IMG/VR virus record: IMGVR_UViG_3300020213_000034
Span: 611 to 64,610 of that record
DNA from: a virus
Lineage: Duplodnaviria > Caudoviricetes
Strand: one strand, 5' to 3'
DNA: 64,000 nt
The translations under genes and the position numbers were made by a program. Each line of letters starts with the position of its first letter. Positions within the stretch are counted from its first letter, which is position 1. Under the pieces are notes generated by a model. It was not told the DNA's origin, searched no databases, and saw only the letters and a list, made by a program, of their open reading frames with translations. This document shows positions 1-64,000 of the stretch, piece by piece.

Positions 1-236
1 TCCATTTCCGCGTCGGGCTTCCATTCGAGATGCCGCCAGAGGGGTTTGGCGGCGCGTTTATTCTGTCGGTTTTCGGCCGCAAGACACCACCGGCAGTGAT
101 ACCCGCGGAACACGAACCGAGGCACTTCGCCGTGCATACCACAGGGCCCGTGCGCGTATTGGTGAGTGAGTTTCCCAGCGCGCTTGTGACATCCATCACA
201 CACGGCCTCGGTCGGTTGTTTTTCAGGAGTGCTCAT
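1..236 (-). CDS. hypothetical protein, truncated by window edge (MSTPEKQPTEAVCDGC...)
   Basis: ATG at 236 overlaps the end of the methyltransferase gene; N-terminus matches the M[NS]T[PQ]EK[QE] start shared by neighbouring genes. Confidence 0.55.
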   Translation of the reverse strand, partial: MSTPEKQPTEAVCDGCHKRAGKLTHQYAHGPCGMHGEVPRFVFRGYHCRWCLAAENRQNKRAAKPLWRHLEWKPDAEM

Positions 237-1065
237 CTTGGGTGTTCGCCAAAAGCCGAGCAAAGAGCGTCCCTTGCCCGTTCTCGAAGTATTCGTATTC
301 GTCCATCGTTGGCCCAGGGCAACCGCATTCCGAATAATCCTCCCCGCAAATTGAGCACTCGCCATATTCGTTACAGTCACCCGAAAAGGCCACCTGCTTC
401 CATCCCCCAATCGCCGGTGCCCATTGGTCTGCCATCGCCGCCGCAATGCCAGGATACGTCTTGCTGCGCAGCTTCCAACGGTCTGCGGAGGGTGTGAGCT
501 TGTTCTGTCCGCTGTCGGTCTGGTTCGCCCAACGCTCCACGTTGCCCACCATCCGCCCCGGCACTCGCTTCGTCGGCGTGAGCTTCGGAAGCCGGTGCAG
601 CCACAGGCATGTCCGCTTGCTCGCATCCTCTCCGAATTGGTAGGGCTGCACGGTCTGCGTCGGCTTGCGGATTTGAGTCGAGATTATAGACACCGGATTT
701 TCGAGATACCATGGTTTATCCCCGGCCAGCTCGATCAACTCGCGGACGAATGCGAGAGCGGCATTTGTCTTTTCCCATCCACGTCCCCGGTTGTTCCAAT
801 GGATGCCGGCGACGGTCAGGAATGTGCAGTCTGGGTGCATCCCATACCCGCCCCACTCACGCGAGCGCATCGCGTCGCGGCAGTCGCCTTGGATGTGGTA
901 TGGACTGGTATCGTCGGAAGGGAGTAGGTCGCAGCTCCATGCGTCGATTCCCTTCGCGCGGAGTGCTTCGCGCACCATTCCTGAGTGCTCGCAGCAAACC
1001 AAAAAAGACGCCGGCGGCGAACCCGTCGCCACGCCCTCGGTCGTTTCTTTTTCAGGAGTGTTCAT
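223..1065 (-). CDS. phage DNA cytosine-5 methyltransferase-like protein
   Basis: CEHSG..VR.A...G.DAWSCDL, HPDCTFL (PC-like motif IV), LENPVS, QPYQFG..ASKRTCLWL, RSKTYPGIA.AMA.QW are typical of this compact phage C5-MTase family. Confidence 0.8.
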   Translation of the reverse strand: MNTPEKETTEGVATGSPPASFLVCCEHSGMVREALRAKGIDAWSCDLLPSDDTSPYHIQGDCRDAMRSREWGGYGMHPDCTFLTVAGIHWNNRGRGWEKTNAALAFVRELIELAGDKPWYLENPVSIISTQIRKPTQTVQPYQFGEDASKRTCLWLHRLPKLTPTKRVPGRMVGNVERWANQTDSGQNKLTPSADRWKLRSKTYPGIAAAMADQWAPAIGGWKQVAFSGDCNEYGECSICGEDYSECGCPGPTMDEYEYFENGQGTLFARLLANTQDEHS

Positions 1066-1283
1066 GGTTGTTTTGGGATTCTGGAGTTAGCCTTATGGTC
1101 GGAGATGATTTTCTCGCCTTCGTCGATTAGCTGATCGGCCAGAAAAAGCGAATAACCCACGAGGTCTTTGACCTTGCAATTTACGAGCGCCCAGCCGCAC
1201 CCCGGGTTGTGCGCAAAGACGGCATTGTTCGCCGCAAATCCCGCCAGTATTCGCGAGGCGATTTCGATTCGTTGTGCGCTCAT
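1062..1283 (-). CDS. hypothetical protein
   Basis: 73-aa ORF with ATGA overlaps to both neighbours. Confidence 0.65.
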   Translation of the reverse strand: MSAQRIEIASRILAGFAANNAVFAHNPGCGWALVNCKVKDLVGYSLFLADQLIDEGEKIISDHKANSRIPKQP

Positions 1284-1465
1284 GGTTGATTTGGGTTCTG
1301 TGGATCAGAATCTTGGGTGTTCGCCAGAAGTTTATCCTGGATCGCGTTTGCGTAAGCTTGGATTTCTGTGACTGGCAACAAAAGCGCGTATGGCCCTATT
1401 TGTGCCAATAGCACATCTCTCCAGTTTTCGATTTGCGCGGGCGTAAGCACTATGTTGGGTTTCAT
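1280..1465 (-). CDS. hypothetical protein ending in LANTQDSDPQNPNQP
   Basis: coupled ORF whose C-terminus is encoded by an attC half-site plus the linker repeat. Confidence 0.6.
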   Translation of the reverse strand: MKPNIVLTPAQIENWRDVLLAQIGPYALLLPVTEIQAYANAIQDKLLANTQDSDPQNPNQP

Positions 1466-1477
1466 GGTGTGGCTTGT

Positions 1478-1696
1478 CTACTGGTTCTCCAGATTCCATC
1501 TGGCTTTCCATTTGGCTTGTTTCCGGACGTGAAAAAGACACGCCGCCACATCCCGCCGGCCAGCGCACGCTTCCGCGGCCCGTTTATGCCAAATGGCGCG
1601 ACCGAAGCAGAATGAAGCCCAATGCGGCCTAACAAAACGCCAGAGCCAACGCGGCCATTTGCCGCGTGATTGTGTATCAGGAATATTCGAGTGCAT
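1478..1696 (-). CDS. hypothetical protein (MHSNIPDTQSRGKWPRWLWRFVR...)
   Basis: ATG lies inside the attC-like site; the N-terminus is encoded by its right arm. Confidence 0.5.
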   Translation of the reverse strand: MHSNIPDTQSRGKWPRWLWRFVRPHWASFCFGRAIWHKRAAEACAGRRDVAACLFHVRKQAKWKARWNLENQ

Positions 1697-1749
1697 AGAG
1701 TGATTGCGGAGATTATAGCCCGCCGCGTGGCTCATCTTGGGTGTTGGGC
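1627..1749 (-). repeat. integron attC-like recombination site (123 bp)
   Basis: minus strand GCCCAAC-ACCCAA-GATGAGCCACGCGGC...GCCGCGTTGGCTCTGG-CGTTTT-GTTAGGC: RYYYAAC/GTTRRRY cores, spacers, and an imperfect inverted repeat with an extra base. Confidence 0.8.
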
Positions 1750-2036
1750 AGAGCGGACTCACAGGCTTGGATTGCAGTTTCGCGACTCGGCGAGATTCCG
1801 CTTTCGCAGCCAGCCATCCAGTTCCAGTTTCCGTCCGTTCGACGCTCAACTGACGCAGCGATGTTACGGAGCCGCCCCTCGTATTTGGTGCCAAGCGCCC
1901 AGATAGTTGGGCCGTGCCCTACGCACGCCCATTCAGTGTTCGTTTTATTGTTTTCGGAAGCCCAACCAGCCGCCAGACCGAACGCGCTTGGGCGTCCGTC
2001 CGGCGAGCGGGAGTCAGTGAGATGCGCGTCGGTCAT
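1713..2036 (-). CDS. hypothetical cassette-like gene between two attC-like sites
   Basis: ORF starts in the 1960-2050 site and ends (LPNTQDEPRGGL) in the 1627-1749 site. Confidence 0.5.
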   Translation of the reverse strand: MTDAHLTDSRSPDGRPSAFGLAAGWASENNKTNTEWACVGHGPTIWALGTKYEGRLRNIAASVERRTDGNWNWMAGCESGISPSRETAIQACESALPNTQDEPRGGL

Positions 2037-2050
2037 CTTATTTGTTAGCC
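1960..2050 (-). repeat. integron attC-like recombination site (91 bp)
   Basis: minus strand GGCTAAC-AAATAA-GATGACCGACGCGC...GCGCGTTCGGTCTGG-CGGCTG-GTTGGGC; same architecture as 1627-1749 with covarying arms. Confidence 0.8.
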
Positions 2051-2280
2051 TGAAGATCGGCCCGCGTAAATGGCCCGCAGTTGGGGCGGAAGTTCGGACA
2101 ATTCCAGTCGGCAACGCATTGAGCCCACGTCAGGTGCATCGCGGAGCGGGAGCAGTAGTTTACACATTCGACCGCGCCGTGTTTTCCGCGCCGTGCGGCG
2201 CCGCCGCACACCGGACAGGCCAACAAATCGCCACAGCCAACGGCCACGGCCCCGGTCGTTTGTTTTTCTTGAGTGCTCAT
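2038..2280 (-). CDS. Lar-like / zinc-finger small protein
   Basis: CPVCGG.A...V.C...C....A...WN pattern resembles restriction-alleviation Lar-like Zn ribbons. Confidence 0.5.
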   Translation of the reverse strand: MSTQEKQTTGAVAVGCGDLLACPVCGGAARRGKHGAVECVNYCSRSAMHLTWAQCVADWNCPNFRPNCGPFTRADLQANK

Positions 2281-2618
2281 GGTTGATTTGGGTTCTGTGG
2301 ATCAGAATAAACCGGCACCCGCATCCACGCGATGACCTTGCCCGAGTATTCCCAACTGGTCTCGCATATGTCGCACGACTCTTGATGCCAGCCGGTCCAG
2401 TAGTATTCGCCTTCTTCGCCCGGCACTGGCTCCGCATCGGAGGGCGGATCGCAGTCGTCGCTCGCCGGCGAGGCGTGGCGGTTGAGGTATTCGAGAGTGA
2501 CAAAGCTCGTTTTTCTGGAAGCGGTCTGCACGGCACACCAGAAGCGTTCGCGTTTGCCCTTGGCCACGTCCGGCGTGCCGACCTGCCATTTAAGCGGTTG
2601 TTTTTCTTGAGTGTTCAT
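2277..2618 (-). CDS. hypothetical protein, paralogue A (MNTQEKQPLKWQVGTP...)
   Basis: near-identical paralogue at 2935-3276; C-terminal VIAWM.VP resembles DUF551-type endings. Confidence 0.75.
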   Translation of the reverse strand: MNTQEKQPLKWQVGTPDVAKGKRERFWCAVQTASRKTSFVTLEYLNRHASPASDDCDPPSDAEPVPGEEGEYYWTGWHQESCDICETSWEYSGKVIAWMRVPVYSDPQNPNQP

Positions 2619-2662
2619 AGTTGTATTTGGGTTTGGAATGTTGGGCGGGGTCGTGGCTCGTC

Positions 2663-2938
2663 TCAGTGGTTCGGCTGAAACTTTTCGATGCCCGCCTTGA
2701 TGCGACGCGCCTCGTATTCGAATCCTATCCACGAAAACACGGCTTCGTAGCATTCTTCGGAGCATACGCATGGCTCCCTCGGCTCTCCTCCGCAGCCGCA
2801 CTCCTGTCCTGAGCAACAGTATTCAGGCACATAGCCCGGGACTGGCTTGCTGCAAATAAGGCAAATCGGGATAGCCGATCGAGTGATCAGCGCGGGTCTA
2901 TGTTGGCTATCGGGTTTTATGCTTGGTTCATTGCTCAT
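2663..2938 (-). CDS. Cys-rich hypothetical protein
   Basis: CLIC...CCSGQECGCGG.P...CS..C; ends at an attC left half-site. Confidence 0.65.
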   Translation of the reverse strand: MSNEPSIKPDSQHRPALITRSAIPICLICSKPVPGYVPEYCCSGQECGCGGEPREPCVCSEECYEAVFSWIGFEYEARRIKAGIEKFQPNH

Positions 2939-3276
2939 GGTTGATTTGGGTTCTGTGGATCAGAATAAACCGGCAGACGCATCCATGCGACGACCTTGCC
3001 ATCGTAGTCCCAAATGGTGTTGCACGTGTCGCACGACTCTTGTTGCCAGCCGGTCCAGTAGTATTCGTCTTCTTCGCCCGGCACTGGCTCCGCATCGGAG
3101 GGCGGATCGTAGTAGTCGCTCGCTGGCATGGCGTAGCGGTTGAGGTATTCGAGCACGATGCATCTCGTTTTTCCGGGATCGGTCTGCACGGCACACCAGA
3201 AGCTTTCGCGTTTGCCCTCGGCGACGTCCGGGTTGCCGACCTGCCATTGAAGCGGTTGTTTTTCTTGAGTGTTCAT
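2935..3276 (-). CDS. hypothetical protein, paralogue B (MNTQEKQPLQWQVGNP...)
   Basis: duplicate of 2277-2618. Confidence 0.75.
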   Translation of the reverse strand: MNTQEKQPLQWQVGNPDVAEGKRESFWCAVQTDPGKTRCIVLEYLNRYAMPASDYYDPPSDAEPVPGEEDEYYWTGWQQESCDTCNTIWDYDGKVVAWMRLPVYSDPQNPNQP

Positions 3277-3283
3277 GGGTGAT

Positions 3284-3676
3284 TTAGGGTTTGTGTGTCT
3301 GGCCGGGCTTGGGGTTTGGCAGAAGAGAATCAAACGCCTCTAGGGTGAACATGTGCCACTGGGCTTCTACCACCTCGTCCGTTGTTTTATCCCATTGCAT
3401 GGCCCCGCTGTTATTTTCTATCCCCTGCCGAAAGCCTGTGACGTATGCGCGTGAGATTGCGCGGGCCGCGCGCTCGATTTGCGCGTCAGAATAATCGGAG
3501 CCTAGCAAATCGTCAGGGTGCGCCGCTGGTGCGGGGACGTACTTGTAGGTGAGCCATGCATTGGTCGAGCATGGGCACAAGCTCAGGAGCTGTACCGCTG
3601 GTGCGGGGTTCGTCGGCGCGCTGGCGACGATCATGTCGTCGGTTTCGACGATATGTTTTTCAGGTTCGTTTTTCAT
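3284..3676 (-). CDS. hypothetical protein
   Basis: 130-aa ORF in the minus-strand operon. Confidence 0.6.
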   Translation of the reverse strand: MKNEPEKHIVETDDMIVASAPTNPAPAVQLLSLCPCSTNAWLTYKYVPAPAAHPDDLLGSDYSDAQIERAARAISRAYVTGFRQGIENNSGAMQWDKTTDEVVEAQWHMFTLEAFDSLLPNPKPGQTHKP

Positions 3677-3804
3677 GTTTCGAAGATGACGTTAGCGACA
3701 GCGGCCATGACGGCGAGCAAAACGACAAAAGCGAGCTTGAGTATCACCGCGCCAATGAAGACATCGACATCTAGTTTATTTTTTCCGGTTGGTTTGTCTT
3801 TCAT
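3673..3804 (-). CDS. small membrane protein (MKDKPTGKNKLDVDVFIGAVILKLAFVVLLAVMAAVANVIFET)
   Basis: 43-aa ORF read from the sequence, with a hydrophobic stretch and an ATGA overlap. Confidence 0.45.
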   Translation of the reverse strand: MKDKPTGKNKLDVDVFIGAVILKLAFVVLLAVMAAVANVIFET

Positions 3805-3940
3805 AGGGCCTGAAACTTGGCGGAACGGGTATGAGGTGCTCAATGGCAACCGCTTGAAAACAATGAAGTTAGCTATTCAGGGGTTGGGTGATCCCGAAAT
3901 CTGTTTCGGGATCACCGCGTGGGCGGCTGCGGAGGGGGCA

Positions 3941-4318
3941 TTAGGGGTGGCACGGTTTCCACGAGACGCTGGTGAAGAAGAGGAAAAGCGCGATGATGCC
4001 AAAGACGATGGCGCCAATATAGACTTGGCGGTCGCTGCGCTTTTCCTCGACCAATCTTTCGGCCGCTAGCTTTTCGCCGGCCAGATCGTGGAGACGTATA
4101 AATTCGGCGCGTCGGGCGGCCAAACTGTTTTTTTGTTTTTTCTTTTTCATGGAGTGGTGGTGGTGTATTTGCCGCGTCGCGGTACTTGGCACGGGCGGCG
4201 CATATGTCGGCCGCAGGTCCAGCGCCGCGTCGTAACCGGCGGCGAGGGCGGCGTCGGCTTCGGCGGCACGTTTGCGGCGGGCGGCGATGGGGGCGGTAAT
4301 TTCGATCATGGGGGTCAT
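3941..4318 (-). CDS. hypothetical protein with Ala-rich N-terminus and C-terminal TM helix
   Basis: starts MTPMIEI like the Ala-rich paralogues at 63.1-63.7 kb; shares AALAAGYDAAL with the upstream gene. Confidence 0.5.
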   Translation of the reverse strand: MTPMIEITAPIAARRKRAAEADAALAAGYDAALDLRPTYAPPVPSTATRQIHHHHSMKKKKQKNSLAARRAEFIRLHDLAGEKLAAERLVEEKRSDRQVYIGAIVFGIIALFLFFTSVSWKPCHP

Positions 4319-4322
4319 TGGG

Positions 4323-4868
4323 TTACAAGTCGATGTCGGCATCGTATTTGAGGCGAGCGGCGGCGTGTTTGGCGAGGCGGACAGCATGGTGGGGAGAGCA
4401 GGCGGCTTCGCAGGCGGCTTCGCAGGCGGCTTTGAGGCGAGTGGCGCAGGCGGCGGTGGAGCAGGCGGCCCGCACTGCGCGGCAGTGGGTGAGGTGTGGA
4501 GCGCACGCGGCGGTGCATTCGGCATTCGCGGCGGCCAGCGCCGCGTCGTAACCGGCGGCGAGGGCTGCGTTATATTCGGCGTTGTGCCAAGGCAGGTCCG
4601 ATGCGATTACGCGGTCCTTCTGGGCCCGCCGGTTGGCATGGCGACGTAGGTCGCGCGCTGCTTCGGCGCAAAGGGCGCGCACCTTTGCGGCGTGGATCGT
4701 GAAATCTTTCGGGAGCGTGTCGCGGTAACCCACGACAGCGACGCAGACAGCTTCCGCTAGGTCGAGCGCCTGTATCGCATCGCGGAATCCGCGCTCCGCG
4801 AAGCGGGCGGCGTTGAATTTGGCGCGGACGGCGTCGAGGTTGGCTTCGGTGTTGATTTCGTTTTTCAT
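4323..4868 (-). CDS. Ala-rich helical repeat protein
   Basis: AALAAGYDAAL, AACEAACEAAC and APHL..CRA motifs shared with the genes at 63-64 kb. Confidence 0.65.
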   Translation of the reverse strand: MKNEINTEANLDAVRAKFNAARFAERGFRDAIQALDLAEAVCVAVVGYRDTLPKDFTIHAAKVRALCAEAARDLRRHANRRAQKDRVIASDLPWHNAEYNAALAAGYDAALAAANAECTAACAPHLTHCRAVRAACSTAACATRLKAACEAACEAACSPHHAVRLAKHAAARLKYDADIDL

Positions 4869-5062
4869 TTCGTTTCTGGTTTTTTGTCCTTGGGGGCGTT
4901 GGCCCTTTTCCACGCGAAGAAGTCCTGCGCATCCTTCAGGTATAGTTGCCTGCATTTTTGCTCTTGGTGCTGTGCGTCACGCCGCTCGGCCTCTTGGTAT
5001 TGTTGGTCATCGGCCTCAAACCCCATGGCTTCAAGTTCGCCCCAGATGTTTCGTTTACTCAT
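4865..5062 (-). CDS. hypothetical protein
   Basis: coupled 65-aa ORF. Confidence 0.6.
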   Translation of the reverse strand: MSKRNIWGELEAMGFEADDQQYQEAERRDAQHQEQKCRQLYLKDAQDFFAWKRANAPKDKKPETK

Positions 5063-5258
5063 GTCGTTCTACTTTTGACGTAAGGTGCCACGCCCGGCAG
5101 GCGGGGCAAGGATAAATGCGCAAAGCCTCTGGGCGCTTGCGATGCGCGCTCATTCTTGCGTTCATCGCCGTCTGGGCTTCACGCTTACTGTAAGGGGTTT
5201 TCTGGCAGGAAAATCCGCCACGCCCGCCCCAATCAATCAATGGAAGCGGGCCAGTCAT
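5055..5258 (-). CDS. small Zn-finger phage protein
   Basis: C.K..YSK.EA...R.Y.CP.C.AWHLTS motif. Confidence 0.7.
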   Translation of the reverse strand: MTGPLPLIDWGGRGGFSCQKTPYSKREAQTAMNARMSAHRKRPEALRIYPCPACRAWHLTSKVERHE

Positions 5259-5503
5259 GCCAGTCTGACGGTTTCGACATTCCGCTCCGTTTCCGAGTCC
5301 CGCTGAATGCCGGCTACCGACAGCTTGCCAGCAACAATCAGCTCATTGACCCGGCCGCACACGCTGCTCAGGCGCATTCCGGTGGCCTTGGCGATCCCAG
5401 AGCGAGAAAGCCCGGCGCACATAAACAGGCAGCCGAGCACGCGCTGATGGCCGTCGGCCTTTGTCGGCTTGGTGGCCTTGAGTGATTCAGCCTTGGTGCT
5501 CAT
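5255..5503 (-). CDS. winged-HTH DNA-binding protein
   Basis: GLSRSGIAKATGMRLSSVCGRVNELI..G. Confidence 0.7.
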   Translation of the reverse strand: MSTKAESLKATKPTKADGHQRVLGCLFMCAGLSRSGIAKATGMRLSSVCGRVNELIVAGKLSVAGIQRDSETERNVETVRLA

Positions 5504-5754
5504 TGCAGGACGCGATTGTGGATAACCCCGACCTTGTAAAGCGGTGCAAGCCTTCCCGAGTCAAACAGGACTGACTTCTCAAAAACGCCGCGGATTTCCA
5601 TGGTTTTTGCGATGATCTTGTTCAGCTGACGGAGGCCCCTGAATCCCGGGAATGTCGTGGGGTGATCGGCCGGGAGGAGCACGCCAAGATTTTTATCGAA
5701 CGCGAGCGGCCTCCCGTTGGACTCCGCGTAGTGGACTTTCTTCTTCTTTGCCAT
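5500..5754 (-). CDS. hypothetical protein (MAKKKKVHY...)
   Basis: ORF with A/C-rich upstream region and ATGA overlap. Confidence 0.55.
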   Translation of the reverse strand: MAKKKKVHYAESNGRPLAFDKNLGVLLPADHPTTFPGFRGLRQLNKIIAKTMEIRGVFEKSVLFDSGRLAPLYKVGVIHNRVLQ

Positions 5755-5767
5755 TGTGGTTGGTGGG

Positions 5768-6346
5768 TTAAGGTTTGCAGCTGACTCCGGGGGCAGACCC
5801 GCGGCGTTCGCACTCTTCCTGAAGCAGAGCCAGACTGCGCCACGCAAGGGACCGCAGGTGCTCGAGTCTGTCTGGGGTGGAGGTGTTGCCAGCATCGATC
5901 AGGTGCCGCACGATGCAGTCGGCGTGATCGGGGCTTTTCCAGCGGGCCCAGTGCGGGCCTTTCACGTTACCCGGGGTGTGCTTCTGGTCCGATGTGAGCG
6001 AGTGGCGGGCGACCTCAAAAAGGGCAGCCGGGAAGTATCCAAGAAGACCCCGAAACATGGGGGCGGTCTTGCGCTCGTCGCTGTCCTGAGGAATAAAGTA
6101 TTTCTGTTCCGAAGACTGCAAGCATTCAGTTGTGTTCGGCTGGCTAATTCCGCCTTGCTGGGGGCAGGGGATTTTGCGATAAACCCTCCATCGCCCCTCC
6201 CCCTCCTCCATTCTCCCCACTGTGCGGCCAACACCCCAGCTAACAAACGCCTCGGGTATTCCGTCGCAGACATAAATGTCCCCTAGTGCACAAAGCACGT
6301 CAGGTTCAAGATGCTGGTATCCGCCGATGTGGGATGGTAGGTTCAT
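5768..6346 (-). CDS. dATP/dGTP diphosphohydrolase-like (DUF5664-type) protein
   Basis: RK..P.FRGLLGYFPAAL.EVA..S...DQKH.PG...HWAR.KS.DHADCI.RHL.D...HL..LAWR.LA.LQ. Confidence 0.7.
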   Translation of the reverse strand: MNLPSHIGGYQHLEPDVLCALGDIYVCDGIPEAFVSWGVGRTVGRMEEGEGRWRVYRKIPCPQQGGISQPNTTECLQSSEQKYFIPQDSDERKTAPMFRGLLGYFPAALFEVARHSLTSDQKHTPGNVKGPHWARWKSPDHADCIVRHLIDAGNTSTPDRLEHLRSLAWRSLALLQEECERRGSAPGVSCKP

Positions 6347-6582
6347 AGTGAAAGAATGTTCTCCATGTAGATTCCACGAGCCCCAGTGATTTTGTGCTCC
6401 ATCAGGGTATATTCGGTGGAAACCGGCATGCCGCCAAATAGGATCGCTTGCTTGAACTCGCGCCAAACTGTTTCGTGATTGAATCCGGCTATCCGGCGAA
6501 TCGGTTTGCAAATTGTTTCTACGCAAACTGGCTTGGATTGAACTGGCGTCATCTGCCGAGACCGTGCGGGTATATTTTTCAT
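6343..6582 (-). CDS. hypothetical protein
   Basis: 79-aa ORF coupled to the next gene. Confidence 0.55.
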   Translation of the reverse strand: MKNIPARSRQMTPVQSKPVCVETICKPIRRIAGFNHETVWREFKQAILFGGMPVSTEYTLMEHKITGARGIYMENILSL

Positions 6583-6613
6583 AGGTCAAAACTTTAGTGT
6601 TGCCACGGTCTTC

Positions 6614-6799
6614 TCAGTAGGCCAGCTTATGGCACCGATGAAAAAGACTAATCAGGCCACGGCAGAAATCGACCTCAACGTGCTGCTTGGCGTTCGCCAC
6701 AATCCGAAGCCCCCGCGTGCCCGCGGTCGCCTCCCGCAGCTGAACAAGTTCTATCTCCGCATGGCGGCGGCTAAGCGAAATGCTGAGCTGAGTGCCCAT
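6614..6799 (-). CDS. hypothetical protein
   Basis: 61-aa ORF in the operon. Confidence 0.45.
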   Translation of the reverse strand: MGTQLSISLSRRHAEIELVQLREATAGTRGLRIVANAKQHVEVDFCRGLISLFHRCHKLAY

Positions 6800-6971
6800 T
6801 GATAATAAGGGTCGTCAGCTTGTCCAGCTTGACGGCCCGGTATGGCTGAAACGGTATTGTAGCCTCAACGGATTTTGCAACCGGAGAGACCTTCACGGGC
6901 TCCGGTTTTTTCTTGGCCTTCTGCTCAACGATCTTCTCGCCAAGCAAGTCGAATACGTCAGTGGCGGACAT
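6771..6971 (-). CDS. hypothetical protein (MSATDVFDLL...)
   Basis: ORF overlapping the FkbM gene end. Confidence 0.5.
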   Translation of the reverse strand: MSATDVFDLLGEKIVEQKAKKKPEPVKVSPVAKSVEATIPFQPYRAVKLDKLTTLIINGHSAQHFA

Positions 6972-7551
6972 ACAGTGCGTCCCCAAAATCGCCGCCGTGC
7001 CATTCGGTTTCCACGCGCTTGAAGCCGCAGCTGCACAGGAACGAGTCGATCTCGTCAATCTGGGCGCAGTCCTTGAATACCTCGGCGCGATTGACCTCTG
7101 TGATGATGACATCCACCTCCTCTAGCGTGCGCCTCGCTCCGATTAGGACTGCCATCTCGTAGCCCTGCGCATCGATATAGAGAAAGTTGTAGCCCTTGAA
7201 TTCAAACTCGTCCAGCCGGCACACGATGACCTTCTGCCTCGTGTTGAACTTGATCCATGGAAGAATCTCAAGATGCTTGGCCGGTTCCAGCAGCGAGCAA
7301 GACTGCCCGCCGTTGACTGTTTCGCAAAACATTTCCGTCACGCAATTTTCACACCCGAGCGCCACGGGATACACCACGGCCTCAGGGTGATCGGCCATCA
7401 GCTTCTTGTAGTTGCTAATGATTGGCTCAAAGTGAACCTGCTTCAGGCCTAGACTATTCCACATTGGAATCTCCTCCCCGTGATGGGAGCCTACCTGAAT
7501 CACGCCACTCGGGGCGAGGTGGTGGGACTTCAGGACTTCGGGGACATTCAT
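6958..7551 (-). CDS. FkbM-family SAM-dependent methyltransferase
   Basis: VIQVGSHHGEE, HFEP, CSLLEP..HL, RLD, FLYIDAQGYE..VL.GA..TL, TEVN. Confidence 0.85.
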   Translation of the reverse strand: MNVPEVLKSHHLAPSGVIQVGSHHGEEIPMWNSLGLKQVHFEPIISNYKKLMADHPEAVVYPVALGCENCVTEMFCETVNGGQSCSLLEPAKHLEILPWIKFNTRQKVIVCRLDEFEFKGYNFLYIDAQGYEMAVLIGARRTLEEVDVIITEVNRAEVFKDCAQIDEIDSFLCSCGFKRVETEWHGGDFGDALYVRH

Positions 7552-8966
7552 TTGAGCTGGAAGTGCGTGTATTGGCTGATGTTGTGGCCAAAGCGGGCAA
7601 ACGGTCCCGTATTGTAGTCGTAGACGAAGGCCATGGCTCCGCGCTTCTGGTGGTTGAACGCCTTCAGGCGGTGCCACTCATTCGGCGCCGTAAGGCCGGG
7701 GATATATTCGATGGAGACGCCCTGCTCTTCGAAGGCGGCGGGATTGCTCGATCCCTTGCGATGCTGGTCGCCCAAGTGCCACTCGCGGAACTCGGTCTCG
7801 GACCAGTCCTTTCGGCGCTCGTTTGCCATCAAGGCAGCGAGACGAATGGGCGAAACAGAGTGGCCATGCTCGAAACCGATCAACGTCCTGCCATAGCGAT
7901 GAAACTTGTAGGGCGAAGAGCTGGCGTCCACGACCACATTCGGGTCTGTGTGAAAGTAGGCCCGAAGCAGGCGGGCCAGCGTGAAGTCAGCCATGCGGCT
8001 GTGATTGCCGGGAATCTGATAGATGTAGACCTTCTTGGCAATCTTGCGGGCGCGATTGACCATCTCGATTGCGATGCCCTCAGCGCGCTCGTAGACGTGA
8101 TGCCACGCAATGGCTTCGGGCTGGGCCGTGCCGGCTGTGGTCGTGTGAAAGACGTTGTCAACGTGCGTGAAGTCGTTGCCGAACGGCATGAAAACCTCAT
8201 CGAAAGGCCCGAACGCCATGGCTTTTTGGTAAAGGTCGTCGATGGCGGACATAATATGCGCGGCAGATAGGTCGATGTCCCACGGGCCGTCAGCCTCGGG
8301 TTGTTGGCATAGCAGGCCAATGTGCGGGTCCATGATGTCGATTTCAATGGCGCGTCGGTGGGGCAGCGTCAGCTTTCGCACCGCCGGGATGTCGAGCACT
8401 GGCGCATTTTCTTGAATCTTCCTCAGCAAGGATTCGCCGGCCAGAATCAACGGAGCCTTGCGCTTCAGCTTGACCTTCACCTGCCAGAGCTGTTCCCGAA
8501 CAGGAGTCTTGCTTCCGCGGGTCCACAGCGTGGACTGGGTGCCGTTGGGCCCGGCGGCAATGACCGTCTTGCCGTCCGCCGCTGCTCCGCCAACCGTCGT
8601 CGCCGGCTCGCGCATGATGACAGACCACTTGTTCACCTCCGAGCTTTCCACCGTCCAGATGTCGAGGTTGACCTTGGACGCCGCCAGCAATTGCTCGACG
8701 GTGGTGATGTCGGGCGACACGGAATAGGCCGTTGCCTCGTCCCCCGACTCCTTGAACCCTGATCGTGGTCCAGCCGCCTCGGAAGAGGCGCCCGTGTCGG
8801 CGGACTTATCCTTGCCGGATTCGATCGCCATTATGGCCCGACCGGCCGCGGCCCTAGAAATGCCAAGGGCGCTTGCCACGCGATGGCGCCCGTGACCCGG
8901 ATTGCGCTCGAGGTAACTTCTAATGCTTTGAATCTTTTCGCTGAACTTGACGTCTTGTTTGGTCAT
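7548..8966 (-). CDS. calcineurin-like metallophosphoesterase with N-terminal HTH
   Basis: DPHIG, GNDFTHVD, PGNH, EHGH, GDQH motifs. Confidence 0.8.
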   Translation of the reverse strand: MTKQDVKFSEKIQSIRSYLERNPGHGRHRVASALGISRAAAGRAIMAIESGKDKSADTGASSEAAGPRSGFKESGDEATAYSVSPDITTVEQLLAASKVNLDIWTVESSEVNKWSVIMREPATTVGGAAADGKTVIAAGPNGTQSTLWTRGSKTPVREQLWQVKVKLKRKAPLILAGESLLRKIQENAPVLDIPAVRKLTLPHRRAIEIDIMDPHIGLLCQQPEADGPWDIDLSAAHIMSAIDDLYQKAMAFGPFDEVFMPFGNDFTHVDNVFHTTTAGTAQPEAIAWHHVYERAEGIAIEMVNRARKIAKKVYIYQIPGNHSRMADFTLARLLRAYFHTDPNVVVDASSSPYKFHRYGRTLIGFEHGHSVSPIRLAALMANERRKDWSETEFREWHLGDQHRKGSSNPAAFEEQGVSIEYIPGLTAPNEWHRLKAFNHQKRGAMAFVYDYNTGPFARFGHNISQYTHFQLK

Positions 8967-8968
8967 AA

Positions 8969-9184
8969 TTATTTGCCTGTCGGTGCCCCTTGTAGCGCGA
9001 CGACCAAAGCAACGGCTTTTGGTCTGGCTGTGGTCGTCCCATCAAAAGTTATCCCTGATGCAGCATGGAGCCATGTCCAGCTCCACCCATCGCTCATTTC
9101 GTGCATCCTGAGCTGCATCCCAAATGCGCTGGCGGCTTTGGCGAGGTTTTCGGCCTGCTCGTATGTCGGCCAAGCGAGATTCAT
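8969..9184 (-). CDS. hypothetical protein
   Basis: first ORF of the leftward operon. Confidence 0.55.
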   Translation of the reverse strand: MNLAWPTYEQAENLAKAASAFGMQLRMHEMSDGWSWTWLHAASGITFDGTTTARPKAVALVVALQGAPTGK

Positions 9185-9389
9185 CGCACGTCTATGCTTT
9201 TCATTGCGTTACCAGAACCAGACAGGCGCAAAGAGCGCAAGTAAAATCTTACTGTTGACCGTCCGGAATGTAACCGCATGGTAGTAGGTGTTGGGGAAAG
9301 GTGGGACCGCGCCGGGGGAAACAACGACACCTCGTCAGTTTCATCCACTGCCGGGGAGAGCCGGACGACTCCCCGGCCCCCTCCTATTT

Positions 9390-9596
9390 ATGCAAGAGAA
9401 ACAGAGACACCCAAACCCGACCGATTCGTGGGTCGCACCCGAGCACGCCCGCATGGCCTACGGCATGCGCCGTTTCCGCCACGGGATCAAGGACCGTGAT
9501 GGGCTGTGGATCGCCCGACCCGGAGAGAGAATCCTGCCGGAACCCGAGTGCCTGCGTCATCAAAGATGGTCCGATGCGAGAAAAGATATTTGTTGA
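9390..9596 (+). CDS. possible small hypothetical protein
   Basis: ATG ORF downstream of a TTGACC promoter-like element at 9254. Confidence 0.3.
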   Translation: MQEKQRHPNPTDSWVAPEHARMAYGMRRFRHGIKDRDGLWIARPGERILPEPECLRHQRWSDARKDIC

Positions 9597-9687
9597 CAGG
9601 CCAAAAATAATCCCCATTTCTGGCCCTTTCTTTTCCCCTTTTCTTTGTCAAAATATTTTCGAGGAACCGCACATACGAAAACTACTG

Positions 9688-10074
9688 TCAGTGACCGAGA
9701 ATAACGACAGAGTGAGAGCGAGGATGCCAGACAAACGAAACCGATGCCATCTTGTCGCAAAGAGCCCAGACGCGATCCGCAATCGGCCGCAAATTCGGGT
9801 GACGCACTTTCCAGAGCCGAGCGGCGCCATTGATGACCAAGCTCGAATCGCCCTTCACGAGAAGTTCGTAGCCGGAAAATCCGCGCTCTCCGGTGATGTC
9901 CAGCAAGCCTTGCTCGAGCGTCATCCACTCAGCCTGATTGTTGGTTATCGGGCTTCCGTATTCCTTTTGCACTATTTTAGCAACACCTTGCTCATCAGAG
10001 ACTTGGAAGGAACCATATCCGTTTCCCGGATTGGTTGGTCGAGCGCCTCCATCGAAAATCAGCGTCAGTTTCAT
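9688..10074 (-). CDS. rnhA: ribonuclease HI
   Basis: FDGGARP.NPG..G, TNNQAEW, GDS.LVI, W.PR. Confidence 0.85.
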   Translation of the reverse strand: MKLTLIFDGGARPTNPGNGYGSFQVSDEQGVAKIVQKEYGSPITNNQAEWMTLEQGLLDITGERGFSGYELLVKGDSSLVINGAARLWKVRHPNLRPIADRVWALCDKMASVSFVWHPRSHSVVILGH

Positions 10075-10190
10075 CTGCGGCCTTAATTGCTGTCAGCGGA
10101 CGATTTATGTAGCAAGGACAAAGAACATGAAGAATAATCAAAATAGTTGTTGACGACCCCGGCTGTTTTAGTATTTGGTCAGCGTATAAC

Positions 10191-10328
10191 TCTTGTGCTT
10201 CAGGTTTGAGCTGCAATCAGACCTACGTTTCCGGAAAAACTGCCGGCCGTCCAAACCACCACCGGGTGAGAGGGGCGCAAGTGATGTTCTTTTTTGTTTC
10301 GACCAGTTCGGCGGATTGCCGGCTGGTC
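10191..10328 (+). ncRNA. structured leader RNA of the tRNA array
   Basis: closing stem CTTGTGCTTC/GGGGCGCAAG enclosing AGGTTTGA/TCAGACCT, CCGG/CCGG and CACC/GGTG hairpins, then a GACCAGTTCGGC/GCCGGCTGGTC hairpin. Confidence 0.45.
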
Positions 10329-10331
10329 TCT

Positions 10332-10406
10332 GCCTCAGTGATGTAGAAGTCAACATACGACCTTGCCAAGGTTGATACCAGAGTGCGAATCTCTGCTGGG
10401 GCACCA
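10332..10406 (+). tRNA. tRNA-Gly(GCC)
   Basis: cloverleaf; anticodon loop TTGCCAA; encoded CCA. Confidence 0.9.
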
Positions 10407-10411
10407 ATTTT

Positions 10412-10538
10412 CTGAAGACGACGGACGAGGCTTTGGCCCGGCGAAAATCCGGGATGGGTAGCGAGCGGTCGTTTTCAGGTGTCCGATGGTAGCGCGGGTC
10501 ACTTGGCTTGCCACTGTGTCAGCGCGAGAGTAGGACCT
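10412..10538 (+). ncRNA. unknown structured RNA
   Basis: CTGAAGACGAC/GTCGTTTTCAG stem enclosing a T-arm-like CCCGG-CGAAAAT-CCGGG, followed by a second paired domain. Confidence 0.4.
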
Positions 10539-10539
10539 C

Positions 10540-10628
10540 GGGTCGATTCCGATAGCAGCGAATCGTTTGGCCTTTTAAGCCAACTGGAGAAATCCACGTC
10601 GGGGGTGCAAGTCCCTCTCGGCCCACCA
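10540..10628 (+). tRNA. tRNA-Lys(TTT) with long variable arm
   Basis: TTGGC-CTTTTAA-GCCAA; variable stem TGGA-GAAA-TCCA; CCA. Confidence 0.88.
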
Positions 10629-10634
10629 ATTTAT

Positions 10635-10709
10635 GGCGGTTTAGCCAAGCAGTAAGGCAGTGGCTTGCAAACCCACTATACGTCAGTGCAATTCTGACAA
10701 CCGCCTCCA
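10635..10709 (+). tRNA. tRNA-Cys(GCA)
   Basis: loop TTGCAAA; U73; CCA. Confidence 0.9.
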
Positions 10710-10713
10710 AACT

Positions 10714-10783
10714 AGGAAGAAATGCCGGCTCGAATCCGGCGCGGTCCTACGGACCGACTCGTCTAAGCGACAAGGCGCTTCCT
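10714..10783 (+). ncRNA. circularly permuted tRNA-like RNA (YrlA/Y-RNA-like topology)
   Basis: AGGAAG, AAAT, T-arm GCCGG-CTCGAAT-CCGGC, closed acceptor hairpin CGGTCC-TAC-GGACCG, D-arm GTCT-AAGCGACA-AGGC, CTTCCT. Confidence 0.65.
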
Positions 10784-10789
10784 CTCTTT

Positions 10790-10865
10790 AGGCCGAAAGC
10801 ATTGTTAGTAATGCACCTCCCTTGCACGGAGATTTCTGCGGGTGCAACTCCCGCTCGGTCCACCA
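10790..10865 (+). tRNA. tRNA-Ala(TGC)
   Basis: loop CTTGCAC; G3-U70; CCA. Confidence 0.9.
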
Positions 10866-10871
10866 ATTTAT

Positions 10872-10929
10872 GTTCCGGCCCACCTGACTTGTGGGCTTAA
10901 ATGATGTAGTCGTAAAACTAGGAACTCCA
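10872..10929 (+). ncRNA. small three-way-junction RNA ending in CCA
   Basis: GTTCC/GGAAC stem plus TCCA; GGCCCAC/GTGGGCT and TAGT/ACTA hairpins. Confidence 0.4.
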
Positions 10930-10930
10930 T

Positions 10931-11006
10931 GCATCGGTAATTCAGTGGCCAGAATGTCTGCCTTCCAAGCAGAACGTCGTGGGTTCGACTCCCACCCGGT
11001 GCTCCA
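10931..11006 (+). tRNA. tRNA-Gly(TCC)
   Basis: canonical cloverleaf; loop CTTCCAA; U73; CCA. Confidence 0.93.
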
Positions 11007-11012
11007 TTTCAT

Positions 11013-11097
11013 CCAGCAGTGCCAGAGCAGCAATTGGAGGTGGCTGTAAACCATCTGCCTTCGGGCTACGGAGGTGCAAGTCCTTCCTGCTGGACCA
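11013..11097 (+). tRNA. tRNA-Tyr(GTA), C1-G72, long variable arm
   Basis: CCAGCAG/CTGCTGG acceptor; loop CTGTAAA. Confidence 0.9.
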
Positions 11098-11104
11098 ATT
11101 TCAT

Positions 11105-11179
11105 GGGGGATTAGCTTAAATAGTAGAGCGCGTGCCTGATTAGCGCGTGGCGGTGGAGCGTTACCACCATCCCCTACCA
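11105..11179 (+). tRNA. tRNA-Ile(GAT)
   Basis: loop CTGATTA (U37); T-loop AGCGTTA; CCA. Confidence 0.88.
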
Positions 11180-11185
11180 TTTCAT

Positions 11186-11259
11186 AGGGCCGACAGGTAT
11201 AGTATCGGCAGGCACTCCAAACGCCTAGCGAGTTGGTGCGATTCCAACCGGCCTTGCCA
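11186..11259 (+). tRNA. tRNA-Trp(CCA)
   Basis: loop CTCCAAA; G73; weak D arm; CCA. Confidence 0.82.
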
Positions 11260-11260
11260 T

Positions 11261-11378
11261 TTCAGTATGATAGCAACGATAGCGACAGCGTATGTCGCAT
11301 TGTGGATGATCCTTCTTCCGCAGTGGCGACGTAAGAACTAAGACAACAACAGGGCCGCCGGACGCCGACGCCCTCTAA
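11261..11378 (+). ncRNA. unknown structured spacer RNA
   Basis: long hairpin TATGTCGC-ATTGTGGA/TCCGCAGT-GGCGACGTA plus an AGGGC/GCCCT hairpin. Confidence 0.35.
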
Positions 11379-11383
11379 ATTTC

Positions 11384-11459
11384 GGGACGGTAGCTGATGT
11401 AGTCATAGCGGCGGCCTGAAGAGCCGTTGAAGTTGGTGCAATTCCAACCCGTCCCACCA
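11384..11459 (+). tRNA. tRNA-Phe(GAA)
   Basis: loop CTGAAGA; CCA. Confidence 0.9.
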
Positions 11460-11465
11460 TTTTAT

Positions 11466-11537
11466 TGCCGGGAGATTTGGAATCCTCCAGCCTCATAAGC
11501 TCGGATGAAGTGAGTTCGATTCTCACCCCAGCATCCA
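11466..11537 (+). tRNA. tRNA with CAT anticodon (Met/fMet-like), miniature D arm
   Basis: loop CTCATAA; T arm GTGAG-TTCGATT-CTCAC; CCA. Confidence 0.78.
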
Positions 11538-11543
11538 TTTCAT

Positions 11544-11619
11544 CGGTCCAAAGTGTTACTTGGTCGCACACTCCGTTTGGGGCGGAATAGTCGGGGTTCA
11601 AATCCCCGTGGGCCGACCA
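11544..11619 (+). tRNA. tRNA-Pro(TGG)
   Basis: C1-G72; loop TTTGGGG; CCA. Confidence 0.92.
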
Positions 11620-11642
11620 CCTTCGTCAGCAATATCAACCCA

Positions 11643-11999
11643 ATGCTAGTCATTTTCATTCTCATGAATATCTCCTGCCCCCCGAATTACAAGACGTCCG
11701 TCTCCGCCAGCCCGCGCAATCAGTTCGGGATGCTTGGCGGATATACGCCTCCGCTTCAGTGGAGCGTTGATCCGACGTTTGGCTCGTTTATTGAAGACCC
11801 GGAGCATCCCGGCGACACAACCCTCGGCTTCTTCGTTGCGACAACCGATAATGCAAGGTATGGCCAAACGACCAATTATACGGTCACGGCCCAAACGGTC
11901 AACGGGCCAGTCGTGCAAAGTGGAGGCGTGCAGCTAAGTTTTCCGGAGGCCCCGGCTGACCATATTACGGTGACCGTGGGTCTACCAGTCCCTGCCTAA
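11643..11999 (+). CDS. hypothetical beta-rich (Ig-like?) protein inside the tRNA array
   Basis: ~118-aa ORF filling the gap between two tRNA-Pro genes; alternative start at 11664. Confidence 0.6.
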   Translation: MLVIFILMNISCPPNYKTSVSASPRNQFGMLGGYTPPLQWSVDPTFGSFIEDPEHPGDTTLGFFVATTDNARYGQTTNYTVTAQTVNGPVVQSGGVQLSFPEAPADHITVTVGLPVPA

Positions 12000-12009
12000 T
12001 GGCAGTTTT

Positions 12010-12085
12010 CCAGATGTGGTGCCAAAGGCTGGCGACTCCGCTCGGAACGGAGATTATGCAGGTTCGAGTCCTGTCATCTGGACCA
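12010..12085 (+). tRNA. tRNA-Pro(CGG)
   Basis: loop CTCGGAA; CCA. Confidence 0.9.
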
Positions 12086-12089
12086 TTTC

Positions 12090-12167
12090 AAATCAGCGGT
12101 GAGCCGGCGCGAATCCGGCCTGCACCTCGGCCAAGGTTTTTCGCGGGCTCCGCGAATCCGCTGATTT
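12090..12167 (+). ncRNA. unknown four-way RNA with 5'-proximal T-arm
   Basis: AAATCAGCGG/CCGCTGATTT stem; GCCGG-CGCGAAT-CCGGC; TTCGCGG/CCGCGAA. Confidence 0.5.
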
Positions 12168-12177
12168 TCACTTTCAC

Positions 12178-12251
12178 GGGTTATTGTTGAATGAGTATCT
12201 TGTCCCTCTGTCTAAGGGACGTAGCGAGTGCGAGTCTCGCATAGCCCGCCA
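12178..12251 (+). tRNA. tRNA-Asp(GTC), unpaired D region
   Basis: loop CTGTCTA; G73; CCA. Confidence 0.82.
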
Positions 12252-12255
12252 TTTC

Positions 12256-12331
12256 CCACGATTAGTTCAACGGCTAGAACGGCAGTCCTACACACTGCGC
12301 GCAGAGGGTTCGACTCCTTCATCGTGGACCA
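12256..12331 (+). tRNA. tRNA-Val(TAC)
   Basis: loop CCTACAC (C33); CCA. Confidence 0.88.
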
Positions 12332-12336
12332 TTTAT

Positions 12337-12415
12337 TGCAAGGAAGGCAAATCGGTGAACGCCGGCAGTCTGTTAAACTGTGTCGTAGATGGTTCGACCC
12401 CATCCCTTGCAGCCA
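12337..12415 (+). tRNA. tRNA-Asn(GTT)
   Basis: loop CTGTTAA; G73; CCA. Confidence 0.9.
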
Positions 12416-12419
12416 TTTC

Positions 12420-12495
12420 GGGAGTGTAGCTCAGCAGTCAGAGCATTCGGTTGTTAACCGACAGCGCGCAGGTGCGAATCCTGCCACTCCCTCCA
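12420..12495 (+). tRNA. tRNA with GTT anticodon but U73 (identity uncertain)
   Basis: GGGAGTG/CACTCCC-T-CCA; loop TTGTTAA. Confidence 0.82.
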
Positions 12496-12496
12496 T

Positions 12497-12572
12497 TCTC
12501 GCGTAGCTCAGTAGTTAGAGCGCCTCCTTGACATGGAGTAGGTCGCTGGTGCGATTCCAGCTGCGAGAACCA
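12497..12572 (+). tRNA. tRNA-Val(GAC)
   Basis: loop TTGACAT; CCA. Confidence 0.9.
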
Positions 12573-12577
12573 TTTGA

Positions 12578-12637
12578 GCCCTTGGACAATACCGTGTGCC
12601 GCATCCCGGCAGCTGTGCGACCCAGCAATCCAACGGC
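12578..12637 (+). ncRNA. small structured RNA / degenerate tRNA-like element
   Basis: GCC-TTGGA/TCCAA-GGC stem; TGCCG/CGGCA; T-like GCTG-TGCGACC-CAGC. Confidence 0.4.
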
Positions 12638-12643
12638 GGTTAC

Positions 12644-12718
12644 GGGCCTATAGTGTAACAGTCAGCACACGGAGCTTTGACCTCTTGAGACTAGGTGCAA
12701 ATCCTAGTGGGCCTGCCA
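12644..12718 (+). tRNA. tRNA-Gln(TTG)
   Basis: loop CTTTGAC; G73; CCA. Confidence 0.9.
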
Positions 12719-12725
12719 ATTTCAT

Positions 12726-12800
12726 GCCTCGTTCGTATATCGGCAATTACGCCGCTCTCTGAAAGCGGACAGGGTGGTTCGATTCCATCACGGGGCGCCA
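12726..12800 (+). tRNA. tRNA-Gln(CTG)
   Basis: loop CTCTGAA; G73; CCA. Confidence 0.9.
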
Positions 12801-13022
12801 TTTCAATCGCGGGCATTCGCTGTCTTGTCTATCTGGCGGGATAGAGGAAGTTCGCGTCTGCACAACACGTCGAGGCAGGCTCACGCCGTTACGACCTCAC
12901 GACCGCAGCAAGCCAAACAGAACGAGGGGTGAGTGTTGCTCCTATGACTTCGGGTTGGCGCTCAGACAAATGAATGCCTCCTGCTTCGGCAGAAGACAGA
13001 AACGCGGCTACAGCGATTGAAA
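12801..13022 (+). ncRNA. rnpB: minimal RNase P RNA (catalytic domain intact, specificity domain nearly absent)
   Basis: P1 TTTCAATCGC/GCGATTGAAA; P2 GGGCATTC/GAATGCCT; P3; CR-I GAGGAAGTTCGCGT pairing with CR-V ACAGAAACGCGGCTA (P4 with bulged U); P5; P6; P15 with GGU; CR-IV AGACAAATG; P19 CTGC-TTCG-GCAG. Confidence 0.88.
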
Positions 13023-13029
13023 ACTTTAC

Positions 13030-13104
13030 GGACCACAAGCATTAACAGTGATGCACTAGGCTCTTACCCTTGGGAACACGGCGCAATACCGTGGCGGTCC
13101 ACCA
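13030..13104 (+). tRNA. tRNA-Lys(CTT)
   Basis: loop CTCTTAC; CCA. Confidence 0.9.
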
Positions 13105-13106
13105 AT

Positions 13107-13160
13107 TTCTGCCAGTTGCCGGATACCCAACGCGGTTCCCGGAACCTTCTTCTGGCAGGA
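13107..13160 (+). ncRNA. small structured spacer element
   Basis: TTCTGCCAG/CTGGCAGGA stem enclosing GGTTCC/GGAACC. Confidence 0.35.
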
Positions 13161-13164
13161 TCAT

Positions 13165-13236
13165 GGCCGGCGATTCAGCAATCCACAGACTCTCATAAGG
13201 TCAGTGAATCCGGGGCAGCACCGGAGCCAGCTTCCA
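13165..13236 (+). tRNA. tRNA with CAT anticodon (Met or Ile2), reduced D arm
   Basis: loop CTCATAA; T-loop GGCAGCA; CCA. Confidence 0.75.
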
Positions 13237-13241
13237 ATTTC

Positions 13242-13319
13242 GGTCTAAATGCGGAGATAGTCACCGCGCATCATTGGTAATGATGAATAGGCTGGGTGCG
13301 AATCCCAGTTAGACCTCCA
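13242..13319 (+). tRNA. tRNA-Thr(GGT)
   Basis: loop TTGGTAA; U73; CCA. Confidence 0.9.
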
Positions 13320-13325
13320 GTTTAC

Positions 13326-13409
13326 GGGGATATGGTGGAACGGCAGACACAGTTGCCTTAGAAGCATCCGACGAAAGTCATGGGGGTTCAAATCCCTCTA
13401 TCCCTACCA
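13326..13409 (+). tRNA. tRNA-Leu(TAG)
   Basis: loop CTTAGAA; long variable arm; CCA. Confidence 0.92.
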
Positions 13410-13415
13410 ATTTAT

Positions 13416-13490
13416 GGCCGATTCGACAACCAGCTAAGTCCTCGCCCTTTCAAGGCGAAGTAGTGGGGGCAGCACCCACATCGGCTACCA
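13416..13490 (+). tRNA. tRNA-Glu(TTC)
   Basis: loop CTTTCAA; CCA. Confidence 0.9.
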
Positions 13491-13495
13491 TTTAT

Positions 13496-13570
13496 GGCCT
13501 GTTCGTCTATAAGTCAGGACGGTTGCTTCTCAAGCATCAAAGGCGGGAGCGTTACCCGCACAGGCTACCA
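13496..13570 (+). tRNA. tRNA-Glu(CTC)
   Basis: loop TTCTCAA; CCA. Confidence 0.88.
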
Positions 13571-13571
13571 T

Positions 13572-13805
13572 TTGATTGGAACTACCCAGATGCGCTGGGA
13601 CGTGGCAGCAGGAAGCTGAAGGGGATGCGCAAGCGAGTCGGGTCATGGCTGACAAGGGCGAAACTCCGTTACACTAAGGCACTCCCAGAGATCGTAAGCT
13701 CTGGCTCCGCGCTGCAGGGAAGCATTTTCAAATGAGCGGTCAACCGAATGCCATCCCTCCGCTACACGGGCCTCTCGGCGGGATGCAAAACCCGCTTTCA
13801 ATCAA
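13572..13805 (+). ncRNA. unknown ~235-nt multi-helix RNA
   Basis: terminal stem TTGATTGGAA/TTTCAATCAA; nested GTGGC/GCTAC and GGGGATG/CATCCCT; hairpins CCCAG/CTGGG, CAGC/GCTG, CCAGAG/CTCTGG, GCATT/AATGC, GCGGG/CCCGC. Confidence 0.6.
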
Positions 13806-13808
13806 TCT

Positions 13809-13892
13809 CGGCTTGTGGTGGAACAGCAGACACAGGGCGCTCAAAACGCCCCGCCTAACCGCGTGAGGGTGCGATTCCCTCCTTGCCGACCA
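13809..13892 (+). tRNA. tRNA-Leu(CAA)
   Basis: loop CTCAAAA; long variable arm; CCA. Confidence 0.9.
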
Positions 13893-13899
13893 ATTTCAT

Positions 13900-13990
13900 A
13901 GTCTCGTGTCCCAGCGGACCCGGAGGATTTATACCCCTCAGTGCGCCAGATTAGCGCCGTGACTGGGGGCAGCACCCAGCGGGACTACCA
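13900..13990 (+). tRNA. tRNA-Ile(TAT) with long variable arm
   Basis: GAGGA-TTTATAC-CCCTC; variable stem GCGC/GCGC; AGTCTCG/CGGGACT acceptor; CCA. Confidence 0.8.
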
Positions 13991-13994
13991 TTTC

Positions 13995-14066
13995 GCAGAT
14001 GCCTTCAGCAAGGCAGCGGCTTTCGTAAAGCTGATGAAGTCGGGGCAGCACCGACCTTCTGCTCCA
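13995..14066 (+). tRNA. tRNA-Thr(CGT)
   Basis: loop TTCGTAA; U73; CCA. Confidence 0.8.
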
Positions 14067-14072
14067 TTTCAT

Positions 14073-14146
14073 GTTGGCTTGTATTCAGCAATCCTACCGC
14101 CCTTGTAGCGCGGAAGAAGCCGGGGCAGCACCGGCAGCCAACTCCA
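14073..14146 (+). tRNA. tRNA-Thr(TGT)
   Basis: loop CTTGTAG; U73; CCA. Confidence 0.8.
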
Positions 14147-14152
14147 TTTCAT

Positions 14153-14231
14153 CAGGGGAAGTAGTGTAACGCAGCAAACACTGGAGATTGTGAACCTCCG
14201 ATTGTGGGTGCAAATCCCGCCCCCCTGACCA
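14153..14231 (+). tRNA. tRNA-His(GTG) lacking G-1/C73
   Basis: loop TTGTGAA; acceptor CAGGGG/CCCCTG; A73; CCA. Confidence 0.85.
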
Positions 14232-14235
14232 TTTC

Positions 14236-14310
14236 CCCGTCATAGCTCAAGAGACAGAGCAAGCCCCTGCGAAGGGCGAGATTGCAGTGCGAGTCTGCAT
14301 GATGGGACCA
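14236..14310 (+). tRNA. tRNA-Arg(GCG)
   Basis: loop CTGCGAA; CCA. Confidence 0.88.
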
Positions 14311-14314
14311 TTTC

Positions 14315-14391
14315 GTCTCGTTACATCAATCATATAGACCCGGGCCTTCTAAGCCTTGTGGATGCTGGTGAGAGCCCAGCACGAGACACCA
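14315..14391 (+). tRNA. tRNA-Arg(TCT)
   Basis: loop CTTCTAA; T-loop TGAGAGC; CCA. Confidence 0.85.
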
Positions 14392-14394
14392 ATT

Positions 14395-14464
14395 TGCGGA
14401 TACTTATTGGGGTAGTGCCCAAGCCCAAAGGACGGCACCAAGTCCGAGTAAGGTAATATCCGTG
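14395..14464 (+). ncRNA. long interrupted hairpin RNA
   Basis: GCGGATA/TATCCGT, CTTATT/AGTAAG and GTGCC/GGCAC nested stems. Confidence 0.4.
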
Positions 14465-14474
14465 ATATATTTTT

Positions 14475-14549
14475 GCTCCATTCGTCCAATGTACAGGGCC
14501 TGCGTCTTCGGAACGCATGATGAGGGTTAGATTCCTTCATGGAGCGCCA
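14475..14549 (+). tRNA. tRNA-Arg(TCG)
   Basis: loop CTTCGGA; CCA. Confidence 0.9.
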
Positions 14550-14567
14550 CTTTATAAAAACCATCAC

Positions 14568-14642
14568 TCTCTTGTAGCACAAAGGACAGTGCGGCGGTTT
14601 CCTAAACCGTTGATGCGGGTTCAAGTCCCGCCGAGAGAACCA
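14568..14642 (+). tRNA. tRNA-Arg(CCT)
   Basis: loop TTCCTAA; CCA. Confidence 0.92.
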
Positions 14643-14645
14643 TTT

Positions 14646-14731
14646 GGAGACGCAATCCAGCGGGGCTGGAACGGGCCTTGAAAACCCAGTGACGCGAAAG
14701 CGTTGGGATTCGATTTCTCGCGTCTCCGCCA
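14646..14731 (+). tRNA. tRNA-Ser(TGA), 8/4 fold
   Basis: 8-bp acceptor GGAGACGC/GCGTCTCC; 4-bp T stem; G73. Confidence 0.88.
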
Positions 14732-14735
14732 ATTT

Positions 14736-14823
14736 GGACAGTCAATCATGCAAGGCATGGCTCGCCCTCGAAAAGCGAAGGACGCAGCAATGCGTTGGGG
14801 TGCAACTCCTCGGCTCTCCGCCA
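14736..14823 (+). tRNA. tRNA-Ser(CGA), 8/4 fold
   Basis: GGACAGTC/GGCTCTCC; 6-bp D stem; loop CTCGAAA; G73. Confidence 0.88.
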
Positions 14824-14824
14824 C

Positions 14825-14912
14825 GGAAGGTTAACTGCTCAGGGAGCAGAACGCTCTGGAAAGGCGCTTGTTCGGGAAACCGGATGGGATTCGACTTCTC
14901 AGCCTTCCGCCA
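14825..14912 (+). tRNA. tRNA-Ser(GGA), 8/4 fold
   Basis: GGAAGGTT/AGCCTTCC; D stem CTGCTC/GAGCAG; loop CTGGAAA. Confidence 0.88.
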
Positions 14913-14916
14913 TTCT

Positions 14917-15007
14917 GGAGAGTGAACCAAGGCAGCCTTGGGATTCTTTGCTAAAGAAATCGTTCGGGCTTGACCCGGATTGGGGGCAGCACCTACTCTC
15001 TCCGCCA
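14917..15007 (+). tRNA. tRNA-Ser(GCT), 8/4 fold
   Basis: GGAGAGTG/CTCTCTCC; D stem CCAAGG/CCTTGG; loop TTGCTAA. Confidence 0.88.
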
Positions 15008-15020
15008 CTTCGAAACAAAA

Positions 15021-15638
15021 ATGAACATCAAGAACGTGCTCGGGCTACCCGTGCTTTCGCTCAACAAGAATTGGCAGGCTTACGACGACAGGAAGAACGT
15101 CAGAAGGGCATTCGAGGACATGACGTCCGGCATCGACCTACCAGCATTCTACGGGATGGACATCGAGCTTCACCCTGACGGCACGCTGATCTACGCCAAT
15201 CCGTGCGACATGGATGATTGGGAGCAGCTGGCCGTGCGTCCCGGGGACGACTTCATCTTCACTGGCCGCAGGAACATCCGCGCACCCCGGGTCATCATCA
15301 GCCGCAACTACGACAAGACCTCGGTCAAGCCAATCAAGCTTACCTACTCGGCCATCAAGAAGAGGGACAAGCAGCAGTGCCAATACTGCCGCCAGTTCTT
15401 TCCGCTCGAGGAGCTGAATGTTGACCACGTAACCCCCCGTCACCACGGCGGCGTGGACTCGTGGGATAACCTTGTATGCTCGTGCATCCCGTGCAACAGC
15501 AAGAAGGGGCACAAGCTGAACGAGGAAATCGGCTACGTTCCGCTGAATTCGCCCAAGCAGCCGTTGCCGCTTCCGGAAACATTCATTTCGAACGCCAAGC
15601 ACCCCAGCTGGATTCCGTTCATGGTGGCCGCGAAATAG
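15021..15638 (+). CDS. HNH endonuclease (McrA-like), tRNA-array associated
   Basis: RD...CQYC...LNVDHVTPR..GG.DSWDNLV.SC.PCN.KKG. Confidence 0.9.
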   Translation: MNIKNVLGLPVLSLNKNWQAYDDRKNVRRAFEDMTSGIDLPAFYGMDIELHPDGTLIYANPCDMDDWEQLAVRPGDDFIFTGRRNIRAPRVIISRNYDKTSVKPIKLTYSAIKKRDKQQCQYCRQFFPLEELNVDHVTPRHHGGVDSWDNLVCSCIPCNSKKGHKLNEEIGYVPLNSPKQPLPLPETFISNAKHPSWIPFMVAAK

Positions 15639-15676
15639 GTCTTGACCATTCCTGTTCCCGCGGTCACCACTGGTGT

Positions 15677-16060
15677 ATGAAAACCTCAGAACACCCGGGA
15701 AAGATCGCAATGGACAAGGTGCTGTTCGACGCAGCCACTGGCAATGCTACGGACCTAACCGCCTACTCGGCTATAGTCTACCTGCACCAGCGCTTGGAGG
15801 AAGTCGAAAGCAGGCTGGCAGATCGCAATCGAGCATTCAAGCCGCCGGCCCCAGAGGAGGTCGCGGCCTATGCCGCCACCATCACCTTCTCCCTAGATGG
15901 CGCCACGTTCTGCGATTACTACGCAACCCGAAACTGGTGTGTCGGGAAAATAAAAATGAAGGACTGGAAAGCGTGCGTGCGGACATGGAAATCGCGCCGC
16001 GCCCAAGACGTCCCGAAACGCGGCAACGCTGCCCAGAGTCAATTTGGAGACAAGTTTTAA
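15677..16060 (+). CDS. phage replication initiator C-terminal-like protein
   Basis: FKPP..EEV.AY....F.DYY...NW.VGK.KMKDWKA.VRTW, directly upstream of a DnaC-like gene. Confidence 0.7.
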   Translation: MKTSEHPGKIAMDKVLFDAATGNATDLTAYSAIVYLHQRLEEVESRLADRNRAFKPPAPEEVAAYAATITFSLDGATFCDYYATRNWCVGKIKMKDWKACVRTWKSRRAQDVPKRGNAAQSQFGDKF

Positions 16061-16779
16061 TGAAGCTCGAAGAGGTTGAAGTTCGAGACACCGCCAAGCC
16101 GCTAGACGTCGTCGTCCCCGGCTATATTCCTCCCGCCGTTCCGCCAACCCCCGAGCAGCGGGCCTCAGAGCTTGAGCGCCTTGCCCGTGACTACATCGCC
16201 CGCGCTCGCAAGCAGGACGCAATCGCACGCTACGAGGCCTACTGCCCACCGGAATACAAGAGCTATGATCGCAATCACCCGGTGGCTGCGGCGAACATGG
16301 AGAACATCAATCGTATCTTGTCGTGGAAATACGGAAAGAGGGGCCTGCTTGTGACGGGACCGACCGGTGTCAACAAGACGCGCTCGCTCTGGGGGCTGAC
16401 GCGCCGGCTGGCCCATGATGACGGTGTGGATTTCCGCTACTACAACGCATCAGACTGGCTCTCTGGCCTTCACGAGTGCGTGAAGTATGGGCGCGATGAG
16501 GCAAAGGGGTGGGTGGACAAGCTCGGCTGGTGCCCGCTGGTCATCATCGATGACTGGGGGCAGGAGGCTACGCTGAAGTCCCGGGAGGATTGGGCGCAGG
16601 CGTGGTTCTTCCGCTTCCTTGACTTGCGCATCGAGCGCGGCCTTCCTGTCGTCATGACCACCAACCTCAAGGCCCGCGACATCGCTGAGCGTTCGGACGC
16701 CATCCGCGGCGACCCCCTTATCCGTCGCATGCTCGAGATCATGGATGTCGTCAACTTCTGGCCTCAGGACAGAAAATGA
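16060..16779 (+). CDS. DnaC/IstB-like AAA+ helicase loader
   Basis: GLLVTGPTGVNKT (Walker A variant), VIIDDWG.E, TTNL, RRM. Confidence 0.8.
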   Translation: MKLEEVEVRDTAKPLDVVVPGYIPPAVPPTPEQRASELERLARDYIARARKQDAIARYEAYCPPEYKSYDRNHPVAAANMENINRILSWKYGKRGLLVTGPTGVNKTRSLWGLTRRLAHDDGVDFRYYNASDWLSGLHECVKYGRDEAKGWVDKLGWCPLVIIDDWGQEATLKSREDWAQAWFFRFLDLRIERGLPVVMTTNLKARDIAERSDAIRGDPLIRRMLEIMDVVNFWPQDRK

Positions 16780-17342
16780 GACTGCGCATCAATCGCAAGC
16801 ACATGAGTCAACCGCATGGCGGTTGGGGCTACCCGGTTCCCGATGGCCCCGTGCTGAACGCGGACACGGTTGATGCGCTGGTCGAGAAGCTCTCCGACTA
16901 CCGCGAGGCGAATGGGCAGCCTGTTGGCGAACCCGAGCATGACATCGCCAAGCATCACGCGGCGAAGTGGCCTTGGCTGATTGAGGAGATCGAGGACGCG
17001 GACGTCGAGCTTAACGAGGCTGAGGCTTGGATTCACCGCGTCTGGCGATCCCCGCCGCTGCGTCAGGCGGAGACACGCGCCAGAGAGGAGCGATTTTCTC
17101 AATGCCTCAAGTGCGTCCATTTCGAGCCGCTCGACACCGAATCGCTGACGAATGAGGCGGCGCGCCGACTCCTCTGCCTGAATCCGGCCAAGCACAGGCC
17201 GGAGCACGGCTGGTGCTTGCTTCGCGGGTGGATTCCTTCTGTTGCGGTCCAGATACAGGACCCATGGGAATTTGCCGATTGGACCGGCAAGGACAAGGCA
17301 TGCTGGCTTGACAAGGAAACAAAAACTGACATCACCAAATAA
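16776..17342 (+). CDS. hypothetical protein
   Basis: coupled 188-aa ORF with C-terminal Cys motifs. Confidence 0.7.
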   Translation: MRLRINRKHMSQPHGGWGYPVPDGPVLNADTVDALVEKLSDYREANGQPVGEPEHDIAKHHAAKWPWLIEEIEDADVELNEAEAWIHRVWRSPPLRQAETRAREERFSQCLKCVHFEPLDTESLTNEAARRLLCLNPAKHRPEHGWCLLRGWIPSVAVQIQDPWEFADWTGKDKACWLDKETKTDITK

Positions 17343-17539
17343 TGAAGCACACTACGGCAGCGTTCGGAGGAACCTACAATCACAAGGTCATCAAAGAGTT
17401 GCGCGCAAAGCTGGCGCAGAGCAACCTGATTTTGACGGCGCTTGTTCAGCACAGCGAGATCAGCGAGGAAGAGCTGAAGGCCATCGTCAGTGATTTCATG
17501 GCGAAGCAGTACGCCCAGCTGACCAAGCGCGGGGTATAA
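17342..17539 (+). CDS. hypothetical protein
   Basis: coupled 65-aa ORF. Confidence 0.6.
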   Translation: MKHTTAAFGGTYNHKVIKELRAKLAQSNLILTALVQHSEISEEELKAIVSDFMAKQYAQLTKRGV

Positions 17540-17594
17540 GAAAAGCTTATATTGGCCTTGACCGGCCCGGGTTTTGCGCCATTTTCACCACGAA

Positions 17595-19745
17595 ATGGTT
17601 AAAAATCCGAAAAAACTGGCCAAATCGAATCCTTTTGGGGTAGCCGATCCTTATGCATCAAGTATCGGGAATTCGCCGGAAGTCTCCGAGAAGACACTAG
17701 ACTCCGACAATCGGGTCATCACCAGTGTCGATCAGGCCATTTCGGTCATCGACACGCTGCAGTGGGACGCGCAGAAGCTCGTCAAGAATGCGGCAAAGAT
17801 CACGTCGTTGAAACAAGGCCGCAAGCCTTACGACAGCAAGACCCTGCAGAAGCAGGGCAAGGGCTACAAGACGAACATGTCGTCTGGCACCTACGCAACG
17901 ACGCTGCGCCGCGTTGCCCCGAAACTCTACATGCCGTTGCTCAGTGCGAGCACTCTGACCGCGGCGGAACTGCCCGCCGGAACCCCGAACGGGGAACAGA
18001 AGACGGAACACTACCGCGAGACGATCACCAACGCCATCCGCTCGTGGCCTCGCTGGAGCACCTTCGTCCGACTCCTGACTCAGGAAGTCGTTGACTACGG
18101 TTTCGTGTTTTCTGCCTTCACCGACCGCTATGAGTGGCGCCCGCACCTGTGCCGCATGGACCGCGGATTCGTCCCGGCCGGCACGGAGGTCATGGATTTG
18201 GAGCCGGCATTCTTCGCCCTGCAGTGGGACTACCAGCCGAGCCAGCTGCTGAAGATCGCCAAAGACGCAGCCGATGCCGGCGTTGATGGATGGGACAAGG
18301 AAGCTGTGGCCAAGGCCGTGCAGCAGTCCAAGCCTTCCACCGCCCCGACCCGCGAGCCAACGGGCTGGCGCAAGTGGGAGGAGCTGGTGCGCGAGCAAGT
18401 GTGGAGCTACGCGACGTCCAAGAATTTCCGCGTCGTGGAGTCGATCCACCTTTTCGCCCTCGAGAATGATGGCAAGGTGTCTCACTACATCGTCCTCAAG
18501 GAAGCTGAGGAGGATTTCCAGCTGCTATACGAAAAGGTTGATGCCTTCGATAGCATGGCTAATGTCGTCACGCCGCTGACGTTCAACTCGACCGACGGCA
18601 CCATCCACGGCTCGTGGGGCGCCGGCCATCTTCTTTACGACTTGGGCGGTCTGCAGGAAAAGATTTTCTGCGACATGGTGGATAATCTGCGCAACGCCAA
18701 CAAGCAGCGCCTTCAGGTCAAGAATCCGGCTGACATCAACGACGTCAAGCAGGTGGTAAACGACACCGAGGTCATCGTTTCCGGCGCTGAGTTCGCCAAC
18801 AATTTGGGTGGCGTGCAGCAGAATGTCGATGCCTACCAAGTGCTCCGCAACCTGCTCTTGCAGGCCATGGACTCAAAGGTCGGTGCGTATGTTCCGCCAA
18901 TCCCGATGCAGAGTTCGGACATCAAAGCGGCACAGGTCAACGCCGCCATGATTCAGGAGAAGGAGATTTCGGATGACGCCACCGAACACTATCTCGCTCA
19001 GCTTGCTTGGGTAATCTGGGCAATAGAGCGCAGGCTCACCGACCCGGATTCTCCGCAGCCGAAAGCCAAGGAAGTCCGCGAGGCCCTGCTCAAGGTCCTG
19101 ACGAAGGATGAGATCGAAATTCTGCGCAGCCAGCCGGCCATTCGCTCCGTCACCAACTTTACGCCGCTTGCGGCCCAGTCCCGCGCCCAATTTGCCACGC
19201 AATTTCTCGGCAATCAGCTCTTCAAGCAGACCGAGCTGGCGAAGCTCATTGCCAACGGCGTTCCTTCCGGAGGCACGCGCCTTGCCGAGGCAACAGTTGT
19301 GCAGGATGGAGACCAGACGCAGACGACTGCGGCCCAGCGCCAGCAGTTGCTCGAGAACGCCGTCATGACCCTCGGTCAGGACGTCCCGGTGCTTATCACC
19401 GACAACCACTGGGTCCACATGCAGACCATGAAGGGACCGCTGACTCAGGCCGTTCAGGCCAAGATGCTTGTTCAGGGCAAGGCCGGGCTCCGTCACTACA
19501 CGGCACACTGGACTGCGGGCGTCGCCCAGAAGACGCTGCCCGACGAAGCAATCAACAAGGAGAAGTCATTCATTGCTGACGTCGAGAAGGCGCTTGCCGC
19601 AATCGAGCAACAGCAGCAGATGCAGCAAGCCCAGCAGGCCCAACAGCAGCAGATGCAGCAGATGCAGGGGGGCGGTGGCGGTGGCGAGGTTGCTCAGATG
19701 CCTCCTGATATGCAGCAGATGCAGCAGATGCAGCCCGGCGCTTAA
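17595..19745 (+). CDS. putative portal protein
   Basis: ~716 aa, first large gene of the structural block, helical, Gln/Met-rich C-terminal tail typical of podovirus portals; positional inference. Confidence 0.65.
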
Positions 19746-19750
19746 TCACC

Positions 19751-21391
19751 ATGGCTGATTCATCGCTCAGGCCCCAAGTTGGCGACACGTCCAACCTCCT
19801 TCTCAAGAAGCTCGTAGAAGCTACGCAGGCGCTTGCGGCTGGTGGCGGAGGCGGTGGCATTCCAGACGCTCCAGTCGATGGAATAACTTACGGCAGAAAG
19901 GATGCTGCGTGGGTTGCTGTTCAGGCGGGATACATCGATGGCGATGTCCAGTTCTACGCCGACCTTCCGATCACGATTGGAACCCCAGCGCTGGACTCGG
20001 CGTATCTGGTGCGCGAGCCATCCGGCGTTTGGTTGGTCAACTACCACCCGGCCGGCATCTATATCCGCACGGGAAATTCTGGCGCGTTGTCCGACTGGAC
20101 ATACGCAGGAGAATTCCCTGATGTTTTTAGTGACGCGAACTTTCAGGTCTATAACGCAGCGGATGCCACCAAGCAGCTGAAGTTTGGGGTCGGCCTTATT
20201 ACTCCAGCCACGGTTCGAACCGCGCAGTGGCCGGACAAAGATGGCACTGTTGCTATGCTGGATGACGTCCAGCCGGGCCCAACCGGTCCTACGGGTCCTA
20301 CTGGAGCCGCTTCTACAGTCGCAGGCCCAACCGGCCCAACAGGCCCAACGGGTGCTAACTCTACTGTGGCCGGCCCGACTGGCCCGACCGGTGCTAACTC
20401 TACTGTGGCTGGCCCGACTGGCCCGACCGGTGCTAACTCTACTGTGGCTGGTCCAACCGGTCCTACGGGGCCGGTATCAACTGTGGCCGGTCCAACCGGT
20501 CCCACTGGCGCGAACTCCACGGTGGCCGGACCCACGGGCCCAACAGGGCCAACAGGACCGACCGGTGCAAATTCTACGGTGGCCGGCCCGACAGGCCCAA
20601 CCGGTCCGACAGGCCCAACAGGTGCAGATTCTACTGTGGCTGGCCCGACAGGCCCGACTGGCCCGACCGGTGCAAACTCTACGGTGGCCGGCCCAACCGG
20701 ACCAACCGGTCCGACCGGTGCTAACTCTACGGTGGCTGGCCCAACCGGGCCAACAGGGCCAACCGGTCCAACTGGGCCAACTGGTGCAAATTCTACGGTA
20801 GCCGGTCCAACAGGACCAACAGGACCAACAGGTCCAACTGGTGCTGACTCTACGGTGGCTGGCCCAACCGGGCCAACAGGGCCGGCCACGGCTCTCTACA
20901 ACGCGAACGCCACTGATGTCGTGGCCAACGCCACCGACACTTATCTAACCGGCTCCGCGCTCACGGTCTCTGGATTCATCAAGGTCGGATCAACCCTGCG
21001 CTGGTCCCTCATGGCCAGCAAGACGGTAGCGGGCACAGCGGTCCCGACCTATAATATCCGATTCGGCGCGGGAGGCACCCTGACCGACACGGCCCGCATC
21101 ACCACAACCGGCGTCGCCCAGACTGCTGCGACCGACTTTGCCCGCATCGACATTGTCGCGGTAGTCCGTGCCCTCGGCGCCACCACCGTCGTTGCTGGTG
21201 GCCACTGCTTGCAGCACAGCAACGGCGTTATCGGCTTCAAGAACGACGAGGGAAACAACATTGCCAGCGCCACATCCGCCGCATTTGATTCCACGCCGGG
21301 CAGCACGCAGGCCGGCATCTCCATCAATCCCGGCGCTGCTGGGGTCTGGACATTTCAAGTGGTTTCTGCGTGTCTTGAGAACACCGCATGA
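19751..21391 (+). CDS. collagen-like virion fibre protein
   Basis: [15 protein letters not shown] fibritin/foldon-like motif; (GPT)n repeats broken 12 times by G-x-x-STVA. Confidence 0.85.
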
Positions 21392-22452
21392 GATTCCATG
21401 TTGCAGCCCTACCCAATGTTCAGACTACCCGCGCTTATTCACTGTGCGGTTTTTGCATGGCGACGATTCGCTTTTGCGCCTTGCTCAAAGAGCTTGGGCA
21501 CACCGTTTATCTCTACGCATCAGAGGAAAACGAAGCCCCTTGCGACGAGCTGATCGCTGTCATCACGAAAGAGGAGCAGCAGACAATCATCGGGAAAGGG
21601 GAGTATCAACACGCGACGACCGACGCGCAATATCCGCTCTGGGCCCTATCGAATTCTCGCACTATAAAAGAAATTGAGAAGCGCAAGCAGCCGCGTGATT
21701 TCATCTGCATTATTGGCGGCGTGTCTCAGGAGGCTTTGGCCAAGGCCCACCCCGACCTGATGACAGTGGAATACTCCATCGGCTACGTCAGTTCGTTCTC
21801 CAAATACAAGGTCTTTGAAAGCCACGCTTGGAGGCACATGACCTACGGCGCGTGCCACGACGTTATGGGGCATTTCTTCGATGTCGTCATCCCGCTATCC
21901 TATGACGAGACGGAGTTTCGATTCAACCCCACGCCCGAGCCATTCGCCCTTTATGTTGGGCGCCTGATCCCGAACAAGGGCCTTTCCATCGCGTGCGAGG
22001 CCGCGAAGGAGGCCGGCGTCCCCCTAAAGGTCATCGGCCACGGAGACAAATCCCTGATTACCCATGGCGCGGAATACCTCGGGGCGTTGTCGATGGAGGA
22101 ACGGAACGAATGGATGGCTCGCGCCTCCATGTTGCTATGCCCAACTTTCTACGTTGAACCATTCGGCGGCGTGGCAGTCGAGGCGCAGCTTTGCGGAACG
22201 CCTGTAGTTGCCACCGACTTCGGCGGATTCCTCGACACTATTGAGGAAGGCAAGACCGGCTACCACTGCAACTACATGGGGGGATTTGTGGACGCCATCA
22301 AGAGGGCGCCCGCCCTAGACCGGGCCTACATCCGGGAGAGAGCGGTTTCCACCTACTCCATTCATGCCGTAAAGCATGCCTACGAACATTACTTCAAGCG
22401 GCTGATGCTCCTATGGGGCGACGGATTCAATAGTCTGGAGGTAATCAAATAA
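21388..22452 (+). CDS. glycosyltransferase family 4 (GT-B)
   Basis: [31 protein letters not shown]. Confidence 0.9.
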
Positions 22453-22529
22453 GCACTGGATCGCGTGCAAACTTTGGCGGTCAAGGATCATGCGATTTCT
22501 GGTTGACATAGTATTAGTTTTTCTGCTGT

Positions 22530-22823
22530 ATGCAGAAAATGGAACCAGAGCCTCCGATCCTGACTGTTGAGTGCCGCGACGGCATTACCGCTCGCGTGCA
22601 GCGCGTTCCGTATGAGGGAACGGGTGGCGGCGTGATTACTTTTGGCCACCGCATGCATCCCGTGCTTCCGAGATACGACGAGTCCGGCGACCGCAACGAA
22701 GGGCCGGACATCTGGTATCAGGACGGTCACTGGCTCGAGAATATGCAGAGCCATCCGTTTGACATCATCCGTATCATCAAGGTCACCGCCGCCGCGCTAA
22801 CCCCTGTGCAATCCCATGCCTGA
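22530..22823 (+). CDS. hypothetical protein
   Basis: ORF downstream of TTGACA at 22503. Confidence 0.55.
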   Translation: MQKMEPEPPILTVECRDGITARVQRVPYEGTGGGVITFGHRMHPVLPRYDESGDRNEGPDIWYQDGHWLENMQSHPFDIIRIIKVTAAALTPVQSHA

Positions 22824-23070
22824 AATCTCCAAATTCCTCCGCCGCGCCGACCGTCAAGTATGGTCGCGCTTCCTGAACAGTGAAGAGGGCCAGCGCGGCT
22901 TGGCCTATCTGAAGCTTTCGTGCCCTCGCTCCAAGGAGGACACAGAGGCGTCCCTGATTCGCAATGCCGTGGGATTCGATTTCTGGCACAAGAGCATTGA
23001 CGCCATGGAATCCCTCGGGGAAGTCCCCGAAAAGCCAGTCATTCAAGAAGAAGACGCCCTAGAGCGATAA
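22816..23070 (+). CDS. Bbp19-like small head-associated protein
   Basis: W..FLNSEEGQRGLAYL, in the typical position before the scaffold gene. Confidence 0.55.
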   Translation: MPEISKFLRRADRQVWSRFLNSEEGQRGLAYLKLSCPRSKEDTEASLIRNAVGFDFWHKSIDAMESLGEVPEKPVIQEEDALER

Positions 23071-23076
23071 TCATTT

Positions 23077-24606
23077 ATGTCAAACACCCCCCCCGTAGAG
23101 CCATCCGCACAGCCCACCGCCGAAGCCGACATTCCGCCGGGCGTCGCCGCAACGGTCGATCCAACCCCTCCGTCCGAGTCGTCCCTTTCTTCGCTCCGTG
23201 AAGGCCTGAGCAAGATGACGCCGGCCAAGCCGGAACCTTCCGCCGCGCAGCTGGCTGGCCAATCCATGGCCGAGACCCCTCCCGCCGCTGAGAAGAAAGA
23301 TGATTCGGGCGGCGTGCGCGAGACCATGGGAAGTGCGCTGGATTCTTTCCAAGGCGACCTGAAGACGGCCCGCAAAGCCAAGGCCAAGGCCCAGAGCGGC
23401 GAGCCGAAGCCGGAAGAGCAGTCCGCCACTGAGGCCCTCGCTTCCGCCGCGGCGCCCGAGCAGTCGGAGTCCTCTGTTCCTGTGCAGAAGACTGAGGAAG
23501 AAAAGCCGGTCACCGATGAGGAAATCCAGCAGACGATCAACGATCCCGGCATCTCGAAGCGCCACCAGAAGCGCATGGTCCACCTCGCCAACAGGGCCAA
23601 GGAACTCGAGCGCAAGCTTTCGGAGGTGGAGGCCAAGCCTCAGTCAGACGCCAACGACGCTAAAATCAAGGAACTGGAGCAGAGGGCAGCCACTGCCGAC
23701 AGCGAGTTGACCCGCTATCGCCATCGCTATGCCCTTGAGCAGGAGCCCGAGCTGAAGCAGTTCGAGGAGCGGGCCGTTCAGGCCGAGGCATCCATCCACG
23801 GAAAACTGAAGGAGGCCGGTCTTTCCGACGGCACCATCAAGCTGATTCAGGATGCCGGCGGGTTCGACGCATTCTCGCGCTCCACGAGGCAGTTCGTGGT
23901 CAAGGAGCGAGACGAGGACGGCAACGATGTCGATGTTCCGATCACCGCGGCGTCGCTCGCGAAGAAGTGGCTCAACGATATGAACGTGGGTGACTCCGAA
24001 TACATCCGCTCCAAAATGAAGGAGAAGTTCGAAGCCTTCGACAGCAAGAAGCGCAAGGCCGAGGAGCTTTCCTCGCAGTCCGAGCAATGGTTCAAGGACC
24101 AACAGGCTTCTCAGCAGAGGTTGATTGAGGATCAACAGAAGCTGGCCGAGGGCTATCGATCTGGTTACGAGAGGGAGATCACCGACTGGGAAAAGCAGCA
24201 GGAGCCGCTCAAGGACAAGCAGATTTCCCCGACGGCCACCGAGTCCGAGCGCAATGGGATCGAGGCCTACAACAACCACAATGCGGGCGTGCGCGCCATG
24301 CTGAAGATGGCAGTCGCCCCGACGTCACTCTCGGATCACGTTGCGGTCGTCAAGGAGGCCGCTTCGGCCCTATTGCTGCGCCGCGACAACACCGCGCTGA
24401 AGAAGCAGCTGGTTGAGGCCACGGAGAAGCTCGAGCGCCTGCAGAAGGCCACAACCACCACAGGCAAGGCGGGCGGAAGCTCCCTTGCCCGGGGCCCGGC
24501 CAAGGGTCCGGATAAGTCTGCCTCGGGCCAGCTGGCGGTGAGCGCGACGGCATCCCTGCAGGAAGCCATGGAGAGGCTCCGCACGGGCGGCGGGGGTGAA
24601 GACTAA
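23077..24606 (+). CDS. putative capsid scaffolding protein
   Basis: disordered acidic N-terminus plus coiled coils, upstream of the MCP. Confidence 0.65.
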   Translation: MSNTPPVEPSAQPTAEADIPPGVAATVDPTPPSESSLSSLREGLSKMTPAKPEPSAAQLAGQSMAETPPAAEKKDDSGGVRETMGSALDSFQGDLKTARKAKAKAQSGEPKPEEQSATEALASAAAPEQSESSVPVQKTEEEKPVTDEEIQQTINDPGISKRHQKRMVHLANRAKELERKLSEVEAKPQSDANDAKIKELEQRAATADSELTRYRHRYALEQEPELKQFEERAVQAEASIHGKLKEAGLSDGTIKLIQDAGGFDAFSRSTRQFVVKERDEDGNDVDVPITAASLAKKWLNDMNVGDSEYIRSKMKEKFEAFDSKKRKAEELSSQSEQWFKDQQASQQRLIEDQQKLAEGYRSGYEREITDWEKQQEPLKDKQISPTATESERNGIEAYNNHNAGVRAMLKMAVAPTSLSDHVAVVKEAASALLLRRDNTALKKQLVEATEKLERLQKATTTTGKAGGSSLARGPAKGPDKSASGQLAVSATASLQEAMERLRTGGGGED

Positions 24607-25169
24607 TGGCCGACAAGAACTACAGGTCCTACTACGGAATTGACGGTCAAGTCGTTGCTGACGAGACGCTTCCTCCACTAGACGAGTACCCAAAGGACTA
24701 CGACGACATCCTGAAGTTCTCAATCTGCAGCGGTGCGACAGTCAGGGACTGCGCAATATCTTGCGGTAGAGAGAATTGCACTGATGCGGTTCGGGGAACG
24801 AACTACCTGTGGAAGGGCTGCTTGTTCGACGTGGAACCGCCGGCCTATGGCGCGATGACGATCAAGGGGGCGATCAAGGGCTGGACGGTAGACAACTGCC
24901 GATTCCAAGGCCATGGCGACAAGTTCGACATTGAGGTGGGTCAGTTTGATGACTACTGGTATCCCGGCCGCGTTGGCACCAAGAACGGCCTGATTCGGGA
25001 CAGCTACTCGCTGGACGGAAAGCCGATCTTGGTGACCGTGTGGGACGCCGATGTCCCGGTCGCTTCCAACTCGAACGTGAAGATCAAGAAGGTCTCACCG
25101 TTCATCTGGTTCCCCTACTTCATGTTCCGCTATATTCAGATCAAGCTGAAGAAAATGTTCGGAAAGTAA
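24606..25169 (+). CDS. small beta-helix (pectin-lyase-like) protein
   Basis: repeated V.DC.I / NC.F motifs, G.ENC.DAVRG. Confidence 0.5.
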   Translation: MADKNYRSYYGIDGQVVADETLPPLDEYPKDYDDILKFSICSGATVRDCAISCGRENCTDAVRGTNYLWKGCLFDVEPPAYGAMTIKGAIKGWTVDNCRFQGHGDKFDIEVGQFDDYWYPGRVGTKNGLIRDSYSLDGKPILVTVWDADVPVASNSNVKIKKVSPFIWFPYFMFRYIQIKLKKMFGK

Positions 25170-25179
25170 AAGAAGGGGC

Positions 25180-25402
25180 TTGACAAGCCCAAGCATAGGG
25201 GTTTTACCCTACGACGCTGGTGTAACACTAAATTTCAGGTCGCAAGTGCGACGCCTCTCGCCACCACTAGCAGCGAGGGGAGGGCGCTAACAGCTTTCGC
25301 CGCGGCAAAACGCATATCGGTGCTGATACTATCGGCACGCTTAGCACCACATGCGTCTACCCGTAACGATCAAGCGAGCCGGAAAATACCACACATTTTC
25401 CT
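25180..25402 (+). promoter_or_regulatory. promoter and structured 5' leader of the major capsid gene
   Basis: TTGACA at 25180; hairpins CCTCTCG/CGAGGGG and GTGCTGAT/ATCGGCAC in a ~200-nt leader. Confidence 0.4.
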
Positions 25403-26653
25403 ATGTCCCTCCCAACCTGTTCCCTAGACGCCTCTGAAGTTTCTCAGCTCGTCACCGCCCAGAACCCGAAGATTTATCTGGAAATCCTCCAGAAGGTCAA
25501 CACGGAGTCTCCGTGGGCCAACATCATCCCGTCGTCTCCGACCGAGGCGAACATGGGCGACACCATCGAATCCGTCGTAACGCCTCGCTCCGTTACGAAT
25601 CAGGATCAGGTGGAGCCCGCCTTCACCAACTTCACCTCGACGGGCTGCACCCTCGAAGGCCCCGTCTCCCAGATGGGCAACATCCGCTTCTCGACCCAGC
25701 TCGAGATTCTCCGCGGCGAGACCGAATACATCTGTCTTTTCGCCAACTGGGACACCGTCTACGGTGCGCTCGCCCAGAGCATTCAGGCGCTGAAGTCTGA
25801 AATCACCTACCTCTACGACACGGACGTCAAGTCCAAGCTCGTGCGCTACTCCGGTCTCAAGGCCGCTGTGGTCGAGGGCGTCTCCCCGATGGCATCCATG
25901 AGCGGTGGCGAGTGGGAAGTCACGGTTGCCTTCCCGTCATCCCTGCCGACGGCCAATATCACGTTCGCGTGGACGAAGGCCCTTCTCAACCACATCACGG
26001 AAGTGTTCGAGGTTGAGTGGTTCGGCGCAGGTGCCGACCAGCACGCGAAGTTCATCGCTTCCGCGACGGTCCTCGATGCCTTCCGCAACGAGATCGGCGC
26101 CGCCGGCCCGAACACCTCGCTCATTGCGGGCACCACGGGTGGTTTCTCCGACGCCAAGAAGGCGCTCTGGGAGTTCCTGTGGATGGAGTCCAACTTCCGC
26201 GGCCTGAAGTTCGCCAAGGACCGCTACCCGCTCCGCTACAACGTAGTGGACGTGGATGGCTACCCGGTGTGGATCGCTCCCCGCGTGAAGCAGCTGGTCA
26301 CCGCCACGAACAGCGGTTCCGGCTACCGCCTCGCTCCGAACGCCCAGTGGGCTACGGCGAAGTATGAGGTCGCGGTCATGGTGTTCCAGAACGCCTTCCG
26401 CCGCCGCGTGCCGCAGCAGTTCGTTGCACAGGGCGAGATCAAGTATCCGTCCCAGAACTTCGGTGGCGACCTTCAGTGGTCCTTCCTGAAGGATCAGTGT
26501 AACAAGTGGGGTGACAAGGGTCAGTTCCTGTATCAGATCGCTCGCGCCTACCAAGTTGGTTCGGCCGGTGCCCACAGCATCGTCCCGATTGCCTTCAAGC
26601 GCTGCCTGCCTGACTACGGTCTCTCGACTTGCTCGAGCCTGACCTCCAGCTAA
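25403..26653 (+). CDS. major capsid protein
   Basis: 416 aa, strong C-ending codon bias, after the scaffold, followed by a terminator. Confidence 0.75.
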   Translation: MSLPTCSLDASEVSQLVTAQNPKIYLEILQKVNTESPWANIIPSSPTEANMGDTIESVVTPRSVTNQDQVEPAFTNFTSTGCTLEGPVSQMGNIRFSTQLEILRGETEYICLFANWDTVYGALAQSIQALKSEITYLYDTDVKSKLVRYSGLKAAVVEGVSPMASMSGGEWEVTVAFPSSLPTANITFAWTKALLNHITEVFEVEWFGAGADQHAKFIASATVLDAFRNEIGAAGPNTSLIAGTTGGFSDAKKALWEFLWMESNFRGLKFAKDRYPLRYNVVDVDGYPVWIAPRVKQLVTATNSGSGYRLAPNAQWATAKYEVAVMVFQNAFRRRVPQQFVAQGEIKYPSQNFGGDLQWSFLKDQCNKWGDKGQFLYQIARAYQVGSAGAHSIVPIAFKRCLPDYGLSTCSSLTSS

Positions 26654-26667
26654 GCTGAAGAGTTCTC

Positions 26668-26697
26668 GAGCCCCCCGGACATCCGCGGGGGCTCTTT
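26668..26697 (+). terminator. intrinsic terminator after the MCP
   Basis: GAGCCCCC...GGGGGCTC-TTT. Confidence 0.6.
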
Positions 26698-26787
26698 GCA
26701 CTCCTCAACCTAACCTAACTTCGGCGGATTAAGTTCACGCCCAGCGGACACAAAGTGGTCCACCTCACAATCGCTCCAACCTGAACC

Positions 26788-26970
26788 ATGCCAGAGACTG
26801 CCAAAAGCCCGGCCTACAATGATTCGGACAACGTCCTTCTCTGGAAGGCGATGTTGAATTTTTGGGTCATCTCCGGCCAGTATGGGTTCAACACCTCCAA
26901 GCCGACACTTGGAAGTTCAGACACGGTCCTCCTTACCCGGGGATTGGAAGCGGTTCTAGCTATAAACTAA
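26788..26970 (+). CDS. small virion protein with two P-x-x-x-[DS]-S-D-x-V-L-L motifs
   Basis: motif related to the N-termini of the 19751 and 26980 proteins. Confidence 0.55.
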   Translation: MPETAKSPAYNDSDNVLLWKAMLNFWVISGQYGFNTSKPTLGSSDTVLLTRGLEAVLAIN

Positions 26971-26979
26971 CCGTTTCCT

Positions 26980-28062
26980 ATGCCTCCAGCCAATCCTCTC
27001 GCTCCTCAAGTTGGTGACACGACAAACCTGCTTCTCAAGAAGCTAGTCACCGCAACGCAAGGCATCTCTGGCGCCATCGGCGCAGTCACATCGGTCAACG
27101 GTCAGATTGGCGCGGTCGCCCTTGACGCAGCCGACGTCGGTGCGGCCCCGGAGTTTTACCCGTCTGCCTCCACCCGCCGAGTATATGTAGACAAGTCGGG
27201 AATCGATGCGACGGCAGACGGCACTCCGTCGCTGCCGTTCCTGACTGTCACAGGCGCACTTACCGCAATTGCTTTGTTTGCTCAGCAGCCAGCCGTCACG
27301 ATCCCGGTTGAGATTGTTCTCGGCCCCGGAGTTTACACCGAGGCATCTTCATATCTGCCATTCTATGTCGATATAACGGGGTCGGGGCGCACCGCGACAC
27401 GCTTGGACAAGAACCTGACCGTTGGCAACAGCAACTATGGGTCGAACCTCATTCGTGATCTTACGCTTGGCAACGACACCACGATCAGCAACATCGGAAA
27501 CGCTGGGGCAACACACTACGCTTTGTTTGTAGTGAACTGCAACGCAAATTGCACGATCAATGGTAACGCCGCGGCAGGTAACTGCTTCACGGCGATCATT
27601 GGATGCCAAGGGCAAGCTGCTGGCGACCCGCCTAACCGCGGCACCACTACAGTATACAACGGGGTGTTCATCATTACCGGGTGTCAGGAGTTCAATATGA
27701 GATGCGGAACGCAGTATGGTTCCACGGCGCTTACAACGGTCAGGCTGCTTGGTTGTCAGGTGAATGTCCTGAGCATCGAAGGCAACGCGAACAGCGGGCC
27801 GGTGACAACCCACATAAAGGCCTGCAACGTGGCGAGCGGAAGCATCAACAAGTATGGCGGAGCTAGCGTCCTGACCCTGATTCACGACGCGCTTTTTGAT
27901 CCTTCGATCCTGACCGGCGTCGCCGCCGATGTCGTCACGCTCACGACGCTAGCAGGCTTGGTGTCGTATCCAGCCGCTGTCCCCGGAAACTGGGCTGGGG
28001 CGGCTCCGACAACTATTCAGGCTGCCATCGACCGCCTCGCCGCGGCCAACCCCGGCGCGTAA
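26980..28062 (+). CDS. virion fibre/spike protein with beta-helix
   Basis: VTSVNGQ.GAV.L.AADVGA fibre repeat; DGT.S.PFLTV..A and V.LGPGVY beta-helix cap. Confidence 0.75.
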   Translation: MPPANPLAPQVGDTTNLLLKKLVTATQGISGAIGAVTSVNGQIGAVALDAADVGAAPEFYPSASTRRVYVDKSGIDATADGTPSLPFLTVTGALTAIALFAQQPAVTIPVEIVLGPGVYTEASSYLPFYVDITGSGRTATRLDKNLTVGNSNYGSNLIRDLTLGNDTTISNIGNAGATHYALFVVNCNANCTINGNAAAGNCFTAIIGCQGQAAGDPPNRGTTTVYNGVFIITGCQEFNMRCGTQYGSTALTTVRLLGCQVNVLSIEGNANSGPVTTHIKACNVASGSINKYGGASVLTLIHDALFDPSILTGVAADVVTLTTLAGLVSYPAAVPGNWAGAAPTTIQAAIDRLAAANPGA

Positions 28063-28065
28063 ACC

Positions 28066-28773
28066 ATGAGGCCGCATTCACATCGTGCAGAAGCAGCCAC
28101 GTTGATCCTGCTTGTGATCGTCCTTCTGGGCGCCGGTGGCTACGGGCTGAGCAAGACCAAGTGGTTCAACGGAGATGCTAAGCGGGCCACGCAAAGCACC
28201 GAGACAACGGCGAACCTTCTCAGCATCAATGCGGAGCGGGACGGAAAGATCGCGTCTGTCTTTACGGCTATCGGCGTGACCAATTCGGAGGCTCCGGAAT
28301 CCCAGCAGAGGCGCGTCATCGGCCGCTTCGTTCCTGTCGGCCTTTCTCTGGTGAGCGCACCGCCCGACCCGGCGTTCCTTCTCGAGCTTGAGAAGCTCAA
28401 GGTGGCCGAGCTGAGCGGGAAGCTGTCTCAGGCAGACCGCATCAACGATGCTTTGCTCAGGGATGCCGGTGCGACCCAGCGCGAGCTGGCAAAGGCCATT
28501 GCCGCCAAGCGGGCTTCCGACCAAGCCCTAGAGTGGGCCGCGGCCGAGAAGCTGGGGGCTGAAAAGCAGGCATTCTGGTTCATGCTGGCAGCAGCGGGAG
28601 CCGCGATCCTTTACGTCTACACCAAGGTCACGCACCTCAGCCCCGGCGCCCTCGCTGAGGCGGTATCAGACATCCGCAAGGACCCAACCCAAGCCATTGC
28701 CGCAATCGACGGGGTTACGACAAGACTGCAACAGAAGCTCGTGAGATTTTCGCGCCGAGTCTTCCACCCATAA
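28066..28773 (+). CDS. membrane protein (lysis/spanin-like)
   Basis: N-terminal TM, coiled coil, second TM. Confidence 0.55.
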   Translation: MRPHSHRAEAATLILLVIVLLGAGGYGLSKTKWFNGDAKRATQSTETTANLLSINAERDGKIASVFTAIGVTNSEAPESQQRRVIGRFVPVGLSLVSAPPDPAFLLELEKLKVAELSGKLSQADRINDALLRDAGATQRELAKAIAAKRASDQALEWAAAEKLGAEKQAFWFMLAAAGAAILYVYTKVTHLSPGALAEAVSDIRKDPTQAIAAIDGVTTRLQQKLVRFSRRVFHP

Positions 28774-28774
28774 A

Positions 28775-29026
28775 ATGTCACAATCTATGATCGAACGCTT
28801 TGAATCTACCATCGGGGCCGTGAAGCCCGTATTTGCAACCGCCTTCAGTGGTCTTCCTATTGTCGCTTCTGCCAGCGTGTGGATGGACGCCATTCGGGGA
28901 TGGGCAGCGTTTGCCACGGTTCTGCTTGGCGTTCCGACCGCGATGCTGATTATCATCTACTGGGGCCTGAAGGTCCGCTCCTCTTGGATTAATCGCAATC
29001 ACAGAGGGGGCGTCTATGAGCTGTAG
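28775..29026 (+). CDS. putative holin
   Basis: 83 aa, hydrophobic helices, basic C-terminus. Confidence 0.55.
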   Translation: MSQSMIERFESTIGAVKPVFATAFSGLPIVASASVWMDAIRGWAAFATVLLGVPTAMLIIIYWGLKVRSSWINRNHRGGVYEL

Positions 29027-29630
29027 CAACTGCGGCGCTTCTGGGGGGGCCTGCTGTGGTGGGGGAACAACCTGCGGCCACTGCGACTCCGATGCGTTCG
29101 ACTCGCCATGCACCGATCTCGGTCAGGGCTTCCCGCTTTCCATCAAGGCCGATTGCGCGCTTCCGATCTACACGCCAATCCCGGGCATTGTTGGAATCTG
29201 GAACGGTGTTGAATGGCTGCTGTCCGGCGATGACAGCTCGTCCACGGACTCTTCTGCGGCGTCTTCTGCGCCGGTTGCTGGTTATTCGCTGCTCGTGTAC
29301 CGTCGGGACGGTGGGAATGAGCTTTTCAACGGAGGAATGTATGTCAGGACAGCGTTGACTGACGATCTGCTTCAGCTGACGCTCGAAAATCCGGCCGGAA
29401 ATCCAGATACCATTATCTTTGGGCCGGCGACCATTGATGATCCGGGTGGTATTCTCGTCTCGCCAAGCATGATCGGGTCTCTCACCCCGGGGCAGACCGA
29501 GGTAGGTGGATTTGAGGCATCCATCGGAAGCGGACCGAATGGCCTATACGTCGGCTCCATCACGCTCAACTTCATCGGGGCGAACAACTCTCCGTTCGTC
29601 ATCAACTTCGAGATTACCCTAGCAAACTAA
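29016..29630 (+). CDS. virion protein, Cys-rich N-terminus and Ig-like C-terminus
   Basis: CSNCG...CCGG; L.PGQT, NNSPF.I typical of Ig/ASH-like domains. Confidence 0.55.
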   Translation: MSCSNCGASGGACCGGGTTCGHCDSDAFDSPCTDLGQGFPLSIKADCALPIYTPIPGIVGIWNGVEWLLSGDDSSSTDSSAASSAPVAGYSLLVYRRDGGNELFNGGMYVRTALTDDLLQLTLENPAGNPDTIIFGPATIDDPGGILVSPSMIGSLTPGQTEVGGFEASIGSGPNGLYVGSITLNFIGANNSPFVINFEITLAN

Positions 29631-29673
29631 GCCTTGACACTTAGTATTAGAAAAACTTATACCACACACCACC

Positions 29674-30015
29674 ATGATTGACCTTAGCCGAAAAGACTCC
29701 TGCTACCCGGGCGAGAAAGACTTGCCTGCGCGTGTCTGCTATCCAAGCCTGCATATCACCTCGGAGGACGCCATCAAGTTCCCGGACGGCAAATTCGAAG
29801 CCACCATTTCTTGCAAGTGCAAGGCCGGCGAGTGGCGCGAGAATGAGCGCGGCGAGAGGGTCTGTGCCTACACCCTTGAGGTCTTCGGTATCCAGCCCGG
29901 CAAGTCGGTGAAGGGCGAAGATGGCGAGGGGGAAGAGGGCGAGGAGCAGGACGCTGCCTCGGCCATCATGGAGAGCATGCAGAAGACCGCATCCAAGAAG
30001 CTGAAGGACGAATAA
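29674..30015 (+). CDS. hypothetical protein
   Basis: ORF after TTGACA-N18-TATACC (29634). Confidence 0.65.
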   Translation: MIDLSRKDSCYPGEKDLPARVCYPSLHITSEDAIKFPDGKFEATISCKCKAGEWRENERGERVCAYTLEVFGIQPGKSVKGEDGEGEEGEEQDAASAIMESMQKTASKKLKDE

Positions 30016-30019
30016 CCCA

Positions 30020-30982
30020 ATGCTTGTCTCCTCCATCTATTCCGACGTGATTGATGCACTGGGTAAGTGCAATCAGGAGTTTGCGTTCCGCAGGCTCACT
30101 GAGGCCCTTGCCATGCTGCAGAACAAGGCGCGATGGAATCCGAATGTGGCGGACATCGACATCTGCGTCACGCAGAACTACGTCACCCTCCCGGGCTTTG
30201 TCGGCACCGTTCTCGGCGTCATGACCAACGGCAAGCCGAACTACCTGACGGATGCGTCATGGTTCGACTACCACCTGAATGGCCCCGGCAACCAAGACTG
30301 CGTTGGCGTCAACTACGCCCAGCTGGCAGGCTGGTTCCCGGTCATCCGTGATCCCAGCTCGGCGGTCTACGTCGTGGCTGAACTCGAGACCGCTGCGGAC
30401 AACAACACCCAGCTTCGTGTCTTCGGCCTAGATGCCAACGGCAACCAGATTTACACGCCCAACCCAGAGACCGGCGTCATGGAGCCCGGCTTTCTCGTTC
30501 CGACCGTGTTCGGTTTCCCTGTTCGTGCGGCTGACGTGGGCCCTATCACGCGAATCACCCGCATCCAAAAGGCCGTGACGTCCGGTCGCGTTCGCCTTCT
30601 TGCGATCTACCCAGACGATCTGGCGGCACAGACCCTTCTCGGCTACTACGAGCCCGAGGAGACCGACCCGCGCTACCAGCGCATCAAGGTCCCGCCACAC
30701 AGTTGGGTGCGCGTCAAGTACCAGAAGAAAAACCCGGTTATCACCGGCCTGAACGACTGGATTTCGCTGAATTCCTCGCAGGCCGTGATCATGGCGGTGA
30801 AGGCCGTGAAGTTCCGCTACGAAGACAAGCTCGAACTTGCCAGCGGATACGAAAACGAAGCAGCCCGACTCCTCTCTGAGGACCAGAAAGCAACGCAGCC
30901 GGCCGTCGTCTCTGCGCCGCAAATCGTCAACTCCGATCAGTTTAATAACTGTGGTCAGGACGCCCTAATCTACAACTGCTAA
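30020..30982 (+). CDS. putative head-tail adaptor
   Basis: position before the nozzle; LP..V.TVL.V...G.P and helical C-terminal pattern. Confidence 0.55.
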   Translation: MLVSSIYSDVIDALGKCNQEFAFRRLTEALAMLQNKARWNPNVADIDICVTQNYVTLPGFVGTVLGVMTNGKPNYLTDASWFDYHLNGPGNQDCVGVNYAQLAGWFPVIRDPSSAVYVVAELETAADNNTQLRVFGLDANGNQIYTPNPETGVMEPGFLVPTVFGFPVRAADVGPITRITRIQKAVTSGRVRLLAIYPDDLAAQTLLGYYEPEETDPRYQRIKVPPHSWVRVKYQKKNPVITGLNDWISLNSSQAVIMAVKAVKFRYEDKLELASGYENEAARLLSEDQKATQPAVVSAPQIVNSDQFNNCGQDALIYNC

Positions 30983-32991
30983 TGCCCCCCCGTGAGACTC
31001 AAGGTGATCTACAGCCAGCCGGTTCCGCCTATCTAATCGGCGGCGCGGATTCCTTCACGCAGCCGATGGCGCTGGAGGACACGGAGGTGGTCATGGGCAT
31101 GAACGTCGTGAACCGCGGAGGCTACTACCGAACTCGTCCCGGCACCCGAATCATGTCGAACCTGATTGGGGGCAACGCGCAGGGAGGCGCCTTCTTTGTC
31201 CCAAGCAACGGCGGAACGCCGGCCTATGTTGCGGCGGTGGACGGCAAAATCTACGTGTCCGTGTCCCCGTTCAGAGCCTACATCCAGCTGGATGGCCTGC
31301 AGTTTAACCCGGTTTCCCGGTTTGTCTCCTTCACCCTTTGCGAGCAGTCTACCGACTACACGCCCGAGGGGCAGCTTTACTTCCTCGAGCAGCCGAAGAC
31401 GGTGCTTATCATGCAGGATGGCGTGACTCGCGCCGCTTACTGGGACGGCGTCACGCACGGCCACATCAATCCGACGCCGTCGGGGGGAGCGGAGACGGAG
31501 GTCGGATTGGACGGAACCAAGATCGGGCTTTGGTCGGTCTGGTCAAACAACCGCTTGTGGGTCAGCCGCGGCAACCAGATTTTCGCCTCGGACATTGGCA
31601 ATCCCCTCAAGTTTACCGAGAGCCAATACCTCAACGAAGGGCGCGCTTTCTACCTTACGGGCGACTGCACCGGAATCATCGAGACGCCGGACAAGGACGG
31701 AATTCTGGCGTTTACGGAGAAAGACGGAACGCTGCTTCTTTCCAACATTCAGGACCGTGAGCTATGGCTCGACACCTCTGGGTTCCAGAAGACGATCCTT
31801 CCGGCAACCGGCTGTGTGGCCCCTCGCTCTCTGGTGAACCAATACGGTCTGACGTGGTGGTTCTCTGCGACGGGCCTGCAGAACCTGAACTCCGCCCTCA
31901 ACCAGAACATCACGTCCAAGATCGACTATCAGGACATGGCGATGATGTCCTCCAAGCTGAACATTGGCCCGGACATGACCGTGGTGGCAGCCGGATACTA
32001 CGAAAACTATCTCGTGATGAGCGTCCCTTCGGGCGACCCATACAACCGCCACACTTGGGTGCTGGACCAGTCTCCGTTTGAGCAGAACACCAACGCATGG
32101 CCGGGGTATTGGACTGGGTGGCGTCCGCTCCAGTGGTCCAAGGCGGTTATCGGTGGGCGCGAGCGCGTGTTCTTCATTTCTCACGACTATGACGGGGTCA
32201 ACCGCGTTTGGGAAGGCTTCCTGCCAGAGCGAGCTGACAATGGCTGCGCAATCACCTGCAGCCTGCAGACCAAGCAGCACAATTTCGGAACACTCGACCG
32301 CAAGATTTTCCGCTTTGCCCGACTCTACGCATCGCAGATTGCCGGAAAGGTTTCGCTGCGATGGTGGTGCATTCCGGAGAACGGTTCCCCTTTTCAGATT
32401 GGAACCAAGGAGATCGTGGCCACGACGGGTCAGGTGTATCCAGACTCGGCCTACGGAGGCGTCGCGCCAAACGACAATCTGTTCAGGCCGAATCGCTCCC
32501 AGACCAGAATCATCCTTTCCGAAGAAGACGCCGGAGGAAATGACTCCTGCACGACATGCGGAGTTGAGCGAGAATTGCTCAATCAGATCGATTACGCCTT
32601 CGGCCTGTTTATGGCATGGTCCGGAAATATGGGCATCACGGCCTATCAGATTTACGTCACAGGCGATAAGCAGAAGGACAGCGGCAAGTGCGAAGAAAAC
32701 GAAGAAGGGCCTCGATCCGTCAACGGAGATGGTTGCGGCGGGCTTGAGCTGTTCCCGGACGGAAACCCATTTGGCCCGACTTACACGGCAGAGGCGACGA
32801 TTTGTATCACGGCCAACAACGCCTCCTCGGCTGCATCTTCCAGCGACTCATCTGACGCCAGCTCCCCGGGCACGACGACCTACTGCTCAACACAGGAGCG
32901 CACCAGCGTGATCTCGCAGGCGGACGCAGACAGGCGTGCGGCTTGCGCGGCAAACTTCGACGCCCACTTCCGGGCTGGAATCTTCGTCTAA
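30982..32991 (+). CDS. putative tail nozzle/stabilisation protein (beta-propeller)
   Basis: NV..RGG...TRPG, NNRLWV..GNQIFASDIG.P, GC.APRS. Confidence 0.7.
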   Translation: MPPRETQGDLQPAGSAYLIGGADSFTQPMALEDTEVVMGMNVVNRGGYYRTRPGTRIMSNLIGGNAQGGAFFVPSNGGTPAYVAAVDGKIYVSVSPFRAYIQLDGLQFNPVSRFVSFTLCEQSTDYTPEGQLYFLEQPKTVLIMQDGVTRAAYWDGVTHGHINPTPSGGAETEVGLDGTKIGLWSVWSNNRLWVSRGNQIFASDIGNPLKFTESQYLNEGRAFYLTGDCTGIIETPDKDGILAFTEKDGTLLLSNIQDRELWLDTSGFQKTILPATGCVAPRSLVNQYGLTWWFSATGLQNLNSALNQNITSKIDYQDMAMMSSKLNIGPDMTVVAAGYYENYLVMSVPSGDPYNRHTWVLDQSPFEQNTNAWPGYWTGWRPLQWSKAVIGGRERVFFISHDYDGVNRVWEGFLPERADNGCAITCSLQTKQHNFGTLDRKIFRFARLYASQIAGKVSLRWWCIPENGSPFQIGTKEIVATTGQVYPDSAYGGVAPNDNLFRPNRSQTRIILSEEDAGGNDSCTTCGVERELLNQIDYAFGLFMAWSGNMGITAYQIYVTGDKQKDSGKCEENEEGPRSVNGDGCGGLELFPDGNPFGPTYTAEATICITANNASSAASSSDSSDASSPGTTTYCSTQERTSVISQADADRRAACAANFDAHFRAGIFV

Positions 32992-33197
32992 TGAAATACA
33001 CGGATAGACTCAACGCTTCGAACCCGATGAACTCCACATCGGCCGCGCCGCGCACGCTTGGACTTGGAGATGCGCTTACCAAGGTCTTCGCCCCTATTGC
33101 TAAAGTCGTTGGCAAGAGCGGGTGTGCCGGTTGCCGCCGTCGTGCCCAGCGCCTGAACCACATGGTTCCGAACATCAACCCATTCGCTAAGACCTAA
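32991..33197 (+). CDS. small phage protein
   Basis: GLGD....V..PIA.....C.GC.RR...LN motif. Confidence 0.6.
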   Translation: MKYTDRLNASNPMNSTSAAPRTLGLGDALTKVFAPIAKVVGKSGCAGCRRRAQRLNHMVPNINPFAKT

Positions 33198-34381
33198 TGT
33201 CAGAGCCATTCAAAGGCCTTGCCCCGGCCAACATCCGAGTTGTCGAGCTGGACTACATCCCGCCCTATGTTTTGGTGTGCCCGTATTTCACGCTTCAGCC
33301 GGCTTCGGTCTCTGTGGATGCTGGCGAGAACGCGGTATTCTCGGCAACTTCAGACATCAGCACTGAGGACACGATCACTTACCAGTGGCAGGTTTCGACG
33401 GATGGCGGAATCTCTTGGGATGACATCATTGACGGGGCCCAGTATTCAGGGGCAACCACTGACGAGCTGACCGCCATTGCGATCACTGCCGACCAGCAGG
33501 GCTATCTGTATCGCGTTGAAGCCGCTGCGGGAGGATGCACGGTTGATTCAGGCGAAGCCATGCTGACAGTCATCATCGTCACGGGCGTTGAGCGCGCCAT
33601 GGTTGGCGGCGGAGGCGGAGGCGGCAAGCTCTATGGAGGCGGCGGAGGCGGCGGTCAGTTCCTCGGGGACAGCATCGAGCTGAATCCAACACTGCCCTAC
33701 TCCGTCGTCATTGGCGATGGAGGCCTCGGTTCAACGAGCGCACTCAACTATCGCGGACAAATCGGTGGTGATACGATCTTCAATGGCGACACAGTCAAGG
33801 GCGGTGGCGGTGGCGGTGGTGGTGGATTCCCTAGCTCAGATGGAGTCGGAGGAAGTGGAGGCCCCGGCGGCGGTGGCGGTCAATCGAGTGGCGCTGGAGT
33901 CTTCACGCTGGGCGGAACGGGCGCCCCGGGCGGAACGGGCGGCTCTGGTTTCTGGACTGGAGGAGACGAAGTTGCTGGCGGCGGCGGAGCAAGCTCTGGG
34001 GCTAACGGGCAGAGCGCCTACAATAGCGGCCAGAACGGCGGCAACGGCGCCGATGGCGCCCTTTCGTCTGTCCCTGCCGTGCCGACACGCTTCGGTCCCG
34101 GCGGTGGCGGCGGCGTGCAGCCTATTCAGACTCCCGGTGCCGGTGGTGCCGATGGCGGCGGAGCTGGCGGAAAGATCACGAACGGATTCAATGGATCAGG
34201 CCCGGGCGCTGGCGGTGGCGGTGGCTCTGGCAGTGCTGGGAACAATGGCGGAAATGGATTCCGCGGAGAACTCGTTCTTCGTTACTATGGCGCTCCTCGC
34301 TGGACCGGCGGAACGGTCACTTCGGATGGCGGCGACACAATCCACACCTTCACGGCAAGCGGCTCACTCGACCCGCTGTAA
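33197..34381 (+). CDS. Ig-domain plus glycine-rich tail protein
   Basis: QP.S.SV..GENA.FS, YQWQ, G..YR; GGGGGG repeats; TGGTVT..GG.TIHTFT.SG. Confidence 0.85.
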   Translation: MSEPFKGLAPANIRVVELDYIPPYVLVCPYFTLQPASVSVDAGENAVFSATSDISTEDTITYQWQVSTDGGISWDDIIDGAQYSGATTDELTAIAITADQQGYLYRVEAAAGGCTVDSGEAMLTVIIVTGVERAMVGGGGGGGKLYGGGGGGGQFLGDSIELNPTLPYSVVIGDGGLGSTSALNYRGQIGGDTIFNGDTVKGGGGGGGGGFPSSDGVGGSGGPGGGGGQSSGAGVFTLGGTGAPGGTGGSGFWTGGDEVAGGGGASSGANGQSAYNSGQNGGNGADGALSSVPAVPTRFGPGGGGGVQPIQTPGAGGADGGGAGGKITNGFNGSGPGAGGGGGSGSAGNNGGNGFRGELVLRYYGAPRWTGGTVTSDGGDTIHTFTASGSLDPL

Positions 34382-34435
34382 ACTTGCCTTGACTCTCCAA
34401 ATTACACTAGTAGAACTACTAATACCCACAAGCCG

Positions 34436-35377
34436 ATGAGCCAACTACCCGTCACAGTCGATTTCGGAACCCTTCCAAACAACGGGCAAGGATATACCCC
34501 GCAAGAGTTTGCGAATAGGCTTGGCCTGAATGGCCGCATCTTTACCGAGCAGGACTTCGCGCTCTTCACCATCGGCGCCACCGCGCCAACCAGTAATTCT
34601 GGTCCTTGGGCGAAGAACGGAAACTCATGGTATTACTGGGACTCGGTGAGCGGCTCGTATGTTCCGTTTGTGATTCCGTCCGCCAGCTTGGGATATTCGG
34701 TCAGCGCCATCGCGCCGGACCCGGCGCTGTTCCAGTTCTGGATTCAGCTAAACGGCGCAGGCTCTCCGCTCGCCCTCAAGACCTACTTCAGCGGCGCATG
34801 GGTTGACGTCTACGCGGCCACCATGGCCGGATTCTCGACAACGGTTGCCATGAACGCTGCAATTGCGACGCAGGCTGCCATCACCCTAGCCGCCGCTAAT
34901 GCTTACACCACCGCCGCGATTGCAGCCATCCCCGGCGTCACGATTGTTGCCGGTCAGGGAGTGTTCAGCGGGGTTTCTGCCGCGGCTCAGAGCGTCGTAT
35001 TTGGTGGGGCTGGAAGCCAGACGGGATCGGTGGACCTCGGCGCCGAAAGCTTCGATCCAGACAACTGCTTTGGGAGCAATGTCTTCACCGCGCCAGCGGC
35101 AGGATATTATACGTTCCAAGGAGAGGTCAGAACAGATGTTGTCAGCGGCGCACCAACAGCCGTAGAAATCGGAATCTTCTTCCTTGTCAACGGAACGCCA
35201 TCGGACAGGTTCAACAACGAAGAGACCGATGGCACCGGAGGCCAGACCGTGGTTGGCTCGACCACCTATCAGCTGGGTGCCGGAAACACGGTTGGACTTG
35301 GATTCGATTTCACCGTTAATGCGGCCTGCACCATCGAGATGAACCCGACCCGCCTATCCGGGTTCCGCATCCGCTAA
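34436..35377 (+). CDS. tail fibre with C-terminal C1q-like domain
   Basis: FDP...F....FTAP.AGYY.F...L.AG.TV....LSGFRI. Confidence 0.75.
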   Translation: MSQLPVTVDFGTLPNNGQGYTPQEFANRLGLNGRIFTEQDFALFTIGATAPTSNSGPWAKNGNSWYYWDSVSGSYVPFVIPSASLGYSVSAIAPDPALFQFWIQLNGAGSPLALKTYFSGAWVDVYAATMAGFSTTVAMNAAIATQAAITLAAANAYTTAAIAAIPGVTIVAGQGVFSGVSAAAQSVVFGGAGSQTGSVDLGAESFDPDNCFGSNVFTAPAAGYYTFQGEVRTDVVSGAPTAVEIGIFFLVNGTPSDRFNNEETDGTGGQTVVGSTTYQLGAGNTVGLGFDFTVNAACTIEMNPTRLSGFRIR

Positions 35378-35381
35378 TTCT

Positions 35382-35981
35382 ATGAAAACACTGACAGTCA
35401 TCGATGATTTCTATTTCGCCCCGAAGGCCCTCTTGAGGGCCGCGCAGGGCTTGGACTATTCCACCAAGGAATATGAGGGGTACCCATACCACGGCGTAAG
35501 CGTTGACTTCGAGCCCGACAACATCGCCGGACTGATTAGCCTGAGCATGGATAAGCCGGTCAAGGTTGGCATCAACTACTTCCGTCTCGGCATCACCACG
35601 GAAAGTTGCACGACGCACATCCATTCAGACAACGCCATCGACCCGTTTGCGGCGGTGTTGTATCTCAACGACGCTCCGGAAGGAGTGCGCGCAGGCACCG
35701 CGTTCTGGCGCCACAAGGAACATGGAATTGACGCCATGCCGACGCTCGAGTGGATCGCGGCCAACACCACGCTTTCCGTCGAGGAATTCATCAAGAAGCT
35801 GAACGAGGACGGGGCCGATGAATCCAAGTGGGATATGGTCTCTCTCGTGGGCCAGAAGGCCAACCGATTCGTTACTTATCCATCGCATCTCTTCCACTCC
35901 CGCTACCCGCAGGCCGCGTGGGGCTCGAGCCCGAAGGACGGTCGCCTCATTTGGACCGGATTCTACCACTACATTGGTTAA
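35382..35981 (+). CDS. 2OG-Fe(II) oxygenase (DUF6445-like)
   Basis: VIDDFY..P, HIHSD, AAVLYLN, GTAFWRH, NR...Y....FHS, RL. Confidence 0.8.
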   Translation: MKTLTVIDDFYFAPKALLRAAQGLDYSTKEYEGYPYHGVSVDFEPDNIAGLISLSMDKPVKVGINYFRLGITTESCTTHIHSDNAIDPFAAVLYLNDAPEGVRAGTAFWRHKEHGIDAMPTLEWIAANTTLSVEEFIKKLNEDGADESKWDMVSLVGQKANRFVTYPSHLFHSRYPQAAWGSSPKDGRLIWTGFYHYIG

Positions 35982-36414
35982 ACAGATCACAGTCGAACAA
36001 CTCGCTGAAGTAGCGGAAATGGGCCCGGCCTTCTGGGCTGAGGGCATGCTTCCGGGTGCGTTCATCCCGGGCGTATTCTGTGCCAAGTGGCAGTCCCTCA
36101 TCGAGCAGAACATCGGGTTCATCCTCGGCCTTTTCTCCGAAGGCAAGATCGTCGGCACATTCGGCGCAATCGTCGCTGAAGACCTCAACGATGCAAAGCT
36201 GGTAGCCAATGAATGCTTTTGGTTCGTGAAACCGGAAGCCCGTGGCCGAGGATTTGAGCTTCTGATCGCCTACGAAGAAGAGGCCCGACGCCGTGGCGCG
36301 GTTCGCTGCTCCATGATCCACCTTCTCAATCTCCAGCCGGAAAGGCTGGCGCACATCTACGAACGCCGCGGCTACCTTGCCGTGGAAACCTCATACTTCA
36401 AGGAACTAACCTAA
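35974..36414 (+). CDS. GNAT acetyltransferase-like protein
   Basis: WFVKPEARGRG..LL..YE..A, IYER.GY; TTG start inferred. Confidence 0.75.
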   Translation: MVKQITVEQLAEVAEMGPAFWAEGMLPGAFIPGVFCAKWQSLIEQNIGFILGLFSEGKIVGTFGAIVAEDLNDAKLVANECFWFVKPEARGRGFELLIAYEEEARRRGAVRCSMIHLLNLQPERLAHIYERRGYLAVETSYFKELT

Positions 36415-36415
36415 C

Positions 36416-37438
36416 ATGGTCACAACAGCAGCAGTCGTCGGCGCAGCTTCAGCGGTAGGCGGTCTCGGCCTAGCCGCCAAGTCCATGTCGAACCAGAATA
36501 AGGCCGCCAAACAGGCTGCCGAAGCCGCCAAGAATTCCGGCGTGAACGTCGGCGAGGTCAACAAGATGGCGGAGGCTCAGGCCATCCGCAACGCCCGCAA
36601 TTCGGCCGCGCTTGAGCAGGAGCTTAACCCGCTCGCTCCGCAGCTACGCACGCGCTCCCTTCAGGCGGTTATCGACTCCTTGGGTGACGGTAAGTATGAC
36701 GAGGCGATCCAGCAGCGCCTATTCCAAGACTTCAATGGACAGGACGTCACGCCGCAGTATCAGGACTATGACCAGTCTGATCTGAGCAAGGCGTCGCAGG
36801 CTCGCGCTCTTGAGCAGTTGCAGCTTGGCGGCAAGCTGGATACCGAAACCGCCAACCAAGTCATCCGCTCTTCCGCAGCCCGTGCCGGTGGCTTCGGTGA
36901 CACGCTGGGTCTGGGCCGTGATATTTCCGCCCGCGACCTTGGGCTAACTAGCCTGCAGCTCTCGCAGCAGCGCCTTGCAACCGCCGGCCAGTTTGGTCAG
37001 GCTCAGGACCAGTTCACGGCCCAGCGCATGGGGGCGCTCAACAACTTCGGGCTTTCTGCCGCCCAGCTGGCTCTAGGCCAGCAGCAGCAGCGCGCCAACA
37101 CCGGCTTCGGCTTGAATGCGATGGGCCAGCAAGGCTATGGTCGCGCCCTACAGGCGGCTCAACTCGGCCAAAGCATCCAGCAGCCGCTGACCGGACTGGA
37201 CCCGGCCTCCATTGCCAACCTTGCTGTCGGAAACTCCAATCTGCAGGCCAACGCAGCCCAGCAGGCTGCCGGACTTCGCTCCTCTGCGGCGGCTGGCCTC
37301 GGTCAGTTTGGTGGAGCGCTTACTGGCGCTGGCCTTGGTCTCCTTGGAAACGCTGCGAAGCTCTACGAAAATAGGAAGCCGCCAACAGTGCTGCCGCCAA
37401 CAGTGCCGCCGCCCTCCCCGGGGTCGGGGGGTAGGTAA
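36416..37438 (+). CDS. internal virion / DNA ejection protein
   Basis: Gly/Ala-rich hydrophobic N-terminus, Gln-rich; position. Confidence 0.65.
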   Translation: MVTTAAVVGAASAVGGLGLAAKSMSNQNKAAKQAAEAAKNSGVNVGEVNKMAEAQAIRNARNSAALEQELNPLAPQLRTRSLQAVIDSLGDGKYDEAIQQRLFQDFNGQDVTPQYQDYDQSDLSKASQARALEQLQLGGKLDTETANQVIRSSAARAGGFGDTLGLGRDISARDLGLTSLQLSQQRLATAGQFGQAQDQFTAQRMGALNNFGLSAAQLALGQQQQRANTGFGLNAMGQQGYGRALQAAQLGQSIQQPLTGLDPASIANLAVGNSNLQANAAQQAAGLRSSAAAGLGQFGGALTGAGLGLLGNAAKLYENRKPPTVLPPTVPPPSPGSGGR

Positions 37439-37465
37439 ATTCCAGAATCTTCGGCTCATAATACC

Positions 37466-38575
37466 ATGCCATCACCAATCCAGACCCGCGGTTTCGAAGT
37501 CAGCGTCATGCCGGACGTGCAGCTGGCTGACCCACGCATGTTCAACCCATACGGCGGAATCGTAGACGGCCTCGGGGCCGGCATGAAACTGGCCGGTGGC
37601 CTGCAGGACATTGTTCTGCGCCGCCACCAGCAGAAACTGCAGGATGCACAAGAGGCCCGCAGCGCCGAGCAGAGCGCCTATAACATCGGCCGTCGCCCAA
37701 CGGCAGAGCGGATGGACGCGGCCAATCTGGCTCTCGTTGAGAATCGCAAGACGCTGGCAGACGCGAAGCTTCCGGGGCAGGTTGGGGAGGCCGAGGGGAT
37801 CGTCGAGAAGCAGACGGGCACGTTTACCGATCCCGATGAAGACGGAAACGAGGTGGAATATGGAAACTTCGAGTTCTTTAATCCGGTCACTGGGGAGAGG
37901 GGCACATACACCGGCCGCCCGCTAAGGACGCTGCGCACCAAGGCCCAGATTGATTCCGACAACCTGAAGGGTGAGGCTGCAGTGCGCGCAAGTGATGCGC
38001 TCGCCAAAAGCCGCGACTCATACGGACTCGCCGTTTCCCGGTTTCAGCAGGCTGAGGCCGGTGGAGACCCGGAGGAGATTCAGTTCTGGAGGAATAGGCT
38101 CGAGCGCCTCAACGCAATGCCGGGAACCCTTGCTCCGGGCACCACATCCGGTCGGCGTCTCGAGCGCCTTGCGGTAGACGCAGGCTTCACTCAGGAACAA
38201 GGCGAAGCCCTCGCCGGGACACAGGAAGGTGTCAGCGCTATGAATAAACTCGGCGCCCAGATGAAAATGCTGGGAACGCAAGGCTTCGTGCCTGACGAGC
38301 TGAAACTTACCCCTGCAGAACAGGCGGCGGTTAATGCCGCTAAGCGTCCATCCGCTTCGGCGCCGGCACGCGCTGCCGCACCTGCCCCAGTTCCTGCGCG
38401 GCCTCCTGCGGCCGGGGGAGCACCCGTTCCAGAGATGTTTCCCATGTCGTTTTCGGCCCGGCCTCCTGTTCCTCAGTTCAACACATCGGAAGAGGCCCAA
38501 GCGGCTTATGATGCTGGTCAAATCAAAGAGGGCCAAGAGATTCGGGTTGCCGGGCAACTTGGGCGCTGGCAGTAA
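37466..38575 (+). CDS. internal virion / ejection protein
   Basis: position between ejection genes; composition. Confidence 0.6.
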   Translation: MPSPIQTRGFEVSVMPDVQLADPRMFNPYGGIVDGLGAGMKLAGGLQDIVLRRHQQKLQDAQEARSAEQSAYNIGRRPTAERMDAANLALVENRKTLADAKLPGQVGEAEGIVEKQTGTFTDPDEDGNEVEYGNFEFFNPVTGERGTYTGRPLRTLRTKAQIDSDNLKGEAAVRASDALAKSRDSYGLAVSRFQQAEAGGDPEEIQFWRNRLERLNAMPGTLAPGTTSGRRLERLAVDAGFTQEQGEALAGTQEGVSAMNKLGAQMKMLGTQGFVPDELKLTPAEQAAVNAAKRPSASAPARAAAPAPVPARPPAAGGAPVPEMFPMSFSARPPVPQFNTSEEAQAAYDAGQIKEGQEIRVAGQLGRWQ

Positions 38576-38581
38576 ATCCAC

Positions 38582-41500
38582 ATGCCATTCGTTGCGCATC
38601 CATCGGGTAGCACCCCTTCGGGCAAAGGCTTCGTTCCATACGAAGCCCAACCGGCTTCGCCGTATTCTCCAGAAGCCATGCGCGCCAATGCCATGGCAGG
38701 GTTTGAGAGCCGTCTCCGCTTTCTCCAGAGCCGTGATGCAGCCGAGGCCGAGCTGAACCCGGAGCGCAATCCATTCGCTGAGGCTGGTGACGCGCTAGTC
38801 ACAACCGGCCTGCGCGCTGGCCTGCCTCTGGCCGCGGCGGTCCTTTCTGCTGAGACTGGCCCCGGCATGGTTCCGATCACGGCTGGCGCTGGCGCTATCG
38901 GCAACCGACTGGCCAACATCTACGAGGACGCCCGGGGCTACGAGAAGCCGCAGAAAAGCTTTCTTGGCAACCTGAAGGAGGACTTGGACTGGGGGGCAAT
39001 GGCCGGCATTGGCGCGGCTATTCCGGCCCTGCCGAGGCTCCCGGCCCGCTTCATCGCACGCAGCCCGCTCAAGGCCGCTGTCACACAAGGCTTGGCGGAC
39101 ACCGCCGCGGGCGCAATCACTAATACTGGCATGGATGCTGCCCTGCAACTTTCTCAGACCGGAGAGCTGGACTCGCAGCGCTTGGCCGAGATGGGCCTGA
39201 TGGGAGGCGGAATGTCGGCCTTGATTGGCTTGCACCCAGCCATGGACACGCTGCGCCGCGGGCGCGCTGCAGGCCGCGCTCGCCCGGTCAACCAGATGCC
39301 GGACGTCCCGCCGGTCGAGCCGACCTTGGCGCTGGGCCGCGGGCCCCAGCTGCCGCTTCAGGACGGCGCTGGAAACATCGTTCCGGATGGCCCGCCTCCG
39401 GTGCCGCAACTTCCTCCGCCCAAGAGCACCAGCAAGACTAGCAAGATCAGCAAGACCAGCAAGACCATCAAGGACGTCACCGAGCGCATGGCCACAGCCT
39501 CAGACCCGGAGCAGAAGCTGGCCATCCTGAAGCAGGAAGTGAAGCTCCGCGGGGACACCCTGACCATGATCGAGCAGCGTGTCGCGCTTGATGCCAAGAT
39601 TTCCCTCGAGAGCCAGATCGCCAAGAAGAATGCCGCCCAAGAGAAGGTGGACACGGCGGTCGAAGCGCAGGAAGCGCAGGTTGCAGCTGTTGAAAAGCAG
39701 CAGAAGCAGCAGGAAGACCTGTTGAAGGCGCAGCAGAAGGTCGAGATGGAGCAGGTTAAGGCTGCCGAGGCTGCCAACAAGCAGCAGCAGGACGCCGTTG
39801 CTGAGCAACAGCGCGTTGCGGATGAAGCCGAGAAGGCCACCAAGCTGCTGGAGCCGAAGCCCATTGTCCTTGCGAACGCTGCAGCCACCGCGGCCAAGGC
39901 TATTGAGAACCAGCCGGGCACGGGACAGGGGGTGCTCAACGAGATTTCCAGCGCACCAGCCCAGCAGGCCCCCGATCCGCAACAGATGATGCCGCCGAGC
40001 AACGCGGCTCCGCTGCCGCAACAGTTGCAGCAGCCGTCTTCCGGTATTGCGTTGCCAACAATTTCACGCCCAACGAAGGCCCAGCTCAAGGCGATCCCGG
40101 AGGACACCCAGTTCCTCTACAAGGAGGGCAAGAATAGCTACTATCAGGTGGACCGCACCCCGGAGGACCCGCGTGGCCGCACGGTGGACAAGCAGACGCT
40201 GAAGGCCGAGGGTTATGACGTGTCGAAGCTGCCGAAGCCACCCAAGAATGGCGTGGATGATAACTTTGATGAGCGATCGCTGATAAGCGGCATGGCTGAT
40301 AAGGAGATCGAAGGGCAAGTAGCGCCTGCGCCAGCCGCGACGCAGCAGGCTCAGCCCGAAGCAACTCCGGACTATGGACCGCCACCTCCAGACAACACGG
40401 AGAACCGCCGCAAGGGCGCTTTCCGTCGTCAGCAGCGTGGTTCGGTCTCTGAAGATGCCCTCAGCTCGCTTGCTGGCACCGGCCTCGGCGGTGCTTACGG
40501 CTTCATCTCCACGGAAAAGAGGGAGGACGAAAGCGAAGAGCAGTTCCAAGCCCGCCGGCTGAAGAACATGCTGGCTTGGGCCGCTGGCGGTGCTGCCGCT
40601 GGCTTCGGCACATCCCGCGCATTGACCCCGGGCAAGCGGGCCATTCGGCGCGACGGAGGCCCGCAGCCCAGCTCTCGCGTGGCCCGTTCGCTGGGCATGG
40701 TGGTCGATCACAAGCCGATCATGCAGCGCATTTCCGACACAGCGCTGCTGGCCGAGAAGTGGAAGAACATCGCTCTCCGCGGTAGCCCGATGCGCAAGCC
40801 GTTCTACGATGCCACCCAGCGCGCACAGTATCGCATCATGGCTGGTCTGGCCGAGACGGTCTCCATCTTGAACAACATGCGTCGCATTGTGGTCACGCAG
40901 CATAGCGGGCCGCAGAAGCAGGCCGTCTTCGACAAGATCAATGAGGTCTTCTTGGACATCAGCAAGCTGGAGCAGCTTCCGGCCAACCTCCAGAAGGATG
41001 CCGCCCGCATGTTTGGGATTCGCGCCCACAACGCGACGCTCCTGAACAACATGGAGGGCCTGACGCAGGCCACCCGCGACACCATCGCGGAGAATGGTGG
41101 AAACTATCTTGCCCGTCAATACGCCATCTTCGACCTGAAGAACGAGCGCGAGCTGCGCGCCTACAAGGAGAGCCTTGCGCCTGAGGATGTCAGCGCAGCA
41201 CTCGACGCGATTCAGGAGAGCTGGAAGCCGAAGCCGAAGAGCCCGGAAGAACAGAAGTTCGCCGCGGACACCATCGAGTTTGTTGCCAAGCAGGCCGTTG
41301 GCGGTTCGGATGACGCCGTGGCATCCATCAAGTCGCTCCGCCCATGGATGACGGACGCTGACGCGGCGAGGGTCGCGGCTTGGGTGGCTGGCGGCAAGCA
41401 GCCGGGACTGCCGAAGGTTAGGGCGCTCTACCAAGAGCTTATCAATCCTTCCGACGTCACCCGAGACGAAGCCAAGGTGCTACTGGACCAGTTCCTTGAC

Positions 41501-43690
41501 CGCAACCAGTTCGGTCCATTCAGCATCGGTCGCAAGGAAATCGGCGGCAAGGACGTGACGTCGCTTTACCAGAAGCAGGAGATTGACACGCGCCTGCGCA
41601 AGGTGCTGGGAGAGGTCAAAGACCCACTGAAGAACGCCTATCGCACGGTAGACAACCAAGTGCAGTTGATTGAGCGTGACCGCCAACAGCGTGAGCTGAT
41701 CGGGATCGGTTCGGGCATGAATATCATGACCAAGGACGCCGACGTGGCCGCGTCCAAGGGATTCCAGCCCTTCGTCAAGGCCGGCACGCAGCTCAACGGC
41801 TCATACGACAACTGGGATGGCGTCTACATCGACCCGGTGTTCCGCGAGGAGTTCCAAGGATTGTTCAACCAGTCCGGCATGGACGACAACCTCGCCAAGA
41901 AGCTGATTCTTGACCCGATTCGCACGGCGACGGGCGTGTTCAAGTGGATGAAGATCATCCCGAGCACCGACTCCCGCTCCATTAACGCTCTCGGCGCCTA
42001 CCTGAACAACGTCCAGAATGGACGCGCCCTCAACCCGCTTGGCAAAGGTTACCGCGAAGGAACCAAGGCGCTGCTGACGCAGGCCGGCCTGATTAACCCT
42101 ACCGGTGGCCCGAATGGCAAAGCCATCAACGATCTCATCAAGGTCATGACGGAGCAGGGCATCATGGACGAGTCCGCCATCGGCCGCGACTTCCAAGAAA
42201 ACATCAAGAACGGCACGCTCGACGGGGCGCTGGGCAAGATCGACGCCTTCATTCAGAACGGAATCAGTAATCCGACAGCCCGCAAGGCAGCCATGCTGGC
42301 CCGCTTTGAGGTGTCTGGTGGCGAGTTTGCCGCAGCCGACACCGTGGCTCGTATCGCCGGGTTCCTGAGCGAGCGGGCGGACTATCGCAAGGCCTACCCG
42401 GACCTTTCAGACGGCGCTATTGACGACTTGGCTGGCCGCGCCATGCGCATGACCGGAATGATCTACTCCGAGGTGCCGCATATCCTCCGCAAGCTTTCCG
42501 GATACAGTGTTCTGCCGGCCTTCATCAACTTCCCCTACGCGACCGCCCGTGCAGCCATCAACGGGGCCCGCCTTGGCGCTGCTGAGGTCAAGGAAGGGCG
42601 AGAGACAGGAAACAACGCCCTTCTGCGCAAGGGCGCCCGTCGCCTTGCCTCTCTGGCGCTGGTTACGGCGGCTGCCTCTGGCGGTGGCGTTTCCCACTGG
42701 GTCAACAAGAGCAACGGCATCACGGATAAGCAGGAAGATGCAGCGCGCCGCATCGGCCCAAGCTACATCCAGAATTCTGCCATCATGTTCGGCGGACCGA
42801 TCGAGAATGGCCGCGTATCCATCGTTGAGCAGAGCTACCTGCTGCCGAACGCCATGCTGACGACTCCGTTCAGCGAAGGCATCAAGGCCGCCAAGGACGG
42901 TGGATTCTGGAAGGGGCTCGAGCGCACGGCGGAAGTCGCGCTTGAGCCATTCCTCGGCGGTTCCAACGAAAACGTCATGAGTCTAGGCCCGGTGGCCGGA
43001 ACCATTGAACAGATTCGGGGCAACAAGAACGAATTTGGCGAGCGTATCTTCAACCCGGAGGACCCGGAAAAGAATAAGGTCATCAGCAAATACATCCTGA
43101 ACAAGTTTGCCCCGGGTGGCTGGAGCAAGGCGCAGCGTATGTCCAAGGCGCTTAGCGACAACCCGGTGGGGACATCTGGTCAGGTCTACTCGATGAAGGA
43201 GGAGGCGCTACGCACACTTGGTCGCCGCTCGACCACCATCGATGCCCGCGTGATTCTTCCGCGCCGTTCGGCCGACATCTACTCCCGCTACACCAACGCC
43301 GGCAAGCTCTACACCGAGACTGTCCGCAAGAACCCATCGTTCACCCCCGAGGAGAAGGCCGCTGCCTACAAGAAAATGACCGATGCGCAGGCCGAGGTCT
43401 TCTCGGACTTGGTGCAGCTCTATGACGACGGAAAGACATTCGGTCTGGGAGACTCGGAAATCCGCCGCGGCATGGACATGGCCGGCGTTCCGAACGCGCT
43501 AATCAATCAGGTGCGTGCAACCAAGTATCGCCCGAACCGCCAGATTCAGCTGGACCACAAGCTGGAGCAGCGTCTCAGGCTGCAGGATCGCTTCCGTGCG
43601 GGCGGCGCTGGAAACATCGTTACGGATGGACCACCTCCGGGGCCGCAACTTCCTCCGCCCAAGAAGAGCGAGTTCGTCCCATACAAATAA
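38582..43690 (+). CDS. large internal virion / ejection protein (1702 aa)
   Basis: size, last gene of the structural block, helical composition. Confidence 0.65.
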   Translation: MPFVAHPSGSTPSGKGFVPYEAQPASPYSPEAMRANAMAGFESRLRFLQSRDAAEAELNPERNPFAEAGDALVTTGLRAGLPLAAAVLSAETGPGMVPITAGAGAIGNRLANIYEDARGYEKPQKSFLGNLKEDLDWGAMAGIGAAIPALPRLPARFIARSPLKAAVTQGLADTAAGAITNTGMDAALQLSQTGELDSQRLAEMGLMGGGMSALIGLHPAMDTLRRGRAAGRARPVNQMPDVPPVEPTLALGRGPQLPLQDGAGNIVPDGPPPVPQLPPPKSTSKTSKISKTSKTIKDVTERMATASDPEQKLAILKQEVKLRGDTLTMIEQRVALDAKISLESQIAKKNAAQEKVDTAVEAQEAQVAAVEKQQKQQEDLLKAQQKVEMEQVKAAEAANKQQQDAVAEQQRVADEAEKATKLLEPKPIVLANAAATAAKAIENQPGTGQGVLNEISSAPAQQAPDPQQMMPPSNAAPLPQQLQQPSSGIALPTISRPTKAQLKAIPEDTQFLYKEGKNSYYQVDRTPEDPRGRTVDKQTLKAEGYDVSKLPKPPKNGVDDNFDERSLISGMADKEIEGQVAPAPAATQQAQPEATPDYGPPPPDNTENRRKGAFRRQQRGSVSEDALSSLAGTGLGGAYGFISTEKREDESEEQFQARRLKNMLAWAAGGAAAGFGTSRALTPGKRAIRRDGGPQPSSRVARSLGMVVDHKPIMQRISDTALLAEKWKNIALRGSPMRKPFYDATQRAQYRIMAGLAETVSILNNMRRIVVTQHSGPQKQAVFDKINEVFLDISKLEQLPANLQKDAARMFGIRAHNATLLNNMEGLTQATRDTIAENGGNYLARQYAIFDLKNERELRAYKESLAPEDVSAALDAIQESWKPKPKSPEEQKFAADTIEFVAKQAVGGSDDAVASIKSLRPWMTDADAARVAAWVAGGKQPGLPKVRALYQELINPSDVTRDEAKVLLDQFLDRNQFGPFSIGRKEIGGKDVTSLYQKQEIDTRLRKVLGEVKDPLKNAYRTVDNQVQLIERDRQQRELIGIGSGMNIMTKDADVAASKGFQPFVKAGTQLNGSYDNWDGVYIDPVFREEFQGLFNQSGMDDNLAKKLILDPIRTATGVFKWMKIIPSTDSRSINALGAYLNNVQNGRALNPLGKGYREGTKALLTQAGLINPTGGPNGKAINDLIKVMTEQGIMDESAIGRDFQENIKNGTLDGALGKIDAFIQNGISNPTARKAAMLARFEVSGGEFAAADTVARIAGFLSERADYRKAYPDLSDGAIDDLAGRAMRMTGMIYSEVPHILRKLSGYSVLPAFINFPYATARAAINGARLGAAEVKEGRETGNNALLRKGARRLASLALVTAAASGGGVSHWVNKSNGITDKQEDAARRIGPSYIQNSAIMFGGPIENGRVSIVEQSYLLPNAMLTTPFSEGIKAAKDGGFWKGLERTAEVALEPFLGGSNENVMSLGPVAGTIEQIRGNKNEFGERIFNPEDPEKNKVISKYILNKFAPGGWSKAQRMSKALSDNPVGTSGQVYSMKEEALRTLGRRSTTIDARVILPRRSADIYSRYTNAGKLYTETVRKNPSFTPEEKAAAYKKMTDAQAEVFSDLVQLYDDGKTFGLGDSEIRRGMDMAGVPNALINQVRATKYRPNRQIQLDHKLEQRLRLQDRFRAGGAGNIVTDGPPPGPQLPPPKKSEFVPYK

Positions 43691-43694
43691 GTGC

Positions 43695-43721
43695 TTGACG
43701 GCCGTATGCGGGGCCGTATGT
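43695..43721 (+). promoter_or_regulatory. sigma70-like promoter
   Basis: TTGACG followed by TATGTT upstream of a new operon. Confidence 0.4.
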
Positions 43722-43728
43722 TGGGGGC

Positions 43729-43917
43729 ATGGAAAATAAAGATGAACCGGCGGTTCCGCTCACAACGAGCAAGCGGTATTATCCCGGGATGAGCAAGTTC
43801 GAGCACGTCAAACTGGAGGTCCTGAAGGCGATGCTCAGCAACCCCAACACCAACAACGGGCACATTGCGATCGATGTTAGCTCGGCCGACATGGCGGCCA
43901 AAGAATTCTTCAAGTGA
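43729..43917 (+). CDS. hypothetical protein
   Basis: EPA.P....Y.GMSK pattern of small phage proteins. Confidence 0.6.
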   Translation: MENKDEPAVPLTTSKRYYPGMSKFEHVKLEVLKAMLSNPNTNNGHIAIDVSSADMAAKEFFK

Positions 43918-44342
43918 TCCCTGTCATCGACGCCCTAAAGCTGCCGGACGGCACCATTGTCGAGGCTGTTGGTGGTCGCCTCACGGTGACCAGTCCCCGA
44001 GTGGAAAAGCACCGCGACGACGGCACGCCATACACCCAGCAGACCTTCTCAGTCAGCGATGGAACAGGCGAGATGCTGGGCACGATCTACGACCACTACC
44101 AGCTTGAGCCCCACGACGGAAAGAAGGTGGTGTTTGCGTCCATGAAAGCGCGCAACAATCGCTTTGGCGGGGTGACCATCAAGGTTGACCCGACCAGTGG
44201 TGGCCTGTTTGCCCGCCGCCCAGCCAAGGCCGTGATCCGCGTTTCCAAAGCCGGCGCCATCCACACCCCCGAGACGTATGCTCAGCTGTGTGGAACCACC
44301 AAGCGGCCCGAGCAAAAACTTTCCCCTAAACTTGGGGATTAA
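43914..44342 (+). CDS. OB-fold-like protein
   Basis: Q.F.VSDGTGE..GT.Y. Confidence 0.55.
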   Translation: MIPVIDALKLPDGTIVEAVGGRLTVTSPRVEKHRDDGTPYTQQTFSVSDGTGEMLGTIYDHYQLEPHDGKKVVFASMKARNNRFGGVTIKVDPTSGGLFARRPAKAVIRVSKAGAIHTPETYAQLCGTTKRPEQKLSPKLGD

Positions 44343-44348
44343 CAAACC

Positions 44349-45074
44349 ATGAGCACGTTCAAACTGACAGACAAAGGCGGAGCCGATTTCGCCCCCATAC
44401 CGGCCGAGACCCATCAGGCCGTTTGCTACGGTGTCGTTGACACCGGCACGCAGAAGTCCAACAACCCACAGCACGGTTCCAAGCGCAAGCTTGTGCTTGT
44501 CTTCGAGCTGCCCTACGTCAGGGCGGACTTCGGAGACAAGAAGGACCAGCCGCGGGCCATCAGCATCACGTTGACCGCCTCCCTCAACCAGAAGGCCGTT
44601 CTCCGCGGCATGCTGGAGAGCTGGCGTGGTCGCAAGTTCACGGCACAGGAGCTGGAGGGTTTCGACCCGAAGGTCCTGATCGGCGTGAACTGCATGCTGG
44701 GCGTCATCCACGAGGAGAAGGGCGACAAGGTCTATGCCAATATCAAGAGCATCTCGAAGCTCATGGCCCAGATTCCTGTCGTCAAGCAGGAGAACCCGTC
44801 GCTCTACTTCACGCTGGAGGGTGCTGACCTGACGAACCTACGATTCCCTGTGAACATGCCTCAGTGGATTCAGAAGAAGGTCACATTCTGCGAAGAGGTC
44901 ATGCAGGCCACTGGCGCGGAAGGCCGCGAGCCTCTGGACATGGGTGACGAGGCATCCCACCGCGCTGCACACGAAGCCGACGTTGCGGCCCATGCGGCCG
45001 GGGCCAATGTCAACAAGCCGTCCGTTCCGGCTCCTGCCAAGCAGGAGATTCTGGACGAAGAGGTCCCGTTCTGA
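44349..45074 (+). CDS. ssDNA-binding/annealing protein
   Basis: A.CY.VVD.GTQ...K....FEL, L...LESWRGR.FT..E..GFD...LIG.NC; acidic DEEVPF tail. Confidence 0.75.
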   Translation: MSTFKLTDKGGADFAPIPAETHQAVCYGVVDTGTQKSNNPQHGSKRKLVLVFELPYVRADFGDKKDQPRAISITLTASLNQKAVLRGMLESWRGRKFTAQELEGFDPKVLIGVNCMLGVIHEEKGDKVYANIKSISKLMAQIPVVKQENPSLYFTLEGADLTNLRFPVNMPQWIQKKVTFCEEVMQATGAEGREPLDMGDEASHRAAHEADVAAHAAGANVNKPSVPAPAKQEILDEEVPF

Positions 45075-45076
45075 GC

Positions 45077-45505
45077 ATGCTACCGGGACTAAATAAGCCC
45101 CTGCGACACTGCACTCTGAGTGACCTTAGCCGGCACTCGGAGTGCAGCTCTGCGCGCCAATCGCAGGCCCAACGTGTCTACAGCGTGGGGCTTCTGGAGG
45201 AAGCCTACAAGCTGAGTAAGGAGGTTGGGCTAGGCGAGGCTGCGCGTGTCACTGAGGTCAATGCGAATAGCCTGAGTCACTACACCCAGATTCGCCGCAG
45301 GGAAGAGGGCCATAAGCCCAAGAAGATTGGCGGCAGGCGCATCACCGATGCCCAGAAGAAGGATTGCCTGAAGATCATGCAGATGCTGCACCAGCGCGGC
45401 TTCAGCAAGGGCAGGCGCAAGTGCTGGATCGAGGCTGGAAAAAGAATAGGAGTCAACGGGCGATCCGTTGAGTTCCAATACGTCCGCGGACTGTGGACCC
45501 CCTGA
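45077..45505 (+). CDS. putative HTH DNA-binding protein
   Basis: two HTH-like segments; basic. Confidence 0.5.
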   Translation: MLPGLNKPLRHCTLSDLSRHSECSSARQSQAQRVYSVGLLEEAYKLSKEVGLGEAARVTEVNANSLSHYTQIRRREEGHKPKKIGGRRITDAQKKDCLKIMQMLHQRGFSKGRRKCWIEAGKRIGVNGRSVEFQYVRGLWTP

Positions 45506-45508
45506 TTT

Positions 45509-46318
45509 ATGCTATTGAAACAAGGACAACAAAACTTCGTCAAGGAAGAGACCAGTGCCCACTGGTATAAGGTCATGCCGGACGGCTCTGTCGTCTCGCA
45601 GCACGACGCCGACCTTCGGCGCGCCCGCAAGGAGAAGCTCTTCCCGAGCCCGACCAGCATCGAGAAAGAAGTCCGGGCCAATCCAATCCTGAGCCGATGG
45701 ATCAAGAACCAAGTGGCCAAGGCCTTCGTGAATAACCCGCGCTTTGAGGGCGAGGACGACCAGCCATACGCCGAGCGCATCCTGAAGCTGGCTGACGGCG
45801 TGCGGGATAACGCAGCCGATCTAGGCACCCGCATCCACGCCGCCATCGAGAATGATGGCACCTCCGACCCGGCGATCCTGCCGTTCTATGAGGCCTACCT
45901 TCCGTGGCATGCCGACAACATTGAGACCACTATCGGGAGCGAGGTGAAGATGGCGGACGAGACCATTGGCGTGGCCGGAACGGTGGACCGAATTGTGCAG
46001 CACAAGCAGCACGGTCTGGTCATCCTCGACTACAAGACGAAGAAGGTCAGGGACGGCAAGGCCGAGTTTTATGACAGTTTCTCGCGCCAGCTGTCGTTCT
46101 ATGCCGGTGCCTACAGGCGCATGCATGGCGTGCTGCCACGCATCATGTCCGTGGTGATCGACTCCAAGAATCCCAGCCGCCCCTACGACAAACTCTACTC
46201 AATGGAAGAGCAGCAAGAGGCCTACATTGAATTCCTGTCCCATGTTTGGCTGTGGTGTTCGTCCAAGGACTACTGGCCAGCCGGCAAGTGGAATCCGTCG
46301 TTCCCGTTTGACCATTGA
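45509..46318 (+). CDS. PD-(D/E)XK exonuclease
   Basis: PSPTSI, GT.IH.AIE, E, AGTVD, ILDYKT, QL..Y. Confidence 0.85.
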   Translation: MLLKQGQQNFVKEETSAHWYKVMPDGSVVSQHDADLRRARKEKLFPSPTSIEKEVRANPILSRWIKNQVAKAFVNNPRFEGEDDQPYAERILKLADGVRDNAADLGTRIHAAIENDGTSDPAILPFYEAYLPWHADNIETTIGSEVKMADETIGVAGTVDRIVQHKQHGLVILDYKTKKVRDGKAEFYDSFSRQLSFYAGAYRRMHGVLPRIMSVVIDSKNPSRPYDKLYSMEEQQEAYIEFLSHVWLWCSSKDYWPAGKWNPSFPFDH

Positions 46319-46340
46319 GCCCATTGAGCCCATTGAGCCC

Positions 46341-46616
46341 ATGATCGTAGGCAACCCCAAGATCAAGGTCACCAAGACGGATGTCTGCCGATTGCTGAAC
46401 GAGCATGCGGCAGGCGTGTTTCCTGAGCTTGTGCCCATGCTCGACAAATACATGGAGTCATGCACGAGAGCCCGCCGCACCGCTGTCAGCCAGTTTGGAT
46501 TCTGGCTAAGACAGCACAAGCCCGTCCACTTCCAGCGCTGCTACAGGTGGGCGCAGAAGAACCAGATAAAGGTCTTGGACACCCTTTACGCCACCGACTC
46601 CGATGCCAATCCCTGA
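46341..46616 (+). CDS. hypothetical protein
   Basis: ATG after three CCATTGAGC repeats (46312-46338). Confidence 0.6.
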   Translation: MIVGNPKIKVTKTDVCRLLNEHAAGVFPELVPMLDKYMESCTRARRTAVSQFGFWLRQHKPVHFQRCYRWAQKNQIKVLDTLYATDSDANP

Positions 46617-46908
46617 CGAAACAGCCTATCTGGACGTGCCAAAGCACGAGCCATACGACTCTCCACTCAGATGGATGATCCAAAGTCGCACCAAGGGCCA
46701 CGAAGCCTACGTTGTGGACCTCGGCCTGCCTGAGTGCCAGTGTCGTTTCTGGCAGTGCGAGGTCGGTCCCAAGCTTAGAAAAGGCTTGCCAGTTAATAAG
46801 CTATGCACACACTGGCACATGGCTCGTGACCGCTTTGCGTCGTGGGCCATTGACCAATTCAAGAAACACGATCCGAACAAGTCACACGACGACGAACAAC
46901 TTCGATGA
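46603..46908 (+). CDS. SWIM zinc-finger protein
   Basis: Y.VDL...ECQC..W....C.H. Confidence 0.7.
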   Translation: MPIPDETAYLDVPKHEPYDSPLRWMIQSRTKGHEAYVVDLGLPECQCRFWQCEVGPKLRKGLPVNKLCTHWHMARDRFASWAIDQFKKHDPNKSHDDEQLR

Positions 46909-47222
46909 ACCAACCTACTCCCGCCAAGCTCGGTCTCCGGGCGCAACTCAAGCAAACGCAGCGACTGCTGAAGTCAGCCATTGCCAACGCCAACCACGGC
47001 ACATTCGTGGCCAACGCCATGTTTTGGAAGCTGGGCCTCAAGGACCGCGAGGAGATCAAGGCCATCGTGGATGAATACATGGCAGTGATGCACGCCAAGG
47101 TCGTGGAAGAGAAGGCATCACGTGAACAGGGCAGCTCGCAAGTCATCGAGGGCTTCATCCCGGTTGACGCAGTGGTCTTGAGCAAGGTTCAAGAGCACCT
47201 CGACGGCACCGACAGCGCATGA
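46905..47222 (+). CDS. hypothetical protein
   Basis: coupled ORF. Confidence 0.6.
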   Translation: MNQPTPAKLGLRAQLKQTQRLLKSAIANANHGTFVANAMFWKLGLKDREEIKAIVDEYMAVMHAKVVEEKASREQGSSQVIEGFIPVDAVVLSKVQEHLDGTDSA

Positions 47223-48775
47223 GCGGGCCATACTCCCCCATTCGCCCCAAGGACCGGGCGAGAGTGAGCCGGGTATACATCAACCTCGGCCGAACCGGAG
47301 ACGCCATCGCAAGCCTGCCGCTCTGCTATCTCTACTGGAAGGAGACCGGCAAGAAAGCAGCGCTCATGGTGCATCGCCAGTTCTCCTCCTTCTTGGAGGG
47401 CGTGAGCTATGTTGAGCCGGAAATATGGGAGGGCGACTGGAAGGATGTTGGGTCGGCCCGCCAGCACTGCAAGCGCCTTGGCTATACCGAGATCAAGGTC
47501 GCTCAGATTTACGGCAACGGCATCACGGTGGGTCGCAACACTTCGTCCTTCATCCTCGAGTCATGGCATCAGGTGGGGCGATTGGCCGACTGGGCCAATG
47601 CGCCTCTGGTGTTTGACCGACGCAATGCGGCCCGTGAGGCCAAGCTTGCCGAGGCCCTTCCGGAAGGCCTGCCAATCATTCTGGTTGCAGCCGATGGCGT
47701 GTCTTCCCCGTTCGAGCACCGCGAGGCGATGATGCAGGCGCTGCGAGAGACCTTCTCTGGCGCAGCCAAGGTTGCGCATATTGTGGACCTTGCCGACTAT
47801 CGCTCGCCCCATTTCCACGACTTCCTCGGCCTGATGGACCGCGCCGCCTGCTTGGTGACAATCGACACCGGGTTTGGCCAGCTCGCCTGCGCCAGTTCCG
47901 TGCCCGTCGTGGCACTCATAGCTTACAAGCCGACGACGTGGCACAGCTCACCTCGCCGCACCCAGCACGTGGCCTACATCCGCTACAATGAGTTCCCGTC
48001 CCGCAAGGGGGAGTTCCTGCAGGCGGTTGACCGCTGCATCTCGGCCCGCCCCCGCGTTCAGACCAACAGCTCCCGCATTCACCATGTCTGGTCCGGCGTT
48101 GCGCTCAGCCATGAGGCCATCCGCCGGCAGGGGGTTGCGCAAGAGACGTGGAGGAGCGAGGCCTACGACTACGGCAACTGGCACGAATATCAAGTCAGCT
48201 CGGCGGATTTCAAGCGATCCGCCCGAGACATCGGGGACCCGGTGGCGTTGCCATATATCAACGACATGCTGGATCACGCAGCGGCCAAGGCTGAGCCAGA
48301 TGACATTTTGCTTATCACCAATACTGACATCTGTCTTGTGCCCGGCCTTGCCAAGGAGCTTGTGCAGAAGTGCAAATCCGTCGGGTCAACCTATTGCCAT
48401 CGGTGGGATTTCCCGCGAGTGAACACGCACATCGAGCGCAAGGACATCCATATCGGCAGCAGCTGGTATATTGGCTGCGATCTGTTCGCGTGCAGCAAGC
48501 GCTGGTGGGACCAGCACAAGCACAAGCTTCCACCGATGGTGCTTGGGCGTGAGTGTTGGGACTGGGCGTTTCGCGTTCTGATCGAAGAGACCGGAGGGTC
48601 ACAGATCGAGCGGGGCATATACCACGAGAAGCACGCTTCGCCTTGGGAGGTTACGCGCAACCTGAAGGGTAACCTATACAACCGCAGCTACTGCCGGGCG
48701 TTCCTTCAGGAACGAGGACTGCCGTTGCAAGAGATTGCCAACGAGCCGTTCATCGACATCAAACGGCCCCTATGA
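47219..48775 (+). CDS. GT9-like glycosyltransferase fused to a second GT-A-like domain
   Basis: LGR.GD....LP, LVTIDTG..QLA.A..VP; C-terminal ITNTDICL domain. Confidence 0.7.
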   Translation: MSGPYSPIRPKDRARVSRVYINLGRTGDAIASLPLCYLYWKETGKKAALMVHRQFSSFLEGVSYVEPEIWEGDWKDVGSARQHCKRLGYTEIKVAQIYGNGITVGRNTSSFILESWHQVGRLADWANAPLVFDRRNAAREAKLAEALPEGLPIILVAADGVSSPFEHREAMMQALRETFSGAAKVAHIVDLADYRSPHFHDFLGLMDRAACLVTIDTGFGQLACASSVPVVALIAYKPTTWHSSPRRTQHVAYIRYNEFPSRKGEFLQAVDRCISARPRVQTNSSRIHHVWSGVALSHEAIRRQGVAQETWRSEAYDYGNWHEYQVSSADFKRSARDIGDPVALPYINDMLDHAAAKAEPDDILLITNTDICLVPGLAKELVQKCKSVGSTYCHRWDFPRVNTHIERKDIHIGSSWYIGCDLFACSKRWWDQHKHKLPPMVLGRECWDWAFRVLIEETGGSQIERGIYHEKHASPWEVTRNLKGNLYNRSYCRAFLQERGLPLQEIANEPFIDIKRPL

Positions 48776-49074
48776 AGCGAACGCCCATCCGCCGCGTCAG
48801 CAAGAAACGCATGCGAGACATGCGGGAATACTCGAAGCTTCGCAAGGAGTTCCTCGAAAAGCACGTCAACTGTCAGGCGTGGCCAGTAATCCGTTGCCAC
48901 CTGAAGATGCACGGGCTTCCGCCCCCGCCGTCAACCGAGGTCCACCACAAGGCCAAGCGCGGCAAGAATTACCTCAACACTGATACGTGGCTGGCCGTGT
49001 GCCGCGCTAGTCATGAGTGGATCGAGAACCACAAAAACGTAGCCCGTCAGCTGGGCCTTTTGGAGAACATCTGA
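48772..49074 (+). CDS. small HNH-like protein
   Basis: MKRTPIRRVSKK; STEVHH...RG......WLAVCR..H.WI. Confidence 0.75.
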   Translation: MKRTPIRRVSKKRMRDMREYSKLRKEFLEKHVNCQAWPVIRCHLKMHGLPPPPSTEVHHKAKRGKNYLNTDTWLAVCRASHEWIENHKNVARQLGLLENI

Positions 49075-50564
49075 TGCAGCCATCAATCTATCACGCATGG
49101 TCAGGCAGCAAGGGCGACGTCGAGACCGACCGCCGCGTCTCCATGGCCCAGCAGACCAGAGAGACCGAGTCCGCCCAATACGGCGGCACGTATTTGCTCA
49201 TGGACCTGAGTCAGCGCGACTTCAAGCGCACCGGCAAGGACGTCGGTGACCCGGCGCCGCTGCCGTTCATCCATGACATGGCTGATGCCGCCTTTGACAC
49301 GGTCATCGAGAACGACTCCGACATCTGCGTCATTACCAACGCCGACATCTGTCTGTATCGTGGATTCTCCGACGAGGTTGCCGACGTCTGCGGGAAGCAT
49401 GGCTCTTGCTATGCCTATCGCTGGGACTTTTCCAGTGTGTCTGGACCCATATCCACCAAGGCCGAGATCAAGAAGGGGCGCTGGTATATTGGCAGCGATG
49501 CGTTCGCCTTCACCCGCAAGTGGTGGAATGACCACCGCGATGAGCTTCCCCCCTTCATTCTTGGCCGGGAGACATGGGACTGGATTCTGCGTGAGCTTAT
49601 CAAGGAGACAGGCGGACAGGAGCTGCATGCCGCCATCTATCATGAAAGCCACCGTTCGCCATGGAAGAAGGGCCGTCTCTATCAGCCGGGCAACGTCTAC
49701 AACCGCAGCTATGCCCGCGCTTGGCTGCGCCACCGCAAGATGCACCTGCGCGAGATTGCCAATGCCCCCTACGACGAAGTGTCTTGGCCGCTGGTCAAAT
49801 GGGCCAAGAAGGAAGGGGCGCCTGTCATCTCTGGCGTAACCACCGACGTCCTGATTGTCCTTGGCCGTGGCAGCAAGTGGTCCAACACCGAGCTGCGATA
49901 CTGCCTGCGGTCGATTGAGAAGCATGCGAATGGCCTCGGCCGAGTGTTCGTGGTTGGAAACAACCCGGGCTTCCTGAGTAAGGAGTGCATCACCCTGTGG
50001 CGCGACGACGCCGGCAAGAACAAGGAACACAACATCGCGGAACAGGTCATGCATGCCTGCAAGAGTCTGCCGCTGTCAGAGGACTTCCTGTGGACCACAG
50101 ACGACGTGTTCTTCCTTCAGGATACAGACATCACCAAATACCCCTACTACCACGACGGCGATCTGGAGCAGAAGTGGAACAGGTGCAAGCCGGGCGGCTA
50201 CCGCGTGGCGCTCATGCAGACGGACGCCCAGCTGCGCGGCAAGAGCCTGCCGACTTCGAACCACGAGATTCACGTTCCGCTGATGTATAACCGCACGAAG
50301 TTCCGCTCGCTGGAGAAATGGCTCGACCTTTCGTCCCGGGTTCCCATGGGGCTGACGTTCCGCTCGGTCTACTGCAACGTCCTTGGCGTCACCCCGGGCC
50401 CGCGCTACACCGACATGAAGATCGGCAACGCGACTACCGCGGCGGAGCTGAAGGCCAAGACATCCGGGCGGCACTGCTTCTCCATCGGTGACGGTCTGCT
50501 GGATGACGCCAAGGGGTTTCTGCATGAGCTGTTCCCGAATCCGTCGAAATACGAGGCCTCCTGA
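49074..50564 (+). CDS. GT-A-like domain fused to a Stealth-like sugar-phosphotransferase domain
   Basis: ITNADICL domain; ELRYCLRSIEKH, VFVVG..P.FL, LSEDFL...DD.F, E.HVP, FRS.Y.N. Confidence 0.7.
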   Translation: MQPSIYHAWSGSKGDVETDRRVSMAQQTRETESAQYGGTYLLMDLSQRDFKRTGKDVGDPAPLPFIHDMADAAFDTVIENDSDICVITNADICLYRGFSDEVADVCGKHGSCYAYRWDFSSVSGPISTKAEIKKGRWYIGSDAFAFTRKWWNDHRDELPPFILGRETWDWILRELIKETGGQELHAAIYHESHRSPWKKGRLYQPGNVYNRSYARAWLRHRKMHLREIANAPYDEVSWPLVKWAKKEGAPVISGVTTDVLIVLGRGSKWSNTELRYCLRSIEKHANGLGRVFVVGNNPGFLSKECITLWRDDAGKNKEHNIAEQVMHACKSLPLSEDFLWTTDDVFFLQDTDITKYPYYHDGDLEQKWNRCKPGGYRVALMQTDAQLRGKSLPTSNHEIHVPLMYNRTKFRSLEKWLDLSSRVPMGLTFRSVYCNVLGVTPGPRYTDMKIGNATTAAELKAKTSGRHCFSIGDGLLDDAKGFLHELFPNPSKYEAS

Positions 50565-50929
50565 TGCCAAGGTATACCGAGTTCAAATCGTGCTGTGCCC
50601 TCATGGAGTGGTGGTCCTTCTACGCACGGATCAACAAGTTCTACGAGGGCCTGCTGTTTCACTGCCCCAACCAGTCGGCGGGAGGCGTCAAGAATGGGCG
50701 CAATCTGCAGCGCATGGGTGTGCGCAAGGGCCAGCCCGACTACATGCTGGCGATTCCGCGTGGCGTATATCATGGGATGTTCATCGAGATGAAGTCAGCT
50801 GATGGCAGGCTTTCTCCGGAGCAAAAGGTTGCCCTTGATAAGCTTGCCCAGCAAGGCTACTGCATCGCAGCTTTCTACTCGACAGATGAAGCTCGCAACG
50901 GCATTGAGGCCTATCTGAAACAGCCATGA
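50564..50929 (+). CDS. VRR-NUC domain nuclease
   Basis: FH.PN, GV.KG.PD, FIEMK...GRLS.EQ. Confidence 0.9.
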   Translation: MPRYTEFKSCCALMEWWSFYARINKFYEGLLFHCPNQSAGGVKNGRNLQRMGVRKGQPDYMLAIPRGVYHGMFIEMKSADGRLSPEQKVALDKLAQQGYCIAAFYSTDEARNGIEAYLKQP

Positions 50930-51390
50930 CACCGACTTACATATTCGACCTAGACGGAACGCTCGCGCTCTGTCATCACCGTCAGCATATTCTAGACAAT
51001 CGGGCGAACCCGCATCGCTGGCGCGACTTCTTCAAGGCCTGCGTGGATGACGAGCCTAATCGCTCCGTGATCCACACCTTCCATGCCTTGCTTCGCTCCG
51101 AGGGGGCTGTTGCGATCTGGTCCGGCCGCAGCGACGAGGTTCGTGAAGAGACGGAGCAGTGGCTCGAGTCGCGCCTTCACGTCAGCCGTCAGTGGCTGCG
51201 CGAGAACCTGCGCATGCGCCCGGCCGGAGACAGCCAGCCCGATGATACACTGAAGGGCGGATGGATGGACTCAATTATCACCCATGAATACGCCGGCCCG
51301 GTCGCTATCTTTGACGACCGACAAAAGGTTGTTGATATGTGGCGTTCCCGCGGTCTTACCTGCTATCAGGTTCAGCCCAGCTTCGATTAA
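50926..51390 (+). CDS. HAD-family polynucleotide 3'-phosphatase (PseT C-terminal-like)
   Basis: FDLDGTL, SGR, MR..GD..PD..LK, FDDR..VVDMWR..GL.C.QV. Confidence 0.88.
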   Translation: MTPTYIFDLDGTLALCHHRQHILDNRANPHRWRDFFKACVDDEPNRSVIHTFHALLRSEGAVAIWSGRSDEVREETEQWLESRLHVSRQWLRENLRMRPAGDSQPDDTLKGGWMDSIITHEYAGPVAIFDDRQKVVDMWRSRGLTCYQVQPSFD

Positions 51391-51392
51391 CC

Positions 51393-51764
51393 ATGAAAAA
51401 GATACTGTTCGCCTTCCTGCTGCTTGTCGGCCAAGCGTTCGCCATCGACCGATTGGCCTTCCTGCAGTGCATCGCTATTCAGGAGAATAGCTGGGGCAAG
51501 GCAGGCAAGGCCGGCGAGCTTGGCCCATACCAGATGATGCCCAAGACGGTGCGGGATGCCGGCGGACACGATCTAGTGGCTGCCTTGAGTCATCTGGAAT
51601 GGCTCGAGCGCAGCCTGAAGGCCAAGGGCGTAAAGGTGAATGCATTCAACCTTGCGCTGTGCTGGAACGCTGGCCTTACCCGTGCCACAACCGGGAAGGC
51701 CAAGCTGTTCAGTTACGACTACGCCCTGCATGTTGAGGGCCGCTACTACCGGCTCACCCGGTGA
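51393..51764 (+). CDS. secreted lysozyme/transglycosylase-like protein
   Basis: signal peptide; I..QE....GE.GPYQM; WNAG. Confidence 0.65.
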   Translation: MKKILFAFLLLVGQAFAIDRLAFLQCIAIQENSWGKAGKAGELGPYQMMPKTVRDAGGHDLVAALSHLEWLERSLKAKGVKVNAFNLALCWNAGLTRATTGKAKLFSYDYALHVEGRYYRLTR

Positions 51765-52617
51765 CCATCATCTCGGCCAGCTGCGGCAGCGTGGTCTTGA
51801 AGCAGTGAGAAAAGCTGCTGTACGAGGTGCAGCACTTCGTGTGGTATTCCCTGCTGTATTCAGCGTATACCTTCGCCCAAGACTCCTCCTCGGGAATGAG
51901 TGCATCAATGATTAGTACATCCATGCAGGCCTTGGCGTAGTCTCCAACGCTTCGGGTTACCCCGGAGCCTAGTACAGCCTCGTAGATCGGGCTGTTGACC
52001 TGTTCCCAGACCGCCTGCATCATGTCGCCGGCAAAGTTCCACTCCTTCTCGTCATCCGGGTTCATTACCCTCATGTGGGGGGATAGTCCCTTGGCCACAA
52101 GCCTAGCCTGTTCAGCCAGTTTCTTGGCTAGATGGTGCGGCTTGCGAAGCGGGCTGTCGTGGTGGCTGAAGTAGCCGACGTAGACCTGAATTCCGGTGCT
52201 GCGATAGTAGCGGGCGTAGCCCACCATGGCGTTGCGCTGGGCGGCGTAGATCGTGTTGTTGCTCGGCGTGCTCGTCAGGGACACGTCGTGCTGCTCTTGA
52301 AACTGCAGGATACTTCCGGCCAAATATACTTTGCAGTTCGGCGCGTGGTCCTTGACGGCTTCGAGAATGTGAAGGGCGCCATCAACGATAGCCACTTGGT
52401 TTCGATACCAATCCTCATGCTTGGTGCTGGACTCGGCCGCGAAGTGGAAGACGTAGTCGGGCTCAGCCATGCGCACGATTGAGCGGACATGGGTCTGGCT
52501 GACGACGTTGCATTGAATCCTGCTGTATGCATACACGGCCACACCTTCCCTAGCCAGCAGCTGCTTTAGGTAGTGTCCGTCCTGACCTCCTGCGCCAAAG
52601 ATAATTGCCCGTTTCAA
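51754..52617 (-). CDS. GDP-mannose 4,6-dehydratase-like SDR
   Basis: AIIFGAGGQDGHYL..LL, PDYVFHFAA.S, H.SPLR; catalytic YxxxK is YAAQR. Confidence 0.75.
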   Translation of the reverse strand: MKRAIIFGAGGQDGHYLKQLLAREGVAVYAYSRIQCNVVSQTHVRSIVRMAEPDYVFHFAAESSTKHEDWYRNQVAIVDGALHILEAVKDHAPNCKVYLAGSILQFQEQHDVSLTSTPSNNTIYAAQRNAMVGYARYYRSTGIQVYVGYFSHHDSPLRKPHHLAKKLAEQARLVAKGLSPHMRVMNPDDEKEWNFAGDMMQAVWEQVNSPIYEAVLGSGVTRSVGDYAKACMDVLIIDALIPEEESWAKVYAEYSREYHTKCCTSYSSFSHCFKTTLPQLAEMMVTG

Positions 52618-53831
52618 CGGACCACCTCGAGATTAGGCAGCGGGAACAGGAGCTTGCCGCCGCCCTGCAGATAGGCTTGCTCTCGCTTTACGATGCCTTC
52701 CCTAAAGTGCCAAGGCAGCACCAGCATATAGTCAGGCTTGTAAGCCCTTGCGAACTCCTCGCTGACGATCGGGATATGGGTGCCGGGGGTAAAGCAGCCG
52801 TGCTTGAGCGGGTTGACGTCGGACACAAAGCCGATGTCGCGGTTGGTGAATCCACAGTATTGCAAGAGCACGTTGCCCTTGGTCGATGCGCCCAGAGCCG
52901 CCACCGTGTGGCCTTGGTTGTTCAGATCGCTCACCAGATGACGCAGTTTGGCTCGATGCACCGATACCCGGGCCTCGAAGTTGCGCAGCTCAGATAGCAT
53001 GTCGGTGCGCGTCTCTTTGAGCAGCAAGCCGGTGATGGCGATGGCGTTTTCCTTGTGGCCGCTTCCTATGTGCGCCGCAGTCACAGCAAAACTTCCGCCG
53101 TTGATGTCGTTAAGCTCAACGTCGATCACGCGCAGGCCGTGCTTGGCAAGGAGTGCCATGACCACGCTTAGCGTGTAGTATTCCAAGTGCTCGTGGCACA
53201 CCGTGTCGTAGGCGTTGGCCCGCAGCATGGAAGGGAGATAGCTCTGCTCAAAGTGCCAGATTCCCTGCGGCTTCAGGCTTAGAGCAATATCCCGCACGAA
53301 GACGCTCGGGTCCTCGAGATCGTAAAACATGGCGATGCTCGTGATGATGTCTGCCGTGTTCATCGGACGGAACGCGAAGAAGTTCGCTTCCACTTCGATG
53401 TCCGTGCCCACGTAGTGCTCGCGCCACTTGTCCACGGTCGGGTCTATGCAGATGCGCCTGAGCCCTGCTGTGCCATAGCACTTCAGCAGCGTGCCGTCAT
53501 TGCCTCCGATGTCGAGAACCGTGGACTCGGCATCCAGTGGCTTGATGGTCTGCAGGTAGGCGACCTTGTCTGTCAGGTGCTTGACCATGCTGGCGTTCAG
53601 GCCCGAGCGATAGCCGTAGTTGTCGCCATACATCTCGTTGAGATCGTAGCTCTGCTCCATCTGGAGCAGGCCGGAGTCTGGGCAATAGACAAGGCTGACT
53701 GGGCCAGACGTCACCTTGTCGGTGCGCTTTTTGGGGAAAACCCCGGTGAGTGCCATGTTCCCAAGAGAAAGAACCCTTATCAGATTCGCAGAACCGCTGA
53801 TGCGGCAACGGTCGATTGTGTCGAAGCTCAT
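52614..53831 (-). CDS. NDP-hexose C-methyltransferase
   Basis: CRI.G..L..VLSLG...LTGVF, YGYRSGLN, DIGGNDGTLL, YDT.CHEHLEYY, GASTKGNVLLQ, TPGT.IPI, LPWHF. Confidence 0.9.
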   Translation of the reverse strand: MSFDTIDRCRISGSANLIRVLSLGNMALTGVFPKKRTDKVTSGPVSLVYCPDSGLLQMEQSYDLNEMYGDNYGYRSGLNASMVKHLTDKVAYLQTIKPLDAESTVLDIGGNDGTLLKCYGTAGLRRICIDPTVDKWREHYVGTDIEVEANFFAFRPMNTADIITSIAMFYDLEDPSVFVRDIALSLKPQGIWHFEQSYLPSMLRANAYDTVCHEHLEYYTLSVVMALLAKHGLRVIDVELNDINGGSFAVTAAHIGSGHKENAIAITGLLLKETRTDMLSELRNFEARVSVHRAKLRHLVSDLNNQGHTVAALGASTKGNVLLQYCGFTNRDIGFVSDVNPLKHGCFTPGTHIPIVSEEFARAYKPDYMLVLPWHFREGIVKREQAYLQGGGKLLFPLPNLEVVR

Positions 53832-53911
53832 GCCCGCCGAGCATTCACATGCCAAAAACGCTGTCAAAACAAAATTATTGACGAATTAAGGCCATCTAAT
53901 ACCATGATCGG

Positions 53912-54394
53912 ATGTCCGATGAATACCAGCTGGCGGTAGTTCCAAAGAGGCGTAAGCGCATCATCTCCGAGAAGTTCGCTCCGTGCATGAAGGTAATGAT
54001 GCCGGATCGCAGCTTTGTTATGGTTCCGGTGGACAAGATGGCGTCTGATGCTAAGCGCTCAATCTTGGTGGCCAAGGCGCGTGACTTTGTGACTGACCAG
54101 CTCGAGCGCCTGAAGAACGCAGCCCTGACGCCGGCCGAGGTGAAGGACTTGGTGAGGGCGGTTACCGACATTGACTCCCTGCAGCGGGAGCAGTATGTTA
54201 CTCACGCAAACAACTCACCCGGAACCGCTTCTTCCAGTGAACTTGGCCGCCAGATGCAGGGTATTGTCCATGCCGCTGCTGCCGGAGCCGCTGCCGGAAC
54301 GGCCGATAGCTTCGCCCAGAAGGCCAAGCTCATGGATGCCGCGGCAAGGAAGATTGAGACTGTCATTGACGTGAAGCTGGAGCACAAGAAATGA
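53912..54394 (+). CDS. putative terminase small subunit
   Basis: helical 160-aa ORF coupled to terL. Confidence 0.5.
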   Translation: MSDEYQLAVVPKRRKRIISEKFAPCMKVMMPDRSFVMVPVDKMASDAKRSILVAKARDFVTDQLERLKNAALTPAEVKDLVRAVTDIDSLQREQYVTHANNSPGTASSSELGRQMQGIVHAAAAGAAAGTADSFAQKAKLMDAAARKIETVIDVKLEHKK

Positions 54395-56364
54395 CCGATG
54401 CCAAGCCTCTCGGTCTGGCGCTCGACATTGCACAGATCAAACTGATCCATGGAGAGCTGGCCGCTGGCAACAAAGCGACCGCCGCAAATCTGCTGAAATA
54501 CGCCATCGGTGACACGCCTGACGTGTCGCTGGATACCGAAGGCGAGAAAATCATCCGGATGTTCTTCAATGCCATGGTGGACGCCAACAATTACGTCGGC
54601 GCTGCCGCCCTCTGCTGGGGCCCGCCCCTGTTTCACCCCGAGCTTCAGAGCGTGCGAGAAATCTTTGAGGCGGCTGCTGTCCAGCCACTGATGCTATCGA
54701 TGGGCGCCTCCTCCATGGGCAAGACTTACAATCTGGTCATCTTCTGTTACATGGACTGGCTGCGCGATCCGGAGTGGACCAGCGTGAAGCTGATGTCCCA
54801 GTCGGACAAGCATTTGACCGACAACGTCTGGCCTCACTTGATGCAGATTCATGAGTCGTGCGCGCTGCGTCCGGACGGCAAGGTGAAGGACCTACCGTCT
54901 GATCTGTGGATGGGCATGGCGGATTGCGAAAAGTCCTACGGCTTCGCTGGCATGGCGTTCAAGCAGAGCCAGTTGTCGTCTGGCGCGTGGAAGGGATTCA
55001 AGCCCCAGCCCAAGCGCCCAATTACCGACCAGAACTTTCACCAGTTCGGACCGATGACCCGGCTGCGCGTGCTTATGGACGAGGCGCAGCAGATTCCTGA
55101 GGGCGTGTGGCAGGACCTGAACTCGGTCAAGGCATCCGTCGGTGCCGGCCGTGTGAAAATCTTTGCCGCCTTCAACCCCGAGGACGTGTCTCAGGCGGTC
55201 GTTCGGCGCGCTGAACCGACTGGCGGCTGGCATTCCGACCAGCAGGAGACGCTCTACAGCTACGAGTCCGCACAAGGCTGGTGGGTGGTTCGATTGGATG
55301 CCGCCAAGTGCGAGAACGTGGTGCAGCGTCGGGAAATCTACCCGGGCGTCATGCGTTACGAGGCCTTCCTAGATACGCTGAAGGGTGGCGGCGATGCCTC
55401 GCCCCGCTACTGGACGTTTGCCCGCGGCTTCCCGCCACTGCAGAACTCGGCCAACACAATCATCCCGCCGGATTGGGCGAGCACGCAGCGCGGTGAGGCG
55501 CTATACGTGGGTGACGTCATCAACGTGGCAGCGGTAGACTTGGCCTACCAAGGCGCCGACAAGGCGGTCATTGCCATCGGTCGCTGGGGTCTGGCGCATG
55601 GCTGGCGCGACCAGAAGGGCGCCAACCACTACTTCGAGAACCGGCTGAACCCGGGCCAGAAGCAGAGCCGGCACGTCCTGACCATCGACCAATTCTTCAC
55701 GCTTCCGAAGAGCCTCGACGTCATGGGCGTGACGCAGCAGGTGATGGGGCAGTGCAAGCAGCTCCGCATCTCGGCCGAGTGGGTCGCAATGGACTCCACT
55801 GGCAACGCCATGGCCACCTATTCCTATGCCTCCAAATACTGGGGCAAGGTGCTTGGCATCAACTGGGCGGAGTCCGCCAGTGAGACCAAGATTCTGACCG
55901 ATGACGTCATGATGGCAAAGGACAGGTTCGACGGAGTTCCGTCCGAGATGTGGTTTGCCACCAAGCACTGGCTGGACCCAAACGTGTGCGCGCTGCTGTT
56001 CAACGGCACGATTCAGGCGCCTGACATGTATAGCCAGATGACCACGCGCCGCTACAAGGGCATGCGCAATGGCCGCCTGCATGTCGAATCCAAGGATGAA
56101 TACAAGGCCCGCAACGCCGGCAAATCGCCAGACGAAATGGACGCTGTCGTCATGCTGGTGCATCTGGTCAGGATGCGCGGCGGGATCACGCCCGGCATCA
56201 TTGAGCAGAAGTCACGAAACGAGGGAAAGGGTGCGCCGCAAGCGACTACGCCCACTGACGAAAAGATCGACAGGGAGGAGCCGCTCGACCTCGAAGGTTC
56301 TCCGCTGGAAGCCGGTGACGACGTTCGCGGAGAGCTTGACCTTGGCGCCGAGGATGGGGGTTGA
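54391..56364 (+). CDS. terL: terminase large subunit
   Basis: Walker A GASSMGKT, Walker B VLMDE, FNP coupling motif, RNase H-like VDLA, DSTG, SPDEMDA. Confidence 0.88.
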   Translation: MTDAKPLGLALDIAQIKLIHGELAAGNKATAANLLKYAIGDTPDVSLDTEGEKIIRMFFNAMVDANNYVGAAALCWGPPLFHPELQSVREIFEAAAVQPLMLSMGASSMGKTYNLVIFCYMDWLRDPEWTSVKLMSQSDKHLTDNVWPHLMQIHESCALRPDGKVKDLPSDLWMGMADCEKSYGFAGMAFKQSQLSSGAWKGFKPQPKRPITDQNFHQFGPMTRLRVLMDEAQQIPEGVWQDLNSVKASVGAGRVKIFAAFNPEDVSQAVVRRAEPTGGWHSDQQETLYSYESAQGWWVVRLDAAKCENVVQRREIYPGVMRYEAFLDTLKGGGDASPRYWTFARGFPPLQNSANTIIPPDWASTQRGEALYVGDVINVAAVDLAYQGADKAVIAIGRWGLAHGWRDQKGANHYFENRLNPGQKQSRHVLTIDQFFTLPKSLDVMGVTQQVMGQCKQLRISAEWVAMDSTGNAMATYSYASKYWGKVLGINWAESASETKILTDDVMMAKDRFDGVPSEMWFATKHWLDPNVCALLFNGTIQAPDMYSQMTTRRYKGMRNGRLHVESKDEYKARNAGKSPDEMDAVVMLVHLVRMRGGITPGIIEQKSRNEGKGAPQATTPTDEKIDREEPLDLEGSPLEAGDDVRGELDLGAEDGG

Positions 56365-56368
56365 TTGC

Positions 56369-56420
56369 TTCTCCTCGATTATATATCAGAGGATTTCTCC
56401 TCGATTATATGCCAGAGGAT
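56369..56420. repeat. 26-bp tandem repeat, two copies, each with internal dyad symmetry
   Basis: TTCTCCTCGATTATATATCAGAGGAT / TTCTCCTCGATTATATGCCAGAGGAT. Confidence 0.85.
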
Positions 56421-56575
56421 GTTTCCGTTGGGCTTCCTGTAGGAATACCAAACTATGTTGACGGGCCCTTTACGGGCTAGCACGATCCGGGTCTCCAGTA
56501 CTAGTGGGCCGTCGGGGAGACGCCACGCAAGCCAGCGTTGGTATAGATATTTAAGCATTTAGTTTTTATTGGATG

Positions 56576-57022
56576 TTACCCAAAGTTTGCGGCCATGGGA
56601 CGGGCCTTGGTGAGGCAGTTGAGCCAGACTTCGTAGTTGGCCTCCAGCCGGCCACCGAAGGTGCGGATGAAGTCCTCCAGCTGTTCCTCCTGCTTGGAGG
56701 GGAGCATCATGATCTCCATATCCGACAGCTCGAGTATACCGGACGGCATTATCGCCTCCGCCTCAGCCCACCCGGGATAGAGGTCGATGTCCAGCTTCTT
56801 GTCTGCTGTGATGGGGTGGTCATGGCCCGCGCCATCTCGACACAGACAGAACATGCCTTGCTCTGTCTGCACGTAACCGTAGTCACTGGTGCTTACCTTG
56901 ATGGCGGTCTCCTGCCCCTTGGATAGACGGGCTTGGTTGAATTCCTCAAGCGCCTGCGCAAGAGGGCCGGTCAGGTCGATGACGCTGACCGTGATGTTGG
57001 ATTGCCTTCGTTGGCTTTTCAT
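56576..57022 (-). CDS. hypothetical protein
   Basis: ATGA-coupled ORF. Confidence 0.6.
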   Translation of the reverse strand: MKSQRRQSNITVSVIDLTGPLAQALEEFNQARLSKGQETAIKVSTSDYGYVQTEQGMFCLCRDGAGHDHPITADKKLDIDLYPGWAEAEAIMPSGILELSDMEIMMLPSKQEEQLEDFIRTFGGRLEANYEVWLNCLTKARPMAANFG

Positions 57023-57330
57023 TCGTTGCTCCTTAGTCGGCGTTTCCGGGCGCGCTCTGCCCTGCTTGCTTCCTTCTTGGCTTTGCGATCCCGCAGCTTG
57101 GCCATCTTGGTCTGGTTCGCTTCGCACTTTATGAGGTAGACCCAGAGGTCTTCCATCGAGATGGCGCGGGCCATTTTCAGGCGCTGCGGTTTCAGCTGGA
57201 TGAGGTCAGGGACGCTGCCGCCGTTACCCGGGAATAGGGTGACGACGATGCGACGGTTCTTGTCTCTGCCATGCGAGGCGGATAGCTTGCTATTGCTGAC
57301 GCGCCTCACTGGTTTGTGTAGTATGGTCAT
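57019..57330 (-). CDS. hypothetical basic protein
   Basis: MT.L.KPV.R...R.IVVTL.PG....L.P.R pattern. Confidence 0.6.
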   Translation of the reverse strand: MTILHKPVRRVSNSKLSASHGRDKNRRIVVTLFPGNGGSVPDLIQLKPQRLKMARAISMEDLWVYLIKCEANQTKMAKLRDRKAKKEASRAERARKRRLRSNE

Positions 57331-57431
57331 GACGACTCGAACATTTCTTGCAGGTTCATTTTTATGGTTGTTTTGAGGTAGCGGCATTGCCGCCTCATGA
57401 CTGCCCCCCCGTGACAGGGGGCAGGTTGAGG

Positions 57432-58391
57432 TTACAGTGCCATCGCCATCTTCAGGGCGCGCTTCTTGAGGCCAGCCCCGACGCCACCAAAGGTGGTGTC
57501 CAGAAACCGGCGCTCGTCCTTACCTTCCGACTCCTTGTAGACCTTGTGGTGGTCCACAAAGTCGGTTACCGCATTGACCAGATCGAAGGCCGTCTTGCCC
57601 TCGTTGCCCCGGCCGATCTTGAACAGCGCCATCATCTCGGCGGCGCGGTCCAGCTCGGTGTCCGTGACGTCATTTGCTTCCTTGTCCTTCTGGAACAGCC
57701 GCACGAACAGCTTGTAGGCCGCGTCGTGCGTCACGTTCTTGTTGGCCAGCGCCTCATAGATGGCGAATGTCGCCTCGGTGGCCGACGTGGCCCAGCCGAT
57801 GGTCTCAATCGCCGCATTGATGCGGTCGGTCACGTTGCCCTGATGCGTCGTGAACAGCGCCGACTTGCTGTTCTCCGCCGCAGTCAGGGTGTTGTTGCAG
57901 ACGACGCGAACGTCAGTCAGCGTGCCACGCACCCCCCGGCCAGCGTAGTGGCCGTTGGACAGCAGGATATACTGCTTGTGGTCGCTGCCTGCGAAGTTGC
58001 GCAGTCCGGTCTGGACGAGTGCCCAGACGATCCTGCCCCCGCGTAGGGAGCCGGCCGTTTCGATCACAGGCTGGAAGTCGCCAGTGCCCGGGGCTTGCGC
58101 CAAGGCTTCAGCGATTTCCAGCAGCTGGCGGTTCTGCAGCGGGGTCCAGTCCTTCGTTACGATGGACAGCACCTGCCGGGTGTCAGAGCGGCGAAGCAGG
58201 CGGAACCCGTCAAGGTCCACCATCTCACCGTCAAACACATGCTCGGGCATCACCTCCCAGTCGAGCCTTGCGGCTTTCAGGGCGGCTTCAGCCGTCAGCG
58301 CTTTGTCGGTCAAGACAGCGCCGAGGCCGTGCCACGGAACTCTGTTCCCAGCGGAGACCATGTGGTCATCCTTAGTCATTTCATGTGCCAT
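57432..58391 (-). CDS. DUF932/DUF945-family protein
   Basis: PWHGLG, A.LDWEV, R.DT...L..V...W.PLQN, ETAGSL.GGR.VW, VRVVCNNTL, T.FDLVNAVT...DH. Confidence 0.88.
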   Translation of the reverse strand: MAHEMTKDDHMVSAGNRVPWHGLGAVLTDKALTAEAALKAARLDWEVMPEHVFDGEMVDLDGFRLLRRSDTRQVLSIVTKDWTPLQNRQLLEIAEALAQAPGTGDFQPVIETAGSLRGGRIVWALVQTGLRNFAGSDHKQYILLSNGHYAGRGVRGTLTDVRVVCNNTLTAAENSKSALFTTHQGNVTDRINAAIETIGWATSATEATFAIYEALANKNVTHDAAYKLFVRLFQKDKEANDVTDTELDRAAEMMALFKIGRGNEGKTAFDLVNAVTDFVDHHKVYKESEGKDERRFLDTTFGGVGAGLKKRALKMAMAL

Positions 58392-58457
58392 ATACTTGTT
58401 GGTTGTTTGCTGCGGGATTGCAGCATGTAGCCCCCTGTCACGGGGCTAGGGATGCAA

Positions 58458-59183
58458 TCAAGCGCCATATTGGCTTATGACGAATCCGCTTGTGTCCTTC
58501 TTGCCGCGGCCCTTGGCGGTGAGACCGACGACAACGCCCTTGCCATCGAGGAAGCGCAGATCGCTCTCGTCTCCGCAGACTACGGGGAACTCCTTCCACT
58601 CGGAAGGGAGTCCACCAGAGAATACAGCGGCGACGTTGCCGCCCCAGCGAAGAATGTCAAGGCACTGGTCCTCGTTTGATTCGCTGCGACTGAACGTCAG
58701 GTGGTAGTTTTTCGGCATTGGCACGCCGGCAGACTTGCCCGCGAGAAACGCCATCATTCTCTTGGGGTTTTTGGTGTAGTCATAGAACTGAAGCGACGGA
58801 TAGGCCTCCATCACTCCGAATTTTTCCCACGGGATGTCGCTGGTTGCGTTCAGCCGGGCACACGGGATCATGCGCCGATACTCGGCATCATTGCTGAGCG
58901 TGCTTAGGTCAAACCGCAACTGCCTCAGGTATTCCAGCCGGTCCTGAAAGAACAGGCGGGTCTTCCTGATTCGCGCATCCTGCGACTTCTGCATGGCACC
59001 ACGTCCTGCCGTGTTAAGGCAGGCCTTGATGCAGCCACTGCTGGCATGGGGGCAGACGTTGCCCAGACCGCTCAACTTGTGCGGAGCGAGGTAGGTCAGC
59101 CCCGTAAGGTAGCCGAACTTCTCTCCCTTCACAGTCTTGGGGTCGTGACCGACGCACAGCAGTCGGTATTTCTGATAGCTCAT
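58458..59183 (-). CDS. Gp88-like phage protein
   Basis: CP.AS.GC..ACLNTAGRG, RLN.TSDI.W, QFYDYTK, NYHLTFS.SE.N, GD..DLRFLD. Confidence 0.8.
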   Translation of the reverse strand: MSYQKYRLLCVGHDPKTVKGEKFGYLTGLTYLAPHKLSGLGNVCPHASSGCIKACLNTAGRGAMQKSQDARIRKTRLFFQDRLEYLRQLRFDLSTLSNDAEYRRMIPCARLNATSDIPWEKFGVMEAYPSLQFYDYTKNPKRMMAFLAGKSAGVPMPKNYHLTFSRSESNEDQCLDILRWGGNVAAVFSGGLPSEWKEFPVVCGDESDLRFLDGKGVVVGLTAKGRGKKDTSGFVISQYGA

Positions 59184-59199
59184 TTAGTCCTTGGGTTGT

Positions 59200-59598
59200 T
59201 CAGTCGATGCTGAGGTTGTTCATAAAGGCAAACTCTTCCAGTTTCGCACTCCATTTATGCGTGACGCAGTCGTCGTGAATGCTCTGGAGTTCTTTCAGGA
59301 ACGACGCATCTTCGCTGGTTATCTCGGGAATCCCGAGGGAGTCGGCGATGGCCCGTAGCAAGCGCTTTGTGCGAGAGATAGGGCTATCGCCTTCAGCGCC
59401 CTCGCCTTCAGCGCCCTCGAGTGTAGGGGTCAGGCCCTCGAAGTCTGGGTGGTAATGCTCTGACGCGATAAGACACCCAACCGCGCACTTGAGGCCCTCG
59501 GCGGTTCGGTATCTGCACGAACCCCCCCACGTTTCTGCTTTTGCATTTTGCTTCAGGAGGTGCTTGCGCACCGTGTTGAATACTTCTTGTCTGTTCAT
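59200..59598 (-). CDS. conserved phage hypothetical protein
   Basis: QEVF..V..HLL.Q...C.YR...GLKCAVGCLI....Y, L.ELQ.IHD. Confidence 0.75.
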   Translation of the reverse strand: MNRQEVFNTVRKHLLKQNAKAETWGGSCRYRTAEGLKCAVGCLIASEHYHPDFEGLTPTLEGAEGEGAEGDSPISRTKRLLRAIADSLGIPEITSEDASFLKELQSIHDDCVTHKWSAKLEEFAFMNNLSID

Positions 59599-59599
59599 G

Positions 59600-59791
59600 T
59601 TATTTTTTGGGTTGTTGAACCAGAGACACCGTGTCCTTGGTCCGGTTATACCAACGCAGGTGGCCGATCTGGTCGATGGCCTCCCACTTGGCGAAGCGCT
59701 TGTTGATGGTGACGACAACTATCGATGTGATAGAACCGTCAGGGTGCCACACCTTGACGCGCCAGTTCCGGCAGCAGGGGATCATTTTCAT
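59600..59791 (-). CDS. hypothetical protein
   Basis: coupled ORF. Confidence 0.5.
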   Translation of the reverse strand: MKMIPCCRNWRVKVWHPDGSITSIVVVTINKRFAKWEAIDQIGHLRWYNRTKDTVSLVQQPKK

Positions 59792-60087
59792 TTCTTTCCC
59801 TCCCGTTTGCTGGCGATCTTCAGCGGTTCTCCTTCGAGGCTGACGAGAGACTCGGGCCACCAGCCCGCGTTCTCGTCTTTGAACTGCTTCTGGCCAGATA
59901 GCCGTCCGGACTTGATGATCATGCTGGTCTGGCTGTCCCAGTCCACGTCAGTCCCGCCCTCCCATTCCGGTTCGAGCGTGCGATCCTTTTTGCGAGTGGC
60001 TTCGCTGCACTGGGCGATGCCGATGATGATGTCCACCTGCCCCACGATCCTGAGACCGTTGGGGGCAAACATTTGCTTGGCGCTCAT
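59788..60087 (-). CDS. hypothetical protein
   Basis: coupled 99-aa ORF. Confidence 0.65.
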   Translation of the reverse strand: MSAKQMFAPNGLRIVGQVDIIIGIAQCSEATRKKDRTLEPEWEGGTDVDWDSQTSMIIKSGRLSGQKQFKDENAGWWPESLVSLEGEPLKIASKREGKK

Positions 60088-60392
60088 GACGACACCCGCT
60101 TCTTGAGTTCGGCCTTAACCGACCGGGCGACGTCACCGCGCCACGTCTGGGCGTTGGCGAGGAAGTAGTTGACCACTTCCCGGCCGGGATCGAAGCCGTA
60201 GTCGTCGTTGATGCTCTGCATGCTTCTCATGGCATCCAGATAGGGAACGGCGCCGAAGTAAACCTTCGGCTTCCAGTTGCCCCGGATGATTTCGGCCAGC
60301 CCCGCAATGCTTTGCGTGCTGAGTTCTTCCGGGACCGGGACGACGCCTTGGCTAACTCTAACAGTTTCATTTTTCATGTTGGTTGTTTGCAT
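60084..60392 (-). CDS. conserved phage hypothetical protein
   Basis: YFGAVPYL.AM...Y..D....V.YFLANA.TWRG..A...KAEL. Confidence 0.75.
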   Translation of the reverse strand: MQTTNMKNETVRVSQGVVPVPEELSTQSIAGLAEIIRGNWKPKVYFGAVPYLDAMRSMQSINDDYGFDPGREVVNYFLANAQTWRGDVARSVKAELKKRVSS

Positions 60393-60450
60393 GGCCGGGG
60401 AATCCAGCCTGCCTGTAGCCCACCGCTCAGAACGATGGGCTAGGAGCAGG

Positions 60451-60858
60451 TTAGCTGTCGTACTGCAGTTTCGGGATGGCCGAAAGCAGCGCCTTGGGCG
60501 TGCCCTTCAGGGTCAGTTTCTTGTTGTCGGCGTCCCTGATTTCGATGGTCAGGCCGATGCCCTCCTCGTGCCTGATGTGGTAGACATACTCCTCGCCACA
60601 GTCTTTCGACTTGACGGGGTAGATGTATACGTTGCCGACTCCATCCTTGAGGTGGCAGACGAGCTGCGCCGCCAAGCAGCCCATGCCGTTGGCGCACTTT
60701 TCTGGGTTCTTTATGCCGAAACCGTTGACGACTACGAAGCCGTCGAGGAATTTGGCGAGGTCAAGGCCGAGGCCTTCCGGATAGCCGTCGAATTGACGGT
60801 AGAGCGTCAGGATGACTTTATCGTCATGATAGACGTGCGTTAGTGAGCGAGTTCCCAT
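60451..60858 (-). CDS. conserved phage hypothetical protein
   Basis: MGTRSLT...YRQFDGYP.G.G...NGMGCLAAQ. Confidence 0.8.
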   Translation of the reverse strand: MGTRSLTHVYHDDKVILTLYRQFDGYPEGLGLDLAKFLDGFVVVNGFGIKNPEKCANGMGCLAAQLVCHLKDGVGNVYIYPVKSKDCGEEYVYHIRHEEGIGLTIEIRDADNKKLTLKGTPKALLSAIPKLQYDS

Positions 60859-60914
60859 GTTGTTTGTTTCCTTTTTGTGTCAGTGACCGACTGACGGCGG
60901 GCCTTGCGGCAAGA

Positions 60915-61205
60915 TTACTTGAACACCGACCTGATAACGCTGTCGGGTGGGGGCGGCAGGCGGCGAGGTATCTCGCAGCTGAGCCGTTCCCAGTGAAGCG
61001 TGACGCGCTTGTGGTCGTCCTCAGAGGCGGGGACCTTTATGTCGTCGCCCTTGTTCCACTGTGGATTATTCCATGGGCCGCGGGATCGGCCGACTTCCCA
61101 TGCCTCGCCAGCGCGATTTATCATGACGTGACCATGCAGGCCGAATGAGTTGGGCTTGTCGGTCACTGCCACGATCCGGAACTCGAGCGTTAGAGTGCGA
61201 ATCAT
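60915..61205 (-). CDS. hypothetical protein
   Basis: coupled ORF. Confidence 0.6.
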   Translation of the reverse strand: MIRTLTLEFRIVAVTDKPNSFGLHGHVMINRAGEAWEVGRSRGPWNNPQWNKGDDIKVPASEDDHKRVTLHWERLSCEIPRRLPPPPDSVIRSVFK

Positions 61206-61507
61206 TGTCTGCCCCCCGGTGAGTTGCGACCTTCGCTGGCCAGAAGGGACACCAGCAGCAGCGCAAGGATGCGGTGCTGGCGACGTTCGGCTTCAGATAG
61301 AGGCGCGGGATAGGAGAAATAGGCGTAGTGTGGGCGCTCCCAAGGTGGCATCATCCAGTGGTGGAAATATGCTTCCACATTGCTGTGCCACACGTTTCGG
61401 TTGGCTACGCCAATGGCACCACAGCAGTAGATTTCCCTGTGATCGTCGATCAGCTCAGCCGCCTTGAGTAAGACGGCAGCGTATTTGTTTTTGTGTTTTG
61501 GTTTCAT
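61202..61507 (-). CDS. hypothetical protein
   Basis: ORF after an intergenic hairpin. Confidence 0.6.
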   Translation of the reverse strand: MKPKHKNKYAAVLLKAAELIDDHREIYCCGAIGVANRNVWHSNVEAYFHHWMMPPWERPHYAYFSYPAPLSEAERRQHRILALLLVSLLASEGRNSPGGRQ

Positions 61508-61562
61508 GGTTGCTGCATTGGCAGCTTACAGCCCATCGCTCTGACCAATGGGCTGGAGGTGC

Positions 61563-62057
61563 CTACCAGCTTGAGCGGTATTCGAAACTCCAGTCTTCGA
61601 ACTTGGGGTTATTCAGGATTGATTCGATCATCTGAATTGTCTCCTGCGTTTCCGCATAATACCGCTCGTCCTTTTCGGTGGAGCCAAAGAAGAAACCGCT
61701 CTGCGGCTGAAGCGCCGTAGAGTCCGCTTTGCCCTTGTCTGCGATGGCCTTCTTGCACTCGTCAACCAGCTGCTGCAGCTGTACACGACTGACGTCATGC
61801 GGCATACACTTGTCTTCCCCGCCTTGAACCACATCCACAAACCACTTGTGGATGGCGTTTGCCTTTCGCCAGTAGCCGACGACGAACCTGACGCGCCCCA
61901 CGAACCTGACGCGCCCCGGTGGCGATACATCGGAAATGTCTTTTCGTGTCAGCCCCGACGCCTTGAGCAAGGCCGCGAATTGGGATTTTTCCTCTTCGCT
62001 GGCGTGATTGGAGCCGCTCGAGAATCGCTCGGCGGACAGATACATGTCTAGTCCCAT
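61563..62057 (-). CDS. conserved phage hypothetical protein
   Basis: MGLDMYL...YWRKANAIH.WFV..VQ.G.D.C, GFFFGST, Y.SSW. Confidence 0.85.
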   Translation of the reverse strand: MGLDMYLSAERFSSGSNHASEEEKSQFAALLKASGLTRKDISDVSPPGRVRFVGRVRFVVGYWRKANAIHKWFVDVVQGGEDKCMPHDVSRVQLQQLVDECKKAIADKGKADSTALQPQSGFFFGSTEKDERYYAETQETIQMIESILNNPKFEDWSFEYRSSW

Positions 62058-62069
62058 GGTAGTGGTGGG

Positions 62070-62459
62070 TTAGTTGGTTTTTGCCTCTTTCACGGCTTCG
62101 GCCAGCTCCAGAATCTTCTCGTGAGAGAAGACCTGACATCCGACCGTGACGTTATCGCGTGTCACCGTGGCGACGTATTCTTCGTTGAGGTAGATGACGG
62201 CGGGCTTCGGGTGGATGAGCATGAGCGCGAAGAACGGGAAGCCGTAAATATCTCTATCTGGCATTTGGAGAACGATGTCCCCACTCACCGAATGCACCTT
62301 GAATTCATGCCCGACGCATTCGTCCATTGAGCGCTCCCACGAATTTACCCATCCCATCTCGTGATCATTCGCAGCGCGAATAACGCGAACAGTGTCACCC
62401 GCTCGGATGCCACTGGCTTCTTGCATAGCAGCGTAAGCTGCTTTTATATTTATTTCCAT
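62070..62459 (-). CDS. hypothetical protein
   Basis: GD.VRV.R...W...MD..VG...FPFF.L; LN.EY.A...VGCQ.F. Confidence 0.7.
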   Translation of the reverse strand: MEINIKAAYAAMQEASGIRAGDTVRVIRAANDHEMGWVNSWERSMDECVGHEFKVHSVSGDIVLQMPDRDIYGFPFFALMLIHPKPAVIYLNEEYVATVTRDNVTVGCQVFSHEKILELAEAVKEAKTN

Positions 62460-62525
62460 GTTGTTGTTTTGTGCCGCGGAATTGCAGCATGGTGCATCCA
62501 GTTCGCCAGATGCACGGTGCTGGAA

Positions 62526-62699
62526 TCATGCGCCCCGTTGCGCTAGTTTTCTGGCGCGCTTGGCTTCGGCCTTGGCCAGAGCCTCTTTGTCCGCTTCCGT
62601 TGGGTCCACGGGCTCCGACGCGGGGATGGGGAACTGCGGTTTGTTTGTCAGCGGCCCACCATTGGCGGTGCGCCGCGGTCTGTAGGTTATTGGTATCAT
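62526..62699 (-). CDS. hypothetical protein
   Basis: ends ALAKAEAKRARK. Confidence 0.5.
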   Translation of the reverse strand: MIPITYRPRRTANGGPLTNKPQFPIPASEPVDPTEADKEALAKAEAKRARKLAQRGA

Positions 62700-62971
62700 G
62701 GTCGTGACTGTTTGGCGATCTTCACGGCTTCGTGCAGTTGCAGCGACTCGCCCACCGTGCGCCAGTATTTGGTGGTCTTGCCCTTTCTTCCCCATCTGAA
62801 AGATGCGGAGAACTTGGCCGCATTCAGCAGAAGAAACTTGCGGTGGTTGCATGGCTTGAACCAGTAGTTGCCGCGGTAGCCATGGCGACAGAGGGCGCGT
62901 GCCAGATTGGCGCCGCGCTTGTCTGCGGTGGTAATCCGCGCACCAGACGGTGCCGGCACGTAGGCGCTCAC
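62696..62971 (-). CDS. hypothetical protein
   Basis: GTG start inferred; coupled. Confidence 0.45.
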   Translation of the reverse strand: MSAYVPAPSGARITTADKRGANLARALCRHGYRGNYWFKPCNHRKFLLLNAAKFSASFRWGRKGKTTKYWRTVGESLQLHEAVKIAKQSRP

Positions 62972-63117
62972 TCCAGCCCCTCCTCTTCGGCGCGGTCGCG
63001 CTCGTGGCGCCACACGACGAACAGGGCGTAGGCGAGGCAGCCAAGCGGGAACACCAGCACGAGGCCGATGGATGCGATGATGAAGTATATTGTTGGGTCC
63101 ATGGTTGTGGGTATCAT
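62968..63117 (-). CDS. small membrane protein
   Basis: IYFIIASIGLVLVFPLGCLAYALFVVW TM segment. Confidence 0.55.
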   Translation of the reverse strand: MIPTTMDPTIYFIIASIGLVLVFPLGCLAYALFVVWRHERDRAEEEGLE

Positions 63118-63419
63118 GCGTTGTATTTGTCGGTCAGTGCGTTCATGGCGGCGTTGTATTTGTCGGCGGCGACGGTGAGTTTGGCGCGGCATTCGGCGAG
63201 GTGGGGGGCGATGGCGGCGTGGCATTCGGCGCTGGCTGCGGCCTTGGCGGCGTCGAATTTGGCGCTGGCTGCGGCCTTGGCGGCGTCGAATTTGGCGAGG
63301 TGGGGGGCAATGGCGGCCCGATACTTATCGCCCGCTGCGGCGTATTCGGCGGAATGTTCTGCGAAGGCGGCGTTTTCGGAGACGCGCCGGGGATTTATGG
63401 TGTCGTTCATGGGTTTCAT
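63114..63419 (-). CDS. Ala-rich helical repeat protein, paralogue 1
   Basis: MKPM; AAIAPHLA and DAAKAAASA repeats. Confidence 0.7.
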   Translation of the reverse strand: MKPMNDTINPRRVSENAAFAEHSAEYAAAGDKYRAAIAPHLAKFDAAKAAASAKFDAAKAAASAECHAAIAPHLAECRAKLTVAADKYNAAMNALTDKYNA

Positions 63420-63422
63420 GGG

Positions 63423-63698
63423 TTAAGCGCCGCGCGTGGCGGCGTAGTATTTGGCGGCGGCGACGGTGAGTTTGGCGCGGCATTCGGCGAGGTGGGGGGC
63501 GATGGCGGCAAGAAACTTGGCTTCCGCTGCGTCGTATTTGGCGCTGGCGGCGGCCTTGGCGGCGTCGGATTTGGCGAGGTGGGGGGCAATGGCGGCCCGA
63601 TACTTATCGCGCGCTGCGTCGCAATCGGCGAAATGTGCGGCGCGCGCGGCGGCGCGGGCGGCGCGCCGGGGATTTATGGGGTAGATCATGGGTTTCAT
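63423..63698 (-). CDS. Ala-rich helical repeat protein, paralogue 2
   Basis: tandem duplicate of 63114-63419. Confidence 0.7.
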   Translation of the reverse strand: MKPMIYPINPRRAARAAARAAHFADCDAARDKYRAAIAPHLAKSDAAKAAASAKYDAAEAKFLAAIAPHLAECRAKLTVAAAKYYAATRGA

Positions 63699-63701
63699 GG
63701 G

Positions 63702-64000
63702 TTAAGCGTCGAGCGCGGCGAGGGCGGCGCGGTAGGCGTCGATGTGCGGCACTCGCGCGAGGTCGTGCGTTACGTCCGCAGCCAAAATCTTGGCGTTCGC
63801 TGCGGCGCGGGTGGCGTCGCGTGCGGCGTCGAGGGGGGCGCAGGCGGCGTCGTATTTGCTGCTGGCGGCTTCGATGGCGGCGGCGCGTTTGGCGCGGGCT
63901 TCGGCGGCGTTGATGGCGGCGTGCGCGGCGTCGAGGGCGGCGTGCGCGGCGTACGCGGCGTCGAGGGCGGCGTGCGCGGCGGCGTGCGCGGCGTACGCCG
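63702..64000 (-). CDS. Ala-rich repeat protein, truncated by window edge
   Basis: open frame ...AAHAALDAAYAAHAALDAA...ALDA-TAA. Confidence 0.6.
   Translation of the reverse strand, partial: AYAAHAAAHAALDAAYAAHAALDAAHAAINAAEARAKRAAAIEAASSKYDAACAPLDAARDATRAAANAKILAADVTHDLARVPHIDAYRAALAALDA

Follow-up and report, generated by a model that had tools for sequence, protein, structure and literature searches.

The segment of about 235 nt found between tRNA-Glu(CTC) and tRNA-Leu(CAA) in a phage tRNA array, i.e. positions 13572 to 13805 of the window (the whole 64,000-nt stretch of DNA analysed here), is read, with a confidence that stops a little short of even, as a composite inter-tRNA spacer transcript and not as one dedicated structured RNA. 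It would consist of a conserved 48-nt module with two hairpins (13575-13622), of about 100 nt of strain-specific and poorly structured filler in which a 36-codon ORF would have arisen by happenstance, and of a duplicate, now decayed, of the stem-closed unit found intact at 12082-12176. Only the 5' module, perhaps together with the end helix, seems to be under selection. The earlier note on this DNA had proposed a novel non-coding RNA or ribozyme; we retain from it a non-tRNA unit that belongs to no described family and has helix-sealed ends, but not a single multi-helix RNA of ~235 nt.

The DNA studied represents nearly all of a 64,610-base IMG/VR virus record (CheckV completeness ~94%). A dense tRNA array occupies ~10,330-14,730 (~4.4 kb) on the + strand, with genes on the - strand to its left and on the + strand to its right. 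Twenty-one tRNAs were detected in it by ARAGORN, Rfam added more, and further odd tRNA-like genes are present besides; nearly every unit ends with an encoded CCA followed by (A)TTT. Both tRNAs flanking the element were located by Rfam or ARAGORN, in agreement with the earlier placement of the element in this gap, ARAGORN detecting tRNA-Glu(CTC) only with a lowered threshold. The features considered are the following.

13496-13570, + strand: tRNA-Glu(CTC), upstream neighbour (Rfam tRNA, 37.5 bits over 13496-13567; encoded CCA at 13568-13570)
13572-13581, + strand: 5' strand of the closing helix, TTGATTGGAA (direct reading)
13575-13622, + strand: 48-nt 5' module, conserved and carrying two hairpins; no other part is kept in contigs of runs X7 and X9
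13585-13599, + strand: hairpin A, CCCAG-ATGCG-CTGGG (pair probability 0.99)
13606-13618, + strand: hairpin B, CAGC-AGGAA-GCTG (pair probability 0.72)
13623-13721, + strand: strain-specific, poorly structured middle (z +2.04), replaced by other letters in the contigs of X7 and X9 that join across
13625-13735, + strand: ORF of 36 codons, ATG to TGA, of doubtful coding status
13722-13808, + strand: degraded paralogue of a junction plus stem-closed unit U3 (alignment to 12079-12182)
13778-13795, + strand: T-arm-like hairpin with an 8-nt loop
13796-13805, + strand: 3' strand of the closing helix, TTTCAATCAA (direct reading), followed by TCT and no CCA
13809-13892, + strand: tRNA-Leu(CAA), downstream neighbour (ARAGORN)
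12082-12176, + strand: intact stem-closed unit U3, after tRNA-Pro(CGG) (z -2.87; 2 of 200 shuffles as stable)
12802-13026, + strand: mini RNase P RNA (RNaseP_arch match over 12802-13021, 31.4 bits, E 1.2e-7, below the gathering score)
10411-10480, 10713-10788, 12086-12176 and 13107-13160: short non-tRNA units with terminal stems
13206-13220, 13462-13478, 13962-13978, 14040-14054 and 14120-14134: sites of odd tRNA T-loops

The two ends of the element are held by a 10-bp stem that is real, as had been claimed: TTGATTGGAA pairs with TTTCAATCAA over its whole length with one G-T pair. A terminal helix of at least 10 bp was obtained in 3 of 2000 dinucleotide shuffles, i.e. it is rarer than chance, and its mean pair probability in the Boltzmann ensemble is 0.83. 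The T-arm-like hairpin adjoining it, GCGGG-ATGCAAAA-CCCGC, was confirmed as well (pair probability 0.99), and its loop contains TGCAA, which is also found in many T-loops of the array. With A13575 as the first position, the closing stem has an inner part of 7 bp (ATTGGAA/TTTCAAT, one G-U) that lies directly against the 5 bp of this hairpin (GCGGG/CCCGC), and the two form a 12-bp coaxial stack that corresponds to a tRNA top half. A 7-bp acceptor directly on a 5-bp T stem is therefore present as in a tRNA, with a loop of 8 nt and not 7, and the encoded CCA plus (A)TTT of the tRNAs of this array is missing. Among 1200 T-arm-like hairpins from ~120 other phage arrays, a 7-bp partner located 110-460 nt upstream beside a unit boundary was found for 20, mostly by chance or through repeats. 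The 7-bp closure alone is thus weak evidence, and the significant version is the one of 10 bp.

Folding statistics gave no such signal for the element taken as a whole. Its minimum of -79.1 kcal/mol equals that of shuffled sequences (-78.9 +/- 4.9; z -0.05), 94 of 200 shuffles being equally stable. The 5' 50 nt and the 3' 87 nt reach z values of -1.35 and -1.05, respectively, and the middle 99 nt are at z +2.04, with 199 of 200 shuffles at least as stable. The intact short stem-closed units at 10411-10480, 12086-12176 and 13107-13160 have z values of about -2.9 to -3.0; these mini-RNAs share with the element an end-to-end helix design and the same array, but the element greatly exceeds them in length, lacks a CCA end and folds far more poorly. 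Nested long-range helices had been described inside the element (GTGGC/GCTAC and GGGGATG/CATCCCT): the complementary words do exist, with pair probabilities of 0.00 and 0.01, and the helices are not favoured. The count of at least six hairpins is what a random sequence of like composition would give; since whole-element folding does not differ from that of shuffles, it carries no signal beyond composition. The end closure and three hairpins are real, and an ornate multi-helix RNA is not.

The 3' third has a paralogue within the array. Positions 13722-13808 align with 12079-12182, a region that includes U3, with 64 identical columns out of 81 aligned. The alignment score is 38, against 14.7 +/- 4.8 for dinucleotide shuffles, of which 1 in 3000 reached it. 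As the pair was found by a scan of the array, in which the seed match was reached array-wide in 13 of 300 shuffles, its significance after a rough correction for ~50 units is ~0.02, not 0.0003. The decayed copy is much less stable than U3 and no longer has the first hairpin or a portion of the unit's own closing strand. This copy is where the element has its T-arm-like hairpin and the 3' strand of its 10-bp closing stem. The unit in the U3 position of the tRNA array of another uncultured phage (L242) gave no alignment. A decayed tRNA-Pro in the stretch preceding the U3-like copy was considered and set aside as not demonstrable, 96 of 1000 shuffles doing as well.

Metagenome runs were compared with the window. 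The whole DNA is present in five runs labelled as hypersaline lake or microbial mat, which are possible sources of the record, and a sixth (X6) contains 0.85 of the sampled words, with identical contigs. Relative contigs come from three other runs, their joints being called at 80% likeness, a level at which cross-organism artefacts are possible. A 473-nt contig of X7 shows 2 differences over 13321-13498 (178 nt, i.e. ~99% identity upstream), skips 13499-13573, tracks the element for 49 nt from 13574 and continues with 136 nt that are unlike it; tRNA-Glu(CTC) thus appears to be absent in this strain. Strains differ by the gain and loss of whole array units. In a 1433-nt contig of the same run, 280 letters lie between 13573 and 14000, versus 426 in the window. 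A syntenic 19.7-kb contig of X9 matches 13379-13436, 13575-13622 (5 differences) and 13948-14152, with 370 other letters after the module versus 325 in the window, and a 256-nt contig of X9 matches 13580-13624 with 3 differences. In all these contigs the likeness ends at ~13622. The 5' module is kept at ~90% identity, the neighbouring true tRNAs at less than 80%, and it is better preserved than the contig's two tRNA-Glu genes. At 80% likeness, nothing from runs X7, X8 or X9 covered 13672-13779, a gap that is counted only where contigs join across it. The remainder of the element in these relatives may be diverged but homologous, closing with a complementary 3' strand into a full-length unit. 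Against the composite reading, the 10-bp helix at the exact ends of the interval, together with the kept 5' module, argues for selection on at least part of the unit.

Wider searches returned no further relative. Neither the whole element nor its 5' module had a homologue in Rfam, in 50,697 GenBank phage records or in ~250 fetched loci, and ~1.2 Mb of similar phage arrays likewise gave nothing. Array-style patterns gave ~240 loci, in which blastn found no homologue of the element and a covariance model of the 5' module had no match. The pattern built on the odd T-loop (GGGGCAGCACC, 9-13 nt, CCATTT), i.e. a GGCAGCA-type T-arm followed by CCA-TTT, occurs in at least 119 IMG/VR stretches, many of them with large arrays. 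Relatives of the neighbouring exonuclease and DnaC-like proteins, 26-55% identical, were found at 3 viral and 9 metagenome loci with 0 tRNAs. Exact-word scans gave 0 matches for the 3' end of the element and, for a conserved tRNA-like gene, 0 in viral contigs and 0 in genome contigs. A 19-mer taken from the 5' module had eight matches in genome contigs, which were rejected as chance, being inside or antisense to ordinary genes; several fall at the protein motifs WDVAAG or LGRGSR.

The element was further compared with known RNA families. Rfam searches of the 64 kb, of 6 kb and of 248 nt, at the gathering score and at E<=10, placed no family on it, the sole weak match being a snoRNA (10.7 bits, E 7.5). 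This bears out the earlier opinion that it is no recognisable tmRNA, SRP or 6S RNA. It has neither a cloverleaf at the 29-bit gathering score of the tRNA model (RF00005) nor a credible ARAGORN call in the tRNA, intron, tmRNA, mitochondrial and lowered-threshold modes; the -ps80 setting produced only a 'tRNA-Phe(aaa)' at ~13633-13712. YrlA (RF02553) has weak matches only elsewhere, at 14499-14622 and 12467-12521, and the TROVE domain (Rsr/Ro) is absent from the 30 ORFs of the window scanned against Pfam. A strongly diverged or decayed tmRNA is scarcely credible, even if the element resembles tmRNA (RF00023) in having an acceptor-like stem and a T-arm-like hairpin, i.e. a tRNA-like end closure, around a large insert, and even if arrays of the same style from two other phages (L146 and L165) carry true tmRNAs with an unusual TGCGA-type T-loop. 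As a positive control, the latter score 106 bits in Rfam, and neither Rfam nor ARAGORN gave a tmRNA match on the element, lowered thresholds included. The hallmarks of the family, G3-U70, the 3' CCA and a tag reading frame, are all absent: the stem has U-A or G-C as its third pair, according to the register, and not G-U, and no tag-like frame with a hydrophobic end exists. These tmRNA genes lie within the tRNA arrays, at 13710-14094 in L146 and at 1467-1848 (- strand) in L165; that of L146 is undetected by ARAGORN, for which its TGCGA T-loop may be the explanation.

The array also encodes a mini RNase P RNA, 550 nt upstream of the element. Its catalytic core is intact, with readable P4 strands and ACAGAAA, and its specificity domain (S-domain) is replaced by a short hairpin. 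Two other uncultured phages, very different in G+C, have homologues of it in their tRNA arrays: L242 (5803-6127) and L254 (~880-1190, - strand). Full-text literature searches yielded no paper on a phage-encoded RNase P RNA or on the element; PMC11143913 provides background on CCA and RNase P substrates. The closing strands of the element had been likened to those of RNase P P1. They are indeed similar, but the polarity is swapped: TTTCAATC, the 3' strand in the element, is identical to the 5' strand of the RNase P RNA (12801-12808), and the likeness rests on TTTCAAT, a common post-CCA spacer word of the array. Pairwise alignment of the two RNAs recovered the end strands only, and models of RNase P RNA (Rfam clan CL00002), with its P4 strands and catalytic core, had no match on the element at E<=10.

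It is extremely improbable that the element acts in trans with this RNase P RNA, as its detached specificity domain or as a regulator docking through a swap of P1-type strands. Such a partner would suit an RNase P RNA without S-domain encoded so close by; the two RNAs have end strands in common (TTTCAATC / GATTG-AA), the element is similar in size to the bacterial type A specificity domain that its neighbour is missing, and it holds loose look-alikes of CR-II and CR-III in the right order, GTGGCAGCAGGAAG then AAGGGCGAAAC. The common strand is, however, the ordinary spacer word mentioned above, and the look-alikes break invariant positions (CAGAAA becomes CAGGAA and GGGTGAAA becomes GGGCGAAA), so that the CR-II (GTGCCACAGAAA) and CR-III (AAGGGTGAAA..GTAAGAG) cores in a P10-P14 architecture are not found. 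A covariance model was built from the S-domains of 34 type-A RNase P RNAs, reduced to 32 by dropping two of more than 200 nt, and positions 10000-15000 were searched with filters off; on the element it returned nothing S-domain-like, only a 0-bit hairpin. In addition, the element has no homologue in L242 and L254, the two phages with a homologous mini RNase P RNA, and its duplex energy with the RNase P RNA does not differ from that of shuffles (89 of 200), a test poorly suited to long RNAs. The comparison with RNase P or another ribozyme finds no support, as the fold is at the chance level, only 48 nt are kept, the last third is a decayed duplicate and the S-domain model fails. A related proposal combines the 5' module with the end helix and the T-arm-like hairpin into a CCA-less mimic of a tRNA top half, used with the S-domain-less RNase P RNA of the phage; its role would then be that of docking cofactor, competitor or decoy for host enzymes that target tRNAs. 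We regard this as very improbable.

Two other explanations take the element to be a functional gene. A lineage-restricted, stable non-coding RNA of ~235 nt, excised from the tRNA precursor, is rather unlikely. It would be of the kind of RNAC and RNAD of phage T4, two small RNAs of the T4 tRNA region whose biological role is given as unknown in PMC3014915, and would mimic a tRNA top half by its 7-bp stem and T-arm-like hairpin, the D and anticodon arms being replaced by a cargo domain. The element does lie, like RNAC and RNAD, as a non-tRNA unit within a phage tRNA cluster and would presumably be released by the same processing; it differs in showing no sequence likeness to anything in the 50,697 phage records and in being a patchwork with only 48 conserved nt. 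The rarity of the terminal helix in shuffles, the T-like hairpin abutting it as in a tRNA and bearing the TGCAA of the array T-loops, a 5' module that is conserved in contigs from two further runs, and the well-folded, likewise stem-closed state of other non-tRNA units of the array all speak for such an RNA. What weighs against it is the lack of any thermodynamic signal, an interior that differs even in a near-identical strain, a 3' third that is a degraded copy of another unit, and the absence of the CCA encoded by all tRNAs of the array; moreover, T-arm-like hairpins with a 7-bp closure also occur in other arrays (20 of 1200), mostly by chance or through repeats. A small protein gene is improbable: the ORF at 13625-13735, with its basic N-terminus, would be functional and the conserved 48 nt would be its leader. 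In its favour, the relatives lose conservation 2 nt ahead of the ATG, structure is unusually scarce in the ORF region (z +2.04), and the array already has another ORF (11643-11999). Its codon score of -0.5 falls between two sets of windows of phage genes, 2.2 SD above the out-of-frame mean (-21.7 +/- 9.8) and 1.8 SD below the in-frame mean (13.1 +/- 7.6). The start lies in a G-rich context, GAAGGGGATG, unlike the A/T-rich sequences upstream of 13 listed gene starts of the phage. A phmmer search of 1.84 billion representatives retrieved only the record's own 90-aa gene call, which forms a one-member cluster, and tblastn on phage records gave no match to the ORF below E 1. The alternative raised in the earlier note, homologues that conserve a reading frame and not base pairs, did not materialise, as no conserved frame was found.

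Under the composite spacer reading, the element would be transcribed together with the tRNA array and should be freed when the flanking tRNAs are processed. Trimming behind the CCA of tRNA-Glu and an RNase P cut before tRNA-Leu would leave a piece of ~235 nt, whose ends would be tied by the 10-bp helix stacked on the T-arm-like hairpin. Tied ends would prevent mispairing with the neighbouring pre-tRNAs and slow exonucleases. If the rule by which RNase P measures a 12-bp acceptor/T-stem applies, a cut would be predicted before A13575, where conservation begins.

The element alone matters little; greater importance attaches to the mini RNase P RNA of this locus, which, like the odd T-loops of the tRNAs, is more notable than the element. 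The case described here indicates that small stem-closed units are duplicated, swapped and eroded, that phage tRNA arrays grow and decay in this way, and that the debris can mimic an ornate RNA. The element would gain weight if its 5' module and tRNA-like closure acted with the S-domain-less phage RNase P RNA and, were the top-half mimic true, its variable interior would be a swappable cargo on a natural tRNA scaffold.

Several other features of the array and of the surrounding genes were observed. Many array tRNAs have non-canonical T-loops, with GGCAGCA or TGCAA/TGCGA replacing TTCGA; their D-loops lack the usual GG and are rich in CAGCA. The altered tRNA elbow and an RNase P RNA without the domain that reads the elbow may be connected. 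T-arm-like hairpins of the CCGG-CNCGAAT-CCGG type occur in 3 of the short stem-closed units. The ORF at 11643-11999, in the middle of the array, encodes 118 aa with no Pfam or PHROG match. Outside the array, the ORF at 5768-6589 (- strand) carries a dATP/dGTP diphosphohydrolase N-terminal domain (PF18909, 28.1 bits), a family presumably tied to phages with modified purines. A Shine-Dalgarno sequence is absent before 13 of the 13 listed phage gene starts, the upstream regions being A/T-rich, which hints at a host without Shine-Dalgarno-led initiation. Finally, long-arm (type II) tRNA-like genes are located at 13898-13993 and 14646-14727, the second of which scores 36 bits on the tRNA-Sec model, under the gathering score.
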